A stretch of 64,000 bases of DNA from Limnothrix sp. BL-A-16 (GCA_041937175.2 CP166615.1:1408001-1472000); one strand, 5' to 3'; numbered from the stretch's first letter, positions 1-64,000 are shown. The notes: generated by a model not told the origin, from the sequence alone. Made by a program: numbers and translations.

Positions 1-3
1 TGG

Positions 4-1032
4 GTGGTGCAACCTTCGGGACAGGTGCATTTTCGCCAAGTACCCTTGCCCAACAGCCAAACCTTGCGCGATCAAATCCCGTTGCTGCGGTTGTTTTTGG
101 GAACACGCACCGCCAGCCGATCGGCCCAGTCCACGGTGAACGGCAACCGGCGATCGATCACCCCCGGTTTGCGCCAGCTCCATCGCCTGTTGATTGAGCC
201 GATCGCCGAATGGTTACCCACCCAACCGGGCGATCGACTGATTGTGATGCCCCAGCAGGATTTGTTCCTGGTGCCCTTTTCCGCCCTGCAAGATGACCAA
301 GGCCGATACCTGATCGAGCGCCATAGTTTGGCCATGGCTCCTTCGATTCAAGTGCTCGATCGCACCCAACACCAGGCCCAGCGCCTGCGCCAGGAAGGAA
401 CAGCCCTGACCGATCGCCCCTTGATCGTGGGTAATCCAACCATGCCGCGCTTGCCCAGCAGCCGATCCAATACCCGATCGCAATTGGCCCCGCTGCCCAA
501 TGCGGAAATCGAAGCCCAATCGATCGCCCGCATGTTGAATGCTCGCCCCCTGTTGGGATCCCAAGCCACCAAAACCGCCGTCTTGGGGCAAATGGAGCAA
601 GCCAGCCTGATCCACTTGGCCACTCACGGGATTTTGGATGCGAAACATGGCCTAGACAGCGCGATCGCCCTGGCCCCCGGCAACAGCCCGGGGGATGACG
701 GTTGGTTAACCGCCCGAGAACTGCTGAACCTGGACTTAAAGGCGCAATTAGTCGTCCTCAGCGCCTGCAACACCGGCCAAGGGGCAATTTCCGGCGATGG
801 AATTGTGGGCTTATCCCGATCGCTCCTGGCGGCCGGAACCCCCAGCGCGATCGTCACCCAATGGGCCGTACCCGACGCACCCACCGCCTTCCTGATGACC
901 CAGTTCTATCAATTCCTGGGGCAAGGGATGGATAAGGCGGCGGCCTTGCGCCAAGCAACCCTGAGAACTATTCAGGAATATCCCGACCCGATCGACTGGG
1001 CCGCCTTCACCCTCATCGGCGACACCCGCTAG
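4..1032 (+). CDS. CHAT domain protein, C-terminal part (gene starts before the window)
   Basis: CHAT motifs IHLATHG, LVVLSACNTG, W.V.D and terminal WAAF; frame is open from the window edge. Confidence 0.9.
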   Translation: MVQPSGQVHFRQVPLPNSQTLRDQIPLLRLFLGTRTASRSAQSTVNGNRRSITPGLRQLHRLLIEPIAEWLPTQPGDRLIVMPQQDLFLVPFSALQDDQGRYLIERHSLAMAPSIQVLDRTQHQAQRLRQEGTALTDRPLIVGNPTMPRLPSSRSNTRSQLAPLPNAEIEAQSIARMLNARPLLGSQATKTAVLGQMEQASLIHLATHGILDAKHGLDSAIALAPGNSPGDDGWLTARELLNLDLKAQLVVLSACNTGQGAISGDGIVGLSRSLLAAGTPSAIVTQWAVPDAPTAFLMTQFYQFLGQGMDKAAALRQATLRTIQEYPDPIDWAAFTLIGDTR

Positions 1033-1111
1033 TTCTCTCCAATAGACTCCTGCCCAAAAGGTGAGCGTTGATGAATTCCAATCTCACCAGCGCCGCAAGT
1101 TGGGGAAACGA

Positions 1112-1120
1112 TGCTATACT
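1112..1120 (+). promoter_or_regulatory. Candidate extended -10 promoter (TGcTATACT) for the riboswitch leader
   Basis: TG-n-TATACT located 6-7 nt before the riboswitch P1 stem. Confidence 0.5.
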
Positions 1121-1126
1121 TCACCG

Positions 1127-1282
1127 AGTCGGTTCTAGCGGGGAGCAGCCGCTAGAGGTAACGGGGAAAGTTCGGTGTGAATCCGGCACTGTCCCGCAGC
1201 TGTGAAGGAGAAGTGTTTCTCCGAGTCAGAATGCCCGCCGATTCAATCCTACAAAGCCCTAAACATCTGCGAGGTACAGATG
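1127..1282 (+). ncRNA. Cobalamin (B12) riboswitch with downstream RBS-sequestering hairpin
   Basis: Conserved blocks GGGGAAAGTTCGGTGTGAATCCGGCACTGTCCCGCAGCTGT and B12-box-like AGTCAGAATGCCCGCC; P1 AGTCGG/CCGATT; hairpin CATCTG-CGAGGTA-CAGATG (1264-1282) holds GAGG and an ATG; lies upstream of metE. Confidence 0.93.
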
Positions 1283-1393
1283 AACTTACAGCATTTTGCT
1301 GACGACCGCCAAAGGCTTGGGTCGTCAAACTTTTACAGTGCAACGCTTCAGCTCAGCACCTTAGCCGTGCCTCCCTGTTCGACTAATTCCTAA
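1280..1393 (+). CDS. Possible 37-aa leader ORF directly under riboswitch control
   Basis: ATG inside the expression-platform hairpin, preceded by GAGG; MNLQHFADDRQRLG...PCSTNS. Confidence 0.3.
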   Translation: MNLQHFADDRQRLGSSNFYSATLQLSTLAVPPCSTNS

Positions 1394-1904
1394 GTCCAGG
1401 CGGGCGCAGACCCCAATTCCCTCCAAGAGCTGACCGCTAGGGCCATCCGGTTTCTACCCAATGGCAAGGGCCAATCACGATGACCGGAGACTGATGATCA
1501 GGCCTCCCGATCGCTGATTGCATTCTGGACTTCCTCTAGATTGTGAGAAACCCGATCGCCCGATCAAAGTCAGCGGGACTTGGTGTTAGCGAGACTAAGA
1601 AGGCTGACAAACTTAACCTTCGTCGCTCTCACCAGTGACAAACTCCAGCACAGGGGCACAACCGCAAACCTTGTGGATTCAGCCCCCCAGCGAGACTCGG
1701 GCACCCTCAAATTAATGCCCATACTCGCTGCATTTTGGCTGGATTAGGTCTGTCTGTCGCCTGGGACTTGGGTTCAACATTCATCCCTTGACATCGCGCG
1801 GCCTTGCCTAGCCGATCGGTGGGTGTTCTGTTCGATCAAGCACCCCTCAACTGCGCTGTCATCATCACTCAAAATTTCGCAAAATTTCAGGAGCCTCGAT
1901 TCCC

Positions 1905-4154
1905 ATGGTTATTCAAACCGCCACCTTGGGCTATGCCCGCATGGGCAAAAATCGTGAAGTCAAAAAGGCCCTAGAGTCTTTTTGGCATGGCAAGTGTGAG
2001 ATCAACGCATTGCGATCGACCGTAGAAGCTGTGGAAACCCATGCTTGGACAGTTCAGTTAAAAGCTGGGGTCGATCGAATTGCCGTCGGAGACCAAACTC
2101 TTTACGACCACGTTCTAGATTGGTCAGTGCGTCTGGGGCTAATTCCCGCTCGGTTTCGGCAGTTCACAGGCATTGATCAGTACTTTGCGATGGCCAGGGG
2201 CAAAGACGGGATTCCTGCACTCGAAATGACGAAATGGTTTGATACCAACTATCACTATCTCGTGCCCGAAATTGAGTCTGATCTTGTTCCCACGGCCAAT
2301 TTCGATGATTTCCTAGCAACGGTCAAGCGAGCACAGCTCATTCTCAGCGATCGGGCAACTCCCGTGATCCTCAGTCCGATTACGCTGCTCACCCTCAGTC
2401 GGCGCTCCAACGATCTCTACTCGGATTTAGATCGGTTGCTGCCTCTTTACCTTGACCTACTGGGGCAGTTGAAATCCCTGGGAATCACCGAGGTGCAATT
2501 CCATGAGCCAACCTTAGTAACCAGTCATGCCGGTGATTTAGAAACTGCAATTAAACATACCTACCATCAACTAGCAACTGCGGGGTTGCCGATTCAACTG
2601 GTCACCTACTTTGATGATTTGGGGGATGCCTATAACTGGGTGATGCAGCTCCCGGTAGCTGGAGTTAGCCTCGATTTCACACGAAGCAACAATCTATCTT
2701 TAGTGAAAACCCATGGCTTTCCTCACGACAAAGTGCTTGGGGCCGGTGTTGTGGACGGGCGGAGCGTTTGGGCCATTGAACCCAAGGGTCTGTTGGAACT
2801 GCTTCAGGAATTGCAGGCAATCACACCAAATTTGCGTGTTCAGCCCTCCGCGTCACTCCAGTTTGTTCCCCATGATGCAACCTGCGAAGCTCAACTCCCG
2901 CAACCTTTGCGCGATGTCCTCAGTTTTGCGGAGCAAAAGTTAACGGAAGTGGTGTTGCTGGCAAGCGGCCTCAACGGACAAGACACGACCAACGAGCAAG
3001 CTGCGATCGAGTTGCGTTGGCAGGCATTCAAGCATTTCAACTTACCTAACCCGGCAGTGCGCGATGTGTTACAAACCCTCAAGGTAGAGGATTTTCAGCG
3101 CTCCCTTCCCTATGAACAACGGCTGAATCAGCAACCCAAACTTCCCCCCCTGCCCACCACCACGATCGGTTCTTTTCCGCAAACCCAAGACATTCGACAA
3201 CTGCGGCTCCGATACAAAAAAGGGGAAATTTCCCAAGCGGACTATCACCAGGCGATCGATACCAAAATTGCAGAGTGCATCAAACTCCAAGAGGACGTTG
3301 GGCTAGATGTGCTAGTGCACGGTGAGTTTGAGCGAACTGACATGGTGGAGTATTTTGGACAGCAACTCCAGGGCTTTGCCTTCACAACGGATGGATGGGT
3401 GCAGAGTTATGGCAGTCGTTGCGTTCGCCCACCCATCATTTATGGTGATGTGTCCCGACTGCAACCCATGACCGTTCGGGAGTTTCAAGTTGCACAATCA
3501 TTGACAGATAAACCGGTGAAGGGAATGCTCACGGGCCCGGTCACCATGATCAATTGGTCATTCCCTCGGGCTGACCTCCCGCGCCGTGAACAGGCCATGC
3601 AGATTGCGCTGGCTTTACGAGATGAGGTTGCCGATTTGGAAGCCGCTGGCGCTGTCATGGTGCAAGTGGATGAACCGGCCCTCCGGGAAGGATTGCCCTT
3701 GAAATCTGCTCGGTGGAATGAGTACCTCAGTTGGGCTGTGGATTCGTTCCGATTAGCCACCGGTGGCGCGAAGACTGAAACCCAAATTCACACGCACATG
3801 TGCTATTCCGAGTTTGGAGACATTATTGAGCACATTGAACGCCTTGATGCGGATGTTCTATCCATTGAAAATAGCCGCAGCAACAACGCAACGCTCTTTG
3901 AAATCACGGATGCTGGATATCAGTATCAAGTTGGGAACGGGGTCTATGATGTCCACAGCCCAAGCGTTCCCAGTGTGGAACAAATTCTTCAGCAGTTGCG
4001 CACGGGTGCTGATCGTTTGCCTGTTCAGCAAACCTGGATTAATCCTGACTGCGGGCTAAAAACTCGCCAGTGGGAAGAAGTGCTTCCTGCGCTCAAAAAT
4101 ATGGTGCTCGCCACGCAAAAGCTACGGGAAGAAATTCATGATTCATCCCACTAG
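1905..4154 (+). CDS. metE: Cobalamin-independent methionine synthase
   Basis: EMTKWFDTNYHY, TTTIGSFPQT, HGEFERTDMVEYF, HTHMCY and NPDCGLKTR motifs; 749 aa. Confidence 0.98.
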   Translation: MVIQTATLGYARMGKNREVKKALESFWHGKCEINALRSTVEAVETHAWTVQLKAGVDRIAVGDQTLYDHVLDWSVRLGLIPARFRQFTGIDQYFAMARGKDGIPALEMTKWFDTNYHYLVPEIESDLVPTANFDDFLATVKRAQLILSDRATPVILSPITLLTLSRRSNDLYSDLDRLLPLYLDLLGQLKSLGITEVQFHEPTLVTSHAGDLETAIKHTYHQLATAGLPIQLVTYFDDLGDAYNWVMQLPVAGVSLDFTRSNNLSLVKTHGFPHDKVLGAGVVDGRSVWAIEPKGLLELLQELQAITPNLRVQPSASLQFVPHDATCEAQLPQPLRDVLSFAEQKLTEVVLLASGLNGQDTTNEQAAIELRWQAFKHFNLPNPAVRDVLQTLKVEDFQRSLPYEQRLNQQPKLPPLPTTTIGSFPQTQDIRQLRLRYKKGEISQADYHQAIDTKIAECIKLQEDVGLDVLVHGEFERTDMVEYFGQQLQGFAFTTDGWVQSYGSRCVRPPIIYGDVSRLQPMTVREFQVAQSLTDKPVKGMLTGPVTMINWSFPRADLPRREQAMQIALALRDEVADLEAAGAVMVQVDEPALREGLPLKSARWNEYLSWAVDSFRLATGGAKTETQIHTHMCYSEFGDIIEHIERLDADVLSIENSRSNNATLFEITDAGYQYQVGNGVYDVHSPSVPSVEQILQQLRTGADRLPVQQTWINPDCGLKTRQWEEVLPALKNMVLATQKLREEIHDSSH

Positions 4155-4572
4155 CCCAAGGTTGTCAAACCTGACTGTTGGCTTACCCAACGTTATTCAG
4201 GATAACTTCCTGTACATCGGCTATGTTGCATGGCAAGGCCACCTCCAATATGGACGAGGGATGGTGGCTTGTACAGTGCAAGAAACGGTGACTAATCGCT
4301 TGGGTGGGATTGAGGATGTAACAGCAAGGTCTGTGCAATATATTCCGTTCGACCTTGCTGCTTTATACCTTGACCTTTGCCTTGTGCCTGTTAGTTCAAT
4401 CGATCGCCTGTTGAGCGTGATCAAAACCTATGCACCCGATCGAGAGATTTTGATTTTGGTCAAGCAAGGTCAAGATGTGGAGATTGACTGGCTGCAAAAC
4501 CTAGCAATTTCACCTTCTGAGTGTTATCGCCAAGTGTGCGATCGCTGGTCAGAGTTTAATCTGGCTTCTTAA
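4138..4572 (+). CDS. Hypothetical protein, paralogue of 6886-7353
   Basis: Overlaps metE stop by 17 nt; shares GY.AW....GRG.V.C, Y.P..E/D and L.ISP...Y..VC....EF motifs with 6886-7353. Confidence 0.75.
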   Translation: MIHPTSPRLSNLTVGLPNVIQDNFLYIGYVAWQGHLQYGRGMVACTVQETVTNRLGGIEDVTARSVQYIPFDLAALYLDLCLVPVSSIDRLLSVIKTYAPDREILILVKQGQDVEIDWLQNLAISPSECYRQVCDRWSEFNLAS

Positions 4573-4672
4573 CTCAACAGAGGCTGGATTAACACCAAGG
4601 ATTGCAGTGTTGATGATTGCTTCGGCGGATCAGCTCGATGCATGAGCTAGTTCATTGTGTTCTCTTTCATTT

Positions 4673-6052
4673 ATGAATAAGCAGTCGATTTTGGCATTGG
4701 CAGACCATCCCACTGTGGCAGTGACAGGGCGAGTGGATCAGTGGCTCCATGATCCTGCGGGGCGGCTGCCGGTGAGCTGTACGGTTCTGGCTGTGCAGGA
4801 TCGAATGGATGGCCCGGATGGCATTGAAGATAGTTGGCATTTCACGAGCCAGGCCCTCCGCTATGGGGCTGGTGTTGCGATCAACTTGTCAGCGCTTCGG
4901 CCTGCGGGTACGGTTTCGCCGAATGTCACAGCCTCTGGCCCCACATCTTTTGCCCGCATTTACAGCGTCTTGAATGAGACGATCCGCCGGGGCGGTCGAT
5001 TTAAAAACGGGGCGGTCAATTTGCATTTGGATAGTCATCACCCTGATGCTCAGGACTTTATTAAGATTCCAATCGATCGCTTGCCTTGGGCTAAACGCAC
5101 GCTAATTGTTCATGATGATTTGCTGCAATTGCCATACCTGAATGACATCATGGAGCAAATGCAATCCGGCAGTTTGTGGCTCTCCAAAGCTCGGACGGAT
5201 GCTGCGGGAAATGTGCTGTATGGCAATGTTTGCAATGAAATTTTTTTGCCGTCACGGGGAACCTGTTTGCTGCAACATGTCAACTTGGGAATGTGTTGCA
5301 TTGAGGATATTCCTGATGCTTTCGAGCATGGCATGAAGATGCTCTGTTCAATTCATCCCATCACTGGTGTGGGTGAGAGTAGCCTTTATCGATCGCCCGA
5401 ACATGATCGACAGGTGGGGTTGGGGGTCATTGGCTTGGCATCGCTTTTGGCGATCGAAAGCGTTACCTATCGCGAGTTGGTGGAAGCTTGGGAATTGCGC
5501 CTGCGGCCGATCGACCACGCAAGAAGTCAAACCAAGGCCGATCGATTAGTGAACAGCCTAATTGAAGGGTTCGATCGCGCGGCGGCTTGGGCCCGAAAAG
5601 AGGGAATGGAGCGCAGTCTAACGATCGCGCCAACGGCTTCCTGTGCTTATCGCTATGTTGATCGCGATGGCTACACAACAACACCGGAAATTAGCCCCCC
5701 GATCGCCTGTGAAGTCGATCGCTACAGTGGTGTTTTTGGGATCCAAACCTATGATCATCATCCCCGAGTAGAAACTGCTTCAGAAGTGGGATATGAGGAC
5801 TATTTCCGGCTGGCCAATTGTTGGCAGCAAAGCATGGAAGCGACGGGACAGGCTCACTCGATATCCTTCAACATTTGGGATACCCAGGTGATTGATCAAG
5901 ATTTCCTAGAAAAATGGATGCGATCGGCACTTTGGACAACCTACTATCGATTGCCAGTCCGTCAACAATCCGCCCTTGATAAAACCATCATTCAACAGAA
6001 ATCGTTAACTTGCGATCTGTCGGCTGATGAATGTGTTGCTTGTGCTGAATAG
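4673..6052 (+). CDS. Minimal ribonucleotide reductase alpha subunit, cyanophage-type (class Ø / Cyano SP clade)
   Basis: TGRV..W..DP..RLPVSCTV N-terminus, finger loop NVCNE, GTCLLQHVNL, TIAPTASC, class I-type YY dyad (WTTYYRL), C-terminal CVAC; only ~459 aa with no ATP cone. Confidence 0.9.
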   Translation: MNKQSILALADHPTVAVTGRVDQWLHDPAGRLPVSCTVLAVQDRMDGPDGIEDSWHFTSQALRYGAGVAINLSALRPAGTVSPNVTASGPTSFARIYSVLNETIRRGGRFKNGAVNLHLDSHHPDAQDFIKIPIDRLPWAKRTLIVHDDLLQLPYLNDIMEQMQSGSLWLSKARTDAAGNVLYGNVCNEIFLPSRGTCLLQHVNLGMCCIEDIPDAFEHGMKMLCSIHPITGVGESSLYRSPEHDRQVGLGVIGLASLLAIESVTYRELVEAWELRLRPIDHARSQTKADRLVNSLIEGFDRAAAWARKEGMERSLTIAPTASCAYRYVDRDGYTTTPEISPPIACEVDRYSGVFGIQTYDHHPRVETASEVGYEDYFRLANCWQQSMEATGQAHSISFNIWDTQVIDQDFLEKWMRSALWTTYYRLPVRQQSALDKTIIQQKSLTCDLSADECVACAE

Positions 6053-6064
6053 GAAGCATTTCTG

Positions 6065-6784
6065 ATGGACTTTTACACTGAACAATTGGCTCGCAAGCGC
6101 TCCTGGACACCCACTTGTGGCGAAAGGATGAACACAATGCCGGGCGCGGATCAAGTTTTGGGGCGGGCCCTGGCGCTGCGTGTTCTTGAATTAGAAGTGG
6201 CGGAATGGCTAGACGACGCTTTGGGCAAAACGACACTTCCAGCAACAGCAGTTGAATGTCTGCGCTCTAATATTCTTGATGAAGAACGGCACGACAAAGT
6301 GTTAGGAATGGCCGCTCAAATCTATCAACTGACGACCGATAGGGACGAAGCAGAAGCCAAACAAATTCATCAGCAATGGATTCATCATCCTGACCATCCA
6401 TTGGTCAAGGCCTTCGTGTTGGAAAATTCCGTCTTCTTTGTGATTCTGCCCTTGCTGCGGATGTTTGGTGGCGTGGGTTTGGGAATCATCTCAGGCGATA
6501 TTTCCGGTGATGAATCTGTCCATGCGGCCGTCCATCGCCAAGCAGCGCATGATCTAGGATTGACCTACAGCAGTTCCTTAGATCGTCTTAGAAGAGATAC
6601 CGTTGGTTGGCTGGTGGATGGCTTGCGAATCCCGGAAGCGGGACGTTCTGGGAAACCTCAACGTTGGTTGGATGCGTCAGATAGTTTGCTCTATCAAGGG
6701 GCTTCTGATTTGGTGGAAACCCGTCGCGCAATTCAGCCTGCATTTTTTGAAATTGCTAACGATGCCCTACCGAGCTATCGGTAA
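6065..6784 (+). CDS. Ferritin-like small (beta/R2-like) subunit partnering the RNR alpha
   Basis: 12 nt after alpha; dimetal carboxylate pattern LELEV...DEERH...VLENSVFF...DESVH; C-terminal LPSY. Confidence 0.85.
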   Translation: MDFYTEQLARKRSWTPTCGERMNTMPGADQVLGRALALRVLELEVAEWLDDALGKTTLPATAVECLRSNILDEERHDKVLGMAAQIYQLTTDRDEAEAKQIHQQWIHHPDHPLVKAFVLENSVFFVILPLLRMFGGVGLGIISGDISGDESVHAAVHRQAAHDLGLTYSSSLDRLRRDTVGWLVDGLRIPEAGRSGKPQRWLDASDSLLYQGASDLVETRRAIQPAFFEIANDALPSYR

Positions 6785-6885
6785 CTGGTCAGATAATGGC
6801 TTGAGTTCTATCACTGACAATCATAATTTTCAGCATTTTCGACCATGGGTTTTGATCTGAAGTTGTGACGAGTTGGAGTTTTTGG

Positions 6886-7353
6886 ATGGCGACATCTTCT
6901 TCTGACTGGCAGGAGTCCTTTGTTGCCACAAATTTAATTGCTCTGGGATATAACGCTTGGAGTAATTATTTGGCGGGAGGACGAGGTGCAGTGATTTGTA
7001 GCTTGAATTTACCGCAGCTCAACATCACAGGAGAAACATTTCGTACCCATTATGTTGTGAGATCACGACTCGCTGCATTTTTAAATGCCTGGCTAGCCTT
7101 TCCTGATACGGTGATTCTGAATCATCACCATATGAATGGTCATATCTTACAAGCCGTTGACAGCTACAATCCCGAAACCGATCTGGTTTTGTTGCTGGAA
7201 TCTGGCGCGCAAGCCGCTTTTTTATATTTACGCGCTTTGCCCATTTCGCCTCCTAAAAGTTATCAGATCGTTTGTCAAATTCAAGATGAATTTCGTCTAG
7301 AACAACCGAACGCTGCTGAGTTGGGGCAATCTGGAATTGGTCTGAATTTTTAG
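6886..7353 (+). CDS. Hypothetical protein, paralogue of 4138-4572
   Basis: GGAG RBS before ATG 6886; motifs shared with 4138-4572. Confidence 0.75.
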   Translation: MATSSSDWQESFVATNLIALGYNAWSNYLAGGRGAVICSLNLPQLNITGETFRTHYVVRSRLAAFLNAWLAFPDTVILNHHHMNGHILQAVDSYNPETDLVLLLESGAQAAFLYLRALPISPPKSYQIVCQIQDEFRLEQPNAAELGQSGIGLNF

Positions 7354-7449
7354 TGAAATAGGCTGCGGCCGGTCGGTTTCTGGAGCGATCGCCCTATTCG
7401 ATCGCCCCAACTGCGATATTCTGGTCTGTGCATTGCTCCTGGCTGTTTT

Positions 7450-9246
7450 ATGCGTCTGTCCCAAGCCCTGTTCGTCACCCTTCGTGAAGACCCCGCCGAA
7501 GCCGTTGTCACCAGCCACAAGCTGTTGCTACGCGCGGGCTACATCCGCCAAATCGGGAGCGGTATCTATGCCTATTTGCCCCTGATGTGGCGGGTGTTGC
7601 AGAAGGTGTCGCAAATCGTGCGACAGGAAATGGACGCGACGGGCGCGCAGGAATGCCTGCTGCCGCAATTGCAACCGGCGGAACTGTGGCGCGAGTCGGG
7701 CCGTTGGGATGTGTATAAAGCAGAAGGAATCGCCTTCACCCTGAGCGATCGCGCCGATCGGGAGCTGATGCTCGGGCCCACCCACGAGGAAGTGATCACC
7801 ACCGTGGCCAAGGAATTAATCCGTTCCTATCGCCAACTGCCGGTGAATTTGTATCAAATTCAAACCAAATTCCGCGATGAAATTCGCCCGCGCTTTGGCC
7901 TGCTGCGGGGTCGCGAATTCATCATGAAGGATGCCTATTCCTTCCACACCTCGCCCGAAAGCCTGAAGGAAACCTACGACGCGATGGATCAGGCCTATCG
8001 GAATATGCTGCGCCGCTGTGGCCTGAAATTCCGGCCAGTGCAGGCGGATTCCGGGGCGATCGGGGGCAGTGCGTCCCAGGAATTTATGATCCTGGCGGAA
8101 ACGGGCGAAGACGAAATTTTGTTCACCGAGGACGAGCAATACGCCGCCAACGTGGAAAAAGCCGTGTCGCTGCCGGTGGATGCGGTTCCCTCGCCCTTTA
8201 CGAGTTTTGAAACCCTGGAAACGCCGGACACCAACACGATCGCCCGGTTGTGCGAGGTGCTGAAGTGCGACCCAACCCAGGTGGTGAAGAACGTGCTCTA
8301 CGAAGCCTTGCTGGATAACGGCAAGCGGGTGCTGGTGTTGATTAGCATTCGGGGCGATCGGGATGTGAACGAGGTGAAGTTGTTCAACGCGATTACCCAA
8401 CGGGCCCCGAACTACGGCGGCTCGAAGGTGTTGGCCCTGAAAGTACCCGACGCGGCGGCCCAAGCGGCTTGGACGGCCAAACCCTTGCCCCTGGGTTATA
8501 TTGCACCGGACTTGAGCGACGACCACATCGCAACGGCCAAGGACACGGCTCCCCAATTCCTGCGGCTGGTGGATCCGAGTGCCAGCCAGCTCCAGAACTT
8601 CGTGACCGGTGCGAACCAAGCGGGCTATCACGTCGTGGGTGCAAACTGGGGAACTCAATACCAACTACCGGAAGTGGTGGAACTGGATGTGGCCCGGCCG
8701 GGCGATCGCGCGGTGCATGACCCCTCGCAAACCCTGCAATCGGCGCGGGGCATCGAAGCCGGTCACATTTTCCAATTGGGGCTGAAATATTCCCAGGCCA
8801 TGAGCGCAGCTTTCACGACGGAATCCGGCGAAAGCCAGCCCTTTTGGATGGGCTGCTATGGCGTGGGGGTGTCGCGGATTGCCCAAGCGGCGGTGGAACA
8901 GTCCCACGACAAAAACGGCATCATTTGGCCCGTAGCGATCGCCCCGTACCAGGCGATCGTGACCGTGCCGAACATTGCCGACGAGAACCAAATGGCGATC
9001 GCCCAGCAGCTCTACACCGACCTAAACGCGGCGGGCATCGAAACAATCCTGGACGATCGCGAAGAGCGGGCCGGCGTGAAGTTCAAGGATGCGGATTTGA
9101 TCGGGATTCCGTTCCGGGTGGTGACGGGCCGGGCGATCGCCCAAGGCAAGGTGGAACTCGTAACCCGCGCCACGGGAACGGCGGAAGAAGTGGCGATCGC
9201 TGAGTTGGTCAGCACGCTGCAAACCAAGATTGCCGAAGCCCTGTGA
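7450..9246 (+). CDS. proS: Proline--tRNA ligase
   Basis: MRLSQ...[45 protein letters not shown], anticodon-binding domain. Confidence 0.98.
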
Positions 9247-9277
9247 CGATCGCTTGAACTCCACCACGGCGCATGAC

Positions 9278-9311
9278 GCGTTTTGCCTGCAACCAGACCT
9301 AGGCAAAACGC
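9278..9311. terminator. Hairpin between convergent proS and 9342-9761
   Basis: 11-bp inverted repeat GCGTTTTGCCT / AGGCAAAACGC. Confidence 0.5.
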
Positions 9312-9316
9312 CTTGA

Positions 9317-9334
9317 GGCTGGGGAGGATGTCAA
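9317..9334 (+). mobile_element. IS200/IS605-type right-end remnant
   Basis: GGGGAGGATGTCAA, identical 14-mer to the end of the element at 33056-33069. Confidence 0.4.
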
Positions 9335-9341
9335 CAAGTAC

Positions 9342-9761
9342 CTACGGGGACTGGGGCGGTTGATTCAGACCGCATCGGAGTAATTCGATACGGAGTCCCT
9401 GGAACTCGGGCGGCAGAGAATTGGTTTGCTGCCATTGATTTAAGACCGCAGCATTCGATCGACCAAAGGTGGCGATCCGAGCAAAATCCTCCGGCGTGGG
9501 TAATTGGGATAAGCGCTCTTCGCCCAAGTCGCCCACTAAAATGACCCGCTCAATAACCATGGCTTTCTGTTGATGAGCTTGGTAGCGATCGCGGTAGGCT
9601 GCGGTTGTGAGTTGCCACTGATTGGGAGCACAAAAGGCACGATCGACCACGATTGCCACTCGCGCGGGGGGGAAGATCCAGGCGATCGCCCCACCCACTA
9701 AGCCAAAGCTGCCGACTCCTACTGCGATCGTTCTCAAAAATGCCCAGTCGATCGATTTCAT
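9342..9761 (-). CDS. Hypothetical membrane-anchored protein, last gene of the VWA cluster
   Basis: 139 aa, N-terminal hydrophobic helix, co-oriented with the VWA gene. Confidence 0.65.
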   Translation of the reverse strand: MKSIDWAFLRTIAVGVGSFGLVGGAIAWIFPPARVAIVVDRAFCAPNQWQLTTAAYRDRYQAHQQKAMVIERVILVGDLGEERLSQLPTPEDFARIATFGRSNAAVLNQWQQTNSLPPEFQGLRIELLRCGLNQPPQSP

Positions 9762-9841
9762 GTGACCTGTTCTTCCATTCAGCCGAGAGAGCCGACCTAT
9801 TGGTCAAGATATGACCTGATCAATCCTGATTACTGACACCA

Positions 9842-11614
9842 TTAGAGATTGGTTTCAAAGAGGCCTTTGAGAAGGTCACGAACCGTTTTTGGATCGCCCG
9901 TTTGCACACTAGATTCTCGCAGAGCGGCGATCGCTTCTAATTGGTTTTTATCCACCTCTCCATAGGCGATCGGATAAACCCGAATGCCGCTTTGAGCAAT
10001 GATGCTTTGCACGTCCGGCAAACTAAATCCCGTATTGGAATCCCCATCGCTTAAGACAATCACGTAAAAACGACCATTCGGATCGGCTTTCTTTTTCGCT
10101 ACTAATTCGTTGAGCGCCACCATTAAACCGTCGTACATGGCAGTGCCACCATCGGCGCGCAGACTCTCAATGGCTGCCAAAAACTTTTGATGTTGCAGGC
10201 GATCGAACGATGCCAAGGCCAGCCGCCGCACCACCTGATCGCTAAAGGTGACTAGCCCCACTTGGTTACCCGAATTAATTTGGGTGGTGGCGGCTTTTAG
10301 TCCCTCTTGAACCGCTTTGATGGGTTCACCATCCATAGAGCCGCTGGTATCGACCACGGTCATCAGATAGACCGTTTTACCCACATCTTTGCCCCGTTTC
10401 CATTGGGCTTGGATGGCTTTTAGAATCTTGCCCGAAGGGTTGACTGGGGGGAATTTACCGGCTTTGGTATAGTCCGTTTCTACAAAGCCTGCATCTGTGG
10501 CTAGCTTCTGCATTTCAGGCGATCGGGCAAATTCCGCAAAGGCCTTAAGGGCTGCTTTTTGGTCAGGGGTTGTCCAAGCGAAACTGACCAAGGGATTGGT
10601 GTGGGGCAAGCCGAGGGGCACAAATTTGGTTTGCTCAAACCCCGGCATTTTTTGAATGGTTTGATAGTTTTGATATTCCAGTGGAAAAGCTTGCAGGGTC
10701 GATTTATCCCGCAAGAAAATATCTTGAAGTTCCGGTGAAGTATTGGTGGCAATCAGCACTTGTTTTTGGAACTGCTCAAAGACCGAAGCCACCTGTTGGG
10801 ATTGGATATCTTGTTCGGTTAGCAATCCCCCCGCTTGATCGCGACCCGCTGCTCGCCAAAACAGCGCATACATCAAGTTCAACGCTGTGGAACTGCGGTA
10901 AGGATTGGGATAGCCGATCGTGATTTTGCCAGCCGCGATCGCATTCAAAATGCGATCGAACGTAACCGGGCCAGCAGCCGCTAATTGTTGATAAACCTCA
11001 CCGCGCAACACAAAACCGATCGAGTTGGGCAAGAGGCGATCGGCCACAGGCTCAAACGCCACGCCGCTCTCTTGGAGCAGTGCTAACCACAGATTGTTAG
11101 AAGGCGAATAGGCCGCTGGTTTGGCTTGGCCCGCTGCCAGCAAGCGCATTCCCGCCCCAGAGTCAATGCGGCGCACCCCCAAGCGCACGGGCTTGCCCCC
11201 GATCGCCACATTTTTTTGATTGAATGCTTCCGCCACATCCACAAGCCAACGGCTATCGGTGCGTTCCGCATTGGACTTTTCAGTGGAGCCAAAAATCTCC
11301 ACATAAATTTCGGAGTTGCCCGTGGGTTTGGCTGCAAAAACTGGAAAATCCGCCAAATCCGGCAGCGGGTCAGCAATGCCTTCGATCGAGTAACGAGCTG
11401 CCGCTGCGTCGCTCACCAATTCATCCTGAACGGTGATTTTAGGCATCACCTGACTGTTCAGAATATTCACCGCTTCATCAAAGCTTTTGGCTTCCGAAAT
11501 ACCACCGCCCAAACAGGCCGTTAAAACCGTGATGCAAGCACTAATTGCAAAAACGATTGCCCATACTTGTCGCTTGAATTTTCGCTTGGGTAGTCGGCGG
11601 TGTTTGAACAGCAT
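9842..11614 (-). CDS. Lipoprotein with solute-binding-protein-like domain and C-terminal VWA domain
   Basis: Signal with lipobox LTAC; MIDAS DTSGSM, GGTAMYD, LSDG motifs. Confidence 0.85.
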   Translation of the reverse strand: MLFKHRRLPKRKFKRQVWAIVFAISACITVLTACLGGGISEAKSFDEAVNILNSQVMPKITVQDELVSDAAAARYSIEGIADPLPDLADFPVFAAKPTGNSEIYVEIFGSTEKSNAERTDSRWLVDVAEAFNQKNVAIGGKPVRLGVRRIDSGAGMRLLAAGQAKPAAYSPSNNLWLALLQESGVAFEPVADRLLPNSIGFVLRGEVYQQLAAAGPVTFDRILNAIAAGKITIGYPNPYRSSTALNLMYALFWRAAGRDQAGGLLTEQDIQSQQVASVFEQFQKQVLIATNTSPELQDIFLRDKSTLQAFPLEYQNYQTIQKMPGFEQTKFVPLGLPHTNPLVSFAWTTPDQKAALKAFAEFARSPEMQKLATDAGFVETDYTKAGKFPPVNPSGKILKAIQAQWKRGKDVGKTVYLMTVVDTSGSMDGEPIKAVQEGLKAATTQINSGNQVGLVTFSDQVVRRLALASFDRLQHQKFLAAIESLRADGGTAMYDGLMVALNELVAKKKADPNGRFYVIVLSDGDSNTGFSLPDVQSIIAQSGIRVYPIAYGEVDKNQLEAIAALRESSVQTGDPKTVRDLLKGLFETNL

Positions 11615-11670
11615 CGGCTTGCCTCAACAATCCTAAAGTCGATGTCCCAATCAGTTGCAATTCATCTCAA

Positions 11671-12351
11671 TCATGAGCTGGATTGTCGTTGAAGCGCTGC
11701 TCGATTGTCCTCAACAATCAGGCTCAAGCGGGCCGGCAAGGACGATCGCCCTTCTTGGGTGACAATTTCCCCCAAGACCAGGCTATCCCGCAATTCAGTC
11801 ATGGCCGTGCAGGCTGCTTTTAAACGACCGATCGCCTCCTGTTGCTGGCTGCGTGCCCGATCGCGGTAGGCGGCCGTTTGCACCGTTTCGATCGCGGCAG
11901 TGGCTTTCATGGCCTGCTCGGCTAGCCCCAACCCCGTGACGATCGCCTCGTATAGATCCGGCACCAAGGACGAATCCCGCTGGGCGATGTCCGTCGCTGC
12001 CGCCCGCAGCGATTGCATTTCCTGCACCACCGTTGTCCAAAGGCGCTGGGCTGTGGCTGACTGACCGGCTAGAGATTCCAGGGCCACAAGTTGGTGATTT
12101 AGCCCCGCCGCATCCAGCAAGTCCTCACTGGCTTTCGGGATCGGCAGCCGCCGCACTTCCAGCACCCACCAGCCCAGCATGATCAGCGTGGCGATCGAAC
12201 CACCCAGCCACACCACCGGCCGCAACCCCAGCCACAACAACAAACCCGCCCAACCACCTGCGGTCAGGCCAAGCAACCCATAGGTCTGGGGCAGCGATCG
12301 CAAGGTAGGTTGAGACGGGTGAGGCGGTAACTGATTGGGGGCGATCGGCAT
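11671..12351 (-). CDS. Hypothetical protein with two TM helices and a coiled-coil region
   Basis: Hydrophobic pair near the N-terminus followed by helical Ala/Gln/Leu-rich region. Confidence 0.7.
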   Translation of the reverse strand: MPIAPNQLPPHPSQPTLRSLPQTYGLLGLTAGGWAGLLLWLGLRPVVWLGGSIATLIMLGWWVLEVRRLPIPKASEDLLDAAGLNHQLVALESLAGQSATAQRLWTTVVQEMQSLRAAATDIAQRDSSLVPDLYEAIVTGLGLAEQAMKATAAIETVQTAAYRDRARSQQQEAIGRLKAACTAMTELRDSLVLGEIVTQEGRSSLPARLSLIVEDNRAALQRQSSS

Positions 12352-12440
12352 AAGCAGCAAGGGGATTGCGAGGATCGCAGAACTTGCTACCCAGGCTAAC
12401 CGATCCAGATTGTGTTGGGGTTAACGGCGCGATCGCCCCG

Positions 12441-13556
12441 TTAGCCCACCGCTTCCGGGCGGCGATCGTACATCTTCTGGTAATAGGTTTGGTAATCGGC
12501 CGAGAGCAGCGGTTCCCACCAACTGCGGTTCGTGAGATACCAAGTGACGGTGCGGCGCAGGCCCTCTTCAACAGTTACTGACGGTTCCCAACCCAACTCG
12601 GTGCGGATTTTTTCGGCATTGATCGCATAGCGGCGATCGTGGCCGGGGCGATCGGTCACGAAGGTAATCAGGCTGCTGCTTGGTTGGGTGGGCAAGCTCC
12701 AGCCATGCTGCGGGGCCAGCTCATCCATCAACTCGCACAGCAACTTCACCAAGTCCAAATTCCGCACCTCGTTGTTGCCACCAATGTTGTAGGCTTCGCC
12801 CGGTTGGCCCTTGTGGATCGCCACATCGATCCCGCCGCAGTGATCTTCCACATAGAGCCAATCGCGGATGTTTTGCCCATCGCCATAGACCGGCAGCGGC
12901 TTGCCCAGCAGGATGTTGATGCACATCAGCGGGATCAGCTTTTCCGGGAAATGGTAGGGGCCGTAATTGTTGGAGCAGTTGGTGATGATCGTGGGCATTC
13001 CGTAGGTGTGGAAGTAGGCGCGGGCCAGGTGGTCGCTGCCGGCCTTGGAGGCGGAATAGGGGCTATTGGGTGCGTAGGGTGTGGTTTCGCTGAAGGCGGG
13101 ATCGTCCTCGCCCAAGGAGCCGTAGACCTCATCGGTGGAAACGTGCAAAAAGCGCCAATCGGCCGGTTTGCCCGCCGCCAGCCAATGTTGGCGGAAGGCT
13201 TCCAGCAGGGTGAACGTGCCGACCACGTTGGTTTGCACGAAGGCTCCGGGGCCGAGGATTGATCGATCGACGTGGGATTCGGCGGCGAAGTGGGCGATCG
13301 TGTCGATTTGTTCTTCGCTCAGCAGCCGATCGATCAAGGCGCGATCGGTAATATCACCCTGCACAAACCGCAGGCGATCGGCTGCTTCCAGATCGGCCAA
13401 GGTGGCCCGGTTGCCCGCGTAGGTGAGGGCATCGAGCACCACCACCCGATCGCCCGGATAGCGATCGCACCAGTGGTGCACAAAGTTGGAACCAATGAAG
13501 CCCGCACCACCCGTGATGATGATGCGGCGAGGGGAACGGGCGATCGAGTCAGTCAT
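12441..13556 (-). CDS. rfbB: dTDP-glucose 4,6-dehydratase
   Basis: [40 protein letters not shown]. Confidence 0.97.
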
Positions 13557-13628
13557 GGTGGGTGAATTCAGGTCAGGGGTCGCATGTCGAGATCAACAAA
13601 CAAAACCTACCAGACCCCAGAGCATTCC

Positions 13629-14333
13629 CTAAGCGCCGGTGCCGCGCATGGCGGGCACGTCGATTTCCTTGAGGCAGGTGGCCCGCGACAGAGACAGCAC
13701 GCAATCCAGAATGTTCAGCAAGTCTGACAAGGGAATCGCCGCCCCTCCATCAAGTTGCGCTGCTGCTAAGTCGGCCAAAACTTCCGGCGTGCCCACATTG
13801 CCGGGATTGATGATGGTGGCGGCAATTTGTTGCGATCGCAGCTCCTCACGCAGGGCATGCACCACGCCCCGCAGCCCAAACTTGGAGGCGCTGTTGGCCA
13901 CTTCGCGCCCCGGGAAGTTATCGCGGCCCGACAGCGCCCCCATCAAGACAATCTTGGGATTGGGCGATCGCCGCAGGGCCGGCAGCAAGCGCTGAATCAG
14001 CCGAATCGGCGCCAACAGATTCACCGCGATCACCCGCTCCAGATCCGCATCGCTACAGGTTTCAAAGTTGTAGCGACTGGTGAAGGCATCGGTTTCCCAA
14101 GTACCGCCCATGTATAGCAGGGCATCCAGGCGATCGGAGCCGATCGCCTCGACCACAGCAGCAACGCCCTCGGACGTGGCTAAGTCCGCCGTCACCCATT
14201 CCCCCACCGGGGCCGGCGTACGGGAAACGGCCACTAGGCGATCAGTTCGGGATTGCAAGTGCTCGGCCACAGCCAAACCGATGCCGCGACTGGCCCCCGC
14301 CACCAAAAGGGTTTGAAATGCCCGATCAGCCAT
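13629..14333 (-). CDS. Short-chain dehydrogenase/reductase
   Basis: GASRGIG Rossmann motif; NSASKFGLRG with Asn in place of the catalytic Tyr. Confidence 0.85.
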   Translation of the reverse strand: MADRAFQTLLVAGASRGIGLAVAEHLQSRTDRLVAVSRTPAPVGEWVTADLATSEGVAAVVEAIGSDRLDALLYMGGTWETDAFTSRYNFETCSDADLERVIAVNLLAPIRLIQRLLPALRRSPNPKIVLMGALSGRDNFPGREVANSASKFGLRGVVHALREELRSQQIAATIINPGNVGTPEVLADLAAAQLDGGAAIPLSDLLNILDCVLSLSRATCLKEIDVPAMRGTGA

Positions 14334-14440
14334 CAAACTACCTCCCTGCTTTGTAGACTCCGCTTCAATGGTGTCATGCCCAATCGGGCGTGAGCTGCGG
14401 TCAGCCTCACTGCTGAATGGGTGCTTTGGCTAGGACTTGG

Positions 14441-15478
14441 CTAGTTGCTGTCGCCGCGATCGAGCAGTGCTTTCAAGGCCCGTTTCATTTCATCCCGGCT
14501 GGTGGTGGCCGTGCCAATGTGACGCACCACCAGGCTGGCGGCCAGGTTGCCCAGCACCGCCGCTTCCCAAGGCGTGGCCCCCAGCACATAGCCCAAGGTC
14601 AGGGCCGCCACCACCGTGTCGCCTGCGCCGGTCACGTCAAACACCTCCGCCCGGTTGAAGGCGGGAATGTGGAAAATGTCGCCCGATCGCCCAAACAGGC
14701 TCATCCCCGACTCGCCACAGGTGATCAACACATATTCCGCGTCGGTTTTGGCCAGCAGCGTGGCCCCCGCCTTCAGCAAGCTGGCCTCGTCGGTGATGCC
14801 AAAGCCCGCTTCCCGTTCCGCTTCCGGCAGGTTGGGCGTAAACCAAGTGGCTCCCCGGTAGCGGGTCAGATCCTTTTGGGCATCCACAATCACCGGCTGG
14901 CCGGTCAGGGCCGCTTGGATCACGCCGCTGGAGCAGACCCCATCGCCATAGTCGGAGCAGACCACTGCCTGGGCCTTGGGGGCACGATCGGCCACAAACT
15001 CAGCCAGGCGATCGCAGTCGGCCGCCGTGGGGGGATCGTCGGACTTGCGATCGAACCGGACAATTTGTTGGGTCACGGACTGGCGCGAGTGGGCCGAAAT
15101 TCGGGTTTTGGTGACCGTGGGCCGCTCCTGCTCAATGAGCGCCCCCGTGGTGTCAATGCCCGCCGCCTCAAAGATTTGACGCATGGCCAGCCCCTGCACA
15201 TCGTCCCCCAAAAAGCCAGCAACCTGGACGTTTGCCCCGAGCTTCGCTAGGTTATAGACCGCATTGGCCCCGCCGCCGGGCACTTGGCGCGTTCGTTCGT
15301 GGCGGATGATCGGCACTGGTGCTTCTCGGGAGATTCGTTCCACATATCCCGTCAGAAACTCGTCCAAGGTCAGATCGCCCACCACCAACACCTGCGCTTC
15401 CCCGAAGCGATCGATCAGGGTTAAGAGCCGATCGGTCGATCGGCGCAACAACGGCATGAAGTCTGGATCAAAAGTCAT
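14441..15478 (-). CDS. PfkB-family kinase, HldE/RfaE domain I-like (heptose-7-phosphate kinase)
   Basis: GDLTLDEF, RISREAPVP, GGGANA, TPNLPE, DVTGAGDTV. Confidence 0.9.
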   Translation of the reverse strand: MTFDPDFMPLLRRSTDRLLTLIDRFGEAQVLVVGDLTLDEFLTGYVERISREAPVPIIRHERTRQVPGGGANAVYNLAKLGANVQVAGFLGDDVQGLAMRQIFEAAGIDTTGALIEQERPTVTKTRISAHSRQSVTQQIVRFDRKSDDPPTAADCDRLAEFVADRAPKAQAVVCSDYGDGVCSSGVIQAALTGQPVIVDAQKDLTRYRGATWFTPNLPEAEREAGFGITDEASLLKAGATLLAKTDAEYVLITCGESGMSLFGRSGDIFHIPAFNRAEVFDVTGAGDTVVAALTLGYVLGATPWEAAVLGNLAASLVVRHIGTATTSRDEMKRALKALLDRGDSN

Positions 15479-15709
15479 AGGGGGTAAGGTTACGATCGCA
15501 AGCATAGAATAGGCTATCAGCACATCAGGATCACTGCTGAAACCACATTCCATTCATTCAAAGACTCTGCGAGCGGTTGAGCGTGTCCGTATAGGTAATA
15601 AAAATAAAAAAGACCAATTCCTTTAACGGTTAGCCATGGTTCTTGAGTGATGAATTGCTGGTTTTCGTGAACAACCAATTCATATTTTGCCAAGGGTTGC
15701 GCAATCTAA

Positions 15710-15841
15710 GAGGATGTCTGAAAAGCCGAAATGGCTACCTTGTGGGTTGCACTAATCGACGAAGACAAGGGGCTTAAGCCCCTTGCTCCTACAGACACCA
15801 GCGCCTTTGCAAGCGGCCAAAGCCACTTCTCAGACATCCTC
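15710..15841. mobile_element. 132-bp MITE with central 20-bp palindrome
   Basis: TIRs GAGGATGTCTGAAAAG / CTTCTCAGACATCCTC (15 of 16), TAA on both flanks, internal CAAGGGGCTTAAGCCCCTTG at 15766-15785. Confidence 0.85.
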
Positions 15842-16102
15842 TAAGACAAAACTCTGATTAGATCCAAATTCTTCAAAATTCATCAACTTCAGGAAACGAG
15901 TTCTTGCGATCAAGACTTGACTGAATTGAAGCATCAATCATCATTAAATTTCTTGTGATGATTGATTGTGAATAATCAAAATCGTGCTTGTCAACTGTGC
16001 TAAATTTTGAAAATTTTGATAAGCTTTGGGTTCTGTGGCTAGCGCAATTGGCTGATTTTTTAGATCATTCAAAATGATTTCCATCTGAGGAGTATTTTAT
16101 CC

Positions 16103-16603
16103 ATGTCTTTCACCCTGATTCATCGCCTTGGTCAATCCCTCTCTGCTGGGCGATTAGTGGCCGCTTCTGCGGTGCTGTCCTTAGCTTTGGTGGGTTGCGG
16201 CGAAAGCAAAGTTGCCCAATGCAACAAGCTGATTGCCGTTGTGAACAAAGGTCAGCAGATCAGCTCCAGCATTAAGGGGATGGATGCCCCAGCGATGAAG
16301 AAACTGTCCACGGATCTGAGTGGCTTATCAACAGAAATTGGGGCTGTGGAAGTAGCCGATGAGACCCTGAAGGGTTTTCAGGGACGGTTTGTCAAAATCT
16401 ATTCAGACTTGAGCACCGCTTCGAGCAAGGTGGGCGGCGCACTGGAGGAAATGGAAAAGACGAAAAAGCCGAGTCCTGAAAGCTTGAAGCGGCTGAAGCA
16501 ACTACAGGAAGATGTGACCGGGGCTAGCAAGATGGGAGAAACGGCGGCGAAGGACGAAAGCGCCCTGGTCAAGGAAGTGAATACCTACTGTGCCGGTAAG
16601 TAG
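16103..16603 (+). CDS. Hypothetical helical lipoprotein
   Basis: GAGGAG RBS; lipobox LVGC; 166 aa. Confidence 0.8.
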   Translation: MSFTLIHRLGQSLSAGRLVAASAVLSLALVGCGESKVAQCNKLIAVVNKGQQISSSIKGMDAPAMKKLSTDLSGLSTEIGAVEVADETLKGFQGRFVKIYSDLSTASSKVGGALEEMEKTKKPSPESLKRLKQLQEDVTGASKMGETAAKDESALVKEVNTYCAGK

Positions 16604-16804
16604 TGTATTGGTTAGCGTGCAAGTCCATTGAATTTGAGATGAAAACTTGTTGGATGGTGGAGCAACGCTAGGGGATTGAGCTTGATTGTTGCCCCTTGCT
16701 AATGGATCGATCGTCCAACAAGATTCCTGTTCTGTGATTGTGCTGGCGATCGGGCGATCCTTGGAAATAGATTGCCCTTTTTAATGCTGGGTAGCTGAAT
16801 TTTG

Positions 16805-17365
16805 CTAAGTTCCATGGTCACCTTGCGCAGGATCTAACCCTTGCTGAGGCGTTGGAACTTTACCAGGGCTAAGCACCTGTTTGCCCATCCAACTCACCCG
16901 TTTGGGAACCATGATTCCATCCTCCGTGGTGCTCCCCGAGGAATAGGATTGAGCAAGCACCTGCACCACGATCCAAACTAGGCGATCGACGGGCGATCGA
17001 TTACGCAAGCAGCGTTCACCATCGGGACTAACCCGCACAAAGCTGCCTTCTTGAACTGGAAAAACCCAGTTATTGACTTGAAATTCCCCTTCCCCCGCCA
17101 AAAAGAGATAAATCTCTTCATTTTGCTGATGCTTGTGATAGAAAAGCAGCGACTCTTTGGGCGGAAGGCTATTAACAGAAATTTCTGCCCCGGTTAACCC
17201 TAATAAATCTTTCAGGAACAGTTTTCCAGGCGCTGGCAGCGATCGATCGCCCAGGTTGAGGGTGAAGGTGAACTGTTCGAGGTTGGCAAGCGGCCCCGCG
17301 TGGGTCACGGCAAAGTCTGGGCCGGTCTGGGCTGTGGGTTGGGTGCTGGATGAAGCGTGGTACAT
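16805..17365 (-). CDS. Cupin domain protein
   Basis: FYHKHQQNEEIY...GEGEF cupin motif. Confidence 0.85.
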   Translation of the reverse strand: MYHASSSTQPTAQTGPDFAVTHAGPLANLEQFTFTLNLGDRSLPAPGKLFLKDLLGLTGAEISVNSLPPKESLLFYHKHQQNEEIYLFLAGEGEFQVNNWVFPVQEGSFVRVSPDGERCLRNRSPVDRLVWIVVQVLAQSYSSGSTTEDGIMVPKRVSWMGKQVLSPGKVPTPQQGLDPAQGDHGT

Positions 17366-17372
17366 GGCGCTT

Positions 17373-17436
17373 AACTTTTAAATTGCAAGTTGCAAGTCAA
17401 AATCAAACTAACAGGGTTACTTGTAAAATGCAAGGG
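17373..17436. promoter_or_regulatory. Two ACTT-N9-AAG inverted boxes, candidate operators of the HxlR-family regulator
   Basis: AACTTTTAAATTGCAAGTT and TACTTGTAAAATGCAAGG in the divergent intergenic region. Confidence 0.45.
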
Positions 17437-17491
17437 AGAATTGAAAAAGTTGTAAATCCCTGAACGGGAATGAATTTTGGAGCCTTGTGCT

Positions 17492-17857
17492 ATGGCGGTT
17501 GACCACCGATCTCACTGCCCGATCGCCTGTACGCTGGATCTCCTGGGCGATCGGTGGACGCTGCTGGTCATTCGGGACATGCTGTTTTTTGGCAAGCAGC
17601 GCTTTGAGGAATTTTTGGAATCGCCTGAGGGAATTTCCACCAATATTTTGGCCAGCCGCCTGAAGTCCCTGGAAGCCCTGGGGCTAATTACCAAACAGCC
17701 CTACAGCAATCACACTCGCCGCATGAATTACCAACTCACGGAGGCGGGCGAAAGTCTGCGCCCTGTGCTGCGCTCGATCGCTCGCTGGGGCCTAAGGCAA
17801 TTTCCTGAGGCTCGTCTACCGGATGCTTTAGAGTCAAGTTCCGCTAATTCAGATTGA
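17492..17857 (+). CDS. HxlR/DUF24-family winged-helix regulator
   Basis: CPIACTLDLLGDRWTLLVIRD, GISTNILASRL, Y.LT..G. Confidence 0.92.
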   Translation: MAVDHRSHCPIACTLDLLGDRWTLLVIRDMLFFGKQRFEEFLESPEGISTNILASRLKSLEALGLITKQPYSNHTRRMNYQLTEAGESLRPVLRSIARWGLRQFPEARLPDALESSSANSD

Positions 17858-17942
17858 GCCTGTGGCTAATTCGCATCAGTCATAGGTGCTTTATAGTTTG
17901 AATCTGAATATTTTTGCAACACTATCAGGACTGAGAAACGCC

Positions 17943-18380
17943 ATGTCGCGCAAAGATCAATTTCACGAAGCCGTTAAGCATGGCTTAAATAAAGAGGGAT
18001 GGACGATTACACATGATCCATTTACAATTCAGATCAGCGAAACAATTAAGCTTAAAATTGATCTAGGAGCTGAGACAACGATTGCTGCCCAGCGAGATTG
18101 CGAAAAAATTGCAGTAGAGATTAAAAGCTTTATTTCAGACTCAGAGATCAGTGACTTTCATGCTGCATTAGGTCAATATTTGAACTACTTGCAAGCTCTA
18201 GAGGATAAGGAACCAGATCGCATTCTTTATCTAGCCGTTCCCAAAGACAATTATGAGGACTTCTTTCAAATCCCCTTCATTCAGAAATCTTTGAGAAAAT
18301 ATTCAGTTAATTTGATTGTTTATTGCCCGATTCAAGAGGTGATTGAGCAATGGATAAACTACAGCAATATCATCAAATAA
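17943..18380 (+). CDS. xisH: XisH-family protein
   Basis: KD.FH.AVK..L.KEGW.ITHDP, IDLGAE, IAVEIKSF, ALGQYLNY. Confidence 0.92.
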   Translation: MSRKDQFHEAVKHGLNKEGWTITHDPFTIQISETIKLKIDLGAETTIAAQRDCEKIAVEIKSFISDSEISDFHAALGQYLNYLQALEDKEPDRILYLAVPKDNYEDFFQIPFIQKSLRKYSVNLIVYCPIQEVIEQWINYSNIIK

Positions 18381-18685
18381 TTCAAGATTTGTTGATGGAA
18401 GAAGCCCATCCCTACTGTCAGTCTGATGACGTAGAGACGGTGATTATTTGCGACCCAGAACGGCATCACTACCAACTAACCTATATTGGCTGGGAAGGGA
18501 ATCAGCGAATTTTTAATTTGATTTTGCACCTAGACATTAAAGATGAAAAAATCTGGGTGCAACATAACGGTACTGAAATGGCGATCGGTCAGCGGCTGAT
18601 GGAGCAGGGTGTACCGGCTTCGGATATCGTGTTGGGTTTTCAATCACCCTTTCGCCGACAATTTAGCGGCTATGCGATCGCCTAA
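18350..18685 (+). CDS. xisI: XisI-family protein
   Basis: MDKL..Y, HYQL...GW, HLDIKD.KIWVQHNGTE, DIVLGF; overlaps xisH. Confidence 0.92.
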   Translation: MDKLQQYHQIIQDLLMEEAHPYCQSDDVETVIICDPERHHYQLTYIGWEGNQRIFNLILHLDIKDEKIWVQHNGTEMAIGQRLMEQGVPASDIVLGFQSPFRRQFSGYAIA

Positions 18686-18766
18686 TCAGTTTTCGTCGGA
18701 CAGGATCAATCCTCCAATAGGCCGTAGCCGCCGCCGGGGGGGCGATCGCCTTGTTTGCTTTTTGCA

Positions 18767-19123
18767 TCACTCAGTATCCAACCCAGATGCCTCAGTAGGG
18801 ATGATTTTGAGCGAAAATTTCATGAGATTTGGAATATCTGATTGGGTGACTTCCCAAGCTAGATTTAAGTCAACCTTGTTGTATTCATGAATGAGTTTAT
18901 CTCGCATTCCCGCGATCGCACGCCAAGGAATTGATGATTGGCTTTGGCGAAAATCAGGAGAGAGCCGCTTAGCAACTTCACCAATAACTGTAATTTCATA
19001 TAAAACTGCTAAATGTGTTCGACGATCAGCTTTAAAAGCCTCTCGATCCATACCATCAACAAAATCTAGAATGGTTTGGCAGGCATGATCAATATCTAGC
19101 AGATACGTTAAATCACGGTTCAT
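18767..19123 (-). CDS. HEPN/DUF86 (HepT-like) RNase toxin
   Basis: IGE..K, IPW..I.GMRDKLIHEY with RX4H motif. Confidence 0.9.
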   Translation of the reverse strand: MNRDLTYLLDIDHACQTILDFVDGMDREAFKADRRTHLAVLYEITVIGEVAKRLSPDFRQSQSSIPWRAIAGMRDKLIHEYNKVDLNLAWEVTQSDIPNLMKFSLKIIPTEASGLDTE

Positions 19124-19451
19124 AAATAGTACGAGCGGTTTTCAGAATTTCAGTGCGGCGTAGCCAATTAGCATCTTCCTGGACTGATTGCCGCGTGAGT
19201 AAATCTACTGATCGCCCCAATAATTCAGATAGCTCTTCTTCCATTTGCACCAATCCCAGCAGACTGATTTTGGATTGAGGAGCAAAGGTGACTAAGAAAT
19301 CCAAATCACTATCGGCACGGAAACGATCGGTCAAGACTGAGCCGAAAACCGCTAACTCGATCGCCTGCCATTTTTGACAAAATTCAGCTAGGCGATCGGG
19401 ATGAATCGCTAGGCGATCGAAAACATCAGCAGTCGGCTTTGTGATGTCCAT
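19113..19451 (-). CDS. Minimal nucleotidyltransferase (MntA-like antitoxin)
   Basis: FGS......SDLDFLV, LGRSVDL; overlaps the HEPN gene. Confidence 0.9.
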   Translation of the reverse strand: MDITKPTADVFDRLAIHPDRLAEFCQKWQAIELAVFGSVLTDRFRADSDLDFLVTFAPQSKISLLGLVQMEEELSELLGRSVDLLTRQSVQEDANWLRRTEILKTARTIYEP

Positions 19452-19487
19452 AGCTCATGTCCAAACTGACGCTGGCTACCCACTAGT

Positions 19488-22400
19488 TTATGGTTCTGGC
19501 AGGCCGTAGCCGCCGCCGCCGGGGGTTTCGATCGCGATCGCCTCACCTGCCTGTACCTGTACCTGATCAGTTGCGCCGAGGGGATTGATCGCCCCATTGA
19601 GTCGTTCCACCCAGGCGCGACCCGGTGCGCCCGGTGCGCCGCCGGCCAGGCCCGCCGGTTGGGTCGATCGCCGCCCCGAAACGATCGCCGCCGTCATCGG
19701 TTCCAAAAAGCGCAGTTTGCGGATCACGCCGTTGCCGCCCCGCTGTTGGCCCACGCCGCCGCTGTGGGGGCGAATTTGGAAGGACTCCAGCCGCACCGGA
19801 TAGCGCCATTCCAGCACCTCGGGATCCGTAAGCCGGGAGTTGGTCATGTGCGTTTGCACCGCGTCGGCTCCGGGGAAGGTTGCGCCCGCCCCCGCGCCGC
19901 CGCAGATCGTTTCGTAATATTGGTGCCGATCGCTCCCAAACGTGAAGTTGTTCATCGTGCCCTGGGCGTTGGCCATCACCCCGAGGGCTTGGTAGAGCGC
20001 ATCGACGACGGCTTGGGAGGTTTCCACGTTGCCGGCCACCACGGCGGCGGGCGATCGGGGATCGAGCAGGCTGGCGGGTGGCACGGTCAGCGCGATCGGG
20101 CGCAAACAACCGGCATTCAGGGGGATTTCGTCGGCCACCAGGGTGCGGAACACGTAGAGCACGGCGGCTTTAGTGATCGCGATCGGGGCGTTGAAGTTGT
20201 TCGGCTGTTGGAGCGAGGTGCCGCTGAAGTCGATCGCCGCCCGCCGACGCGCCCGATCGATCCGCACTTGCACCGTAATTTGCGCCCCACAGTCGAGGGC
20301 GATCGTTGCTTGGCCGTCCTGCAATTGGACGATCGCCCGTTCCACCGAAGCGGCGGCGTTGTCCTGCACAAACCCGGCGTAGGCCTGGATCGTGGCGGCT
20401 CCGTAGGTGTCAGCGAGGCGCTGCAATTCCTGGCAACCGCGCTCGTTGGCGGCAATTTGCGCCTGCAAGTCCGCCAGGTTTTGCACCGGGTTGCGGGCGG
20501 GGTAGGGATTGTCAGCCAGTTGCGCCAGCACGTCGGCTTCCAGGAATTCCCCGGCGCGGACGATCGGCAGGAAGTCAAACAGGATGCCCTCTTCGTCGAT
20601 CGAGTGGCTGTGGGGCGGCATCGATCCCGGGGTCAGGCCGCCCAAGTCCGCATGGTGGCCGCGGGAGGCGACGAAGAAATCCGGGCGATCGCTCAGGACT
20701 CCAGCGGGCGATCGCAACCAAACCGGTGTAATCACCGTGATATCGGGCAGGTGCGTGCCGCCGTTGTAGGGGTTGTTGCTGGCAAACACATCGCCGGGCC
20801 GCAGTTCCCGCGCCGCCATCAGCGCTGTGACTGTTTCGCCCATGGAGCCGAGGTGGACGGGAATGTGCGGCGCGTTGGCGATCAGTTGACCGGCGCGATC
20901 GAACAGGGCGCAGGAAAAGTCCAGCCGCTCCTTGATATTCACGGAATAGCTGGTGTTTTGCAGGGTTGCGCCCATCTGCTCGGCGATCGCGCTGAACCGG
21001 TTGTTGAAAATCTCCAAGCGCACCGGGTCGGGCTGCTGGGTTGAATTGTCGTCGGGACGGGCAAGGGGCTTAAGCCCCTTGTCTTGATCAGTGGGGGTTG
21101 GGGCGAGGGTTTCCAGCACTAGGCCGCCCCGATCGCCCAAGGTGGCCGCCCAGCCCGGTTCAATCACGTTTGTGCCCGTTGGTTCCACGATTACCGCTGG
21201 CCCGACGATTCGATCGCCCGGTTGCAACGCAGATCGCCCAAAGACCGGTGCATCTTGCCAGCGATCGGCGGTGTAGATCTGAATCGTCGTGATCGGTTCC
21301 GGCGGGGTCGATCGACTAGCCACCAGCACCGGTTCCGGCGGCAGATCCTTGTGGCGCACCAACTCCAGGGCGATCGCCTCAATCACCACGGGCTTATCCG
21401 GCAGGGCGAACCCGTAGCGCTGGCGGTGGATTGCCTCAAAGCGATCGCGCAACCAGCCCGCCGGGTCGGGTTCCGTGGCCGCCGGCCAGCTCACCACCAA
21501 GGGCGAATCCGTGCCGCCGTAACGCAGCCGAGCCGTGCGGATCGCCTCCTGGAACCCCGGCAATTGCGGTTCCAGTTCGGTTTGCAAGTCCCCAAAGCTC
21601 GGTTCCAACGCGGCGATCGCCCCCGGGTCTAAAACCTGCTCGATCGCCCGTTCACCGATTTGCCGCACATCCGCCAGCCCAATTCCATAGGCCGACAGCA
21701 CCCCGGCGTAGGGATGGATAAAAATCCGCGTCATTCCCAGGGCTTCCGCCAACAGGCAAGCGTGCTGCCCGCCCGCCCCGCCGAAGCAACAGAGGGTGTA
21801 GTGCGCCAAATCGTAGCCGCGCTGGACGGAAATTTGCTTAATCGCCGCCGCCATTTTCTCGATCGCGATCGCCAGGAACCCGGCCGCCACTGCTTCCGGG
21901 CTGCGGCCATCGCCGGTCGATCGGGCAATCTCAGCGGTGATCTGCGCGAACCGTTCCGCCACGATCGCCTTGTCCAAGGGGCGATCGCCCTCGGGGCCAA
22001 ACACCGCCGGGAAAAAGTCCGGGTGCAACTTCCCGAGCTGCACATTGCAATCGGTGACGGTCAGGGGGCCGCCGCGCCCGTAGGCCGCCGGGCCGGGATT
22101 CGCCCCCGCCGAGTCGGGCCCCACCCGGTAGCGCTGGCCATCGAAGTGCAAAATCGAGCCACCGCCCGCCGCCACCGTATGGATCGCCATCATCGGGGCC
22201 CGCAGCCGCACCCCCGCCACCTCCGTCTCGAACTGCCGCTCATACTCGCCCGCGTAGTGGGCCACATCCGTCGAAGTGCCGCCCATATCAAAGGTGACGA
22301 TTTGCCCAAAACCCGCCGCCACACAGGTTTGCACCGCCCCGACAATGCCGCCTGCCGGCCCCGACAGCACCGCATCCTTGCCCCGGAATCGATCGGCATC

Positions 22401-23165
22401 GGTCAGCCCGCCGTTGGACTGCATAAAAAACAGCTTGCCCGCCAGCGCTTCACCATCTGACCCCGCCAGGGATGATCGCACCTGGTTCACATAACGCCGC
22501 AACACGGGCGACAAGTAAGTATCAACCACGGTGGTTTCGGCGCGGCTGACCAGCTTAATCAGCGGACTCACGTGATGGGAAACGGAAATTTGCTCAAAGC
22601 CTGCCGCCGCCGCCAAGGCCGCCGCGATGTGCTCATGCTGGGGATAGCGGTAGCCATGGATCAGGGCGATCGCGCAACTGGTGCAACCCTCGGCCCGCGC
22701 TGCTTTCAGTTGGGCCAGCAAGGCCGCCTGGGCGGCCGCATCGAAGGGCCGCACCACTTCGCCTTGGGCGCTCAGCCGTTCCCGCACCTCGATCGCCCGT
22801 TCATAGAGCGGCGCAGGTTTGCGAATCTCCAGCGCAAAAATATCCGGTCGATTTTGGTAGCCAATCTGGAGGGCATCGCCAAACCCTTCGGTAATCACCA
22901 GTGCGGTGCGATCGCCTTTGCGCTCCAGCAGGGCGTTGGTGGCGACGGTGGTTCCCATCTCGATCGCCCCAATTTGCGCCAGGTCGATCGGCTCGGCGGC
23001 GGCTAATCCCATCAGGTCGCGAATTCCCTGAACGGGTGCATCGGCATAGCGATCGGGGTTTTCCGACAGCAGCTTATGCACCACCAGCCGCCCATCGGGC
23101 CGCCGCGCCACAATGTCGGTAAATGTCCCGCCGCGATCGATCCAAAACCACCAACGCCGATCCAT
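19488..23165 (-). CDS. ATP-dependent 5-oxoprolinase / fused hydantoinase A+B protein
   Basis: [62 protein letters not shown]. Confidence 0.95.
21062..21081. repeat. 20-bp palindrome inside the oxoprolinase CDS
   Basis: CAAGGGGCTTAAGCCCCTTG, read as KGLKPL in the inter-domain linker. Confidence 0.9.
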
Positions 23166-23466
23166 GCTCTGCCTCAGTCCACGCGCCTAATCTCGATTCA
23201 TCATATCGATTTGGGTCGTCGAGGGCGATCGTGGCGACCATACTTGATGAGTGATCAGCCAGCTCATATTTTTTAGTAGACTTACTGTCTAAAAGGATTC
23301 TTAAGGAAAAAATCAGTAATTGATAGAGGGTATAGAGTAGAAGCACTAAATTCAGTAAAAATCTAAACTCTGTATCAAGATTTAGCTAAATCAGCCAAAA
23401 GAATCAAAGGCCAAAAGCATTGCTTTTGAAAAATCTTGTTGTTCCTTATATTGAAATTGGCTAAGA

Positions 23467-24234
23467 ATGAAAAATCTTCCCGAAAAGCTTGTTGTCGCAA
23501 TTTTTGTTTATTGCTTGTTTTTGATTTCATATATTGCAATATTTCAAGATAAGGTCTTTGTGGCAATTATTAGTTCTCTGGGTACTTTGCTTATACAAAA
23601 CTATTTAGAAAAAAGAAGAAACGGAAGAAAACAAGAAGACTTTTCTAGGTTGATTATTAATCTGATTCGAGCTAGGTCTAAAATTCTTCTGTTCTTAAGG
23701 ATTAATGTTATTTTATCGAATGATAATAGTGTGGAAATCAAAAAGATTCTTGTGCAGCGATACATGAGTCGTATTCAAAAAGATGAGGTCTATAAGTCAG
23801 CACTCAGAGATCTTGGAATGCTTCCTATGAGCATCATCAAATATCTATCAGAATACAACTCCAGCCTAGATGATATTTATGATTCTCTTCTATATCACGT
23901 CAATCATGACTCTGGTCAGGGCTTAAGTACATGGAAGGTGCAAGAAAATTTAGCCATCCAAATTATCTATAACGGAATTGATGCTGAAATCGTCATCATG
24001 CTTATTTGTCAAAAAATCCTCAAAAACCAAGAAGAACTTGCAATATCTAAAAATTTCTTAATAGATGAATATTGGAGAGTTAAAAATGCAATGAAACAGG
24101 GTGAAAATGTTCCTGAGATTATAAATTCTAGCTTGAGCCAGATTGAAATGGCATTTGCTGAAATAGGATTACTGAGTGAGCTTCTTTCATACGCAAAGCC
24201 CATTGAAGAGCTTGACAATATAAATAACCTGTAG
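23467..24234 (+). CDS. AT-rich hypothetical membrane protein
   Basis: 255 aa, two N-terminal TM segments, much lower GC than flanks, no HIP1 seen. Confidence 0.7.
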   Translation: MKNLPEKLVVAIFVYCLFLISYIAIFQDKVFVAIISSLGTLLIQNYLEKRRNGRKQEDFSRLIINLIRARSKILLFLRINVILSNDNSVEIKKILVQRYMSRIQKDEVYKSALRDLGMLPMSIIKYLSEYNSSLDDIYDSLLYHVNHDSGQGLSTWKVQENLAIQIIYNGIDAEIVIMLICQKILKNQEELAISKNFLIDEYWRVKNAMKQGENVPEIINSSLSQIEMAFAEIGLLSELLSYAKPIEELDNINNL

Positions 24235-24368
24235 TCGATAAAATTTATATACTGAAGCGTTTAAGAGTTTAGAAGAATGCTTATGAGGCAACGATTTGAT
24301 TTGTATTTTCTTCCACGCAGTGTCGATCAATTTCGCCTTTTTTGGATCGTAATTATGCCCCCTTACAG

Positions 24369-24431
24369 CGGTGCGTAGGGCATCAATCAGAGAGGCTAAA
24401 AACAAGAAACCGTTGCCCTACACACCCTACG
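24369..24431. repeat. GTAG-type REP half-doublet
   Basis: CGGTGCGTAGGGCA...TTGCCCTACACACCCTACG; degenerate left half just upstream. Confidence 0.75.
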
Positions 24432-24529
24432 GTTGCTGATTTTGAGAAACCATACGCTGAATTTTTGAGCGATCGCCCTTATCATCGTAATTTATTAATA
24501 ATTGATTCTGAAAGTGAGGTCGGTAATTG

Positions 24530-24895
24530 ATGTTGAGGTTTTCGTTTTATTTAGACAATGGAGAAGAAGAGGAAATTGTTGATATTCCCGATGAGCTTTA
24601 TCAATGGCTCATCCATTCAGAATTTTCTAAAATTGGTCAGTCTGAAGAACGAGACGTGAAAATAGATGGTGAAATCACCAAAATTGCGGTAGTTCCCTTG
24701 ATGGGCAGCAACCGCAGAAAACTCAGCAACTTCTTCCGCGATGCCATTGTCCAAGAAAGCGATCGAATGCTCAGCCAGTTAAGCCATTCATCATCCAAAG
24801 AAGACTATTTAGCAGCTTCCTATACACTCAGGATTCTGCAAAATTTACGAAAACTGATCGAGGATGAACAATTTAAATACCTAAGCCGAATTTAG
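24530..24895 (+). CDS. Hypothetical protein
   Basis: 121-aa ORF with GAGGT RBS, between REP elements. Confidence 0.7.
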   Translation: MLRFSFYLDNGEEEEIVDIPDELYQWLIHSEFSKIGQSEERDVKIDGEITKIAVVPLMGSNRRKLSNFFRDAIVQESDRMLSQLSHSSSKEDYLAASYTLRILQNLRKLIEDEQFKYLSRI

Positions 24896-24920
24896 TGCAT
24901 CAATCGCGTATCCTTTAGCG

Positions 24921-25065
24921 CGTAGGGTGTGTGGGAGAACGCTTTTGGGGAAACGATCGCGCTGGCATTTTCTCCCACGCACCGTCGATCAATCTCGGTT
25001 GCAGCGGTGCGTAGGGCAAAAACGAGATCTTGGGAATAAGTAAGCATTGCCCTACACACCCTACG
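24921..25065. repeat. Complete GTAG-type REP doublet (REPIN-like)
   Basis: Ends CGTAGGGTGTGT / ACACACCCTACG; two internal hairpins in inverted arrangement. Confidence 0.8.
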
Positions 25066-25138
25066 AAATACTGAATGATCTGACTGTGATATCGATTAGG
25101 GTTGGCAAGTCTAGCGGGGAGCTGGCAAGGGCGATCGG

Positions 25139-25369
25139 TTACTCCACCACTTCGCCAAGATAGCGCTGCACAAAGTCCCGCGCTGCTTCGGGCTTGAGTA
25201 CTTTCAGGGCCTTCACAATTTCCAAAAGTGTTTCAGCGGTGGGATCGCGAATTTCTTTGCACCAGCGATAAACATTGGTGCGCTCAATTTCCATCTGCAT
25301 CGCAAGGGAGTATTGGCTCACCTCGTGATCCTCAAGCACTTGTTTCAAAACGCGGCCGGCTTTTCCCAT
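25139..25369 (-). CDS. XRE-family HTH regulator, copy 1
   Basis: MGKAGRVLKQVLE..EVSQYSLA..MEIERTNVYRW...RDP. Confidence 0.88.
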   Translation of the reverse strand: MGKAGRVLKQVLEDHEVSQYSLAMQMEIERTNVYRWCKEIRDPTAETLLEIVKALKVLKPEAARDFVQRYLGEVVE

Positions 25370-25406
25370 GCCCTCGATCGTCTCAAAGGTCTGGATTTCC
25401 GTAAAT

Positions 25407-25467
25407 GACATCCCTGTGGCTGACGGAATCCTAAAGGTTGACAGTCACCTAAAAGGATGACTACCAT
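25407..25467. promoter_or_regulatory. Three 18-bp operators (consensus GTCATCC-N4-GGATGAC) overlapping a TTGACA-18-TACCAT promoter
   Basis: Sites at 25407-25424, 25425-25442 and 25444-25461; the third fills the -35/-10 spacer. Confidence 0.6.
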
Positions 25468-25504
25468 GCTTCATGGAAGCGAGCGCTCAGTAGGAGAGCG
25501 AATC

Positions 25505-25771
25505 ATGCAGCCATTGAATTTTTTAGAAGGAACGATCGCCCCGGAACCCTTGACGGAGGGGCGATCTCCGCTCGATTCCTTGCCCGCGCGATCGAATGGG
25601 CGCGAAACGGTGAAGGTCATGGTGATCGGGTCGCCACGTGCCGTGGAAAACACGATCCGCGTGTTGTATCTGCGCGGCTTTGCGGAATTGTATGAGTGGT
25701 CGCCCATACAGCCGACGCAAAATCCCGGTGAAGTGATGAGCTTGATGCGGCGGCTATTGTCGTTGAGTTGA
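25505..25771 (+). CDS. Small cyanobacterial hypothetical protein, copy 1
   Basis: AGGAG RBS; RETVKVMVIGSPRAVENTIRVLYLRGFAELYEWSP is identical in copy 2. Confidence 0.8.
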   Translation: MQPLNFLEGTIAPEPLTEGRSPLDSLPARSNGRETVKVMVIGSPRAVENTIRVLYLRGFAELYEWSPIQPTQNPGEVMSLMRRLLSLS

Positions 25772-25781
25772 GTTTGTGTAT

Positions 25782-25924
25782 TAGGGTGTGCAGGAGAACG
25801 CTTGCGGAGAAACGATCTCGCTGGCATTTCCTCCCACGCACCGTCGATCGATCCCGGTTGCAGCGGTGCGTAGGGCAAAAACGAGATCTTGGGAATAAGC
25901 AAGCATTGCCCTACATACCCTACG
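25782..25924. repeat. GTAG-type REP doublet, second full copy
   Basis: Highly similar to 24921-25065. Confidence 0.8.
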
Positions 25925-25997
25925 AAATACTGAATGATGTGACCGTGGTATCGATAAGGGATAGCAAGTCCAGCGGGAAGCTGGCAAGGGCGATCGA

Positions 25998-26228
25998 CTA
26001 TTCCAAAAGCTCGCCCAAGTAGCACTGCACAAAGTCGCGGGCAGCTTCGGGGTTCAATCCTTTCAAGGCTGTGACGATCTCCACAACGGTCTCAGCCGTC
26101 GGGTCGCGCTGCTCGTGAAACCACTTAAAAACCACTGACCGATCAACCTGCAACAGCACCGCCAGCCGGTTCTGGCTGATTTTGTGCTGGTCTAATACGG
26201 CTTTGAGGGCTTTTCCTGCTCTTCCCAT
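25998..26228 (-). CDS. XRE-family HTH regulator, copy 2
   Basis: MGRAGKALKAVLD..KISQNRLA..LQVDRSVVFKW...RDP. Confidence 0.88.
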   Translation of the reverse strand: MGRAGKALKAVLDQHKISQNRLAVLLQVDRSVVFKWFHEQRDPTAETVVEIVTALKGLNPEAARDFVQCYLGELLE

Positions 26229-26262
26229 GCCCCCAATCCTGTCAAAGAATCTTAATCCGGTA

Positions 26263-26322
26263 AATGTTGACCTTTGAGCTGACAGCACATAACATTCAAA
26301 TGTTGACTCAAAAGACAACATT
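26263..26322. promoter_or_regulatory. Two candidate operators (TGTTGAC-N6-GTCAACA-like)
   Basis: AATGTTGACCTTTGAGCTGACA and AATGTTGACTCAAAAGACAACATT. Confidence 0.55.
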
Positions 26323-26434
26323 CAGCACAAAACCTCCGGGCTAGTCATGGCTGAAAGCCTGAGCCGATGGTGATGTCTTGTTTGTCTTGCTCTGAATCAT
26401 TCACAGCAGCCAATCCATTTGAGAAGGTGTGGCC

Positions 26435-26701
26435 ATGACAATGCAGAGTTTTGTAGAAACGCCGATCGCCCCGGAATCCCTGACTGAGGGGCGATCGCAG
26501 CTCGATTCCTTGCCCGCGCGATCGGACGGGCGCGAAACGGTGAAGGTGATGGTGATCGGGTCGCCGCGTGCCGTGGAAAACACGATCCGCGTGTTGTATC
26601 TGCGCGGCTTTGCGGAGTTGTATGAGTGGTCGCCCATGCAGCCGACGCAAAATCCTGGTGAGGTGATGAGTTTGATGCGGCAGCTATTGTCGTTGAGTTG
26701 A
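26435..26701 (+). CDS. Small cyanobacterial hypothetical protein, copy 2
   Basis: Near-identical to 25505-25771 beyond the first ~10 residues. Confidence 0.8.
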   Translation: MTMQSFVETPIAPESLTEGRSQLDSLPARSDGRETVKVMVIGSPRAVENTIRVLYLRGFAELYEWSPMQPTQNPGEVMSLMRQLLSLS

Positions 26702-26711
26702 GCGCTTGTAC

Positions 26712-26772
26712 TAGAGTTTGCGGGAGAACGTTTTTAGGAAAGTGATTGTGATTGCACCTCTCCCGCGCACCG
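26712..26772. repeat. Degenerate left half of the GTAG REP doublet
   Basis: GCGGGAGAACG...CTCTCCCGCGCACCG. Confidence 0.55.
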
Positions 26773-26908
26773 TCAATTAATGTGCATGATCAAAATCGAA
26801 ATTACACCCCATTACTGGTTCTAGCAGTTCATCTCAACCACATTGCTACACTGAAGTTAGGGTCGATGTCGCACTGCAAGCAATTTATCAGGAGAGATTA
26901 ACGAGTCC

Positions 26909-27478
26909 ATGATTGCTCAACAGAATTTATATTTCTTCAGCCCTGATGACTATTTACAACAGGAGGCAAAATCTACCCAAAAGCATGACTATATTGATGG
27001 CGAAATTGTAGCGATGGCAGGTGCGAGTAGTGCCCATTGCACGATCGTGGCAACCTTAACGGCGCTGCTCTTAAAACCCGTTCGCCAGCAAGGGTGTCAG
27101 CTTTTTACGGGGGATATGAAAGTGCGAGTCGATCGCCATAATTGCTTTTACTATCCGGATTTGCTCGTCACCTGCGACCCACGCGATCAAGACACAGATT
27201 ATTACAAATGCTTTCCTAAATTAATTATTGAAGTGCTTTCAGAGAGTACAGAGCTGCGCGATCGCGGCGAAAAATTTTTCAACTATAGTGCCTTAGAAAG
27301 CCTGGAAGAATATGTCTTGATCAGTCAAGATAAAATGCGCGTTGAGTGTTTTCGTCGCAATGAGACGAATCGGTGGGTTTTGGAGTGGTACGGCCCGGGC
27401 GATCGCGTTTTTTTCGACAGCATCCCTTGGCAAGGCGCGATCAACGATCTCTACGAAGCTGTGCCATTGCTTGGTTAG
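26909..27478 (+). CDS. Uma2-family (DUF820) endonuclease-fold protein
   Basis: YIDGEIVAMAGAS, YYPDLLVTCD, IIEVLSESTE..DRGEKF. Confidence 0.92.
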   Translation: MIAQQNLYFFSPDDYLQQEAKSTQKHDYIDGEIVAMAGASSAHCTIVATLTALLLKPVRQQGCQLFTGDMKVRVDRHNCFYYPDLLVTCDPRDQDTDYYKCFPKLIIEVLSESTELRDRGEKFFNYSALESLEEYVLISQDKMRVECFRRNETNRWVLEWYGPGDRVFFDSIPWQGAINDLYEAVPLLG

Positions 27479-27555
27479 AGGCGATCTGAAAAGTATTTTT
27501 GGGTACGAGCCAAGCACCAATAGTCGTGGGGGCAAGGGGCTTAAGCCCCTTGTCT
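27478..27555. mobile_element. Partial MITE (left end plus palindrome)
   Basis: TTA-GAGGCGATCTGAAAAG; palindrome at 27533-27552. Confidence 0.6.
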
Positions 27556-27736
27556 GCGGCGATTTCTAAACAATCCATGTTGAGTTGATCCCAAGCGCGA
27601 TCGGGACGGTTCAGAACCCAAAAAGAATCGGAAACCTGGGCAAACCGTAGCCGCGATCGCAGACGGGGCAGCGGCGGCCGGCGACGGTTTCCGGTAAAGT
27701 TTTTTGCACCTTTAGCGGTTGTGGGGGCAAAGACCA

Positions 27737-29620
27737 ATGGCAACGATCGTTCAGAAATATGGCGGCACGTCGGTTGGCTCGATCGAGCGGATTCAGTCCG
27801 TGGCGGCTCGGGTGATCGACACCGTAAAAGCGGGAAACTCCGTGGTGGTGGTGGTTTCGGCCATGGGCAAAACCACCGATGGGCTGGTGGCCCTGGCGCG
27901 GGAAATTAGCGACCAACCCAGCCGCCGGGAAATGGATATGCTGCTTTCGACCGGGGAGCAGGTGTCGATCGCCCTGTTGAGCATGGCGTTGCAGGCGGCG
28001 GGCCAACCGGCGATTTCCCTGACCGGCGCGCAAATTGGGATCGTCACGGAAGCGTCCCACACGCGGGCGCGGATTTTGAGTATTGATCCCGATCGGCTGC
28101 GTCGCCACCTCGATGAGGGCAAAGTGGTTGTGGCGGCGGGCTTCCAGGGGATCTCGAATGCCGATGATTTGGAAATTACCACCCTGGGGCGCGGCGGCTC
28201 GGATACCTCGGCGGTGGCCCTGGCGGCGGCCTTGCGGGCCGATGCCTGCGAGATTTATACGGATGTGCCGGGGGTGCTGACCACCGATCCCCGCCTCGTG
28301 CCGGAAGCGCAAATCATGGCGGAAATTTCCTGCGATGAAATGCTGGAGTTGGCCAGCTTGGGCGCGAAGGTGTTGCATCCGCGCGCGGTGGAAATTGCCC
28401 GCAATTACGGTGTGCCGCTGATTGTCAAATCGAGCTGGACAACCGATCCGGGGACGCGGGTGGTGTCGCAGCCCGTGGGCGATCGCCCCTTGGAAAACCT
28501 GGAAATTGCCCGGCCGGTGGATGCGATTCGCTACAACACCAATCAGGCGCAAATCGGCTTGCTGCGTGTACCCGATCGCCCCGGGATCGCCGCCAAGTTG
28601 TTCGGGGAGCTGGCCAAGCAAGCGGTGGATGTGGACTTGATTATTCAGTCGATCCACGAGGGCAACACCAACGACATCGCCTTCACGGTGACGGAGCAGG
28701 AAGCCGATCGGGCCGAGGCCATGGCCGGGGCGATCGCACCGACCCTACGCACGGAACCGACCCGCCCAATGGAAACGGAGGGAGCCGAAGCAGAATTGGT
28801 GGTCGATCGACATGTGGCCGAAGTCAGCATCTACGGCGCGGGCATGATTGGCCGGCCCGGCGTGGCGGCCCAAATGTTCAAGACCCTGGCCGACGCGGGG
28901 ATCAATATTGAAACCATATCCACCTCAGAAGTGCAGGTGGGTTGCATCATCGCTCCCGGTGACGACGCAGCCGATCGCAACCTGGAAACCCTCTGTCAGC
29001 GAGCAGTGGCGGCCCTGCGCCATGCCTTTGAGCTAGACACGGATCAGCTCTTGCCGGAGGTGCTGCCGATCGAGCAGCCCGCCAGCCCCGATGAGCCGCC
29101 CGTGCGGGGTGTGGCGCTCGATCGCAACCAAAGCCAAATCGCCGTCCGCAACGTGCCCGATCGCCCCGGCATGGCCGCCAAGATCTTTGAGCTGCTGGCG
29201 GACAAGAGCATCAGCGTCGATACGATCGTCCAGTCCCAGCGGCGGATCGTGGTCAACGGCTCCCCCACCCGCCACATCGCCTTCACCACCGCCGCCACGG
29301 ATGCGGAAGCCGCCCGCGCCGTGCTGCTGGCCGCCGGTCAGGAATTCGGCTGGGGTGACGTGGTGGTGAATGCCCAGGTAGCCAAGGTCAGCGCCGTGGG
29401 CACGGGGATGATCAACCGGCCCGGCGTGGCGGCCCAAATGTTCAACGCCTTGGCAGCCAAGAGGATCAACCTGCTGATGATCACCACCTCGGCGATCAAG
29501 ATCAGTTGCGTGGTCGAACAAGATCAAGGCGTGGAAGCCCTGAAGGCGGTTCACGAAGCCTTTGATCTTTCCGGCGAATACCAAGCCAGCAACGTCCACG
29601 GACTGACCCCGGCAAAATAG
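27737..29620 (+). CDS. lysC: Aspartate kinase, cyanobacterial type with duplicated ACT pairs
   Basis: [40 protein letters not shown]; repeated [12 protein letters not shown]. Confidence 0.96.
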
Positions 29621-31020
29621 GCGAGCAAAATCGTCCAGTTGCGGAGCGTGCAGCGCCAAACGCCCTCACGCTCCCACCGCCGGGACGAAGTGAGCACCCG
29701 ATCAGGCAAAATCCGAATCCGCCAGCCCCGCCACCGAATCGATCGCATTAGGGCCACGTCTTCCATAATCGGAATTTCCGGGTAGCCGCCCAATTCTAGA
29801 AACGCCGATCGCCGGATAAAAATCGCCTGATCCCCATAGGGCAATCGGGTGAGGCGCGATCGCACGGAAGCGACTCGGGCGATCGTTCGCAAGATCCACC
29901 GCGACGAGGCGATCGCCAAATCAAACGCCCCACCCACCAGTTGATCCCCTGCGCCGTCGTTGGGGACAAGGGGCTTAAGCCCCTTGCTGCCAAAATTTGG
30001 GGTGTGATCAGGATTTGGAGCAGGATCAAATAATTGACTGATCGATTGAAATGCCGTTGCGGGTAATTGCGTGTCAGCGTGTAGAAATAGCAAGATTTCC
30101 CCTCGGGAGATCGCCGCGCCTGCGTTCATTTGCAGCCCCCGACCTCGTGCCGCCGTGATCCCTCGCACCGGGCGATCGCTCGGTAAATATTGCAAGGTTG
30201 ACCCCGCTAGATCGCCATCTACCACAATCACTTCGTAGGGAATTTGTCCCGAAATTTCCGCTAAGTGATCCAGCGTTTTTTGAATCCATTCCCCTTCATT
30301 CAGCACGGGCATAATCACCGAAAGGGCGATCGGCTGTCGGATTTTTTCCAGCGTTGTAACTGATCGCTTCAGAGCCGGATTCTGCCGATTCAATTGCCAA
30401 AATCGATCTAAATCTTGCGCGTGGTCAATGTCATACCAATGGGGCAGAATTGCGACGGGCTGATTAGCGGATTGGAACCGGGCAATTGTTTCCGCAAAAA
30501 CCGTTTCGGTACTCCAAATCATGTTTTGAAAAATGCTGGGTAAAAGGCGATCGCGCCGAAACCCGACCAAACAATAACCGCCATCTTCCGTGGGGCAAAG
30601 GGTCGCGCCGGTTTCGATTAAGGCTGCGGCCGCTTGGGTCAAAATCACATCGGGTAAATCGGGGCTGTCGCTACCGACGAGCAAGACCCGATCGCTCCCT
30701 CGCTCGAAACAAGTCGTGAACGCCCGCGCCATCCGATCGCCCAAATCCCCATCGCCCTGGGCCACCAGTTGCCGATCGTCGCAGCCCAGCCAATCTTGCA
30801 CGAGCGATCGCCCCGAGTCGGGTGCATAAAACACACGAATATCAGCTTGCTGGGAGTCGGCAAATTCCGTGAGCCGATCGAACCAGTCCCGCCCCATCGA
30901 TCGATAAAATTCCGTCGCAAAATCCGCCCCGATCGTTTTGGCGAGGCGCGATTTCACTTGCCCTAGTTCCGGTGCTTTAACGAAGAGGGCGATCGTTAGT
31001 TCTGAATGGCTCAATTTCAC
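29551..31020 (-). CDS. Fusion of DUF2064 (TIGR04282-like) transferase and GT2 (TIGR04283-like) glycosyltransferase
   Basis: N-half [33 protein letters not shown]...DL; C-half [33 protein letters not shown]. Confidence 0.88.
29967..29986. repeat. 20-bp palindrome inside the glycosyltransferase CDS
   Basis: CAAGGGGCTTAAGCCCCTTG, read as KGLKPL. Confidence 0.9.
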
Positions 31021-31073
31021 TGGCTCTTATCCATTTGCTATCCTAAAACCTAGAGCGCCAGGACAGTCGCAAT

Positions 31074-31634
31074 ATGATTGCAGTTCCCAGCGGATTTAGT
31101 GCCCCTGAATATTTAGAGCTGGAACAAGCCAGTAGCCAACGCCATGAGTACCGTTATGGCTTGGTCTATGCCATGGCCGGTGGCAGCGGCAACCATAGCG
31201 CCATCTGCATTAATTTGCTGAGTGCAATCCATGGACATTTGCGCCAAACCGATTGCCGATTCTATGGCAGCGACGTGAAAGTCAGCTATGGTGATCGCTT
31301 CTTTTACTATCCCGATGCGTTTGTGACCTGTGACCCACGCGATCGCACCGATCGCTATGTCAAACGCTATCCCAAACTGATTGCGGAAGTGCTATCACCC
31401 TCTACCGAATTATTCGATCGCACCACCAAGTTTGAGGATTATCAAGCGATCGAAACCCTCGAAGAATATGTCTTAATTGACCAAGAAAAAGTCGCCGTGG
31501 AATGTCGGCGACGAGTAGGGGGCGATCGCTGGGAAAGCCAAACCTATCAAGCGGGCGATCGGGTGGAATTAATTAGTATTGGTTTAACTGTGGCGATCGA
31601 GGATCTCTACGCCGGTTTAGATGAAATGTCCTAA
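31074..31634 (+). CDS. Uma2-family (DUF820) protein
   Basis: RHEY..G.VYAMAGGS, YYPDAFVTCD, AEVLSPSTE. Confidence 0.92.
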   Translation: MIAVPSGFSAPEYLELEQASSQRHEYRYGLVYAMAGGSGNHSAICINLLSAIHGHLRQTDCRFYGSDVKVSYGDRFFYYPDAFVTCDPRDRTDRYVKRYPKLIAEVLSPSTELFDRTTKFEDYQAIETLEEYVLIDQEKVAVECRRRVGGDRWESQTYQAGDRVELISIGLTVAIEDLYAGLDEMS

Positions 31635-31650
31635 AAATCATCAATCTAGA

Positions 31651-31670
31651 CAAGGGGCTTCAGCCCCTTG
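31651..31670. repeat. Palindrome variant between convergent genes
   Basis: CAAGGGGCTTCAGCCCCTTG. Confidence 0.8.
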
Positions 31671-31694
31671 CCTCCCAGAATTCAACGGTCAGAA

Positions 31695-32936
31695 TCAGGT
31701 GGTGTATTCGGCGTTAATCTTCACGTAGTCGTAGCTGAGATCGCAGCCCCAAGCCTTCGCGGAGCCGGGCCCGTCGCCGATGCTGACCCCGATCGCCACG
31801 GTGTCAGTTTTCAGATACTCACCCTCGGCGGCGGACTTCAGGTAGTTGTGCGCCGCCATCCGATCGAACGCCAGCGGTTGCCCGTTTTCCATCAACACGA
31901 TGTCGCCGAGCTGGATTCGCAGGTTGTTTTGATCGAACTTCACGCCAGCGCGACCGGCGGCCCCGGCAATCCGGCCCCAGTTGGGATCACGACCGAAAAT
32001 GGCGGACTTGGTGAGGGCGGAACCGGCGACCGTCTTGGCTACGGCGCGGGCGGCGGCTTCGTCGGGCGCACCGCTGACGGCCACTTCAATCAAGCAGGTG
32101 GCCCCTTCGCCGTCCCGGGCGATCGCCTTGGCCAAGTGGGTGCAAACCGCTGTCAGCATGGCTTCTAGCTTTTCGGCTTCTGGGCCCCATTGGGTGATTG
32201 CCGGGGTGCGCGACTGACCGTTGGCCAGGGCAAAGAGGGAATCGTTGGTGCTGGTGTCGCCATCGACGGTGATTTGGTTGAAGCTGCGATCGCCCGCCCG
32301 CGACAGCATTTCTTGCCAGAGCTGGGGCGACACAGCCGCATCGCAGGTGACGAACGCCAGCATCGTCGCCATGTTCGGGTGAATCATCCCCGATCCCTTC
32401 GACATCCCGCCAATCCGCACGGGGCGATCACCGATCGTAGTTTCCAGGGCGATCGACTTGGCCACCAAATCCGTTGTCAAAATCGATTTTTCGGCGCTGG
32501 CTCCCCCCTCGTCGGACAGGGCCGCCACCACCTGGGGAATTCCGGCCCGCATCGGTTCCATCTTGATCCGCTGCCCGATCACGCCCGTGGAAGCCAGCAA
32601 GACCGTGTTGGGATCAATATCCAGTTCTTTAGCCAGCAGTTGGGCGCATTCTTCCGCGTCAGCCACGCCAGCGGCTCCCGTGGCGGCGTTGGCTTGACCG
32701 GCGTTTACCAAAATGGCGCGGGCGCTGGGCTTGGCTTGCAGGCGATCGCGACAGTAGTCCACGCAGGCGGCCCGCACCTGGCTGGTGGTGAAAATCCCAG
32801 CGGCGATCGCCTCCACTTCAGAGTAAATCAGGGCCAAATCTGGCGCACCCGAGGGTTTCAAGCCCGCCGTAATGCCCGCCGCCTTGTATCCCTTAGGAGC
32901 CGTTACGCCGCCGGAAATCACTTGCCAATCTGCCAT
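31695..32936 (-). CDS. argJ: Bifunctional ornithine acetyltransferase / N-acetylglutamate synthase
   Basis: KGSGMIHPNMATML, DGDTSTND, ARDGEGAT, DPNWGRI, CDLSYDYVKINAEYTT. Confidence 0.97.
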   Translation of the reverse strand: MADWQVISGGVTAPKGYKAAGITAGLKPSGAPDLALIYSEVEAIAAGIFTTSQVRAACVDYCRDRLQAKPSARAILVNAGQANAATGAAGVADAEECAQLLAKELDIDPNTVLLASTGVIGQRIKMEPMRAGIPQVVAALSDEGGASAEKSILTTDLVAKSIALETTIGDRPVRIGGMSKGSGMIHPNMATMLAFVTCDAAVSPQLWQEMLSRAGDRSFNQITVDGDTSTNDSLFALANGQSRTPAITQWGPEAEKLEAMLTAVCTHLAKAIARDGEGATCLIEVAVSGAPDEAAARAVAKTVAGSALTKSAIFGRDPNWGRIAGAAGRAGVKFDQNNLRIQLGDIVLMENGQPLAFDRMAAHNYLKSAAEGEYLKTDTVAIGVSIGDGPGSAKAWGCDLSYDYVKINAEYTT

Positions 32937-33055
32937 GAGTCGATCGCCCTTTCACGATTGCTAAGTTGCCCAGAGTCCGGGCAATTGGGTGATTATAGCA
33001 AGGTCATTTCGGGCGATCGCGCTGCTTCTGTCACAGGATCACGATGCAAGTATTT

Positions 33056-33237
33056 TTGACATCCTCCCCACCGCAAGCGGGCGGAGAAACCCAAGCCTCA
33101 CGACTTGGGTTTCTGCTTCATAGCACCTGCCTTCCAAGACTTGCTCTCTTCGGGTCTTACGGTCGCTCCACAGACTGAAACCGCTAGCCCAGCAGCCATC
33201 TATAAACTTAGCACGCCTTAAATCCCAGAATTGCTTG
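33056..33237 (-). mobile_element. Internally deleted mini-IS200/IS605 element retaining the tnpB 3' end / omega-RNA-like scaffold
   Basis: Minus strand: TTGAT then CAAGCAATTCTGGG..., TnpB-tail-like AAGLAVSVCGATVRP...MKQKP, hairpins, end GGGGAGGATGTCAA. Confidence 0.7.
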
Positions 33238-33285
33238 ATCAAAATAGCCGATCATTCCGACAAATTGCGGCAATTTTGAATCAAT

Positions 33286-34557
33286 TTATTTTGGATTAAT
33301 TGGTAAACGAATCAGAAATTGAGTGCCTCGCCCTAGTTCTGACTGCACTTCCAAAGTACCGCTATGCTTTTCAGACACAATCTGATGGGCGATCGCTAGG
33401 CCGAGTCCTGTGCCCTTGCCAACGGGCTTGGTTGTAAACAGCGGCTCAAATAATCGTTGCTTGACTAACTCATTCATGCCAATTCCATTGTCAGCAATAC
33501 AAACCGCGATTTGCTGATCATTGGTAGTCTGAGTTGTAATTTGAATTTGCAGCCCAGAATCGAGGGTTTGGCCTTTCAATGCGCTCTCATCTAGGGCATC
33601 GATCGCATTGGCTAGCAAATTCATAAACACCTGATTGATTTGCCCTGGATAGCAAGGCACGAGTGGCAATTCGCCATAGGACTTGAGAACCGAAATTTCA
33701 GGACGATGATCACTACTTTTCAATCGATGTTGCAAAATCATCAAAGTGCTGTCCAGACCTTCATGCAAGTTTGCTGGAATTTTAGTTTCGGTGTCAGAGC
33801 GAGAGAAAGTACGCAGCGATGTGGAAATGCCGCGAATTCGATCAGCTCCCAGCGTCAAGGAATTGATGATCTTGAGGCTATCTTCAAAAATAAAATCCGG
33901 TTCCAAATCTTCCAAAACGGCGGCTAATTCTGGTGAAGGCTGTGGATGTTCTTGCTGATAGAATCGCAAGATTTCTGCCATGTTGTTGATGTGCTCTCGC
34001 AGCGGATCTACATTGCTAGCAATGAAGTTGATGGGATTATTGATTTCGTGCGCAATCCCCGCAAGCATCTCTCCTAAGCTGGATAGCTTTTCCTGCTGAA
34101 CCAGTTGGACTTGCATCTTTTGTAGATCGGCTGTGCGTTCATGGACTTGATGTTCCAGGGACTCCGTTAGTTTTTTGAGTTTGAGGTGAACCTGTAATCG
34201 AGCTAAAACTTCTGTTTGATCAAATGGCTTGGGAATGTAGTCTACTGCTCCGAGGGCAAAGCCTTTAGCTTTGTTTTCTGTGTCTGAAAAAGCAGTTGTA
34301 AAAATAACTGGAATAGACCTTGTGAGTGGATTGGCTTTGAGGCGGCGGCAAGTTTCAAAGCCGTCAATACCTGGCATTTGGACATCTAGCAAAATAAGAT
34401 CTGGAGGATTGCGATCGACCTGCGCCAACGCACTTTCACCATCGATCGCCACGCGAAAACGCAACCCGGCACTATTCAGCGCCTCCGATAAAACCGCCAA
34501 GTTAGTTGGATTGTCATCCACAACTAAAATAAATTCATTCGACGCAGATGCTGACAT
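33286..34557 (-). CDS. Receiver-histidine kinase hybrid
   Basis: N-terminal REC (VVDD, LLDVQMP, KP), AHEINNP H-box, FTTKPVGKGTGLGL. Confidence 0.93.
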   Translation of the reverse strand: MSASASNEFILVVDDNPTNLAVLSEALNSAGLRFRVAIDGESALAQVDRNPPDLILLDVQMPGIDGFETCRRLKANPLTRSIPVIFTTAFSDTENKAKGFALGAVDYIPKPFDQTEVLARLQVHLKLKKLTESLEHQVHERTADLQKMQVQLVQQEKLSSLGEMLAGIAHEINNPINFIASNVDPLREHINNMAEILRFYQQEHPQPSPELAAVLEDLEPDFIFEDSLKIINSLTLGADRIRGISTSLRTFSRSDTETKIPANLHEGLDSTLMILQHRLKSSDHRPEISVLKSYGELPLVPCYPGQINQVFMNLLANAIDALDESALKGQTLDSGLQIQITTQTTNDQQIAVCIADNGIGMNELVKQRLFEPLFTTKPVGKGTGLGLAIAHQIVSEKHSGTLEVQSELGRGTQFLIRLPINPK

Positions 34558-34689
34558 AGGTCATCAGGAGTTGATTTGGTTGTCCGGTGAGTGGGAGAGA
34601 CTATGCAAGTATTTCCCAAAATTTGCTGAATCTTTTTGAAGTGTTGAGGATCATTCAATCGAGAGAACCAAGCTCAACGACGAAAATAG

Positions 34690-37134
34690 CTATTGAGCTA
34701 AATAGTGTTCAAGCAATGTTTGTAGCTGTTTAAGCTGGAAGCGAGCCGCCAATTGAGTGACCTGCTCAGAAAAAGGTGCCATGCTCGGGTTAGACTCTGC
34801 CAGCTCAGCAACCATGGATAAGATTTCTTGAGTATCACCGTCCATCAGGAGATCGTGCAACCGTTGCACAATTTCTGAAGCGGGAGGAATGACATCTTGG
34901 GTTTGAAGGGGTTCAGTTGTTGAGGCAGTATCAGGGATGGTGGATTGCTCATAAACCCAAGTCAAATTAAGTTGCTCTTGCAAGATTTGGAGCAGCACTT
35001 CAGCCTGGACTGGTTTGGGCAAAAACAAGTTAGCCCCCGCATCGATCGCCTCTTGCTGATTGCTTTCAAAGACACTGGCTGACGAAGCGATCGCCACAAC
35101 ATTGCGCAAAGTTTCAGAGGTGCGAATTTGTCTGAGTAGTTGATAGCCATCCATAACATGCATCATCAAGTCCGTAATGATTAAGTCGGGAGCATGATTC
35201 AGTGCAGTTTCCCAACCATCTTGACCATTTTGGGCTTCCACAAGCTTGAAACCAAGTGGCTCTAGGAGGCTAACAATCACAGAGCGATTCTCCCAACGAT
35301 CATCTACCACAATGATGGTGCGCTGCTTGCCTTCATAACCCACAATGGTTCCTTGGTCAATTGTTCTAGAAGCGATTGCCCATTCTTTGGCCTCCGGTAG
35401 CTGCACATCAAACCAAAAGGTACTGCCTTGGCCCAGCGTGCTCGCCACTTCAATTTGGCTACCCATTAAGGACACAATTCTGTGGCTGATAGCGAGTCCT
35501 AAACCAGTGCCTTCTGACTGCCTTTTGCTATTGCCCACTTGTTCAAATGGCAAAAAGATTTTTTCTAATTGTTTTGGTGTCATTCCCACGCCCGTGTCCT
35601 CAACCTGAAATCGCAGACAATATAGGGACGGATCATCGAGTTTTTGGGCTTGAACGCGAAATATCACTTGTCCTTTATCAGTAAACTTGATCGCATTGCC
35701 GAGGAGGTTAATCAAGACTTGGCGTAGTCGCTTCTCATCAGCACGAATCCCGATCGGTAAATCTGAATCGGCTCGATAGGTAAAAGCAATGCCTTTTTGC
35801 TCAGCACGGATCCGACAAATTTCGCAAACGCCCTGTAGAAATGAGGGCAAATGAAATTCATTGATTGCCAGATCAAGTTTACGAGCTTCAATTTTAGAAA
35901 GATCTAAAATGTCATTAATTAAGGTCAGCAGATGAGTTCCACACTGATGAATAATTTGGATGCCATCCTGTTCTTTTTTGCCCCAGGTTTTGGAACGGCT
36001 GAGAATTTGGGCATAGCCCAAAATGCCATTCAGGGGTGTGCGTAACTCATGGCTCATGTTTGATAGAAATTCGCTCTTGGCCTGATTAGCAAAATCCGCT
36101 GCGGCCTTGGATTGTTTGAGCTGTGCTTGTTCCGTGGATTGGACATAGACCAAAACGCCAATCAGCGTGCCCACGAGCAGCAAAACAACGATCGCAATGC
36201 CATCCAGTAGCTGAAGCTGAGATTCAATATTCTGGCGCGGAATCACCAGTGCCACAGACCATTGCGCTTCGGTGAGCGGTCGAAAACCCACATAGCTTTC
36301 AAGTCCGTCAATTTTGACCAATTGAATGTCCTGTTGCCGATTGACCATCTGTTGGGCAATGTGGGCCAATCCTGCGTCTTGGGCAATTACCAAGCTCGGC
36401 GCAGGCTTTTCGAGGGTGGACATGAATGCTGAGTTGGGATGCACGATCGCTTCGCCCTTGGAATTGAGCACAAAGGCATAGCTGCGATCGCCATATTTCA
36501 ACTGATTGGTGACTTGCTTGATCCGATCGATCGTGACCACTCCATGGATTACCCCAACGGGCTGCGGTTTGGAGTTTTGATCTTTAAAAATTTGATCTTT
36601 AAAAATAGGCGCGGCAATAGCCACACCAGGAACACGAGTGATCCGAGCAATCATGGGATCATCGACATAAATTTGCCCAGTGATTGCCTTTTGAAACCAT
36701 CGGCGATCGCGCACATCGGCCGGCTTGGTTTTGGGAACAGTGCTTTGGCGAATTCCTGCTGCTGTGGTGAAGCCAAAGAACGAAAAATCTCCAATTCGTT
36801 GATCTTCAGCTCTTAGATAAGGACTGGCGATCGCCCAGTCCATCGATTGCACCACCTCAACGTGGGATAACATTTCCACGCGTGTTTTCAACAATGCCAA
36901 CCAACTATCAATATCCTGAGACCTGCTGGTCACACGGGATAGTGCATCCTGTTTCAAGTTTTCCAGCGTTGCTTGGCGCACGGTTTGATAGCTAATATAT
37001 GCGCCCACGCCCACAAGTAGTGCCGTGCCTCCCAAAATCAGCCGCATCAGCAGGTTGCGGGACAATTTCAGGCTGAGAATGTTTGGCAGCGTGGCTGAAA
37101 ACTTTCTGTCGGTTGTCTGGGAGTGCAAAATCAT
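34690..37134 (-). CDS. Cache-sensor hybrid histidine kinase (start uncertain)
   Basis: TM-Cache-TM, SHELRTPLNG, NLLGNAIKFT, GTGLGL, C-terminal REC. Confidence 0.93.
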   Translation of the reverse strand: MILHSQTTDRKFSATLPNILSLKLSRNLLMRLILGGTALLVGVGAYISYQTVRQATLENLKQDALSRVTSRSQDIDSWLALLKTRVEMLSHVEVVQSMDWAIASPYLRAEDQRIGDFSFFGFTTAAGIRQSTVPKTKPADVRDRRWFQKAITGQIYVDDPMIARITRVPGVAIAAPIFKDQIFKDQNSKPQPVGVIHGVVTIDRIKQVTNQLKYGDRSYAFVLNSKGEAIVHPNSAFMSTLEKPAPSLVIAQDAGLAHIAQQMVNRQQDIQLVKIDGLESYVGFRPLTEAQWSVALVIPRQNIESQLQLLDGIAIVVLLLVGTLIGVLVYVQSTEQAQLKQSKAAADFANQAKSEFLSNMSHELRTPLNGILGYAQILSRSKTWGKKEQDGIQIIHQCGTHLLTLINDILDLSKIEARKLDLAINEFHLPSFLQGVCEICRIRAEQKGIAFTYRADSDLPIGIRADEKRLRQVLINLLGNAIKFTDKGQVIFRVQAQKLDDPSLYCLRFQVEDTGVGMTPKQLEKIFLPFEQVGNSKRQSEGTGLGLAISHRIVSLMGSQIEVASTLGQGSTFWFDVQLPEAKEWAIASRTIDQGTIVGYEGKQRTIIVVDDRWENRSVIVSLLEPLGFKLVEAQNGQDGWETALNHAPDLIITDLMMHVMDGYQLLRQIRTSETLRNVVAIASSASVFESNQQEAIDAGANLFLPKPVQAEVLLQILQEQLNLTWVYEQSTIPDTASTTEPLQTQDVIPPASEIVQRLHDLLMDGDTQEILSMVAELAESNPSMAPFSEQVTQLAARFQLKQLQTLLEHYLAQ

Positions 37135-37304
37135 AACGATCTGAAATCGGTGGCGGGTGATCAGGTCATGAACTTGGACTGTAAAATCTGCTTAAAATTA
37201 TGGACAGATCAAGTAACTTATCTGTTTCATTTCAAAGCAAATAGCAGCTCCCATTTCCCTTGTGTCCTTAGGTTGATTGCTGACTGCCAACTCTATCGGA
37301 GCTT

Positions 37305-37392
37305 TGTAAAAAAATCGTGAAAGAAATTGATTGGGTGTAAAAAATTACACAAGAAAATATTCGAGTGTAAAAAATCGCACAAAAAAATCCAA
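37305..37392. repeat. Three imperfect ~30-bp direct repeats upstream of the kinase pair
   Basis: TGTAAAAAA(A)T at 37305, 37336 and 37366; middle copy is palindromic GTGTAA-N4-TTACAC. Confidence 0.55.
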
Positions 37393-37716
37393 TATCTTTA
37401 CCCTATCAAAATAAATTTGCGATCGACTCGGCAAAAGTAGGCTGACTCAAGATAACACCTAAGATTAGTTTTAGGCAGCAATATCACTCTAACTTCAGAA
37501 TGAATGGCGGCTTTAGGCAGTGATTTGTAGCACTGACAGGCAAGACTGATCTAGTTTTTTAGAATCAGTTGGTATATTTGCATTCATAGAATAAACTTCG
37601 ACACTGTCTGCAAAGTGATGATTTCCAGTGCAAGATTGCTTGTCCAGAAAGGCTGTCACCTGTTCATCATTACTGAGTTGCAGTACTACCTGATTGTTGA
37701 ATCAATCAATCTTTAA

Positions 37717-37849
37717 GAGAATGTCTGGAAAGTCCAAGTTGCTACGCTGTATGCCCCCATGATCGACGCAGGCAAGGGGCTTTAGCCCCTTGCCCTCTAC
37801 AATTTCGCCACGATGGAATCGGGTTTTTGAGCGATTTGACGATCAGCCC
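37717..37849. mobile_element. 133-bp MITE variant
   Basis: TAA-GAGAATGTCTGGAAAG...palindrome variant 37773-37792...GATTTGACGATCAGCCC-TAA. Confidence 0.75.
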
Positions 37850-37955
37850 TAAGCCCTTTCTCCCTCAGCCATTGGTGCTTCACCATTGCCGTAAATGACC
37901 GCTCAACCACCCTCACGACGGTGGATGCTTGACAGACTGGCGTTGATCTAGAGGC

Positions 37956-38858
37956 TCATGCACGATCGGTTGTGCCATGTAGTAAATCCGTGACTGCTTG
38001 GGCCACATCCGGCTGACGCATCAGGGATTCCCCCACCAACACGGCTCCGGCTCCGGCATTCATTACCCGATCGAGATCCGAACGATTGCCCAAGCCCGAT
38101 TCGCTGACCACCAAAATATCGCGCGATCGCAGTTGCTCACCCCGTTGTTCTAAGAGGGCGATCGTGGTTTCCAGCGTCACCTGAAATGTGGCTAAATCCC
38201 GATTATTGATCCCCACCAATTTCACCCCATCCAGGGCCAAAACCCGGTCTAATTCGGCCAAGGTATGCACCTCAATCAATGCCGTCATTCCCAAGGCATT
38301 AATAATCTTCAAGAAATATTGCAGATCCGTATCAGTCAAGATGGCTGCAATTAACAAAATGGCATCGGCCCCGAGCGATCGAGCCAGATAAATTTGGTAA
38401 GGATAAAGCACAAATTCTTTACAGAGCAGCGGCAAATTAACCGCCTGCCGAATTTGCGCCAAATAATCGAAACTGCCCTGAAAAAACTCCTGATCCGTCA
38501 GCACCGACAAACAGGCTGCACCGCTGGCCTCATAGGTTTGGGCGATCGCCACCGGATCAAAATCCGCACGAATTACGCCCTTGCTGGGGGAGGCTTTTTT
38601 CACTTCCGCAATTAGCGCTGGTTGAGGGGCTGGCGGTTGGCGCAATGCGGCTAAAAAGTCTTGAGGGGGCTGGGTTTCTCGCACCCGCTGCTGAAGTTTA
38701 ACCAGGGGTAACGATTCCCGCAGCCGATCGACCTCTGCTTCCTTGTGCCAAACGATTTTTTCCAAAATATGGCGAGGCTCGCTATCGGGCATACGCACTT
38801 GATAGCGCAAGGTGTCAACGGCAATGGCCGGATTGGGTTGAACGCGGCGAATTTGCAT
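37956..38858 (-). CDS. trpC: Indole-3-glycerol phosphate synthase
   Basis: [38 protein letters not shown]. Confidence 0.96.
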
Positions 38859-39737
38859 AGAATTTAGAAGCAGTGAATCGCTAAATGAAGAAAGGGATGA
38901 GTTTTGCCGATTCTGATGTAGGCTAATGGGCATCGGAGCATCGATAGCCGACCAATTAAATGGGCCAATAAGCCAAACAGCAAAATTGGTGCTTTAATTG
39001 GCAATTTGCTAACGAGCAATTTATCCTGACCAGAGGAGATGAAAAGCGATCTTTGGGTTAGGGTTCAATGGTCGAAATGCTCTCGATGATCTATTGACCT
39101 TCGTGACCGTTTGGACGATTGATCGCTTTAGCAACGCTCTCCCGGTAACGAGCGAGCCATTGCTTCAAGGCCCTGTAGGCCACCGCCACCCTCTCAACTG
39201 CTACTTCTCAAGATCCAGCACCCAAGTCCAGTAGCGACGAATTTGGGTTGAATTGGTTTGCCCACTCGTCTTGGCTTGAGCGGCCCTAATCATACGCGAA
39301 ATCAGTTGTTGCCGGATCGATCGCCCCAGAACTGGCCTGAAATGCCTTGAAATCGCTCTCAGAGAATTTCTCAAGGAAATCTTGTAAAAAACTGGTGATT
39401 GCTCTGGATTGCGCTGGAATCTAGGAAGCTGGAATCTGGAAAATCCAGATCATTCATCCCGTGGCTGATTCCATGAATGCCTAACCTAGGAATATCTAAC
39501 CTAGGAGACGAGCACTGGGACACCATGGGGGTGCGATCGCGATCGCTCAGATTGACGACAACGATCGACAAGGCCGCCGAGCACTGTCACGCGCCACGGG
39601 CTGAACCATCACTGGCTCGATCGGGCGATCGTGACACAATTCAAGTACAAAGCAATTCACCCAGAAAGCATCTATCCCGCATCGGTTGAGCGATGCAACT
39701 CCTACCTCTACCCTTCACCCAAAAGGGAGGTTCATCA

Positions 39738-39845
39738 ATGTCTGTGCTACTCGTAATTGCCGTTTTGTTTGCGCCGGTTCTGCTGTCCTCAATGATGGTA
39801 GATGAAAGCTTTGATGAAGCTTTGGGTCATCCCAATCGCCATTGA
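39738..39845 (+). CDS. Putative 35-aa single-TM small protein
   Basis: AAGGGAGG 7 nt before ATG; MSVLLVIAVLFAPVLLSSMMVDESFDEALGHPNRH. Confidence 0.45.
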   Translation: MSVLLVIAVLFAPVLLSSMMVDESFDEALGHPNRH

Positions 39846-40137
39846 AGCGATGTTTGTGTCATTCCTGCTGGAATTTTTGTCACAACTGATTGCAGCATTA
39901 GTTGATCACAATTCATTAGTTGCAGGGGTAAATGGGTTTTCAGTAAATGGGCCAGAAATAATGGGCAGGAAGCGCCTAAGCCCGACTGAAGCCGATTTCA
40001 GCAATTGTATATCTGCACCACCTGTCAACTCCTAACGCCACAGCTTCGACGTTACTCAGATCCCCTTCAAGATTTAATCTACCGCAGCTCTTCAAGCGCA
40101 GTTCAGACGAAGCGCAACCCTAAAGAAGTGCAACCAT

Positions 40138-40187
40138 AAAAAAGGAGAGGATGCTGGTTCATTGAAATTTGAACGCATCCTCTCCTT
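40138..40187 (-). terminator. Intrinsic terminator, probably ending the pst operon
   Basis: Stem AAGGAGAGGATGC / GCATCCTCTCCTT followed by a U-tract on the minus strand. Confidence 0.65.
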
Positions 40188-40201
40188 CGTTTAAGCATTT
40201 A

Positions 40202-40470
40202 GAGGCTGTCTGAAAAGCCAAAATGGCTACCTTGTGGGTTGGCACCGACCGACGAAGACAAGGGGCTTAAGCCCCTTGCTCCCAACGATCTCGTTACGGT
40301 GGAATCAGAGCTTTGGGCGATTTGACGACACCCTCTAAGCCCCTTGCTCCCAACGATCTCGTTACGGTGGAATCAGAGTTTTGGGCGATTTGACGACACC
40401 CTCTAAGCCCCTTGCTCCTACAGCTACTAGCGCCTTTGCAAGCGCCCCAAGTTACTTCCCAGACATCCTC
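40202..40470. mobile_element. Compound MITE with two tandem 68-bp internal units
   Basis: Left end GAGGCTGTCTGAAAAG, palindrome 40259-40278, units 40268-40335 and 40336-40403, right end CTTCCCAGACATCCTC. Confidence 0.85.
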
Positions 40471-40503
40471 TGAGGATTCTTTTCAGGGCTATGGTCTTTG
40501 GCT

Positions 40504-41298
40504 TTAGCCGAATCGACCGGTTACATAATCGCGAGTGGCTTCTTCTACGGGATCGTGGAAAATGCGTTCCGTACGATCGTACTCCACCAAATAACCAACC
40601 TTGCTGCCCGAGTCGGTGGCTTGGGCGTTGAAGAAGGCCGTGCGATCGCTCACCCGCGAAGCCTGTTGCATGTTGTGGGTCACGATCACGATCGTGTAGT
40701 CACCACTCAGTTCCTTAATCAGTTCCTCAATTCGGAGGGTGGAAATCGGATCCAAGGCCGAGCAAGGCTCATCCATCAGGATTACTTCCGGTTGAATGGC
40801 CACGGCGCGGGCAATGCAAAGGCGCTGTTGTTGCCCACCGGAAAGGGCCAAGCCACTGTCGCGCAGCTTGTCCTTCACCTCATCCCAAAGGGCAGCCCGC
40901 CGCAGGGAGCTTTCAACTAGCTCATCCATGTTGCCGCGATAGCCATTGATGCGGGCCCCAAAGGCAATATTTTCGTAAATGGATTTGGGGAAGGGATTCG
41001 GGCGCTGGAACACCATCCCAATGCGGCTACGGATGGAAACGGCATCGACCTTGGGGCCGTAGAGGTCTTCTTCGTTGTAGGTGATTTGTCCCTCAACGCG
41101 GGCGCTGGGAACCAGGTCGTTCATTCGGTTAAAGCAACGTAAAATCGTGCTCTTGCCACAACCGGAGGGGCCAATGAAGGCCACAATTTCGCCCCGGGGG
41201 ATGTCTAGTGATGCGTCGCGCACCGCGATGCTGGGACCGTAGTAGACCGAGACTGATCGGGCAGATAACACCGCATTGGACGTGACAGAAGATTGCAT
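40504..41298 (-). CDS. pstB: Phosphate ABC transporter ATPase
   Basis: [45 protein letters not shown]. Confidence 0.96.
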
Positions 41299-41522
41299 AC
41301 CAGTCAAACCTGAACTGAAAAGTGAAGAAGCAAGGGAGAAGGTCGAAACATCAGCATCCAGCGCGGTCGATCTCAACCCCATCATCTGGATCCGGTGATT
41401 ACGGGCCATGAGAAGGGTATGAGTTCTAATCTGATCGATCAACCGCAGAACGTTTGCAGAACTATAAAACGTACCGGTTACCAGAATTCCCAAAAAACCA
41501 GGAATCCTAGGAATCCTAAGCA

Positions 41523-42434
41523 CTAGTTGAGGGCCTTCTGGAACCGGTTGCGCAACAGAATTGCCGTGCCATTCATGGCCAACAGAACAATCATCAAGAT
41601 GACAATCCCGGCGGCGGCGTTGATGTGGAAACCTTGCTGAGGTCGGGAGACCCAGTTGTAGATCTGGATCGGCAGCGCCGTGAAGGGGCTTTGGGGATTG
41701 TTGGGGATGAAGGGAACGAAGGTTAAGGCTCCAATGGTGATCAGCGCGGCGGTTTCCCCGATCGCCCGGGACAGGGCCAAAATGGTTCCGGTCAAAATCC
41801 CCGGCAGGGCCAGCGGCAACACATGGGCCGAAACCACCTCCCAACGGGTTGCCCCCAGCGCAAAACCTGCCTGACGCAGACCGTCGGGGACGGTGCGCAG
41901 GGCTTCGCGGGTGGCCACGATGATCACCGGCAAAATCAGCAATGAGAGGGTTAGGGCCCCAGTCAGAACGCTGCGGCCGCCGGTGATGGGTTGCAGCCAG
42001 CGAGCAAACACCTGCAATCCCAGCAAACCATAAATGATCGAGGGTACGCCAGCCAGGTTGGAGATGTTGATCTCAATCAGGCGAGACCACCAAGATTCGA
42101 GCGAAAATTCTTCCAGGTACAGGCCCGCACCCACCCCGATCGGGAAAGCAATCAACGCTGTCAGCGCCAGCAGCCAAATGGAACCACCCAATGCTGCGCC
42201 CACCCCGGCCAACTCCGGCTTACGCGAGGGCAGGCTCGTGATGAATTGCCAGCTAATGCGGGGCATTCCATCGATGAAGGTATCCACCAGCAGCACCACC
42301 AAAATCAGGATGGCGAACCCAGTGGCCACCCAGGTGGCCCCAGCAAAGATGTTGTCCTTGACGTAGCGCTGATCCAGACGAGGGTTGAAGAGCAACGCGC
42401 GCGATCGCCCTTGGGATTCGTTTGAAATAGCCAT
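41523..42434 (-). CDS. pstA: Phosphate ABC transporter permease
   Basis: [29 protein letters not shown]. Confidence 0.95.
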
Positions 42435-43360
42435 TAGTCGTATTTTTCCTGGAAGCGACGCACAAACCAAAAGCTGAACACGTTCAACACCAGGGTCATC
42501 ACAAACAGGGTGGTACCCACTGCGAACAGGGTTCGGTAGGCGATCGACCCGGCCGGCGTATCCCCAAGGCTGACCTGCACGATGTATGCCGTCATGGTCA
42601 TGGCGGAAACAAAGGGATTCAGACCCAAAGTGGCATTCTGACCCGCTGCGATCGCCACGATCATGGTTTCCCCGATTGCCCGCGACACCGCCAAAATCAC
42701 CGAAGCCACAATCCCCGACAAGGCCGCCGGTAGCACGACTGCAATGATGGTTTCGCGCTTCGTGGCCCCCAACGCATAGGAACCATCTCGCAAACTCCGG
42801 GGCACGGCATAGATCGCATCCTCACTCAGAGAGGCAATCAGCGGCGTGATTGCCACACCCAACACAATCCCCGCACTCAGGGCATTAAACCCTTGCAGTC
42901 CGGGGATGATTTTCTGAAGCAGCGGTGTGACAAACAGCAGAGCAAAGTAGCCATAGACCACCGTGGGCACACCCGCCAACACCTCTAGGGCCGGCTTCAG
43001 CACCTGTCGCACCTTGGGGCTGGCATATTCACTCAGGCAAACGGCCGACAGCAAACCCAAGGGCAGAGCCACCAAAATGGCGATCCCCGTGGTCAGCACC
43101 GTGGCACTGATCAGGACGATGATCCCGAATTGGGCGCTGGCAAAGAGCGGAGTCCAGCGGGTTTCTGTGAAAAATCGCCAAATGGGAATGATTCTGAAGA
43201 AATCGACCGTCTCAAAGATCAGGGTGAAAACAATCCCGATCGTTGTGGCAACCGATACAAATGAAAAAAGACCCAAAATCAGTCGAACGATCAACTCTGT
43301 ACGGTGACTCGCTTGACGATTGGGCTGCCAAAGTGCGCGATCGCGCAGGGAACTCTCCAT
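42434..43360 (-). CDS. pstC: Phosphate ABC transporter permease
   Basis: [19 protein letters not shown]; stop overlaps pstA start. Confidence 0.95.
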
Positions 43361-43659
43361 AGGGAAGGGGTGCGGGAACCCGCAAAAATCTTTTCGATTT
43401 TCTCTAGATTTAACTGCAAACCGGCAATGGGCTGATCAAAACTCAACGCCTGTTGCGTTCCCCTGGTCATGGGCTGGGGCGGCCGAACCTTCGCGAATTC
43501 TGGATGTTCGGCCGCAAATGTCCCATTCCAAGGATCTGCCACAGGCCGAGGCCATCAGCCAAGACCAACGGCCAAGGGATGATCAGACCCGCCATCTAAA
43601 GCCCCCGTGAGGATTTTAAAGACCCGGGCGATCGCCCCTCAGCACCAGGCTCAACCCGT

Positions 43660-44763
43660 TTACTTCTTCTCGGCACCGCCGGCCTTTTCAGCCGCCAGCA
43701 GATCCGACAGTTTAGCCCCGGCCGGAGCCTTGCCACCGAACACGGAACCGGTCACTCCCTTCTCCAGGCGCTCCTTCGCCAGCGTCAGCACCTCATCGGG
43801 CAGCGGCAAATAGCCCGTATCCGCAATGATTTGCTTGTTGGCCGCATCAATTTGGAATGCCACAAAGGCCTTCACCTCAGGACGGCTGAGGGCATCCTTG
43901 CGGACGTAAATGAATTCCGGACGCGACAGGGGTTCATAGGAACCGTCGGCGATCGAAGTCGCGCTCGGAGCAACGCACTTGCCGTTCTTGCCCTTGATTT
44001 CCACCAGCTTCAGCTTATCCTTGTTTGCTTCGTAGTAGGCATAGCCAAAGAAGCCCAGAGCACCTTCATCACCCGACACGCCCTGCACAATCACATTGTC
44101 GTCTTCGCTCGGCGTGTAGTCCCCACGGCTCTTACCTTCTTCACCGGTAATGGCCTTGGTGAAGTAGTCATAGGTTCCCGAATCTGTACCGGGGCCGTAG
44201 AGGGTCATCGGCTTGTCGGGGAACTTCGGATCCACATCCTTCCAGCTCTTCACCTTGCCTTCTGCGGCCGGTTCCCACATCTTCTTGAGCTGATCAACGC
44301 TCAAGCAGGCGGCGAAGTCATTTTTGGGGTTCACCACCACCGAGAGGCCATCAAAGGAGATGGGCAACTCCACATATTCCACGTTGCCCTTCTTACAGAG
44401 TTCAATTTCTTCTGTTTTGATGGGTCGCGAAGCGTTGGAAATATCGGTTTCCCCAGCGCAGAACTTCTTGAAACCGCCACCGGTTCCCGACGATCCCACA
44501 ATCACCTTGGTGCTGGTGTTGACTTTCATGAACTCTTCAGCCATGGCTTCCGAAATCGGAAACACGGTGCTGGAGCCATCAACCTTAACGGTGGTCGTTG
44601 CTTCTGCCGCAGCGGGGCTAGCACCGGCAGCAGGGCTTTCGCCAGCGGCGGGGCTGTTGCCTGCTTGGGGTGCGCCACCACAGGCGGCTAGGGAGAGGGC
44701 CAGGGCTGCGATCGAGCCAGCAGCCGCGTGACGGGTCATTCGACGCAGGAGTGAGTAATTCAT
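43660..44763 (-). CDS. pstS: Phosphate-binding lipoprotein (PstS family)
   Basis: Lipobox [35 protein letters not shown]. Confidence 0.95.
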
Positions 44764-44955
44764 AGAGCTTCCGTAAGGGGTGAAGTCAATCAACCGATCG
44801 AGTCTGAGGTCTGAAATCTGAAACCTGATTTGAAATCGGCGATGAGCTGAAGTCGAGTGGGTTGCTTTACGAGGAAACTGCCTCGCGGCGGCTAAAACTG
44901 CCGATTGCGCCGCCCGTTGGTGTGTGGTGAATAATGACAGGGGCAAACGGCGGCT

Positions 44956-44988
44956 AGCATAAACCGCTTGGGTAAAGAAAAGGTTAAT
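44956..44988 (-). promoter_or_regulatory. Candidate Pho box (SphR/PhoB site) and -10 element
   Basis: Minus strand ATTAACCT-TTT-CTTTACCC at 11-bp period (cyanobacterial YTTAAYYW-like), then TATGCT. Confidence 0.55.
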
Positions 44989-45330
44989 GGGTCTGATCCG
45001 CTTGCTGTCGCGATCGCTACAAATTTTGGAGTTTTGGGCCCAGGCTCCTAGTCGCCCAGAGTTGCCTACCGATTTTCGCACCCCTCCGCAGAAATTTCGC
45101 TCATCCGCTTGGGTATAGTTAAATTGGGGCTGCATCTTAAGGTTTCTTTTAAAGTTTTCGTCAATCTCACTCCAAAGCCCCGATTTTCCGATTTGCGTCA
45201 GACCAAGCCGCGCGATCGTCAAATCCGGTCTTTGGTCGTCGCCTTTGTCGCTCGGTCAATCGGTTGCGACAGGGTTAATTGGTTGTCTACGTCCTTTTCT
45301 TAATTTCTTCGATCGTCACGAGGAAGCATC

Positions 45331-48069
45331 ATGCCTACCACCCTGACCCCCGGCGACATCGCGATCGTTGGCTATAACCGCACCAGTGGTGATTTTCTTT
45401 TCATTAATCTAATTCCTCTCACAGCAGGAACCGAAATTTACTTCACTACAAAAGGCTGGACGGGAACCTCCCTAAGAACTGGTAACAATGAGGATCTGAT
45501 TAAGCTTACGGTGGGTGCAGGCACAATTCCTCGGGGGGTAGTGATTAGTAGTGCTGCTACATCGTCATCATCATTCACTTGGACAACTACTGGGACAGTT
45601 ACTGGAACCAGTTCTGGAAACTACAGTAGCTTGATCTTAGACAGTGCTGGTGATCAGATCATCGCTTTTCAAGCCTCTAATTCGAGTAACCCATTTGGCT
45701 CTACTTCTGCTTCGCAAACTATTTATCAATTAGACTTTACAGGTAGTTTTGAATCCAGTCCCTTAGCAAGCCCAGGAGAAAATGGAAGTGCAAAAGTTAA
45801 TGAACTAGATGCCAATAAGTCTTTTGCTTTATTGACTAACGCGACTATTCGTGAATTCTCCAACCTCAGTAGTTTTTCTGGTACTAGACAACAATGGCTA
45901 GATGCCATTAACAATTCTGCTAATTGGGGATCCCCAAGTAGTCTCACGCTGTATGCTGCGGGTGATTATAAGTCGGTTCAAATTCCTGTTCAGATTACAA
46001 CCAGCGCAACCACTGGTTCCGAAGCTGGAACAACAGATATCACTGTCACTGCGACGACTGATGATGGAAATGCTGCAACTGATGATTCAGTCGTAGGAAA
46101 TCAGACAGTTACCTTAACGGTCACCGGAACAGGAATTACAACCGGTGACTACACCTTGAATGGGCTAACAAGCAGCACAGCCACTATCACAATTCCTGAT
46201 GGAAAGACTTCGGGAACAGCTACTTTTAAGGTCGTCAATGACTCCATTGATGAGGATGACGAGACCGCAACCCTAACTCTCAGCAGTCCCTCAAGTCGAC
46301 TGGTCTTGGGCACGACCACTTCTCAGAATATTACAATTACTGATAATGATACGGCGGGCTTAACCGTTACACCAACGACGGGTTTAACAACCACCGAAGG
46401 CGGCGGAACAACAGACTTTACGGTCAAGCTCCAATCTCAGCCTACCAATGATGTAACTGTTTCTTTAACAAGTACAAACACGAGTGAAGGAACAGTTTCT
46501 CCAACTTCTTTAACGTTTACACCTAGCACTTGGAATACTGATCAAACGGTTACCGTCAAAGGTGTTGATGATCTCGTTAAAGATGGTAACCAGTCCTATC
46601 AAATCAAACTTGATCCCAGCTCCACAGATACCAAATATAATGGACTCAGTGATGTAGCGGTTAATATCAGCAACACAGACGATGACACGGCCGATATTGT
46701 ACGCACACCAGCATCAGGACTAATTACTACTGAAGCTGGCGGCACGGCAACCTTTACGCTAGTGCTGACCTCGCCACCCACCAGTAAAGTCACTGTTAAT
46801 TTGACCAGTTCTGACACCACTGAGGGAACTGTTTTACCCGCTTCAGTGGAGTTTGATAACACCAACTGGAGCACAACCAAAACTGTGACCGTTACGGGTG
46901 TTGATGACTCACTGGTGGATGGCAATATTGCCTACAGTATCAATGGCTCCCTAACGAGCAGTGATGCTAATTACTCAGGTAAAACCTTCACGATTACAGC
47001 TAGTAACACCGATAACGACACGGCTAGCGGAGGTGGTTCCTCTGGAGGCGGCACTTCTGGAGGCACATCAGGAGGCAGCACACCAACCGGTGGAAGCAGC
47101 ACACCAACCACCAGTGGCCCGGGAGTCGTGATCGATGCGTCGCGGGGCATTGTGATTAATGGCGGATCGAACTCGGGGTCAGGAGTCACTTTCCCGAATA
47201 TTTCGACGATTACGCCGATCGGTAGTTCACGGGCCCCTGTTTGTAATCTGGCGACGCAGCCAGCACCGCCGCCCTTGCCCGATTTACCCGGGGTGCAGTT
47301 TCGGCCGAACTCGATCGCCCAGCCGGCCACGTTGGGCCGCAACTCCAGCGATTTCATTACCGGATCGGGACGCAGCGAAGAGATTCGGGGTGGCGAGGGA
47401 GCCGATCGCCTCTTTGGGCTAGGCGGCAACGATAACCTCTACGGCGACACGGGCAACGACCAGCTCAACGGCAACGCGGGGGATGACGTGGTGCAAGGGG
47501 GCCCCGGGCGCGATCGGATCTTTGGGGGCAGTGGTCAGGATGCCCTGTGGGGCGGCCGCGATGATGATTTTCTGTGGGGCGATTTGGGCCAAGACCTGCT
47601 GGTGGGCGGCGCGGGCAACGACACCCTGTTTGGTGACCTTGATGGGGGAGTGACCCGAGATCTCCTGGGCAGCGAAGCGGATGCCGATCGGCTGTTGGGT
47701 GGTGAAGGCAATGATCTGTTGGTTGGTCAGAATGGCGACGATACCTTGGGCGGTGGCAATGGCAATGACACCCTCTTTGGTGGTTGGGGCAAAGATCTGC
47801 TGTTAGGCAACGATGGAGATGATTGGCTAGACGGTGGCCAAGGCGACGATACCTTGGGCGGTGGTGCGGGACGCGATACGTTCGTGTTGGGCGATCGCCC
47901 CGGAACCGTCACAATTCTGGACTTTGAGCGAGGAGCCGATCGCATCACCGGTCTCGATTTTGGTCAGGTCACCTTCGAGTCTGTGGGCTGCGATACGAAG
48001 GTGCTGCTGGGTAATCGAGTGGTGGCATACCTGGTGGGCGCTCCCGCTGACGGCATTAGCGGCTTTTAG
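45331..48069 (+). CDS. Secreted surface protein with Calx-beta/Ig-like repeats and RTX calcium-binding repeats
   Basis: Thr/Ser-rich repeats (TITDND, GVDD..DGN), Gly/Ser linker, many GGxGxDxL nonapeptides, C-terminal I.DF..G.D.I. Confidence 0.88.
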   Translation: MPTTLTPGDIAIVGYNRTSGDFLFINLIPLTAGTEIYFTTKGWTGTSLRTGNNEDLIKLTVGAGTIPRGVVISSAATSSSSFTWTTTGTVTGTSSGNYSSLILDSAGDQIIAFQASNSSNPFGSTSASQTIYQLDFTGSFESSPLASPGENGSAKVNELDANKSFALLTNATIREFSNLSSFSGTRQQWLDAINNSANWGSPSSLTLYAAGDYKSVQIPVQITTSATTGSEAGTTDITVTATTDDGNAATDDSVVGNQTVTLTVTGTGITTGDYTLNGLTSSTATITIPDGKTSGTATFKVVNDSIDEDDETATLTLSSPSSRLVLGTTTSQNITITDNDTAGLTVTPTTGLTTTEGGGTTDFTVKLQSQPTNDVTVSLTSTNTSEGTVSPTSLTFTPSTWNTDQTVTVKGVDDLVKDGNQSYQIKLDPSSTDTKYNGLSDVAVNISNTDDDTADIVRTPASGLITTEAGGTATFTLVLTSPPTSKVTVNLTSSDTTEGTVLPASVEFDNTNWSTTKTVTVTGVDDSLVDGNIAYSINGSLTSSDANYSGKTFTITASNTDNDTASGGGSSGGGTSGGTSGGSTPTGGSSTPTTSGPGVVIDASRGIVINGGSNSGSGVTFPNISTITPIGSSRAPVCNLATQPAPPPLPDLPGVQFRPNSIAQPATLGRNSSDFITGSGRSEEIRGGEGADRLFGLGGNDNLYGDTGNDQLNGNAGDDVVQGGPGRDRIFGGSGQDALWGGRDDDFLWGDLGQDLLVGGAGNDTLFGDLDGGVTRDLLGSEADADRLLGGEGNDLLVGQNGDDTLGGGNGNDTLFGGWGKDLLLGNDGDDWLDGGQGDDTLGGGAGRDTFVLGDRPGTVTILDFERGADRITGLDFGQVTFESVGCDTKVLLGNRVVAYLVGAPADGISGF

Positions 48070-48463
48070 GCCGGCTGGCTGAGGGTTGCTGGTGGGTGCT
48101 GGCCAATGGCTGGGGAAATGGGGCCGATCTTGAAGCGATCGGCTCCCTTTTCAGGATCGTTTGCTCAAAATTTGGGAGCTGGTTTCAGGGCGATCGACTC
48201 CTAGAACCTCTATCAGCTACGCCATTAATCGAAAACTATAGAAGTATTTAGGAATCTCAAGTGAAATCGATCGTCATCGATCAGAATCAGGCGCAAATGG
48301 CCAGTAACTGCCAATAGATGAGCTATATATGAATGAGCGGATCGAATATCCTAAAATTCGTCATAGCTGACCGCATAATCGCTACCATTGCAAACCCGCA
48401 CTGGTATTCTGACCGCAAAGGCAAAATCGATGTTTAGGCCCTCAAAGCCTGAGTCATCGGTTA

Positions 48464-48591
48464 GGGAATGTCTGAAAAGCCAAAATGGCTATCTTGTGGG
48501 TCCCATCGATCGACGACAAGGGGCTTAGGCCCCCTGCCCCGAAGGCAACTTTTGCCTTGCCAGTACCCCAAGTTACGTCTCGGACATTCTC
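48464..48591. mobile_element. Degenerate MITE copy
   Basis: TTA-GGGAATGTCTGAAAAG...CAAGGGGCTTAGGCCCCCTG...GGACATTCTC-CTA. Confidence 0.75.
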
Positions 48592-48670
48592 CTAGGGGTG
48601 CAACAGGATATTCGTAACTGTCTTCAGTTTCAGGTTCAACTGCTAATCATCGCGTGATTCGCACGGTTCT

Positions 48671-49666
48671 ATGACTTCGCAGCCGACTAGTATTGGTGTT
48701 TCAACTGTGGCTGGAACCACTGAAACGGTTCTTCATATCCCTGAGCGCCTCTCTGTTCTGGAAGCCGTTGATTTTAAGGACACCTGCAAAATGCTCTGTG
48801 AATCGGAATCGCTTCCGGTTCAAATCACTCTGGACTTCAGCCGCACCGCTTTTGTGGATAGCAGCGGTATCGGTGCATTGGTCAGTAGCTATAAGCTGGC
48901 CCATGCGACGGGTGTGAGCTTTGTGCTGCGGGATGTGCAGCCGCCAGTGATGGCCGTGTTGTCCATGACTGGCTTGGATGCGATGTTGCCGATCGAACGG
49001 GCCACCGCCCCCATGAGCGCTAAGGCCGGATCAGAAGAGGTGTTGCCACCGGCCACTCACCCTTCGGTGCGATCGTGGGTGAAGCGCACCCTCGATATTG
49101 CGGGTTCGTTGGTGGGGCTGACCATTTTGGGCGTTTTGTTTGTTCCCCTCGCGATCGCGATTCGTCTTGATAGCCCCGGCCCCATTCTCTTTAGCCAGTC
49201 CCGTTGCGGTTGGATGGGTAAGCGGTTTCGGCTTTGGAAATTTCGCTCCATGGTTTCTGATGCAGAAGCCCGGCGTAAGGAGGTCAAAAACCAAGCTGAG
49301 GGTGCGTTCTTCAAGAATGACAACGATCCCCGCATTACTCGCATTGGTCGTTTTTTACGCCGCACCAGCCTGGACGAGCTACCCCAATTCTGGAATGTGT
49401 TGCGGGGAGATATGAGCCTGGTGGGCACTCGGCCGCCCACGCCTGATGAGGTGGAGCGCTATGAGGTTCCCCAATGGCAGCGGTTAGATGTGCGTCCTGG
49501 AATGACCGGTGAGTGGCAGGTTAATGGGCGATCGACGGTGAAAAAATTTGAGGACGTGATTCGCCTAGACCTGAAATATCAGGAAAACTGGAGCTTGCAG
49601 CACGATTTAAAACTCATTCTCAAAACCGTCGCACTTCTGTTTTCCCGCAGCAGCGGCGCAATGTAG
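48671..49666 (+). CDS. STAS (anti-anti-sigma) domain fused to a priming sugar transferase
   Basis: FVDSSGIGALV; KR..DI, SPGP..F.Q.R.G, KFRSM, DPRITRIGRFLRRTSLDELPQ. Confidence 0.93.
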   Translation: MTSQPTSIGVSTVAGTTETVLHIPERLSVLEAVDFKDTCKMLCESESLPVQITLDFSRTAFVDSSGIGALVSSYKLAHATGVSFVLRDVQPPVMAVLSMTGLDAMLPIERATAPMSAKAGSEEVLPPATHPSVRSWVKRTLDIAGSLVGLTILGVLFVPLAIAIRLDSPGPILFSQSRCGWMGKRFRLWKFRSMVSDAEARRKEVKNQAEGAFFKNDNDPRITRIGRFLRRTSLDELPQFWNVLRGDMSLVGTRPPTPDEVERYEVPQWQRLDVRPGMTGEWQVNGRSTVKKFEDVIRLDLKYQENWSLQHDLKLILKTVALLFSRSSGAM

Positions 49667-49850
49667 TTAGGCGAGTCACATGGGCGCGCGTCCTCAAGGT
49701 TCGATCAAATCAAACCGCTTTAAATCTCTGCGCGGCCGCCTTGCCTGGTTGCGAGATTGCTTGCGGCCCCGTCGCTGGCAGCAATGGTGGACTCAGGGGT
49801 TGGGGCCCCGTTTGCACCATTGGTGGGACTATCAAACGGATAACCGCTGG

Positions 49851-50291
49851 ATGCCCACCAGCCATCAATCGCACCTACACCTCACAACGGATCTTCAGGA
49901 ACTTCCTTCGTTGTTGCAGTGGTTTGATGTCATTTTGAAGCGGGCTATTCCTGAATCGCTGCCGCCACAATTTTTGTGGGAGTGCCAGTTGATTTTGACG
50001 GAAGGATTTACGAATGCAGCTCGCCATGCGCACCATCACCGCCCTCCCCACACCCCGATCGTGGTTGAAGTGGGCCGTTGCGGGCGTTGTTTAAATATTC
50101 AAATTTGGGATTACGGCGATCCCTTTGATTGGGACGCGAAGTTGGCTTTACTGAAACAAGAAAAGCGCAGTCCTTTGGAGAAGGAATCAGGACGGGGATT
50201 GATGTTTATGGAGCAATTGTCGCGGCGGGTGCGTTACCGTCGCTATGGAAAACGCAATTGCTTGATGGTCCAAAAATCGTTCCCCAGTTAG
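49851..50291 (+). CDS. Anti-sigma-factor-type Ser/Thr kinase (RsbW-like HATPase)
   Basis: EGFTNAARHAH, IWDYG.PFD, E.GRGL. Confidence 0.85.
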   Translation: MPTSHQSHLHLTTDLQELPSLLQWFDVILKRAIPESLPPQFLWECQLILTEGFTNAARHAHHHRPPHTPIVVEVGRCGRCLNIQIWDYGDPFDWDAKLALLKQEKRSPLEKESGRGLMFMEQLSRRVRYRRYGKRNCLMVQKSFPS

Positions 50292-50344
50292 CTTTCCAAT
50301 TCGCTGTTAGGGGTCAGAGTTTGTGATCTGTTGTCCTGTCCTGG

Positions 50345-50538
50345 GATCCAGTGAAAGCGGTTGATCTGCCATCCTCTAATCAACCCAGACAAGGGGCTTA
50401 AGCCCCTTGCTCCCCAAGATCCCGTGAAAGCGGTTGATCTGCCATCCTCTAACCACCCCAGACAAGGGGCTTAAGCCCCTTGCTCCCCAAGATCTGTTCA
50501 CGGTGGAATCAGGGTTTCAGGCGATTTGACGACAGCCC
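50345..50538. repeat. 73-bp tandem duplication with two palindromes, followed by a MITE right end
   Basis: Palindromes at 50390-50409 and 50463-50482; end GATTTGACGACAGCCC abuts the stop codon at 50539. Confidence 0.8.
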
Positions 50539-51735
50539 CTAGGAACTTTGGGTTAAGGGGCGGCCGCGCCAAGTCCATCCCCAACCGGTTTCGACTTTGA
50601 TGATTGAGGCGATCGCGATCGCGAAAACCAAAACGCCACCCACCCCCATCAGCCACCAGTAGCGTAGGGATTGGTCAGTTTGTTGGGCGATCGCCCAGCG
50701 CATCCCGCAAACGGCGATCGTGGTGGCAAGTGCCAGCCCAAAGGACACAAAGCCAAGGGGTGAGGGGCCGTCAATCAGTAACCCGATCGCTCCGATCAAC
50801 AGCCCCAGCCAGGGCATGGCAAACACGCCAAATAACCCCGCTGCTGAGATCAGGGTTTTGGGGATGTTGTTTTGGTTGGCAATGTGCCAATGCTTAGTCC
50901 AGCCTTCCCACAGGGCCGCAAAGTTCTGGTACATCCGCACGCGCATTAACCCCAGCCCCAGCGCGAAATGGAGCGATCGCCCACTTTGGCGAATCTGGCG
51001 GGCGAGGGCCAGGTCTTCGGTTAATTCATGGCCCACGGCGGCATGGCCACCAATGGCGGCATAGCTCGATCGCCGAAAGAACATGAAGGGCCCCGCCGCA
51101 AAGGCCGTGGGTGATCCGGGATCGTTCAAGGTGCGGAAGTCAAAGGCAATGGCCATGGCGCTGGCCACAATGGGCTGCACCAACCATTCTGAGAGGCAGC
51201 CACAAACCAACAGGGGAGCGCAACTGAGCAAGTCGATTTGTTGGCGATCGGCGAGGGTCAGGGCGGCCCCGATCGCCCCAGGAGCCAACCGCACATCGGC
51301 ATCAATAAACAGCAAATAATCTACGGTTTCCCCGATCGCCTCTGTCACTTGGACACAGGCCCAGTTTTTACCTAACCACAATTGCTCCGTGGGGCGCGGG
51401 GGCACTCGCAGCACCCGCAACCGAGCATCGGTGGGCATCAAGGCTGCGGCCAGGGCCAAGGTGCGATCGCTCGATTGGTCATCAGCGACCCACACTTGTA
51501 ATTCCACAGCGTCCGGTAGCTCACTGGCCAAGACCGATCGCACGCAATCCACGATATTTACTTCTTCGTTGTAGGCGGGGATCACCACTGCAATCGATCG
51601 AGCCGGAACCTCCGCGAGATCCACCGGCTCCAGCCGCGATGCACCGGCCAAGGACTGGCACGATCGCACCCAAAAGATCCCGATTCCTAACCCAGACAGG
51701 GCCAAGAGTCCATCCAGAATCAGCCAACCCACCAT
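50539..51735 (-). CDS. Membrane GT2 glycosyltransferase (carotenoid glycosyltransferase-like)
   Basis: IPAYNEE, DDQSSD, W.GK.WAC, FIDADV, EDL, RMY......W.GWTK, terminal W.WRGR. Confidence 0.85.
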   Translation of the reverse strand: MVGWLILDGLLALSGLGIGIFWVRSCQSLAGASRLEPVDLAEVPARSIAVVIPAYNEEVNIVDCVRSVLASELPDAVELQVWVADDQSSDRTLALAAALMPTDARLRVLRVPPRPTEQLWLGKNWACVQVTEAIGETVDYLLFIDADVRLAPGAIGAALTLADRQQIDLLSCAPLLVCGCLSEWLVQPIVASAMAIAFDFRTLNDPGSPTAFAAGPFMFFRRSSYAAIGGHAAVGHELTEDLALARQIRQSGRSLHFALGLGLMRVRMYQNFAALWEGWTKHWHIANQNNIPKTLISAAGLFGVFAMPWLGLLIGAIGLLIDGPSPLGFVSFGLALATTIAVCGMRWAIAQQTDQSLRYWWLMGVGGVLVFAIAIASIIKVETGWGWTWRGRPLTQSS

Positions 51736-51989
51736 AGTCTCATCACCAGTCTTGTCACCGCTGCTGTGCCTGATCGCGCAGGTATCGATACCCTATGCAC
51801 CAATCCCTATGCACCAATCCAATGGATTCGTACCCAACCAATGCACTCATCCTAAATGACAAGCGATCGGGCAGGTTATCCCTACCCGATCGCTCCTGGA
51901 ATGACTCTGAAACAACCCTAAAACGAAGTGAATTTCAGCGGCTGAGCTTCACCTGAGTTTTAGGACCAGGTTTCGCACCCGAGTTTGGG

Positions 51990-53888
51990 TTACTTCGTTT
52001 CCGAGAATTCCGCATCGATCACATCATCACCATCGCTACTGGTCGAACCATCCCCAGCGGGTGCATCCGGAGCGGCCGCATCCGGGGCCCCTTGTTGATA
52101 CACCGACGACCCGATCGTATAGAGCGCCTGTTGCAGGGCCTCCACCTGGGTCTTGATGGCCGGGTAATCTTCCTTCTGCAACGCATCCTTCAGGCTGGCG
52201 ATTGCGGCCTCGGCCGTGGCCTTTTGGTCGTCAGAGATCTTGTCTTCCAGTTCCTTCAGTTGCTTCTCAGCCTGGTAAACCAGCGAGTCGCCTTGGTTCT
52301 TCAGGTCGATTTGTTCGCGGCGTTCCTTGTCGGCGGTGGCGTTGCGTTCCGCATCCTGCACCATTCGCTCCACATCGTCCTTCGGCAAGGTCGATGCACC
52401 GGTAATGCTGATCGACTGTTCCTTGCCCGTGCCCTTGTCCTTGGCGGTCACGTTCAGGATGCCGTTCGCGTCGATGTCGAAGGTGACTTCGATTTGCGGC
52501 ACGCCCCGGGGTGCAGCCGGAATCCCATCCAAGCGGAAGGTTCCCAAGCTCTTGTTATCGTTGGCGAACTCGCGCTCCCCTTGCAGAATGTGAATTTCCA
52601 CATTGGTTTGGCCGTCGGCCGCCGTCGAGAACACCTCGGACTTCTTGGTGGGGATGGTGGTGTTGCGAGGGATGATCTTGGTCATCACGCCGCCCAGGGT
52701 TTCCACACCCAGCGACAGCGGAGTCACATCCAACAACAGGATGTCCTTCACTTCCCCAGCCAGCACGCCGCCTTGAATTGCAGCGCCCACGGCCACCACT
52801 TCATCGGGGTTGACGCTTTGGTTGGGTTCCTTGTCCAGAACGCGGCGCACCAGGTCTTTGATGGCCGGGATCCGGGTTGAACCGCCCACCAACACCACTT
52901 CGTCAATGTCAGTCTTGGTCAGCTTGGCATCGCGCAGGGAGTTCTCAACGGGGATCCGGCAGCGATCGATCAGATCAGCGCACAGCTCTTCAAACTTGGC
53001 CCGGGTCAGGGTCAAGTCCAAATGCTTGGGCCCGTCCTGAGTCGCCGTAATGAAGGGCAGGTTGATTTCGGCTTGGGTAACGCTCGACAGCTCAATCTTG
53101 GCCTTTTCGGCGGCTTCCGTCAGCCGTTGCAGGGCTTGCTTGTCCTTGCGCAGGTCAATGCCTTCGCTGGCTTGGAACGTGTCGGCCAGGAAATCCACAA
53201 TCTGCTTGTCGAAGTCATCGCCGCCCAGGTGGGTATCCCCCGAGGTGGCCAGCACTTCAAACACGCCGTCGCCCACTTCCAGCACCGATACGTCAAACGT
53301 ACCGCCGCCCAAGTCGAAGACCAAAATCGTTTCGTTTTCTTTTTTATCAAGACCGTAAGCCAGCGATGCGGCGGTCGGTTCGTTGATAATCCGCAGCACC
53401 TCTACGCCTGCGATTTTGCCTGCGTCTTTGGTGGCTTGGCGTTGGGAGTCGTTAAAGTATGCGGGAACCGTAATGACCGCTTGGGTAACGGGTTCACCGA
53501 TATATTTGCTGGCATCTTCGATCAGCTTCCGCAGCACTTGGGCGGAAATTTGTTCCGGAGCGTATTTTTCACCCTTAGCTGTGCAGTCAATGCGAACGTT
53601 ACCACTGACGTTAGCGACCGTGTAGGCTACCTCGGTGGCTTCGTGGGTGATTTCTTCAAAGCGACGACCAATGAAGCGCTTGACCGAGTAAAAGGTGTTC
53701 TCGGGGTTCATCACCGCTTGGCGCTTGGCAATTTGACCAACGAGTTTGTCGCCGTTTTTTGCGTAGGCCACGACTGAAGGGGTTGTTCTGAAACCTTCGG
53801 CGTTGGCGATGACGGTGGGTTTGCCGCCTTCCATTACGGCAACGCAAGAGTTGGTGGTTCCGAGGTCAATTCCGACGACTTTGGCCAT
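51990..53888 (-). CDS. dnaK: Chaperone Hsp70
   Basis: [26 protein letters not shown]-terminal DVIDAEF. Confidence 0.99.
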
Positions 53889-54243
53889 AGGGGTATTGCT
53901 GCTTCTGAGGCGATTGGGAAAATTTGGCTGTATTTCTTGCTTTCTATAGTGGTTCGTGGGGGCGAGATGATGAAGGGGTATTTACCGAACCGGCTTGATG
54001 GCGGTTTTAGGCGTTGGGGGCATGGTTGAGGCAAGTTTGGGCCCTGGCGATCGCCCTTTGGGAAACCACCGGGGATACCTACGAGAGCTGGCGATGTGGT
54101 TGTGATTCACAGCAAATTTGGGGTGAATTTGGGGTGAATTGGGATCAATTGGGGGGTCAATGGGATCAATCTGAATCACTCGTAAATTGATCAAATTAAT
54201 CACCCCAAGCGCGATCGATTGCCTGGGGTGATCATTAGGAATG

Positions 54244-55038
54244 CTATGCCTCGGATCCTGTGGAAGCGGATCGAAACAGCTTCCCAATTCCTTGGATTAA
54301 GCTGCTGCGGGGCATGAATCGGCCGGCGTTCACCAAAATTTGATTGGCCAAGCCGCCCGTAACGCAATTGGGCTTCCCTTGGGCGATCGCCTGGAGTGCC
54401 TCTTGAACAACGGCTTCGGGAGTGGCGATATCGTTGGGCATCTTCAGGCTGCTGGGGAATTCGGCCACGGCGGCAAAGTTGGTTGCGGTGGGGCCCGGAC
54501 AAAGGGCCATTACCTGCACGCCGCGGCCTTGGCACTCGACCCACAGACCTTCGCTGAAGCTGAGGACAAAGGCCTTGGTGGCGGCATAGAGCGAGAGGTA
54601 GGGAATGGGCTGAAAGGCGGCAGTGGAGGCAACGTTGATGATTTGTCCTTGGCCCCGATCGAGCATGGGTTGCAAGAAGTGGTGTGTTAGCTCCATGAGG
54701 GCCACCACGTTCAGGTTTAACATCGCCCGCTGCTTGGCCAAGTTGCGAGTGGCGAATTCCCCAAAATCTCCGAAACCGGCATTGTTAATTAACCAATCGA
54801 TCGGCTGACCGAGGGCTTGTATTTGGGTGGTCAACTGGTCGGCTGCGCCCGGCTCACTGAGGTCGATCGACAGGGCGATCGCCTGGATGCCAAATTGGGT
54901 GGTTAAGGCCTGGGCTAACTGTTGAAGGGTTTCGGTCGATCGAGCCGTCAAAATCACATTCACGCCACGGGCCGCGAGGGCTTGGGCAAAGGCTGTGCCA
55001 ATGCCGCTAGAAGCGCCGGTAATTAGGGCTGTTGCCAT
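54244..55038 (-). CDS. Short-chain dehydrogenase/reductase
   Basis: TGASSGIG, NNAGFG, YAATK. Confidence 0.93.
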   Translation of the reverse strand: MATALITGASSGIGTAFAQALAARGVNVILTARSTETLQQLAQALTTQFGIQAIALSIDLSEPGAADQLTTQIQALGQPIDWLINNAGFGDFGEFATRNLAKQRAMLNLNVVALMELTHHFLQPMLDRGQGQIINVASTAAFQPIPYLSLYAATKAFVLSFSEGLWVECQGRGVQVMALCPGPTATNFAAVAEFPSSLKMPNDIATPEAVVQEALQAIAQGKPNCVTGGLANQILVNAGRFMPRSSLIQGIGKLFRSASTGSEA

Positions 55039-55371
55039 GGGAAAGCCTCTCTTTGGGCGATCATGAAGGTTCAATCGTGAAAGAAATCTTAGGATCGATA
55101 CTGTGCCAATTGCGTCAATGGCACTGCTGGACAGGTTCCCCGGTAAATGCCGGTTTGGAAACCGTGCCATTCTGGACAACAGACCCCTATGAAGCAGCCG
55201 ATAGTAATCGGGCATGGGTGGTGGGGCTAATCAGTGGTCAGCTGTGGCCTGAGATGTGGCCTGAATGAATACCTGAACGAGTGCCTGAACATTAGTACCT
55301 AACCCTATTTTGGGTTGAATTTTGGGTTGAAGCAGGTATCAACCCGATTGAGAAAGGAGAAGGAGTGGATC

Positions 55372-56346
55372 ATGGCTCGATCGATCAAACAACCTCAAGC
55401 AGTTCAGCAAGCTCCCCTGTTGGGTCAACGTGCCATTCGCTGGATTGGCCGAGTTGGCAGCGTAGCCCTGGGAAGTGGCTTGGCGATCGCCTTGGCTGCC
55501 GGTCAGGCCCTGGCGCTGGATAAGTTAGTGCTGCGGTTACCGGGCCTGGGTGATGTGGATATCACCATGGCGGAGCTAAAAACGTTTGCGGAAACGGGGC
55601 AAGCCAGCGGCGACTTTGGGCAACTGCTGAGCGATCCCAACGTGGCCAAGCAGGTGAGCCGAGCCGATTTGCAACGGATTTTGAAAAGCCCCTTCCAGGT
55701 GGGCAGCGCGGCGGCTCGCACGGCTCCGTCTGTGTTGAAAAGCTGTCCCGGTGAGTTGGTGATCGGCTCCATTAGCCAGGTGCTTTATGCCGACAATGCC
55801 CAGGGCAATGCTCAGCCCCTGACCGCCGCGATCGAGAAGGTGCTGTCCCGCGCTTCGGCGGCACCCGTCACGGCCTTGGATGTGTTGATGCAGCTTGAAC
55901 CGAAAACCATGACGGTGGATGCGGGTGAAGCCCTCAAAATCTATACCCGCGTTAAAACCAAGGTGCAGCCGATTATCAGCAAGGTGGGCGGCCTGACCGT
56001 GCGGGAACTGACCAGCATGGATTCGGCCAAGCTGAACCAATTGCTCTCAGAAGCTGGGGTGACCAGCAGCGACATCAGCAAGATTCAAGGGGCAATTCAG
56101 GCCTTTGGCACGATCGACCCGGGTTCCGACCTGGATAAACTGTTGCGCCAAGTGAATCTTGGTTCCCTGCTGCAAAAGGCGGCGGCTGGCGACTTTTCGG
56201 CGTTGCTGTCGGAATTGGGATCGATCAACGTGAGCCAAATCGATCTGAAACCTTATGAAGGACGCGTTAGTGGGTTCATGGCAGCCATGATGGAAGTCCT
56301 CGGGTTGCCGGTGAATCGGGGTGCAGCCTGTCGGGCGGTGATGTAA
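55372..56346 (+). CDS. Secreted DUF1400-like protein with C-terminal extension
   Basis: AGGAG RBS, signal peptide ending ALA, I...EL..FAETG motif. Confidence 0.65.
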   Translation: MARSIKQPQAVQQAPLLGQRAIRWIGRVGSVALGSGLAIALAAGQALALDKLVLRLPGLGDVDITMAELKTFAETGQASGDFGQLLSDPNVAKQVSRADLQRILKSPFQVGSAAARTAPSVLKSCPGELVIGSISQVLYADNAQGNAQPLTAAIEKVLSRASAAPVTALDVLMQLEPKTMTVDAGEALKIYTRVKTKVQPIISKVGGLTVRELTSMDSAKLNQLLSEAGVTSSDISKIQGAIQAFGTIDPGSDLDKLLRQVNLGSLLQKAAAGDFSALLSELGSINVSQIDLKPYEGRVSGFMAAMMEVLGLPVNRGAACRAVM

Positions 56347-56603
56347 GACCCCTGCGGTTCTTGACGATTTCCCCTGACCCGGGCCGCCACACCAAGGCAG
56401 CAACCAGTCTGATTGAAGCTGATCGCAAACTGACTTGCAAACGAACACCATCGCAAGCTTGATTGCCATCAACCATCAATACAGACTGGTTGCGACTCCC
56501 TGAAGTCTCTGATGCTGAAGCGTTGGTCGAAACGGTGCAAAAGCATTGTTAATCGGCCACGAGTCCCCATCCCACGAGTCCCCATCCAAGGACGGTACTG
56601 CTG

Positions 56604-57251
56604 ATGGTTATGTCTGTAGGTTCTCTCTTGTCGGATTCCGGGCCGGGGTGTGCGATCGCCCCTGCTAGCCCGCTGGGTGCTGCCCCGGCAAAATCCCTTG
56701 CTTGCCTGTTGCGTCGCGGGCGTTTCGCCCTGCTGGGGGCTGGAGCGGCGTTGTTGTCGCTGGCTCCCATGGCCCAGGCGGCGGATCAGGTTCAAATTCG
56801 CTATGGCCCGATCGGGGTCAGTGCCACCCTAAAGGATCTGCAAGCCTTTGCGGCTGATAAACCGGTTTCCGATAGCTTTAATAGCTTGCTGGGGCAAATC
56901 GAGTCCTATGGTAAGGTGCCGCGCGATCGCCTGCGGGGCTATCTGAATACCTCGATCGACCTGAAAGTTTTGGGCATTGATCCCGCCGACGCGGTGAAAT
57001 TGTCCTATGGTTTCGTCGGTGAGCGGTTGCTGAAGCGAGTGAGCGAAGTCATTTATCCCCCCTACGATCGGGGTAACTTCTACGCCCTGCGGGGGGCCCT
57101 GGTCACGGCGATCATGGACGACGGCAAAATTTCAGTTTTGGAAGTGCTAGAGGATTACGGCCCCAGCGTCGTGCGCCTGGATGCGGCCGGAGCCATGGGC
57201 ATGGCCAACGAAATTCGCGACGCGATCGGGCAATTCTTACCCGGCAAGTAA
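56604..57251 (+). CDS. DUF1400 (alpha/beta hydrolase N-terminal) protein
   Basis: AQAADQV..RYGP, L..FA, GERLL, ALRGALV, SVLEVL..Y. Confidence 0.8.
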   Translation: MVMSVGSLLSDSGPGCAIAPASPLGAAPAKSLACLLRRGRFALLGAGAALLSLAPMAQAADQVQIRYGPIGVSATLKDLQAFAADKPVSDSFNSLLGQIESYGKVPRDRLRGYLNTSIDLKVLGIDPADAVKLSYGFVGERLLKRVSEVIYPPYDRGNFYALRGALVTAIMDDGKISVLEVLEDYGPSVVRLDAAGAMGMANEIRDAIGQFLPGK

Positions 57252-57521
57252 GATCCAGTGAGCAAGATCCAGTGAGCGGGCGGACGGTGGCCGAAGTCTC
57301 GGTCAGGATTCTTTAAGAATCCGCATCTTCCGCAATTTCCAAATCGTCGCCCCTTGCCAAACTGGGCTGCTCAACAGCTAGTCTAAACAACGCAATCAAC
57401 GCAATCATTGGGATGCTCAGGGCACTGGTTTTGGATGGCAACATGGCCCCAACACCAGTCCCGACAGCAAAAATCCCCAGCGATTGCGTTGTTTTCGCGC
57501 GTTTTTTTAGATTGCTCAACC

Positions 57522-58250
57522 ATGCGCTTTGACCTTGTCACCCTGTTTCCAGACTTTTTTGAATCCCCCCTGCGATCGGGCTTGGTGGGCAAAGCGCTGC
57601 AAAAAAAAATTGCCGAAGTCTTTGTCACCAATCCCCGCGACTTCGCCACGGACAAACATCGCAAGGTGGACGATGAACCCTACGGTGGCGGCGTGGGCAT
57701 GGTGATGAAGCCGGAGCCGATCGCGGCGGCCCTCGACTCTTTGCCGCAACTGCCCCGTCGGGAAGTGATTTACTTCACGCCCCAAGGGCAACCCATGACC
57801 CAATCTCTGTTTAAGGCCCTATCTGCCAATTGCGATCAACTGGTGTTGCTCTGTGGGCACTACGAAGGGGTGGATGAGCGGGTGATGAGCCTGGTTGATC
57901 GGGAAGTGTCCTTGGGGGATTTTGTGCTGACCTGCGGCGAAATTCCGGCCCTCACCCTCCTCAATGGGGTGTTGCGTCTTCAGCCGGGCACGGTGGGCAA
58001 GGAAGAATCCCTGAAGGCCGAAAGCTTTGAGGAACCGCTGCTGGATTATCCGCACTATACCCGGCCGCCGGAGTTTCGGGGGCTAACCGTACCAGCGGTT
58101 TTGATGTCTGGAAATCACGGGGCGATCGAGCAATGGCGACGCGAAGAACAAATTCTGCGCACCCGCGAGCGTCGTCCAGATTTGGATCGCCCCCCGCCCC
58201 CTTGCCCCCCCATCCCCCTTGCATGGGGCCCGATCAATGGACTCAGGTGA
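57522..58250 (+). CDS. trmD: tRNA (guanine37-N1)-methyltransferase
   Basis: MRFDLVTLFP, VDDEPYGGGVGMV, CGHYEGVDER, SLGDFVLTCGE, YPHYTRP, SGNH. Confidence 0.97.
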   Translation: MRFDLVTLFPDFFESPLRSGLVGKALQKKIAEVFVTNPRDFATDKHRKVDDEPYGGGVGMVMKPEPIAAALDSLPQLPRREVIYFTPQGQPMTQSLFKALSANCDQLVLLCGHYEGVDERVMSLVDREVSLGDFVLTCGEIPALTLLNGVLRLQPGTVGKEESLKAESFEEPLLDYPHYTRPPEFRGLTVPAVLMSGNHGAIEQWRREEQILRTRERRPDLDRPPPPCPPIPLAWGPINGLR

Positions 58251-58687
58251 AGTGGGTGATTCAGCGCCTAGAGGCTGATCAAATTCGCTATCAAGTGACG
58301 GGCGGCCTGGCGGGAAATCTCTATGGCTCCGCTTGGCCCCTGCATGATTTGGATGTTGATGTGGCCATGGCCGACTTCGATCGTGCCTATGCCTGTTTTC
58401 AGGATTGGGCGATCGCCCCGCCCGATCGATACATTGATTCGGAATTTGACCTTTTGCTACTGCGCCTCAATGTGAATGGGCTGTTGGTTGATCTTTGTGC
58501 CGATGAAGCCGCCTACGCCATTCGAGGGCAAAAACGGTTGTCCCTGAATACCGATCTCAAAACCGCCCACCGCACCCGCTACTTTGGTCAACCCCTATGG
58601 GTGCAGTCACTTCATCATCTGATTGCCTATAAGGAGCGGCTGGGGCGATCGGCCGATCTGGCTGAGCTGCGGCAACTGCTGCGTTAG
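58223..58687 (+). CDS. Nucleotidyltransferase-fold hypothetical protein
   Basis: YQVTGGLA..YGS...HDLDVDV pol-beta-like motif. Confidence 0.7.
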   Translation: MGPDQWTQVKWVIQRLEADQIRYQVTGGLAGNLYGSAWPLHDLDVDVAMADFDRAYACFQDWAIAPPDRYIDSEFDLLLLRLNVNGLLVDLCADEAAYAIRGQKRLSLNTDLKTAHRTRYFGQPLWVQSLHHLIAYKERLGRSADLAELRQLLR

Positions 58688-58692
58688 GGACA

Positions 58693-59115
58693 TTAATCAT
58701 CCGGCTCTTGCAAATGCTCCAAGACCTGTTGATAGAGCACCAGGATGTGGCTGTCCTTGAGTCGGTAATAAACATGGCGGCCCTGTTTGCGGTAAGCCAC
58801 CAAGCGCTGGCTACGCAAAGCCCGCAACTGATGAGACACGGCCGATTCACTCATGCCAACGGCTTCGGCCAAATCGCAAACACAGAGTTCTTGATGAACC
58901 AGGGCCGACAAAATCCGCAGGCGGTTTGGATCACCCAACAGGGCAAACACTTCCGCCATCCGCTGGGCCATGTTGGTTGAAAGCACCCGATCGCTCAAGG
59001 CATTCTCCACCAAGGGAGCAGATGCTGTTGTTTCGTCGGGCGATCGCTTGTCGATCACCAAACGGTTTGAGGGACTTATAGTGGATAGCTCTATGCAGGA
59101 ATGATCGGCAGCCAT
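58693..59115 (-). CDS. ArsR/SmtB-family metalloregulator (SmtB/ZiaR-like)
   Basis: [29 protein letters not shown], alpha5 D.H...EH. Confidence 0.92.
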
Positions 59116-59613
59116 ACCCAGAATCCTTGTCAGTACTACGTTGCATTAACTGCTCGATGCCAAGCCAAGACCCCGTGCGGGAGTCATGGTGCTCTCAATT
59201 CTCTAGTACTACTCACTGGCGATCAAAACCAATCAAAACCAGGGTACTGCGTTTCGTTTTCTCGGAAACCGAGAACAAAAAATGATTGGCTTTTGTGAGG
59301 TGATATGAGAAGGACATCACTGAGCGAGGCTTCGAGAAGCGATCCCTATGGTTTCAAGATCCTTCCCACACCATATCGTGCCGCTTCCGGAGATGGACAA
59401 GCCCAGAAAGCCGGGATCGCACCAGCCCAGCTCAACTCCGTGGAAAATGAGAAGAGACTGGCCCCGAAGCACAAAGCGCTGGAGTCCTAGGAATTTAGGA
59501 ATTAGAGTCAGTTGACGATGGTTGATTGCAAATCTTGCGATCCCACCTTGTGGTGCTGTTAGCGCTTTCTGATAACATCTTATAAAAAGTTAACGATTAG
59601 TAACGAGTCCCTC

Positions 59614-60597
59614 ATGAGCATTCTTGTCGTTGGCGGAACCGGCACCCTCGGCAGGCAAATCGTGCGTCGCGCCCTGGATGAGGGACATACGGTGCGGTGC
59701 CTGGTTCGCAGTTACAGCCGGGCCTCATTCCTGCGGGAGTGGGGAGCAGAGCTGGTGGGCGGCGACATTTGCGATGCGGAGACGATCGCCCCGTCCTTTG
59801 CCGGTGGTGAAATTACCGCTGTGATTGACGCGGCCACGGCCCGGGCAACGGATTCCCTGGGGGTGCGCGATGTGGATTGGCGCGGCAAGGTCAATCTGAT
59901 TCAAGCGGCTAAGGAATCGGGAGTCGATCGCTACATTTTTCTCTCCATTTTGAATGCGAATCAGTTCCCCAAAGTGCCGTTGATGGAAGTCAAGCGCTGC
60001 ACGGAGGAATACCTGAAGCAATTGGAGATGAATTACACAATCCTGCGGCCCTGTGGCTTTTTGCAAGGATTAATTAGCCAGTACGCCATCCCGATTTTGG
60101 AAAATCAATCGGTGTGGGTGCCTGATCAGGGATCGCCCGTGGCCTACATGGACACCCAAGATATTGCGAAGTTTGCGGTGCGGGCCCTGACGGTCACGGA
60201 AACGGAGCGTCAGGCCTTCCCGGTGGTGGGGCCCAAGGCCTGGACTCCGGCGGAAATTATTGCCCTCTGCGAAAAACTGTCCGATCGCCAGGCAAAAGTC
60301 ACCAGTCCTCCCACGGGTCTGCTGAACTTGGTGCGCAGTGCGGCCCGCTGGTTTAAGTGGAGCTTGAATGTGGCCGATCGCCTGGCTTTTGCGGATGTGT
60401 TTTCTTCGGGTCAACCGCTGACGGCGGAGATGGCGGAAACCTATCGCGCGTTTGGCATTGATCCGGCGGAGATCAGCACCCTGGAAGCCTACCTGGAAGA
60501 ATATTTTGGGCGAATTCTGAAAAAACTGAAGCAAATTGACTACGAACAGTCGATCGCAGCGAAGGAAAGTAAGCGTAAAAAAACCTTGCGGTTTTAA
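59614..60597 (+). CDS. ycf39: Ycf39-like atypical SDR
   Basis: GGTGTLGRQIVRRALDEG, FLREWGAELV, QYAIPILE, DTQDIAKF. Confidence 0.88.
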   Translation: MSILVVGGTGTLGRQIVRRALDEGHTVRCLVRSYSRASFLREWGAELVGGDICDAETIAPSFAGGEITAVIDAATARATDSLGVRDVDWRGKVNLIQAAKESGVDRYIFLSILNANQFPKVPLMEVKRCTEEYLKQLEMNYTILRPCGFLQGLISQYAIPILENQSVWVPDQGSPVAYMDTQDIAKFAVRALTVTETERQAFPVVGPKAWTPAEIIALCEKLSDRQAKVTSPPTGLLNLVRSAARWFKWSLNVADRLAFADVFSSGQPLTAEMAETYRAFGIDPAEISTLEAYLEEYFGRILKKLKQIDYEQSIAAKESKRKKTLRF

Positions 60598-60724
60598 GGC
60601 GATCACAGTGGCATCCGGCTGGGGCACGATAGGATGAGTTTCGCCTGATTCGGTCACCAGGACGGAATCCTAGCCTGACTGACTCATCCACCGATTTGCT
60701 CCGCCCATCTCACTCCTTCGGTCG

Positions 60725-61663
60725 TTGCCCGTGTCTGACAGCGCCTGCCCAAACGTTGGAATTATCTATAACGATGCCAAACCCGTCGCGGAAAAGACGG
60801 CGGCGGATTTGGTCGAACAACTGTCGGCCCAGGGCTGTCGGGTCATTTCCACCACGGGATCCGGTGGAATTTTGGGTTGCTCGCGGCTGAACCATCCCGT
60901 TTGTTCTTCGCCGCTTGAACAGTTGGTGCCACCGGGGTTTGATCAATCGCTGGATTTCGCGATCGTGTTGGGTGGTGATGGGACGGTACTCTCGGCCTTT
61001 CGACAGCTAGCCCCGATCGGGGTGCCCTTGCTGACCGTCAACACCGGGCACATGGGGTTTCTGACGGAAATTTACCTGAGCCAACTTCCGGCTGCGATCG
61101 AACAGCTACGGGCGGGTAATTTTTCCGTGGAAAGTCGCTCCATGTTGGAGGTGCGGGTTTTTCGGGATGATGATCCCCTCTGGGAGGTGTTGTGCCTGAA
61201 TGAGATGGTGCTGCACCGGGAACCCATGACCAGCATGTGCCATTTTGAGGTGGCGATCGGGCATCACTCTCCTGTGGATATTGCGGCGGATGGCATTATT
61301 TTGTCCACGCCCACCGGCTCCACGGCCTATGCCCTGTCGTCGGGAGGGCCGGTGATTGCGCCGGAAGTGCCGGTGTTACAACTTGCGCCCATTTGTCCCC
61401 ACTCCTTAGCCTCTCGGGCGTTGGTGTTTTCCGAAACAGAGCCGGTCACAATTTTTTCGGCAACCCAAAACCCGATCGTGATGGTGGTGGATGGGAATGC
61501 GGGATGTTATGTGCAGCCGGACGATCGGGTGCGGGTGAATCGATCGGCCTATTCAGCCAAGTTCATTCGGTTACAACCGCCGGAATTTTTCCGAATTTTG
61601 CGTGAAAAGCTGGGCTGGGGGCTGCCCCACATTGCTAAACCCACATCGGTAGAACTGCCCTAG
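60725..61663 (+). CDS. nadK: NAD kinase
   Basis: [18 protein letters not shown]....[13 protein letters not shown]. Confidence 0.95.
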
Positions 61664-61738
61664 GGGGTGCTTCAGGATGGATCAATCACCGATCGAAGCA
61701 CCGGGTAAATTTTCATCTAATCAAAACCCAACTACCCT

Positions 61739-63121
61739 CTAGCCTTTGGGTTGCTGTAGCCATTCCGTGACCAACGTGGCGAGTTTTTCGGCGGCTCCCG
61801 GTTCTCCCCGCACGGCCCGCAACCGATCGCCCATGGCCTGGAGCTGAGCGGGGTTGGCCAACAGGGCGATCGCTTGGTCAGCTACCAAAGTTGGCGTGAG
61901 CGGCCCCACCAGTTCCGGTACGATCGCTTCCCCAGCCCACAGGTTCGGCCAAGCCAACATCCCCAACCGACGCAGGGCCAAGCCATTAATCAACTTGGCA
62001 AAGAGGCCGCCCAAACCCGGCAGGTTTGCCAACAGCCCCGGAATGCCATTCCAGGCCCGCATGGCATCTAACTGCTGAGTAGGCAACAACACCAGCATGG
62101 GGCGAGCCAATGCGCCTAATTCGGCTGTATTTGCGCCGACGGTGGTGAGGCAGAGGTCACAGGTGCTGAGTAAGTCCCAGGCGGGCGATCGCTCCCAAAG
62201 CCAAATTTTTGTGCCCGCCGGGGTTTCCAGGTAAGGCAAGTTCTGGAGCGATCGGGGATCGGCCGGGGCGATCGATTCAGGCATTACCAGACGGGCTGTT
62301 GTGCCTGAAACCCAATCAATCACAGGATTGTGGGCGCGATCGGCATAGCGAGCCAAGGTGGACAGGTCGATCGTGGGAGCCACGGGAATCACAAATTCCG
62401 TTTGGGGCCGATCGGCTCGAATTTGATCGGCCGTGCCCAGCAATAACGGCACGCCTTGGGTGAGTTTGGCACTTTTGGAGCCGGGCAGCAGGGCTAGCCG
62501 TTCCCGATCGCCCTGCGGTGAATGGGTTAAACGGCCGGCCTCCAGCATCAGATCGCCTACCACGGCGACTTTGTGGGTGGCCCAGGAGGGAACTTGGGTG
62601 GCCAACCGGGGCAACCGCACCCCCACCCGATCGACCCAACGAAGCCAGCGTAAATCCCATTCCGCATAGATCACACTGCCATAGCCCAGGCGGCGGGCGA
62701 TCGCCACGGCAAAGAACTGATCGCCGCCCAAAAACAACACCACACCTCGATCGCGCCAGTCCCACCCTTCCGCCGTTCGTCCCCAAAGCAAAAAGGGCCA
62801 AAAGGCCGCAGCCCCTTGCACCCGATCGACTTCTGGAAATGATTGCACCACGGCCGCTTCCTGACCCGTTGCATTGGGACAGGGGGCCAAAACCACGGAA
62901 ATTCGCAGGTGCGATCGATCCGCTCCCCACTGCTGCCGCAAGGCCTGCACCACCGGGCGCACCCAGGTGGTGACCTCTCCGGGGCCGTTAGACAAAATCA
63001 AGAGATCCAGCGGCTCGGCAACAGTTGACATCATCTCAGGGGCGATCGGGCGGGAAGTCGGCATGATTGGTGCAGCCCAATGGGGTGCAGATCCAGCAGG
63101 GTGATGAACAGGATCGGCCAA
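61739..63121 (-). CDS. lpxB: Lipid-A-disaccharide synthase, cyanobacterial type (start uncertain)
   Basis: ILSNGPGE..TWVRP, FLGGDQ, LLPGSK, TTVGANTAEL, AWPN....IVPEL. Confidence 0.8.
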   Translation of the reverse strand: MADPVHHPAGSAPHWAAPIMPTSRPIAPEMMSTVAEPLDLLILSNGPGEVTTWVRPVVQALRQQWGADRSHLRISVVLAPCPNATGQEAAVVQSFPEVDRVQGAAAFWPFLLWGRTAEGWDWRDRGVVLFLGGDQFFAVAIARRLGYGSVIYAEWDLRWLRWVDRVGVRLPRLATQVPSWATHKVAVVGDLMLEAGRLTHSPQGDRERLALLPGSKSAKLTQGVPLLLGTADQIRADRPQTEFVIPVAPTIDLSTLARYADRAHNPVIDWVSGTTARLVMPESIAPADPRSLQNLPYLETPAGTKIWLWERSPAWDLLSTCDLCLTTVGANTAELGALARPMLVLLPTQQLDAMRAWNGIPGLLANLPGLGGLFAKLINGLALRRLGMLAWPNLWAGEAIVPELVGPLTPTLVADQAIALLANPAQLQAMGDRLRAVRGEPGAAEKLATLVTEWLQQPKG

Positions 63122-63217
63122 TGGGCTAGTGAATGGGTTGCATCAGCTAGCCGATTGTCTCAGACGGTCGATCTTCCTTGCTACCCAACTTCTCCGCCCC
63201 GATCGCCAGAATGGGGC

Positions 63218-64000
63218 TTAAAGGCAATTCAGCACATTCAGTTGATCCGTGGGCCGGTTGAGCGATCGCACGGGAATCCATCCCTGAACCGGCTGGTTAA
63301 TTTGCATCCACACAGCCCCTCCGGCCGTCGTGGACTCCCGATTTAACAACTGCACTTCACTCCCGGCCGCCACACCACCTCGCCGGGGGCTGGTCAGATC
63401 GGGGTTGGCATGAACCGATAGGCCTTCGCCATAGACCACTCGACGGCACAATTCCGGTTTGATTGGATTTTGGGGATTTTGGGCCGTGGTGCAAGGACGC
63501 AAGAAGGCCGCCGCCGCCCAGCCTTCGACCGTGCGCGAGCCGCTGCCCGTGATCACTGTTGCCCGCACAGGAACCCAGCCATTGCGGGCGCTGCCCGTGA
63601 CTTCCAGGGTGCGACCCTTGGCGATCGTGCCCAAAATGGGTGCGTCGTCATCGGCCCGGCTGCGAATATTCAAGGGGCGATCGCTCGTGGCCACCACTCG
63701 GCAGGTGCGGGGCGGCGTGGCCACTGCACAGGGCCGCAGAAAACTGCTGGCCACCCAACCTTCCACCGTGCGTGAGCCGTTGGCGGTAGGTACGGTGGCG
63801 CGAACTTGTACCCAACCATTTTGAGGGCCGCCAATCACGTCCAGGGTGCGACCCTTGGCGATCGTGCCCACAATGGAGGCGTTACTGTCGGCGCGACTGC
63901 GAATATTTAAGGGCGAGCCGTTGGTGGTGACCATGCGGCAGTTGGCTTCAGCGGCCGCAGCCGGTTGGGCCGTTGCCCCCATTGCCAACCCACCGGCCAC
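63218..64000 (-). CDS. Secreted protein with three bacterial SH3-like domains (5' end outside the window)
   Basis: Two near-identical repeats LNIRSRAD..A.I.GTIAKGRTL...GWV.VR...EGW plus a third divergent one; signal-peptide tail. Confidence 0.85.
   Translation of the reverse strand: MAGGLAMGATAQPAAAAEANCRMVTTNGSPLNIRSRADSNASIVGTIAKGRTLDVIGGPQNGWVQVRATVPTANGSRTVEGWVASSFLRPCAVATPPRTCRVVATSDRPLNIRSRADDDAPILGTIAKGRTLEVTGSARNGWVPVRATVITGSGSRTVEGWAAAAFLRPCTTAQNPQNPIKPELCRRVVYGEGLSVHANPDLTSPRRGGVAAGSEVQLLNRESTTAGGAVWMQINQPVQGWIPVRSLNRPTDQLNVLNCL

Follow-up and report, generated by a model that had tools for sequence, protein, structure and literature searches.

A cobalamin riboswitch-headed metE cassette carrying a class Ø ribonucleotide reductase in Limnothrix, a predicted B12-starvation operon

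The window analysed here is a 64,000-nucleotide stretch of the genome of the freshwater cyanobacterium Limnothrix sp. BL-A-16, and its single Rfam match over the whole length is a cobalamin riboswitch. Behind it on the same strand follow metE, orfX1 (Xa), the alpha and ferritin-like beta genes of a class Ø ribonucleotide reductase (RNR) and orfX2 (Xb), spaced gene to gene after metE by -17, 100, 12 and 80 nt. Rfam and Pfam matches and the gene coordinates bear out the gene content, the order and the two neighbours (a CHAT-domain gene and proS) given in an earlier note on this DNA. The features are the following.

4-1032, CHAT-domain gene, neighbour of the cluster
1113-1256, + strand, cobalamin riboswitch aptamer (RF00174; 61.5 bits, E 8.7e-13, full model 1-189)
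1115-1120, + strand, -10-like hexamer TATACT, read from the sequence, putative promoter of the riboswitch transcript
1257-1904, + strand, long leader from aptamer to metE, by comparison with other cassettes
1264-1282, + strand, expression-platform hairpin (P13-like), CATCTG-CGAGGTA-CAGATG, from a conserved platform motif, stem covariation and the MFE fold
1280-1393, + strand, 37-codon leader ORF (uORF) that starts at the gated ATG, of putative function
1905-4154, + strand, metE, cobalamin-independent methionine synthase (PF01717, E 1.2e-150; PF08267, E 1.5e-102)
4138-4572, + strand, orfX1 (Xa), first MetE-cassette small-protein paralogue, overlapping the metE stop by 17 nt
4573-4672, + strand, intergenic deletion scar, where L. 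redekei and Desertifilum have a small ORF (sORF), a methyltransferase and an FAD monooxygenase
4673-6052, + strand, class Ø RNR alpha, 459 aa, ATG start (7urg_A, phmmer E 2e-128)
6065-6784, + strand, class Ø ferritin-like beta, 239 aa (phrog_6799, E 2.8e-70, full length)
6865-7353, + strand, orfX2 (Xb), second MetE-cassette paralogue, GTG start, or possibly the ATG at 6886 (the Atlas record begins at residue 8)
7385-7392, no strand, right end of the islet, where homology to genome G402 begins at a GCGATCGC (HIP1) site
7450-9246, proS, neighbour of the cluster

In agreement with the earlier note, no phage structural, replication or integrase genes were found beside the cluster; it adjoins the CHAT gene, proS and a VWA/SBP gene, none of them phage, and we reject the idea that the cluster is a prophage or phage island. 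The congeneric genome G402 lacks the cluster, and blastn of the window against it aligns 7385-9243 only. The G+C content of the cluster is 0.44-0.54, while the CHAT gene and proS have about 0.60.

The riboswitch had been placed at 1100-1300, and the Rfam model finds it there with a score nearly twice the gathering score of 31.5 bits; about 130 nt of the aptamer are almost identical in L. redekei and Desertifilum. The platform hairpin that follows carries a GAGG Shine-Dalgarno sequence in its loop and an ATG (1280-1282) within its 3' arm. The sequence TCT(G/A)CGAGG and then a complementary arm stand behind 21 of 21 riboswitches inspected, the hairpin is present in the MFE fold, and a stem G-C pair has become A-T by a two-sided change in two loci (L105 and L107). 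By analogy with cobalamin riboswitches in general, we presume that the hairpin loop kisses L5 (CCCGCA), so that gating would proceed by loop-loop contact. What appears to be gated is the 37-codon leader ORF and not metE directly. This ORF contains a GC hairpin (1301-1326, GACGACC/GGTCGTC) and is 37 codons long in L. redekei as well, against 34 in Desertifilum, where the peptide is unrelated; other cassette leaders likewise hold short ORFs behind the same platform hairpin, and a link between leader ORF and distal genes may be supposed. The aptamer ends about 650 nt before the metE ATG and about 3.4 kb before alpha. Such a long leader is usual, because the corresponding distance to metE is 203-1887 nt in 9 other cyanobacterial cassettes, and here it is covered by metatranscriptome contigs 1180-1575 and 1637-2302. 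The promoter claimed for this transcript fares less well: TATACT at 1115-1120 may be its -10 element and aligns with TATAAT in Desertifilum, but no -35 element was recognised for it, and a consensus promoter scan upstream of the riboswitch found nothing and did not report the hexamer.

To what system do orfX1 and orfX2 belong? The two products are 27% identical (E 4e-14); orfX1 is 33-42% identical to the first copies of other cassettes, and for orfX2 the identity to the second copies of 12 further cassettes is 55-65%. orfX1 has no match in Pfam, NCBIfam or PHROG. An orfX profile finds the family in 47 genomes of a cyanobacterial sample of 401, frequently as tandem pairs. A same-strand cobalamin riboswitch lies upstream in 14 of 14 fetched cassette loci of other cyanobacteria, while an RNR is found in none of the 14. 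metE accompanies Xa/Xb in 9 of them, one locus (L097) has the order metE-Xa-Xb-sORF-methyltransferase-monooxygenase, and an Xb-type copy is a riboswitch-cassette gene in all 12 other loci that carry one. Based on this invariable riboswitch and the cassette content, Xa and Xb belong to the riboswitch regulon, here flanking alpha-beta, and the cassette, widespread in cyanobacteria, reads as riboswitch-metE-Xa-Xb, with an sORF, a SAM methyltransferase and an FAD monooxygenase besides in some lineages. As Xa/Xb paralogues, orfX1 and orfX2 are MetE-cassette genes, and we reject them as RNR factors or partners.

The AF2 model of orfX1 is of moderate confidence (pLDDT 68.6), and its best and sole clear fold match is CcmS (Slr1911; PDB 8zlh, 9iur), with a Foldseek E of 4.4e-5 and TM of 0.51-0.56; VIA gives Z 7.2 and an rmsd of 4.6 Å over 108 residues for a model of that pLDDT. 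CcmS, described in PMC11635287 as a beta-carboxysome assembly chaperone, is likewise a small cyanobacterial protein and may have the fold modelled for orfX1. The context differs in that the orfX genes lie in a B12/metE cassette and not among carboxysome genes, and there is no significant sequence similarity: Slr1911 is the top match of the orfX profile among PDB sequences at E 1.5, and we reject membership in the CcmS family by sequence.

The synteny survey finds the RNR embedded in the same way in two relatives. L. redekei has riboswitch-metE-Xa-sORF-methyltransferase-monooxygenase-alpha-beta-Xb-proS, with alpha 58 nt behind the monooxygenase gene. A Desertifilum MAG has the riboswitch, a frame-shifted metE remnant with an internal deletion and then Xa-sORF-methyltransferase-monooxygenase-alpha, in which methyltransferase and monooxygenase overlap by 4 nt, as do monooxygenase and alpha; a second contig carries alpha-beta-Xb. 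In Limnothrix and Desertifilum, then, alpha-beta sits in the cassette upstream of Xb. In the window, blastn homology to L005 ends at 4563 and restarts at 4655, a junction with which the alignment agrees, and we read 4573-4672 as a recent deletion scar rather than a conserved promoter region. We posit that a class Ø alpha-beta pair became embedded upstream of Xb in the Limnothrix/Desertifilum lineage and that a 2.6-kb deletion in the window's lineage would then have put alpha 100 nt behind Xa.

This history bears on an alternative in which riboswitch control extends over the leader ORF and metE, perhaps as far as Xa, and no further, an internal promoter drives the RNR pair and Xb, constitutively or upon another signal (cell cycle, NrdR, oxidative stress), and the adjacency marks merely the landing site of a mobile alpha-beta. 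The aptamer is indeed far from the RNR genes, the genome encodes NrdR, no riboswitch lies within 10 kb of three other cyanobacterial class Ø loci, and a riboswitch is linked to class Ø in only 2 of 34 other class Ø loci, both from one small lineage. An internal promoter in the Xa-alpha gap is possible, given two weak features there, a sigma70-like match (TTAACA-17-GATGAT, 4589-4617) and a hairpin (4632-4648). Yet neither exceeds shuffle expectation, promoter-like matches in the region number 2 against a shuffle mean of 6.0, and the scan of the cluster yielded no convincing promoter or terminator, canonical terminators included. The earlier note had raised the prospect of a separate RNR promoter in 4573-4672; this gap is instead the deletion scar, absent from relatives in which alpha lies 58 nt behind the monooxygenase gene or overlaps it, and Xb, downstream of alpha-beta, is a riboswitch-cassette gene in 12 of 12 other Xb loci. 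In 4 studies, metatranscriptome contigs cover metE as well as the RNR genes and bridge metE/Xa (3720-4228, 3267-4180), Xa/alpha (one contig, 4382-4929) and alpha/beta (5719-6645), although these are assembled contigs, from which neither a single transcript nor the absence of DNA carry-over can be read. Cassette embedding, the Desertifilum overlaps and the bridging contigs all point to the RNR genes being on the riboswitch transcript, and we infer co-transcription through alpha-beta to Xb; a separate promoter seems unlikely to us.

The alpha subunit begins with TGRVDQWLHDPAGRLPVSCT, as the earlier note described, and its assignment there to class Ø and not to NrdJ is confirmed: phmmer gives 2e-128 to 7urg_A (S-CBP4 alpha), followed by 6dqw (2e-10) and then class II chains (2e-8), with class I/II chains falling between 1e-7 and 1e-10. 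It has the minimal length of class Ø alphas (taken as ~410-470 aa), lacks an ATP-cone and matches only the PF02867 barrel in Pfam. C36, C187, E189, C198, Y424, Y425 and C457 are invariant in 20 class Ø alphas, N185 is conserved in at least 90%, and the tail reads ...ECVACAE (C-terminal CVAC). We take these residues to be the catalytic Cys/Asn/Glu, the active-site Cys pair, the stacked YY dyad and the C-terminal CXXC or CXC, and we know of no enzymology for any class Ø RNR. The assignment of roles also follows PMC9531940, according to which the class Ø radical-generating mechanism is not yet classifiable. Beta, which has no match in Pfam, starts 12 nt after alpha, where a protein of about 240 aa is expected directly downstream. 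In an alignment of 15 betas, E, ExxH, E and ExxH are invariant, a Leu lies four residues past the first His and the penultimate residue is Tyr, fitting the two E/D+ExxH metal motifs, the redox-inert Leu/Phe at the radical-Tyr site and the near-C-terminal Tyr described in PMC9531940. The alpha-then-beta arrangement recurs in 26 of 32 genome-contig loci scanned; no beta was found in the other 6, where the alpha match reaches the end of the fetched stretch.

The closest characterized relative is the S-CBP4 class Ø RNR (PDB 7URG; Burnim et al. 2022, PMC9531940), with which alpha shares ~49% identity (tblastn), the minimal form without ATP-cone, the YY dyad and a 240-aa ferritin-like beta directly downstream that has a Leu at its radical site and Tyr as its penultimate residue. 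Unlike it, the Limnothrix alpha is chromosomal, lies in a cellular operon without phage genes and has a C-terminal CXXC tail. The "Cyano SP" clade named by Harrison et al. 2019 (PMC6370689) is grouped with the S-CBP4 enzyme. A quick tree of class Ø sequences only places alpha in a sister clade of T7-like cyanopodophage sequences, apart from all 5 phage sequences with 100% SH-aLRT, so the cyanopodophage-type assignment made before holds as to class Ø but not as to the T7-like cyanopodophage clade itself. Class Ø RNRs are rare (an alpha in 1 of 401 genomes of the phylum sample) and, apart from here, known mainly from cyanophages; two relatives of alpha lie in prophage-like regions, with phage-like genes around those of Allocoleopsis and Chroococcidiopsis and beside loci L008 and L033. 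The pair has plausibly been "domesticated" by the host, the direction of transfer being presumed.

Could alpha-beta nevertheless be a decaying or non-RNR prophage relic, carried along and contributing nothing to dNTP supply? The Allocoleopsis and Chroococcidiopsis relatives, the low G+C of the cluster and its absence from the congeneric genome would suit that idea. However, purifying selection acts strongly on alpha and beta, with dN/dS of 0.10 and 0.03, which we regard as being as low as proS (0.06); no catalytic residue or metal ligand is lost, the frames are intact in two Limnothrix genomes and one Desertifilum MAG, and metatranscriptome contigs cover both genes, making a relic very improbable. 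(For metE, against L. redekei, dN/dS is 0.08; orfX1 and orfX2 have 0.35 and 0.06.) That alpha is in practice cobalamin-dependent and class II-like, the riboswitch being unrelated to RNR isozyme replacement, is scarcely credible: class Ø alphas are nearer class II than class I by sequence (PMC9531940) and the best NCBIfam match is NrdJ_Z (TIGR02504), but at 69.1 bits against a cut-off of 399.95 (versus 2e-128 to 7URG) we reject alpha as a class II NrdJ, a ferritin-like beta with the full E/ExxH/E/ExxH site lies behind it, alpha has the YY dyad used in long-range radical transfer, and a B12-dependent enzyme behind a B12-OFF switch beside metE makes no regulatory sense.

The enzyme repertoire of the genome gives these genes their setting. 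The genome search suggested earlier shows metH and nrdJ to be present and class I RNR absent: B12-dependent MetH is encoded, and NrdJ is of the RTPR type (TIGR02505), a single uninterrupted frame of 1504 aa with an intein, ~37 kb upstream of the window. The RTPR-type NrdJ occurs in 8 of 8 genomes of the order, this one included, and all 5 cyanobacterial genomes with class Ø also carry NrdJ. No class I beta (PF00268), NrdD or other PF02867 protein was found in the genome, which has neither a class I nor a class III RNR. Since MetH and NrdJ are encoded and class I/III RNRs are not, the cluster would comprise the B12-free isozymes of both enzymes. The presence of CbiC (three matches, two near full length) and CobS indicates that the organism makes corrinoids. 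Two further cobalamin riboswitches stand before cbiMNQ and before DUF1636 plus HupE/UreJ, and the B12 regulon therefore deals with cobalt supply.

All of the computational checks suggested in the earlier note turned out in favour of its interpretation, and none of the three findings it named as refuting was encountered. In total, these observations favour a B12/cobalt-starvation operon, with a probability of roughly 0.7; in it, a class Ø RNR with relatives in phages and prophage-like regions would back up NrdJ. In this model, when cobamide is plentiful, the cell's own cobamide would bind the aptamer and lock the GAGG/AUG hairpin, probably through loop-loop contact; the leader ORF would go untranslated, the downstream message would not be made or not be kept, and MetH and NrdJ would serve the cell. 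To our knowledge, cyanobacteria lack Rho. Under a shortage of cobamide or cobalt, the operon would be expressed, and MetE would stand in for MetH just as the class Ø RNR, dependent on O2 and metal, would stand in for NrdJ. Repression of the RNR by B12, and its B12-independence and activity in the cell, are thus predictions of the model. B12 elements reportedly repress B12-independent isozymes as a general rule, a view credited to Rodionov and Vitreschak in 2003.

The nearest parallel comes from Streptomyces, where a B12 riboswitch controls the class Ia operon nrdABS (Borovok et al. 2006, as cited in PMC12528414). As represented there, it shares with the Limnothrix cluster a cobalamin riboswitch before an O2-dependent, B12-independent RNR, a class II NrdJ in the same genome and the logic of isozyme replacement. 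In contrast, the Limnothrix RNR is class Ø and not class Ia, its host is a cyanobacterium, it would share an operon with metE and four or more cassette genes, and the riboswitch, whose control of the RNR is predicted, lies 3.4 kb before alpha. A cobalamin riboswitch likewise precedes metE in Synechococcus sp. PCC 73109 and was validated in PCC 7002 (Perez et al. 2016, cited in PMC9964548); that citing review reports no RNR at the locus.

More tentatively, and with doubts that outweigh our confidence, we speculate that an undescribed B12-starvation module extends beyond metE, comprising CcmS-like Xa/Xb, an sORF, a membrane-anchored SAM methyltransferase and a UbiH-like monooxygenase, and was completed in Limnothrix/Desertifilum by capture of a class Ø RNR such as phages and prophage-like regions carry. 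Where metE is deleted (Desertifilum), the non-metE cassette genes are kept behind the cobalamin riboswitch. The class Ø beta is metal-labile and has resisted in vitro biochemistry; Xa/Xb may be assembly or stabilising chaperones for B12-free enzymes, possibly including this beta.

If the starvation-operon reading is true, the cell would need no B12 for either of its two essential B12-dependent reactions. A B12 riboswitch repressing a B12-independent RNR follows a known logic; a class Ø RNR in a metE operon would be a new form of it.

The locus is as the earlier note had described it: a cobalamin riboswitch, the sole Rfam family in the 64-kb window, heads metE, an RNR alpha-beta pair and two small genes, flanked by a CHAT-domain gene and proS. 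The host assembly comprises 4.56 Mb in 2 contigs and is 100% complete. In window coordinates, the features are as follows.

1113-1256, + strand: cobalamin riboswitch aptamer, full length (Rfam, 61.5 bits against a gathering threshold of 31.5, E = 8.7e-13)
1905-4154, + strand: metE, with both Pfam MetE domains
4138-4572, + strand: orfX1, overlapping the metE stop by 17 nt
4673-6052, + strand: RNR alpha, 459 aa, class Ø match to 7urg
6065-6784, + strand: beta, 239 aa, phrog_6799 end to end
6865-7353, + strand: orfX2, second paralogue of the orfX1 family

The start of metE lies about 650 nt from the aptamer, a detail absent from the earlier account. The assignment of the alpha to class Ø rather than to NrdJ is confirmed: compared with PDB sequences, it matches 7urg (the cryo-EM chain of the S-CBP4 class Ø alpha) at E = 2e-128 versus just 1e-10 to 1e-7 for class I and II chains, and it scores 69 bits on the NCBIfam NrdJ model, far under the cut-off of 400. 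The beta fills phrog_6799 over its whole length (E = 2.8e-70), with no match in Pfam or among PDB sequences. Across 20 aligned class Ø alphas, the thiyl-radical cysteine C187 and its glutamate E189, the active-site cysteine pair C36 and C198, the tyrosine dyad Y424 and Y425, and the C-terminal cysteine C457 (the window alpha has the tail ECVACAE) are invariant, and N185, beside C187 and E189, is kept in at least 90%. In 15 aligned betas, the ligands E, ExxH, E and ExxH are invariant, a leucine lies four residues past the first histidine, and a conserved tyrosine is penultimate, with the protein ending one residue after it. Burnim et al. give the same traits for class Ø in the paper defining the class (PMC9531940), where the radical-generating mechanism is called unclassifiable without biochemical data. 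The L. redekei copy of the alpha is 95% identical, and the low dN/dS values between the two organisms (alpha, 0.10; beta, 0.03; compare proS, 0.06, and metE, 0.08) argue that alpha and beta are maintained by selection. To our knowledge, no class Ø RNR has been biochemically characterized.

Searches of the genome with PF02867, TIGR02504, NRDD and PF00268 returned no RNR besides the window's alpha. A class Ø enzyme as the genome's sole RNR would contradict the earlier note's reading; TIGR02505 (RTPR-type class II), however, detects NrdJ in 8/8 genomes of the order, the host included. PF02867 misses RTPR-type NrdJ, failing on the Synechococcus elongatus control and in six of the eight genomes. 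In the host, NrdJ is encoded some 37 kb upstream of the window (L062:2842-7356, on host contig G000:C1) by a single unbroken frame of 1504 aa, within which lies an intein bearing a LAGLIDADG homing-endonuclease domain; the NrdJ of the congener G401 is an 813-aa frame without the intein, and NrdJ matches are split in further relatives too. A search for metH, also proposed in the earlier note, found MetH. MetH and NrdJ are named as the two cyanobacterial B12 enzymes by Harrison et al. (PMC6370689), and the cluster holds the B12-free counterparts of both B12-dependent enzymes found in the genome. All five class Ø-bearing cyanobacterial genomes also have NrdJ, a pattern consistent with class Ø adding a B12-free RNR, not displacing NrdJ. 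Since CbiC and CobS are present, the Limnothrix host probably makes its own cobamide. NrdR boxes (up to 3 mismatches to the consensus) numbered 0 in the window and also 0 upstream of nrdJ, so that the positive control failed and the count in the window carries no weight. The genome has three cobalamin riboswitches in total, the two besides the cluster's being these.

G000:C1:2667797-2667939 (L111), - strand: cobalamin riboswitch
G000:C1:3541698-3541838 (L112), + strand: cobalamin riboswitch

They precede cobalt-uptake genes, namely, cbiM-cbiN-cbiQ and DUF1636 with HupE/UreJ, and the targets of the three riboswitches thus define a B12 regulon of cobalt uptake plus the metE/RNR cluster. DUF1636 and CobW also occur within riboswitch/orfX cassettes of other cyanobacteria (L076, L068, L105).

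The two small genes place the RNR in a wider context. They are paralogues (27% identity, E = 4e-14) with no family match in Pfam, NCBIfam or PHROG; a word-based homologue search with orfX1 gave 2 matches, making a profile search necessary, and a Protein Atlas search with orfX2 gave no usable match. The family profile collects 189 cluster representatives at E <= 1e-3, mostly of about 145 to 155 aa, the named members being hypothetical proteins of Leptolyngbya, Pleurocapsa, Hydrococcus and others. Among 401 sampled cyanobacterial genomes, 47 have the family, often as tandem pairs, and just 1 has a class Ø alpha; because the family is common in class Ø-free genomes, NrdI-like RNR maturation factors were dropped as a candidate role. 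When 10 kb around each of 14 loci was fetched, a cobalamin riboswitch lay upstream on the cassette strand in all 14 (16 hits), with metE directly upstream of the orfX genes on the same strand in 9. The usual order is riboswitch-metE-Xa-Xb, and because orfX1 resembles the first copies of other cassettes (33-42% identical) and orfX2 the second copies (55-65%), orfX1 is taken as Xa and orfX2 as Xb. To judge from these sequences, Xa and Xb are conserved B12-regulated cassette genes without RNR specificity. The structure predicted for Xa by AlphaFold (pLDDT 68.6) clearly resembles just one known fold, that of the carboxysome chaperone CcmS (Foldseek E = 4.4e-5, TM about 0.5; VIA Z 7.2); the fold likeness contrasts with an insignificant sequence similarity between CcmS and the Xa/Xb family (E = 1.5).

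The cassette varies in content. Locus L097 reads riboswitch-metE-Xa-Xb-sORF-MT-FMO, where sORF is a small ORF (about 94 aa), MT a 334-aa SAM methyltransferase and FMO a UbiH-like FAD monooxygenase; in L103-L107 the riboswitch precedes Xa, Xb and/or MT and metE is absent, L107 retaining a 52-aa metE remnant. Genes of the sORF/MT/FMO type follow cobalamin riboswitches in several cyanobacteria, with metE present or absent, at these positions.

L005:7357-9942 (L. redekei); L031:2784-5502; L097:6873-9306; L103:2481-3804; L104:6297-7187; L107:7362-8240: sORF/MT/FMO-type genes downstream of cobalamin riboswitches

The cassette MT is 78-84% identical across families and has UbiE/COQ5-like Pfam matches, and MT and FMO are quinone-type modification enzymes behind cobalamin riboswitches. 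Loss of metE from the cassette has occurred independently in two lineages (L031:2244-2330 and L107:5209-5364, remnants of 25-52 aa), with the riboswitch and downstream genes retained in both. Elsewhere, metE of genome G029 (L096:3764-7184) is interrupted between residues 379 and 382 by roughly 1.2 kb of inserted DNA, which may be an intron, an intein or an IS, and in G334, from another cyanobacterial family, proS lies convergent beside a metE-Xa-Xb cassette (L100:7217-9013), which may be chance or old synteny.

Is the RNR a genuine member of this cassette? Just two of the other 34 class Ø loci, drawn from species-representative genomes (32) and metagenomes (2), have a cobalamin riboswitch. Limnothrix redekei LRLZ20PSL1 has the order CHAT-riboswitch-metE-Xa-sORF-MT-FMO-alpha-beta-Xb-proS. 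The Desertifilum sp. SIO1I2 MAG, whose alpha is 78-85% identical to the window's, has a riboswitch, a 145-aa membrane ORF, a frame-shifted metE remnant (the first ~22 codons fused to the last few) and then Xa-sORF-MT-FMO-alpha, with 4-nt overlaps at MT/FMO and FMO/alpha, and alpha-beta-Xb lies on another contig of the MAG, in which Xb is frame-shifted; here the riboswitch has outlived metE. The alpha-beta pair is enclosed on both sides by cassette genes in 3/3 organisms. The window's arrangement is the derived one: homology to L. redekei ends at 4563 and restarts at 4655, with short similar sequences at both junctions, which fits a 2.6-kb deletion of sORF-MT-FMO. An MT copy elsewhere in the host genome is 79% identical to the cassette MT.

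The riboswitch carries a recognizable expression platform directly after the aptamer.

1264-1282, + strand: platform hairpin CATCTG-CGAGGTA-CAGATG, with GAGG in the loop and the ATG at 1280 in the 3' arm

TCT(G/A)CGAGG with a complementary arm lies behind 19/19 cassette riboswitches and both other host riboswitches, and at two loci A-T, changed on both sides, replaces the closing G-C pair. Ligand binding to a cobalamin riboswitch lets a loop of this kind pair with aptamer loop L5, which hides the ribosome-binding site. In the window, L5 reads CCCGCA, and in the ligand-bound state the hairpin loop would pair with it and mask GAGG. A GCCCGC/GCGAGG pairing proposed by RNAalifold from 15 leaders shows no covariation and is not relied on, and the fold of 1105-1400 is no better than shuffles (z = -0.87). 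The gated ATG opens just a short ORF, 37 codons long here and in L. redekei and 34 in Desertifilum, with no conservation of its sequence; it contains a GC hairpin at 1301-1326. Aptamer-to-metE spacing is 203-1887 nt in nine other cassettes, so a long leader is normal. Translation of the leader ORF might act on the distal genes through decay of untranslated leader or through attenuation at some structure within the ORF; this coupling is the weakest link of the model. In many leaders (window 1264-1300 plus 20 other riboswitch leaders), a CAGC(A/T)TTTT run lies 10-20 nt past the gated start codon, conserved as nucleotides while its frame is not kept, a hint that the platform includes another RNA element.

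We posit, with a probability of roughly 0.7, that the class Ø RNR backs up NrdJ in a B12-OFF operon. We infer co-transcription, and with it B12 regulation of the RNR, from the short gaps from metE on (-17, 100, 12 and 80 nt), the lack of excess of promoter-like (2 versus 6.0 in shuffles) and terminator-like matches (9 versus 6.9) in the cluster, the position of Xb downstream of the RNR and the Desertifilum overlaps. Metatranscriptome contigs from four studies, which neither prove one transcript nor exclude DNA, extend over the leader, metE, alpha and beta and span the junctions metE/Xa, Xa/alpha (4382-4929) and alpha/beta; none covers orfX2 (6859-7292), which is no evidence of absence. The main rival is that the RNR has its own internal, B12-insensitive promoter, for which a weak sigma70-like match at 4589-4617 speaks; we regard this as unlikely given that promoter-like matches fall below the shuffled count, that RNR is followed by Xb and that a contig bridges Xa and alpha across the site.

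How might the proposed B12-OFF backup have come to include this enzyme? The alpha occurs in 2/8 genomes of the order, the host and one congener; G402, of the same genus with proS 97% identical, lacks both it and metE. Homology of G402 to the window begins only at 7385, at the site GCGATCGC, the right end of the islet; the proS neighborhood is rearranged in G402, so that this comparison sets the right end only. G+C is 0.44-0.54 from riboswitch to orfX2, whereas the CHAT gene and proS are at about 0.60. Patchy presence and low G+C together suggest that the entire cassette was acquired as an islet. In a quick ML tree (rooted at the midpoint only, with the careful search incomplete), 38 class Ø alphas fall into two clades with 100% SH-aLRT on both sides. 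The first comprises the window alpha, that of L. redekei, three metagenome relatives (P0002-P0004 are 77-80% identical to the window alpha) and sequences from Allocoleopsis, Chroococcidiopsis, Gloeobacterales MAGs and long metagenome contigs; in the second are MAG contigs from many phyla and every one of the 5 phages in the tree. A scan of metagenome contigs with the alpha gave two loci only, both at 47% identity. The Allocoleopsis and Chroococcidiopsis alphas sit amid phage-like genes (in one, a thymidylate-synthase-like gene and HNH/terminase; in the other, DNA polymerase A, AAA_25 and Dam), and the Gloeobacterales alpha has cellular neighbors. The earlier note's interpretation is supported, with corrections, and its "phage-type" label is fair in a broad sense in view of those phage-like neighbors, but its placement of the alpha among T7-like cyanopodophages does not stand: on this tree, the window alpha appears to belong to the sister clade of the podophage sequences.

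Some class Ø contigs have features of their own. The beta at L025:3713-4651 (a marine gammaproteobacterial-MAG contig, probably phage) is split by a group I intron (RF00028, 4067-4345, 86.5 bits). Phage-clade contigs (L012, L017, L020, L022, L029, L030, L036) often carry Glutamine-II riboswitches and abiF RNAs, company that fits a cyanophage or phage origin of contigs binned into many-phylum MAGs. L007, a 3.9-kb Chloroflexota MAG contig with a beta 75% and an alpha 54% identical to the window's (the alpha 542 aa with an insertion), may be a mis-binned cyanobacterial fragment.

Perez et al. in 2016 reportedly described a metE riboswitch in cyanobacteria. Other bacteria already provide examples of a B12-independent RNR repressed through a B12 riboswitch, as in the Streptomyces nrdABS case cited in PMC12528414, and class Ø RNRs of phages and some bacteria are described in PMC9531940 and PMC6370689; class Ø is new in that role. 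Full-text searches, covering main texts, returned no link of class Ø or "Cyano SP" RNRs to a riboswitch and nothing on a Limnothrix RNR. The cassette that surrounds the RNR is conserved, B12-regulated and for the most part unannotated, and the finding exposes its cyanobacterial genes: Xa, Xb, sORF, the methyltransferase and the monooxygenase. A class Ø pair in a B12-OFF operon beside NrdJ would independently indicate, from genomics, that class Ø functions without cobalamin in the cell and not during phage infection alone, and a culturable cyanobacterium with both would offer a genetic system for testing B12-independence. An RNR clade known mainly from phages can, it would appear, be recruited into a host nutrient-stress regulon.
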